A DNA stretch of 12,378 nt from a virus, in the UHGV virus genome UHGV-1613228; one strand, given 5' to 3'. Of the stretch, positions 1-12,378 are shown one piece after another. Within the stretch, counting starts at the first letter, position 1; the number at the start of each line of letters is the position of its first letter. The notes under the pieces are model-generated. The model ran no database searches. It was not told the origin of the DNA and saw only the letters and a list, made by a program, of their open reading frames with translations. The position numbers were made by a program, and so were the translations under genes.

Positions 1-7982: not shown

Positions 7983-8022
7983 AAACCAGTACAGCCACGG
8001 AAGGCATAACTCATTGCTTCCA

Positions 8023-8049
8023 GCCCGCCGATTCGCCGGGCATTTTTTT
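8023..8049 (+). terminator. Intrinsic terminator or attenuator just upstream of the orphan gene
   Basis: GCCCG / CGGGC stem with a 9-nt loop, then A and seven T. It ends only 12 nt before the orphan gene's ATG and overlaps the region before its Shine-Dalgarno. Confidence 0.5.
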
Positions 8050-8061
8050 AAGGTGAAAATC

Positions 8062-8394
8062 ATGAAAGAGAAGACTGCAGCTGAGCGCTATGCCGCAGCT
8101 ATCAATGCCGCGATGGCGATTGTAAACCTGCGTGAAGAGATTAAAGATCTCCTTGCAATTATCCATAACAACCTGACATGTACAGAGTTGCTTGGCGGTC
8201 AGTACAACGGTGAGGCGGTGAAGGAGGCATTTAAAAATGCCGAGGTAGGAATAATTCCAGCAAACTATGTCAAGGCTGAATGTGTGCTCCTAAAGGCACG
8301 AGTGAGTCTGCATGAAGATCCTGGTAATCTCGGTCGAACTGCAATGCGTTACGTGATAGACGAGTCGAATGCCAAACACAATCTACCGAAATAA
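8062..8394 (+). CDS. Orphan hypothetical protein, 110 aa (moron cargo), function unknown
   Basis: ATG at 8062 with AGGTGA 5 nt upstream, TAA stop at 8392..8394, and its own terminator downstream. Opposite strand to all flanking phage genes. The ORF track's longer version (from 7924) starts at TTG and runs through three hairpins, so I reject that extension. No recognisable motif; no obvious transmembrane segment; predicted helical N-terminus. Confidence 0.7.
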   Translation: MKEKTAAERYAAAINAAMAIVNLREEIKDLLAIIHNNLTCTELLGGQYNGEAVKEAFKNAEVGIIPANYVKAECVLLKARVSLHEDPGNLGRTAMRYVIDESNAKHNLPK

Positions 8395-8398
8395 CACC

Positions 8399-8410
8399 GT
8401 GACATGTCAC
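8399..8410. promoter_or_regulatory. Perfect 12-bp palindrome GTGACATGTCAC, copy 1
   Basis: Seen directly. Lies between the orphan gene stop and its terminator hairpin. An identical copy occurs at 10664..10675, and the preceding C is also shared. Confidence 0.5.
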
Positions 8411-8414
8411 AAAC

Positions 8415-8443
8415 AGCCAGCCTATGAGCTGGCTTTGTTTTAT
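8415..8443 (+). terminator. Intrinsic terminator for the orphan gene, possibly bidirectional
   Basis: AGCCAGC / GCTGGCT 7-bp stem with a 6-nt loop, then TTGTTTTAT on the plus strand. On the minus strand the same hairpin is followed by GUUUGUG and lies about 50 nt after the TerL stop. Confidence 0.6.
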
Positions 8444-8484
8444 CCTCACCAGAGGATATCAACGACATTATCCCCACCAGCGGA

Positions 8485-9960
8485 TTAAGCATAGGGATCG
8501 TAATCTGTGATGGCCTTGCCTTGCTGGTTCTGCTGACCGGGAATTCGCAGACGCTTAGACACAGGGAACGCAAACGTCAGCAGTAGCGCATCGCCTTTAC
8601 CCGGTGAACGCCCAAGCCGCTCCTTGATATCTTCCTTCGGTTCGATAACGATTTTACCGTCCACTCGAACTTTGTACTCTGCCGCCGACAGGTCGTCTGC
8701 TGTTTCCTGGTCATCCAGCATGCCGCCCAGCCTCAGCCATGTCTTGCATGAATTGAACATCTCCCCACGCTTGTTGAGCATCTGCGGGTCAGTAGACGCG
8801 CCACCGAACGGAACAAGTTGCCATGTACGACCCCAGCCGTCACCGATTGACTTCAAACCGGTTCCGTAACCGAAGTCGATGAACACCGCGTCAGCCTGAT
8901 ACTGGTCTTCAAAGTCAGCGATACGCTTCGCCATAATCAGATCGTCGGTAGTCTTGTTGCCAGTCCACAGCACCTTACTGTGTAGCCCCTGCCGCAGGTA
9001 TATCACAGCGTCATCAACGCCGGAGTATGCCGGGTCAACGCCGATTATCACCGGAGCATGTGCAACCTGCGCAGCGGTTACCACCCGTTTCATTGCCTCG
9101 TCAGTAAGACCGGTAGGGATAAACTGCAATTCAGATGCATCAGGGAATATGCCACGCACACGGATTTTAACGAAGTCGCTGTCTTCCCCGTAGTCATCAA
9201 CCCATTTCTGCAACTGCTGTTTGTTAGTGCCTTCCACCGTCCGGCTGTCAATCTGCGCAGTTTTCCAGCGGTGTTTATATTTGCGGAAACATTCGCGAAA
9301 ACGCCCGGTGTTACGTGTAGGGTTTCCGAACGCCACCCAAATAATCTCAGTGTCTTCGTCCGTAAGCGCACCCTCGGCAACTTCCCACACCAGATCCGCA
9401 ATGTTCGACGCTTCATCAAACACCACGATGATGCGTTTGCGCTCGTTGTGTAGTCCGGCGAATGCCTCGGTGTTGTGCTCAGACCAGGGTATTGCGTCAG
9501 CCCGCCACCGCTTGTCGTGCCCTAGGTCATTGCTGTACATCGCGGTAGCGGTACAGGTAAACCAGTCTTTCGTGATAGCAAGGTTCGACCACTTGATAAT
9601 TTCCGGCCAGGTCTTCGTTCGTAGCTGGTTGTCGGTGTTGGCGGTCACCACGACCTTACAATCCTCGCAAGTGGACATGCCCCAGTTGATCAGCATTGAG
9701 ATGAATGCGGATTTACCAATACCGTGACCAGAAGCGCGTGCCAGCATAAGCGGCTGATAGCGCGTCTCTGGATTCTGCAGGTGATCACGTATCTCTCGGA
9801 ACGCATCAGCCTGCCACTGACGTGGGCCGGTGGCATGTGCCAGTTCAGTCCCCTCTTCCCCCCATGGGAACGCATAGAGGGCATAGCCAAGCGGATCGTG
9901 AGTGAACCCTGCAATATCCTCGATTAACTGCTCTTCAGGAGATAACGCTGTATCTGTCAC
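8485..9960 (-). CDS. Terminase large subunit (TerL), 491 aa
   Basis: Walker A-like ASGHGIGKS, Walker B-like VVFDEAS, and a C-terminal nuclease-type motif IIGVDPAY are all readable in the translation. GTG start overlaps the TerS stop (GTGA), with AGGA about 9 nt upstream. Confidence 0.9.
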   Translation of the reverse strand: MTDTALSPEEQLIEDIAGFTHDPLGYALYAFPWGEEGTELAHATGPRQWQADAFREIRDHLQNPETRYQPLMLARASGHGIGKSAFISMLINWGMSTCEDCKVVVTANTDNQLRTKTWPEIIKWSNLAITKDWFTCTATAMYSNDLGHDKRWRADAIPWSEHNTEAFAGLHNERKRIIVVFDEASNIADLVWEVAEGALTDEDTEIIWVAFGNPTRNTGRFRECFRKYKHRWKTAQIDSRTVEGTNKQQLQKWVDDYGEDSDFVKIRVRGIFPDASELQFIPTGLTDEAMKRVVTAAQVAHAPVIIGVDPAYSGVDDAVIYLRQGLHSKVLWTGNKTTDDLIMAKRIADFEDQYQADAVFIDFGYGTGLKSIGDGWGRTWQLVPFGGASTDPQMLNKRGEMFNSCKTWLRLGGMLDDQETADDLSAAEYKVRVDGKIVIEPKEDIKERLGRSPGKGDALLLTFAFPVSKRLRIPGQQNQQGKAITDYDPYA

Positions 9961-10553
9961 TGATTGCCATCCTGACGTTCTTTCAGTCTCTTCCTGGCTG
10001 CCGCTATGCGATCAGCAATTGTCACATTCACATTAACATCCAGGCGTTCTTTGAATGCGTTGACGTCGACGTGCTTACCAATCAGTTCGAGGTTCTTCAC
10101 CTTGTCAGGCCATTTAATTTTTTTGAGGATTGTCTCTATCGAATCCTCGTTCATGTTCATGATGGTCGATGACAGATCAAAGCCACTAAGCGTAGTGCGC
10201 CAGATTTTCGGCCACTCGCGGATTGGCTTAAGGCTCCCATCGTCGTTGAGGATGTCGATCACGTCCATCTGGTCGATCTCCACCAGGCGCATGAGAACGT
10301 AATCAGCACTGACGCGCATTCGTTTGTTGCGCTCTTCCATCAGCTCGGCAATCCGTTTTTGAATGCGTTCATCGCGCATCATGAGACTGGCTTTAACTGC
10401 CGCTGTATTTGGGGAGAATCCTGCGTTAATCGCTGCCTGAGTCTGGTTTTCAGGCGTTTTGATGTATGACTGGCAATAAGCCTCCTGCATTGCTGTTAGT
10501 GGCTTAAATTGCGTTGATTTGCGTTTATAGGTTTTAGGTTCAGCAGGCATCAT
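9957..10553 (-). CDS. Terminase small subunit (TerS), about 198 aa
   Basis: Immediately upstream of TerL and translationally coupled to it. N-terminal region resembles the DNA-binding part of small terminases (LTAMQEAYCQSY...INAGFSPNTA). The ORF track extends to a TTG at 10631, but that extension runs through a terminator hairpin, so I start at the ATG pair at 10553/10550. Confidence 0.75.
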   Translation of the reverse strand: MMPAEPKTYKRKSTQFKPLTAMQEAYCQSYIKTPENQTQAAINAGFSPNTAAVKASLMMRDERIQKRIAELMEERNKRMRVSADYVLMRLVEIDQMDVIDILNDDGSLKPIREWPKIWRTTLSGFDLSSTIMNMNEDSIETILKKIKWPDKVKNLELIGKHVDVNAFKERLDVNVNVTIADRIAAARKRLKERQDGNQ

Positions 10554-10560
10554 AACCACC

Positions 10561-10589
10561 GTGGTAATAGTTACCGTTGTGGTAATAGT
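10561..10589. repeat. Tandem direct repeat GTGGTAATAGT (2 copies, 18 bp apart) in the TerS leader
   Basis: Copies at 10561..10571 and 10579..10589, each followed by (T)ACC. Located between the upstream terminator and the TerS start codon. Confidence 0.6.
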
Positions 10590-10593
10590 ACCA

Positions 10594-10622
10594 TGCAAAA
10601 TAAAGCCGCCATAGTTGGCGGC
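10594..10622 (-). terminator. Intrinsic terminator between the early-region genes and TerS
   Basis: On the minus strand: GCCGCC-AACUAU-GGCGGC (6-bp GC stem) followed by UUUAUUUUG, about 40 nt upstream of the TerS ATG. Confidence 0.6.
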
Positions 10623-10663
10623 AGTATTCAAAACCCATCAAATTCATCATGCATAATCTACTC

Positions 10664-10675
10664 GTGACATGTCAC
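10664..10675. promoter_or_regulatory. Perfect 12-bp palindrome GTGACATGTCAC, copy 2
   Basis: Identical to the copy at 8399..8410. Lies between the stop of the 100-aa gene (10707) and the terminator upstream of TerS. It overlaps a -35-like GTGACA when read on the minus strand. Confidence 0.5.
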
Positions 10676-10706
10676 GCTATTAATTTCGTTTCATGCCAGC
10701 CTTTAG

Positions 10707-11009
10707 TCACCCAGCATTCCGAGTCACCATTACACGGGCATGAATTAACGGGAACTCTCTCGCCGCACTTACCGCAACGTTTCTGCTGATCGATTTTATA
10801 CGCCCGTGCACGCGTGCATCATCCTGGCGGATCAGTAACGCTATATACTCACCAAATTCGTAAGGCGCACGCCCGGGGCGACGCGTGGCACAGTTACGCT
10901 CCAGCATTTCAATTTCCTGAGCATCAAGCACAATTTCCAGCTTACGCACACCAGATGCAGCTTGTCTGGCTCTCTGAGCGGCTTTGCGCTCTGCTGCTGA
11001 TTTAGCCAT
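10707..11009 (-). CDS. Hypothetical small basic protein, about 100 aa; possible regulator
   Basis: ATG at 11009 with AAGGTGA about 7 nt upstream (the ORF track's 11012 start is a TTG). Arg/Lys-rich N-terminus (KAAQRARQAASGVRK). Last gene before the terminator and TerS. Function is inference. Confidence 0.55.
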   Translation of the reverse strand: MAKSAAERKAAQRARQAASGVRKLEIVLDAQEIEMLERNCATRRPGRAPYEFGEYIALLIRQDDARVHGRIKSISRNVAVSAAREFPLIHARVMVTRNAG

Positions 11010-11283
11010 CAATATTCACCTTTATCGCGAACACCTTTGCCGGCTTATCGCCGAAGTGCGGATGTGTGATTGTCTTGATTTCATATCCGTCATACGGGAC
11101 GTCAATTCTGCGGCTGGAATCGTCGCGCTTCGGATATCCCTTTGTGATAATCAGGCGGTCATACTCGCGGAACATAATTCGCTTATTCCAGTAGTCATTA
11201 CACAGGCGATACTCTTCCGTTTTCTCTCCGCGAATCATGGCATCGAAGTATTCACCTTTAACGGCAAGTTGCAGGTTAGCCAC
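11002..11283 (-). CDS. ASCH/PUA-like domain protein, 93 aa
   Basis: GTG start with a strong AGGAGG 6 nt upstream. The N-terminal motif KGEYFDAMIRGEKTEEYR matches the ASCH domain signature as I remember it. Overlaps both neighbouring genes by 8 nt. Confidence 0.6.
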   Translation of the reverse strand: MANLQLAVKGEYFDAMIRGEKTEEYRLCNDYWNKRIMFREYDRLIITKGYPKRDDSSRRIDVPYDGYEIKTITHPHFGDKPAKVFAIKVNIDG

Positions 11284-12211
11284 GGTTAACCTCCTGCGGC
11301 GGTTCTGGCAGCGGCATCCAGTGGGTTACCTCCTTGAGATACAGGTCTTCGCCACCACCGTCATCCCAAGTGGGCTTGCCATCATTAAACCAGTCGCCAT
11401 ATACGCCGACCTGAGTGTTGGGGATGCTTGGTAGGTAGTTGTTTTTAAAGTCAGCAGCTAACACATAGCATTGTCGCTCTCCCATTTCTGGCATTCGCTC
11501 ACTACAGCTTATCCAACCATCCGGAGTTACCGGAACTTGTGGAATGGCTGTCTGCTCTCGAACGTCATTAGGCGCTATAGGTTCTGCTGCCAACTGACTG
11601 GCATATTTGTTAATGGTAACGATAAGCTCTTGCTCAGCCTCATCCAGACAATCACCGATACCTCGCCTGTCACCGTCAAAATCATCGAAATCGGCACGAA
11701 TCCTGGCAACCTTCAGGATTGCGGACAACACCTCACTAGGAATTGCCGGATAGTTGGTTGACGTTTCCGCGATTTCCCGAAAATTATTGGTTGACGAATT
11801 CTTGTTTTCCCGAAAGTTTCCGGACTGAAGCATGGCGGCGCGGCAGGAGTTCCAGGCAAATAGTGCGGCTTCTTCCACTGAAGGCGGAGAGTATCGCTCG
11901 ATAAACGCCTGTGCATTTGACAGCCTCCACTCATGAGGCAATACCGGCGCTGGCGGGGCGATGCGTCCAAGCAACTTATTTACCTCTTTCGCCATCGCGT
12001 CATATTTATCTAAATAGCGATTAGCTTCTAAGCAGACTCGGTGCATCTGATCTGAGTTAACTCGTTTAACGGGATCTGCTTCCAGCGATGCCAGTGCAAT
12101 CCGTGCCAGTTCTTCCGCTTCTTCTGCTGGCAGTACAACGTTGCTACCCGGTCCGTATGTTTCGCGCCACTGCTTGATTGTCAGCAGTCGCCCTTTGGTA
12201 ATAGTGATCAT
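11276..12211 (-). CDS. DUF551 domain-containing phage protein, 311 aa
   Basis: ATG at 12211 with AAGGA 8 nt upstream. C-terminal segment DGWISCSERMPEMGERQCYVL...VTHWMPLPEPP matches the DUF551 pattern common in enterobacterial phage early regions. Confidence 0.7.
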   Translation of the reverse strand: MITITKGRLLTIKQWRETYGPGSNVVLPAEEAEELARIALASLEADPVKRVNSDQMHRVCLEANRYLDKYDAMAKEVNKLLGRIAPPAPVLPHEWRLSNAQAFIERYSPPSVEEAALFAWNSCRAAMLQSGNFRENKNSSTNNFREIAETSTNYPAIPSEVLSAILKVARIRADFDDFDGDRRGIGDCLDEAEQELIVTINKYASQLAAEPIAPNDVREQTAIPQVPVTPDGWISCSERMPEMGERQCYVLAADFKNNYLPSIPNTQVGVYGDWFNDGKPTWDDGGGEDLYLKEVTHWMPLPEPPQEVNRG

Positions 12212-12378
12212 GCCGCGTTTCCTTCTTTCTTATTAACAATCACACCGTCATATATTTCATTAAGGTGCCCTCTCAACTCCATGCGCCTTAATGCAGATAA
12301 CATGTAATCGCATTCAACCTGCTTATTCCCGGTAAATGGCTTATCGTCAGGATTACCCCAACAGCAATTACCCCTGGG
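12208..12378 (-). CDS. 3' end of an upstream phage gene (partial, product unknown)
   Basis: Open minus-strand frame from the right window edge to TGA at 12210..12208, overlapping the next ATG (ATGA). C-terminal peptide ...ECDYMLSALRRMELRGHLNEIYDGVIVNKKEGNAA. Confidence 0.5.
   Translation of the reverse strand, partial: PRGNCCWGNPDDKPFTGNKQVECDYMLSALRRMELRGHLNEIYDGVIVNKKEGNAA

Follow-up and report, generated by a model that had tools for sequence, protein, structure and literature searches.

In phage lambda, the arrangement formed by Q, PR' and tR' places a regulatory gene at the end of the early region, directly followed by a terminator that stands before the late genes. Small proteins that are made early, some of them zinc-binding, and that are encoded beside packaging genes are also known from P2 (Ogr), 186 (B) and Mu (C) and from staphylococci, where the RinA gene is located just upstream of terS. 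The junction analysed here shares both layouts. It also recalls lambda N with nut (boxB) and RfaH with ops, through a small basic protein whose N-terminal helix is rich in Arg and a hairpin-capable 12-nt element that lies in transcribed DNA with its orientation relative to transcription kept. The small protein resembles ribbon-helix-helix (RHH) repressors such as Arc, Mnt, CopG and YbfE in its size, in the predicted strand-helix-helix pattern of residues 22-65 and in having a short perfect palindrome as its likely target. With the C4 zinc-finger proteins of the TraR/DksA type, which include F TraR and also lambda Orf73, it shares the location of its gene among accessory early phage genes, and it may share a long helix, a CxxCG..P knuckle and a short helix, collinear with the whole of TraR.

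A sequence-only reading of this junction had described a hairpin with a U-tract about 40 nt before TerS and, just upstream, an Arg/Lys-rich protein of about 100 aa, and had called this layout compatible with a compact late-control switch. Its basic observation was confirmed by our analysis. It had missed a frameshift in the small gene, a palindrome at the stop codon of this gene, and the coexistence of homologues with a Q-like gene and with a presumed Ogr in other phages.

In the window, a stretch of 12,378 nucleotides from the virus genome UHGV-1613228, the early-right accessory operon of an E. coli prophage of the epsilon15/phiV10 type (Uetakevirus) meets the packaging/late operon. Every gene of the junction region is carried by the minus strand. 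terS (9957..10553, minus strand) encodes 198 aa from an ATG at 10553 and matches Pfam Terminase_2 with E = 7.5e-30, and terL (8485..9960, minus strand; 491 aa) was identified from the ORF list and the annotation of relatives. The terS gene of TL-2011b is annotated in a 594-nt form, and a 224-aa terS ORF with a TTG start, running across the hairpin, was rejected as an over-call. The small gene on the other side of the hairpin closes the early-right operon and is likewise the last early gene in phiV10; its neighbours are accessory genes (Eae/Ead/Ea22, DUF551, ASCH). The phiV10 annotation contains no Q or N homologue and no other late regulator, and the annotations of epsilon15/phiV10-type phages contain no Q-, N- or Ogr-like factor. 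No description of late-gene timing in podophages of this type was found in the literature searched, and publications on epsilon15, Uetakevirus, phiV10 late transcription, N15 gp46, DEFDGF and TTHA0139 yielded nothing on the small protein or the junction. When 5426 complete E. coli genomes were searched with an 801-bp junction query, 2006 gave a match, which in 255 genomes covered at least 80% of the query length; epsilon15/phiV10-type prophages are widespread in E. coli. phiV10 itself serves as a reporter phage for E. coli O157.

The candidate intrinsic terminator occupies positions 10596..10622 on the minus strand, with a stem-loop at 10622..10605 (GCCGCCAACTATGGCGGC) followed by a U-tract at 10604..10596 (TTTATTTTG). 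The stem has 7 bp, six of them G-C pairs, and a 4-nt loop (-13.8 kcal/mol), and the end of the U-tract is separated from the terS ATG (10553) by 42 nt, in agreement with the distance first reported. Pairing is retained at 100% in eight diverged relatives, which show wobble changes only; double compensatory changes were not found among these relatives, a result that is neutral for the terminator reading. The fold of the 151-nt region beats 200 of 200 shuffled sequences (z = -3.35). Matches to a generic terminator pattern are not enriched in the window (15 versus 11 +/- 3.9 in shuffles). The terminator was already known from the annotation of epsilon15 and phiV10, where the homologous hairpin is given as rho-independent, and in other Enterobacterales prophages the homologous gene is followed, at this position, by terminators of unrelated sequence. 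With all sequence features present and its position conserved, the hairpin can be regarded as the intrinsic terminator that ends the early-right operon. In BUCT711 and in the related loci L146 and L151, a umuD-like moron takes the place of the hairpin and the terS promoter/operator block is kept; to judge from these natural relatives, the terminator ahead of terS is dispensable.

The only promoter-like sequence found from the end of the small gene to the hairpin, GTGACA-18-CATGAT, is not conserved among relatives, its -10 falling in the variable second codon of a mini-ORF. The junction therefore does not have a layout of the Q / PR' / tR' type. The Pfam Q family matched neither the small protein nor 51 relatives, and the earlier statement that this protein is not lambda Q-like holds. 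In contrast to lambda, a promoter conserved between regulator gene and terminator is thus absent along with Q homology, the terminator is one that relatives can lose, and a separate putative promoter/operator is located below it.

This putative promoter for terS-terL consists of an extended -10 element, TGgTACTAT (10585..10593, minus strand; conserved as TGnTAnTAT), which lies directly below the U-tract and is fused to an operator-type motif. The TG and the TAnTAT are conserved in the eight relatives, the intervening base being G, T or A, and no -35 element is recognisable. phiV10 shows the same fusion of -10 and operator at two putative promoters, PL and that of gene 45. Two adjacent operator-type palindromes occupy positions 10553..10585, namely TTACCACAACGGTAA (10585..10571) and, with one mismatch, TTACCACGGTGGTTA (10567..10553), the latter overlapping the terS Shine-Dalgarno sequence and ATG. 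A third motif match, TTACCTTTCAGGTAA, is located upstream of the portal/head genes (7450..7464). The epsilon15 homologues of the terS-start site and of the 7450..7464 site are annotated as repressor-binding ('protein_bind: repressor'). In phiV10, TTACC-N5-GGTAA occurs in 8 copies versus 0.1 expected, including the immunity region on both sides of the repressor gene, and copies often lie within about 100 nt after terminators. Like the stoperators of mycobacteriophage L5 and the C1 operators of P1, this motif is scattered genome-wide at the heads of transcription units and often overlaps start regions; it differs in being palindromic, and repressor binding is putative here.

Because the relatives with a umuD insert keep the promoter/operator block without the hairpin, terS-terL most likely have their own promoter below the hairpin, as its conservation suggests. 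Part of this conservation could reflect the operator; the other operators lack a TGnTAnTA flank. It had been argued that late transcription must either start downstream of the hairpin or read through it. This dichotomy was right, and the evidence favours a start below. A late promoter at that place had been named as the case that would speak against a switch, and it is precisely there that the putative conserved extended -10 and its operators are found. The proposed compact switch is weakened by this block and by the dispensability of the hairpin, and it keeps its ground in that the small protein is a plausible regulator (PHROG 536).

The ORF of this protein in the window (10707..11009, minus strand) encodes, as read, 100 aa with 19 K+R and a pI of 10.8, as the Arg/Lys-rich description had stated. 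The description does not extend to the gene itself, since ORF and translation identify a frameshifted allele of the epsilon15 gp49 / phiV10 gp55 / N15 gp46 family, whose intact protein has 112 aa. Alignment with phiV10, TL-2011b and PAS61 places a 1-nt deletion in an A-run at 10780..10782 (minus strand), where the window has AAA versus AAAA in these phages; the reading frame is thereby shifted, and the window copy is identical through residue 76 and frameshifted after it. All conserved C-terminal Cys are lost from the window ORF and survive out of frame, in a displaced coding segment (KRCGKCGERVP..CPC..C..W; 10671..10779, minus strand) that was recovered by frame translation and ends with a TGA at 10673..10671. 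Across 51 family members, C79 and C82 are invariant, C99 is nearly invariant, P87 and G95 are invariant or nearly so, and a fourth Cys is present near position 91 in most displayed rows. The exact 100-aa frameshift product was found on 125 contigs. With so widespread an allele, the protein may be dispensable, or the carrier prophages may be defective.

The profile search that had been suggested for the small protein was run with the intact phiV10 homologue, and matched PHROG 536 over residues 1-111 (E = 1.5e-54). The family thus comprises uncharacterised small proteins that recur in several phage groups. A phmmer search of the PDB and a PADLOC search returned no match, and Pfam and NCBIfam gave sub-threshold matches only. 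Homologue loci were gathered by single-protein scans, the family being without a conserved stretch of 7-10 residues. Unlike a genome in which Q is the regulator, N15 carries a family member together with a Q-like gene. The Yersinia P2-like phage vB_YenM_56.17 has both a family gene after gpA and, following gpD, a 72-aa regulator gene that is presumed from its position to be Ogr. The family is therefore not 'the' late regulator everywhere. Further differences from Ogr, B, Mu C and RinA are that no sequence relationship was detected, with no Ogr-type family match for the small protein, and that the sites described below do not occupy activator positions of the -55 type. In the Vibrio phage K303 and in lineage L281, the same-strand genes ahead of the holin gene end with the family gene; in L280, it is the second-last of them. 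Several other lineages appear to have the gene or its candidate sites at or close to the transition from early to late genes, and a late-control role of the small protein is plausible.

The AlphaFold2 model of the small protein has a mean pLDDT of 92.9, with no segment below 70. An Arg-rich helix (residues 5-19), containing the invariant R8 and R13, is followed in the monomer model by an extended stretch (20-29) and by helices at 30-42 and 52-74. The intact 112-aa form would be a folded, zinc-binding and nucleic-acid-binding regulator, with a predicted architecture of Arg-rich N-terminal helix, ribbon-helix-helix-like core, and long helix with a TraR-like four-Cys knuckle. Fold assignments conflict, RHH matches being sub-threshold and TraR being detected by hhalign yet absent from the Foldseek results. 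RHH profile matches were YbfE (0.051) and, in 5 of 51 members, RHH_5 (0.013), RepB-RCR_reg (0.028) and RHH_1 (0.071), all sub-threshold. With hhalign, the probability was 77.7% over 58 columns for a TraR profile that is narrow and built from close relatives only, 3.8% for CopG and 0.6% for DksA; Mnt gave no meaningful match. An hmmsearch of the PDB with the family profile retrieved TraR (E = 0.046) and YbiI (0.047), and Pfam PF01258 (DksA/TraR) matched neither the protein nor the 51 relatives. Foldseek comparison of the model with the PDB gave no match below E = 0.6, the best being a weak one at 0.63, and TraR was not listed. The sole good match in BFVD was a fragment of 46 aa that belongs to the same family and bears the wrong label 'ubiquitin-binding zinc finger'.

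The protein differs from TraR and DksA in the absence of PF01258, in a second Cys pair (C91 and C99) that is not CxxC, in that DksA does not align, and in its 45-residue N-terminal extension. As opposed to RHH repressors, it carries two additional elements, a basic helix at the N-terminus and a four-Cys knuckle at the C-terminus, and its presumed site is at the 3' end of its own gene, not at a promoter. Unlike lambda N, it is confidently folded and predicted to bind zinc, not disordered.

The presumed site, S1, is a perfect 12-bp palindrome, GTGACATGTCAC (10664..10675), that overlaps the stop codon of the intact small gene and is a putative cognate target of the protein family. A second perfect GTGACATGTCAC, S2, is located between terL and a convergent moron gene (8399..8410), 4 nt from a bidirectional terminator (8415..8434); epsilon15 and most of the related loci have kept it. 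phiV10 has two perfect copies of GTGAC-NN-GTCAC and a junction copy with one mismatch. One of its sites follows the terL terminator, as annotated there, at a distance of 5 nt, and a third site precedes by 1 nt the terminator that closes the late operon. Uetakevirus sites thus adjoin three terminators, at the early-operon end, after terL and at the late-operon end. Three perfect copies are present in N15 and three in K303, and an Aeromonas phage has three identical asymmetric variants; expected numbers range from 0.00 to 0.05 across all these genomes, phiV10 included. In four of five homologue-carrying phage genomes, there are about 3 sites per genome versus about 0.05 expected. Loci that contain a homologue have 1.59 sites per 10 kb, versus 0.09 in loci without. 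The motif was also found in lineages L280 and L281, and its canonical form in neither of two distant lineages (L282, L286).

In N15-like, Vibrio and Yersinia P2-like loci, and in diverse Enterobacterales, a site lies at the stop codon of the homologue or after it. All the N15-like loci checked have it at the stop codon itself, and 12 of 14 Enterobacterales loci have it at or near this codon. A terminator-like hairpin lies within 50 nt in 59% of 135 unique site contexts versus 5.7% of random positions. In N15-like, Vibrio and Aeromonas phages, most sites are located 12-19 nt ahead of start codons and not beside terminators; K303 and L280 have a further site 11-19 nt before the terS ATG, in the HNH-terS interval. 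Two Aeromonas sites are at about +8..+21 of good promoters, one of them the small gene's own. The element is found in transcribed regions downstream of stop codons, upstream of terminators and within 5' leaders. As judged from the central dinucleotide and the site asymmetry, orientation relative to transcription is kept within genomes, and that of the asymmetric variant is kept in two separate lineages. As RNA, the 12-mer forms a stem of only 4-5 bp (-4.9 kcal/mol), and the Aeromonas variant breaks the pairing. DNA readout suits the sites better, because the half-sites are invariant and do not covary; lambda N / nut differs in both respects, the RNA stem being marginal here. A classical upstream-activator model for S1 was rejected: the spacing between S1 and the terS promoter differs by 18 nt between the window and epsilon15, which is not phase-preserving.

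Our preferred reading combines an early-operon terminator, a repressor-gated terS promoter and a palindrome-binding regulator that modulates RNA polymerase at operon ends; we give it a probability of about 0.45. terS-terL would be transcribed from their own extended -10 promoter immediately below the U-tract. Since two copies of TTACC-N5-GGTAA, annotated as a prophage repressor operator, overlap this promoter, expression of the packaging genes would be gated mainly by repressor loss and not by read-through of the hairpin. The intact 112-aa protein would have as its cognate target the GTGAC-NN-GTCAC site overlapping its own stop codon. In the weakest step, the protein, made at the end of the early operon, would bind such sites and modulate polymerase passage at adjacent operon ends, an effect that would add to promoter-driven late transcription. 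In the window, this layer of control is probably disabled, because the frameshift has removed the zinc module. Promoter, operators and protein-site binding are all deductions of ours.

The junction could be more ordinary than this. The hairpin may simply stop the early-right operon, with terS-terL expressed only from the repressor-controlled promoter and the small protein standing outside late control. In that case it may act on neighbouring moron promoters as an RHH-type repressor or as an autoregulator, or modulate host RNA polymerase in the manner of TraR or lambda Orf73. We regard this as somewhat unlikely, although much is in line with it: in many prophages the gene-site-terminator module precedes LexA-box morons and not terS, the site of umuD carriers abuts the -35 of the umuD promoter, and the Aeromonas sites at promoters, including the gene's own, look like autoregulation. 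The homologues that coexist with a Q-like gene and a presumed Ogr, the accessory neighbours of the gene and the common frameshift allele point the same way. Such an operon end nevertheless leaves unexplained the two further perfect sites 1-5 nt from the terL and late-operon terminators, the sites immediately before terS in Vibrio-type phages, and the recurrent placement of the gene or its sites near the early/late boundary. At the opposite extreme, by analogy with lambda N/nut, Q and RfaH/ops, terS would be reached by read-through of the hairpin, the small protein being an antiterminator loaded at the upstream palindrome as RNA hairpin, non-template DNA or double-stranded DNA. Such a mechanism would fit the order site, terminator, genes, which is seen at Uetakevirus terS, at the antirepressor operon of N15 and at the K303 holin, three lineages in all, and again upstream of the L281 holin. 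So would the Arg-rich helix with R8 and R13, a C-terminal part possibly similar to TraR, an RNA-polymerase-binding protein, the kept orientation of the sites and the lack of another annotated late regulator in phiV10. However, the promoter/operator below a hairpin that natural relatives can lose, the lack of a conserved promoter above it, the weak and non-covarying RNA stem (broken in the Aeromonas variant) and the position of S2 on the late strand, after the terL terminator and not before it, make strict antitermination quite improbable.

Two other explanations are both very unlikely. An 8-codon mini-ORF, M-H-D-E-F-D-G-F-stop (10628..10654, minus strand), is preceded by a G-rich, Shine-Dalgarno-like stretch just after S1, and its stop codon lies about 5 nt ahead of the hairpin stem. 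A ribosome on this leader peptide could cover the 5' arm of the terminator and set read-through into terS, and the geometry relative to the hairpin fits; changes among relatives follow a coding pattern, affecting codon 2 and third codon positions, with one nonsynonymous G-to-V in TL-2011b. Against attenuation, epsilon15 and L147 lack the mini-ORF and yet keep the terminator and terS block. Moreover, the DEFDGF end belongs to a 69-aa protein in L167, and P2-like and T4-like phages have DEFDGF-stop mini-ORFs in unrelated surroundings, which points to a function of the peptide and not to a local attenuator. As for packaging, the protein might bind palindromes flanking terS-terL or preceding terS and help terminase to recognise pac/cos. 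S1 and S2 do bracket terS-terL, and the K303 and L280 sites lie just before terS in Vibrio-type siphophages, but N15 has no site near cos and has its sites in unrelated places, the third Uetakevirus site is at the far end of the late operon, and the Aeromonas sites are not beside terminase genes.

The preferred reading, that of a terminator, a repressor-gated promoter and an accessory palindrome-binding regulator, yields a map of the junction that comprises a terminator, a putative extended -10 promoter with its repressor operators, and a palindrome with its presumed regulator. A conserved 'hypothetical' family, which several groups of phages carry at or close to their early/late boundaries, also receives a named candidate sequence target. 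A bolder and unlikely extension is that the gp49/gp55/gp46 family would be an unrecognised class of elongation regulators, in which an Arg-rich helix and a polymerase-binding TraR-like module, recruited by the 12-nt element, read as double-stranded DNA or as a hairpin of RNA or of the non-template strand, allow nearby terminators to be passed. If this were true, Uetakeviruses and Vibrio-type siphophages that have no Q, N or Ogr would turn on their packaging, lysis and late genes through an elongation regulator. More generally, a family in control of polymerase passage at its sites would represent a late switch of a new type; otherwise, the junction would be an ordinary operon boundary with an accessory regulator.

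The 1-kb junction region is 96-98% identical to the Escherichia Uetakeviruses PAS61, O157 typing phages 9 and 10, phiV10, ZX5 and TL-2011b, and is also matched by prophages in many complete E. coli genomes. The genes that make up the junction all lie on the minus strand. The phiV10 early-right operon runs from the repressor through the cro-like, replication, Eae, Ead-Ea22 and ASCH genes to gp55, the homologue of the small gene upstream of terS in the window; when the map is drawn as a circle, and likewise in the prophage, gp55 is immediately succeeded by terS, terL and the structural genes. No Q-, N- or Ogr-like gene is found in the phiV10 annotation. The upstream neighbours of the small gene in the window (11005..12211, minus strand) encode a 311-aa DUF551 protein and a 93-aa PHROG 625 protein, which RefSeq annotations of relatives label as an ASCH-domain protein and which itself matches Pfam ASCH only at E = 0.062. 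Relatives cease to be similar precisely where the small gene begins, indicating that it moves with the junction and terS as a single mosaic unit.

The Arg/Lys-rich protein of about 100 aa described in the sequence-only reading is present as read (11009..10707, minus strand; 100 aa, 19 Lys and Arg, pI 10.8), but it is the product of a frameshifted allele of a gene that is intact in relatives (339 nt, 112 aa). One A is missing from a run at 10782..10780, and the conserved C-terminus KRCGKCGERVPVNSCPCNGDS(E/Q)CWVTKGWHETKLI is thereby displaced, remaining readable in another frame down to a TGA at 10673..10671. Since the exact 100-aa product occurs on 125 contigs from several sources (NCBI, JGI, ENA, Logan), it corresponds to a real allele and not to a one-off sequencing error; the truncated gene is thus carried by a whole prophage lineage. 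The regulator encoded in the window has therefore lost its zinc module.

A profile search, which had been suggested for this protein, matched the intact form to PHROG 536, 'transcriptional regulator' (E = 1.5e-54); Pfam, NCBIfam and PADLOC gave nothing above threshold. At 50% identity this small family comprises 148 representatives, and its members come from Uetakeviruses, N15-like telomere phages (gp46), P2-like Yersinia phages, and Vibrio and Aeromonas phages. R8, C79 and C82 are invariant, R13, E54, L59, P87, G95 and C99 nearly so, and a fourth Cys lies near position 91. The AlphaFold2 model is confident (pLDDT 92.9) and predicts a helix at 5-19, an extended stretch, helices at 30-42 and 52-74, a Cys knuckle and a helix at 100-108. 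Two fold leads emerged; as each of them draws on helix 52-74, they are in partial conflict. For the ribbon-helix-helix fold, all matches (YbfE, RHH_5, RepB-RCR_reg, RHH_1) were weak. The second lead is TraR, retrieved by a PDB profile search at E = 0.046 (YbiI at 0.047) and aligned over its whole length by hhalign at 77.7% probability; however, DksA did not align to the family, Foldseek did not find TraR, and the second Cys pair lacks the CxxC spacing.

The stop codon of the intact gene falls within a perfect 12-bp palindrome, GTGACATGTCAC (S1, 10664..10675). As the palindrome covers only one sense base and the TGA, it is not imposed by coding. In N15 gp46, in all N15-like homologues examined and in the Yersinia homologue, the same motif, GTGAC-NN-GTCAC, is found at the stop codon; in the Vibrio homologues it follows the stop codon by 238 nt. 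Of 14 prophages drawn from different Enterobacterales genera, 12 have it at the stop codon or close by, and exact protein look-up revealed it in two further lineages, L280 and L281. Against 0.00-0.05 copies expected per genome, N15 and Vibrio K303 each harbour three perfect copies, phiV10 two plus a one-mismatch copy at the junction, an Aeromonas phage three identical asymmetric variants, GTGACCGGACAC, and the P2-like Yersinia phage one perfect copy. Over everything fetched, palindrome density was 1.59 per 10 kb in the 255 loci with a homologue versus 0.09 in the 24 loci without (217 kb), where both sites lie in Uetakevirus fragments. This co-occurrence of gene and site strongly, though indirectly, supports the palindrome as the target of the family. 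A one-mismatch copy inside a head-region gene, GTGCCATGTCAC, at the same place in the window (5399..5410) and phiV10 (5306..5317), may be either a weak site or coincidental.

In Uetakeviruses, all three sites lie at ends of transcription units. S1, at the gp55 stop, precedes the hairpin by 41 nt in the window and 23 nt in epsilon15; S2 (8399..8410) is 4 nt away from the bidirectional terminator that separates terL from a convergent moron gene, and in phiV10 5 nt after the annotated terL terminator; S3 of phiV10 is 1 nt before the terminator closing the late operon. A terminator-like hairpin was found within 50 nt of 59% of 135 unique site contexts versus 5.7% of random positions, a feature of Uetakevirus-type loci only. 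In N15, Vibrio and Aeromonas phages most sites are 12-19 nt upstream of start codons, among them sites ahead of terS in K303, ahead of terS in L280 (at 11 nt from the ATG) and ahead of the family gene's own start in Aeromonas. The order site, terminator, genes also occurs upstream of the K303 and L281 holin genes and the N15 antirepressor operon. Non-palindromic centres or asymmetries keep a single orientation relative to transcription within genomes (TG twice in N15, AC twice in K303, CC twice in L145), and the asymmetric variant is identical and in the same orientation in all three Aeromonas copies and the separate lineage L284, which hints at a strand-specific function. The opposite-strand insert around S2, between terL and portal genes (7787..8434, plus strand), comprises a tRNA-Arg(tct) (7787..7863), a 14-pair terminator-like hairpin (7907..7942), a 110-aa gene (8062..8394) at the position of phiV10 gp03, described in its record as similar to Sf6 gene 66, and, after S2, the bidirectional terminator (8415..8434).

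The stretch from S1 to the hairpin contains a conserved 8-codon ORF, MHDEFDGF-stop (10654..10628, minus strand), in which relatives differ only at codon 2 and third codon positions (M-x-DEFDGF-stop). ORFs of 8-11 codons that end in DEFDGF and vary synonymously recur in P2-like prophages, downstream of the portal gene, and in T4-like phages, in the interval from gene 55 to gene 47. Besides the window, the loci showing the motif are L167, L170, L180, L198, L242, L262 and L267; in the relative L167, a 69-aa protein encoded at this position ends in it. The acidic tail, with its terminal Phe, presumably resembles the SSB C-terminal tail. A Q-type layout was considered and rejected: the interval separating the small gene from the hairpin holds a single promoter-like match, which is not conserved, its -10 falling in the variable second codon of this ORF.

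The strong hairpin previously noticed about 40 nt before TerS, GCCGCCAACTATGGCGGC with U-tract TTTATTTTG (10622..10596, minus strand; -13.8 kcal/mol), is real and already known, being annotated as a rho-independent terminator in the epsilon15 and phiV10 records. Its U-tract is 42 nt above the terS ATG. Every stem position is still paired in eight diverged relatives, with changes at three positions, to wobble pairs only, and no double compensatory changes. Other Enterobacterales prophages have a different, non-homologous terminator in the same place after the homologous gene. The idea that the hairpin guards the late operon did not hold as an obligatory arrangement: in BUCT711, L146 and L151 it is replaced by a umuD-like moron with a LexA box (regions 3290..3690, 3850..4250 and 4060..4450, respectively), and a TGnTAnTAT-operator block is kept right after the umuD stop. 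The hairpin thus belongs to the upstream module and, as judged from these replacements, the putative promoter/operator block to the terS module. The umuD-like insert sits between the palindrome and terS, with the palindrome 6 nt upstream of the SOS promoter -35; these genomes have no terminator between umuD and terS.

In the window, this block consists of a putative extended -10, TGgTACTAT (10593..10585, minus strand), between U-tract and terS, followed by an operator-type palindrome, TTACCACAACGGTAA (10585..10571), and a second copy with one mismatch (within 10553..10585) overlapping the terS Shine-Dalgarno sequence and ATG. The eight relatives keep TG and TAnTAT with a variable base between them, the pattern expected of an extended -10 element. 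The operator motif, TTACC-N5-GGTAA, also occurs at 7450..7464 and has eight copies in phiV10 versus 0.1 expected (87, 3252, 20497, 31953, 32015, 32727, 35070 and 35132), where it flanks the repressor gene on both sides and lies about 100 nt or less past several terminators; homologous sites are annotated as repressor-binding in the epsilon15 record. By sequence reading, the putative phiV10 PL and gene-45 promoters have the -10 hexamer fused to the operator as in the window. The motif heads nearly every transcription unit, late ones too, often just past a terminator. This suggests direct gating of all operons by the prophage repressor, like stoperators or P1 C1 operators. The credible start of TerS is the ATG at 10553 (198-aa product, Terminase_2 E = 7.5e-30). 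A 224-aa TTG-start ORF (9957..10631, minus strand) spans terminator and operators; the long form is annotated in PAS61 and phiV10, and a 594-nt form in TL-2011b.

A role of the regulator in late control is favoured by gene order in several phages: in Uetakeviruses the small gene closes the series of early genes ahead of terS; in Vibrio K303 and L281 no other same-strand gene stands between it and the holin gene (one does in L280), and all three have terminase genes further downstream; in an Aeromonas phage it lies three small genes upstream of the ORF preceding terL. Against it, several early genes and an integrase gene separate the family gene from the lysis genes in two other lineages, N15 has its own Q-like gene with an annotated late promoter and terminator, and a 72-aa regulator gene occupies the Ogr position in the P2-like Yersinia phage. 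That the regulator is strictly an antiterminator for this hairpin is a minority possibility. From sequence comparison, the best reading of the junction is that of an early-operon terminator followed by a putative repressor-gated terS promoter, with a predicted site-specific regulator and its palindrome just upstream. This regulator likely influences transcription as it runs through the regulator's sites, possibly through control of read-through at the borders of transcription units.
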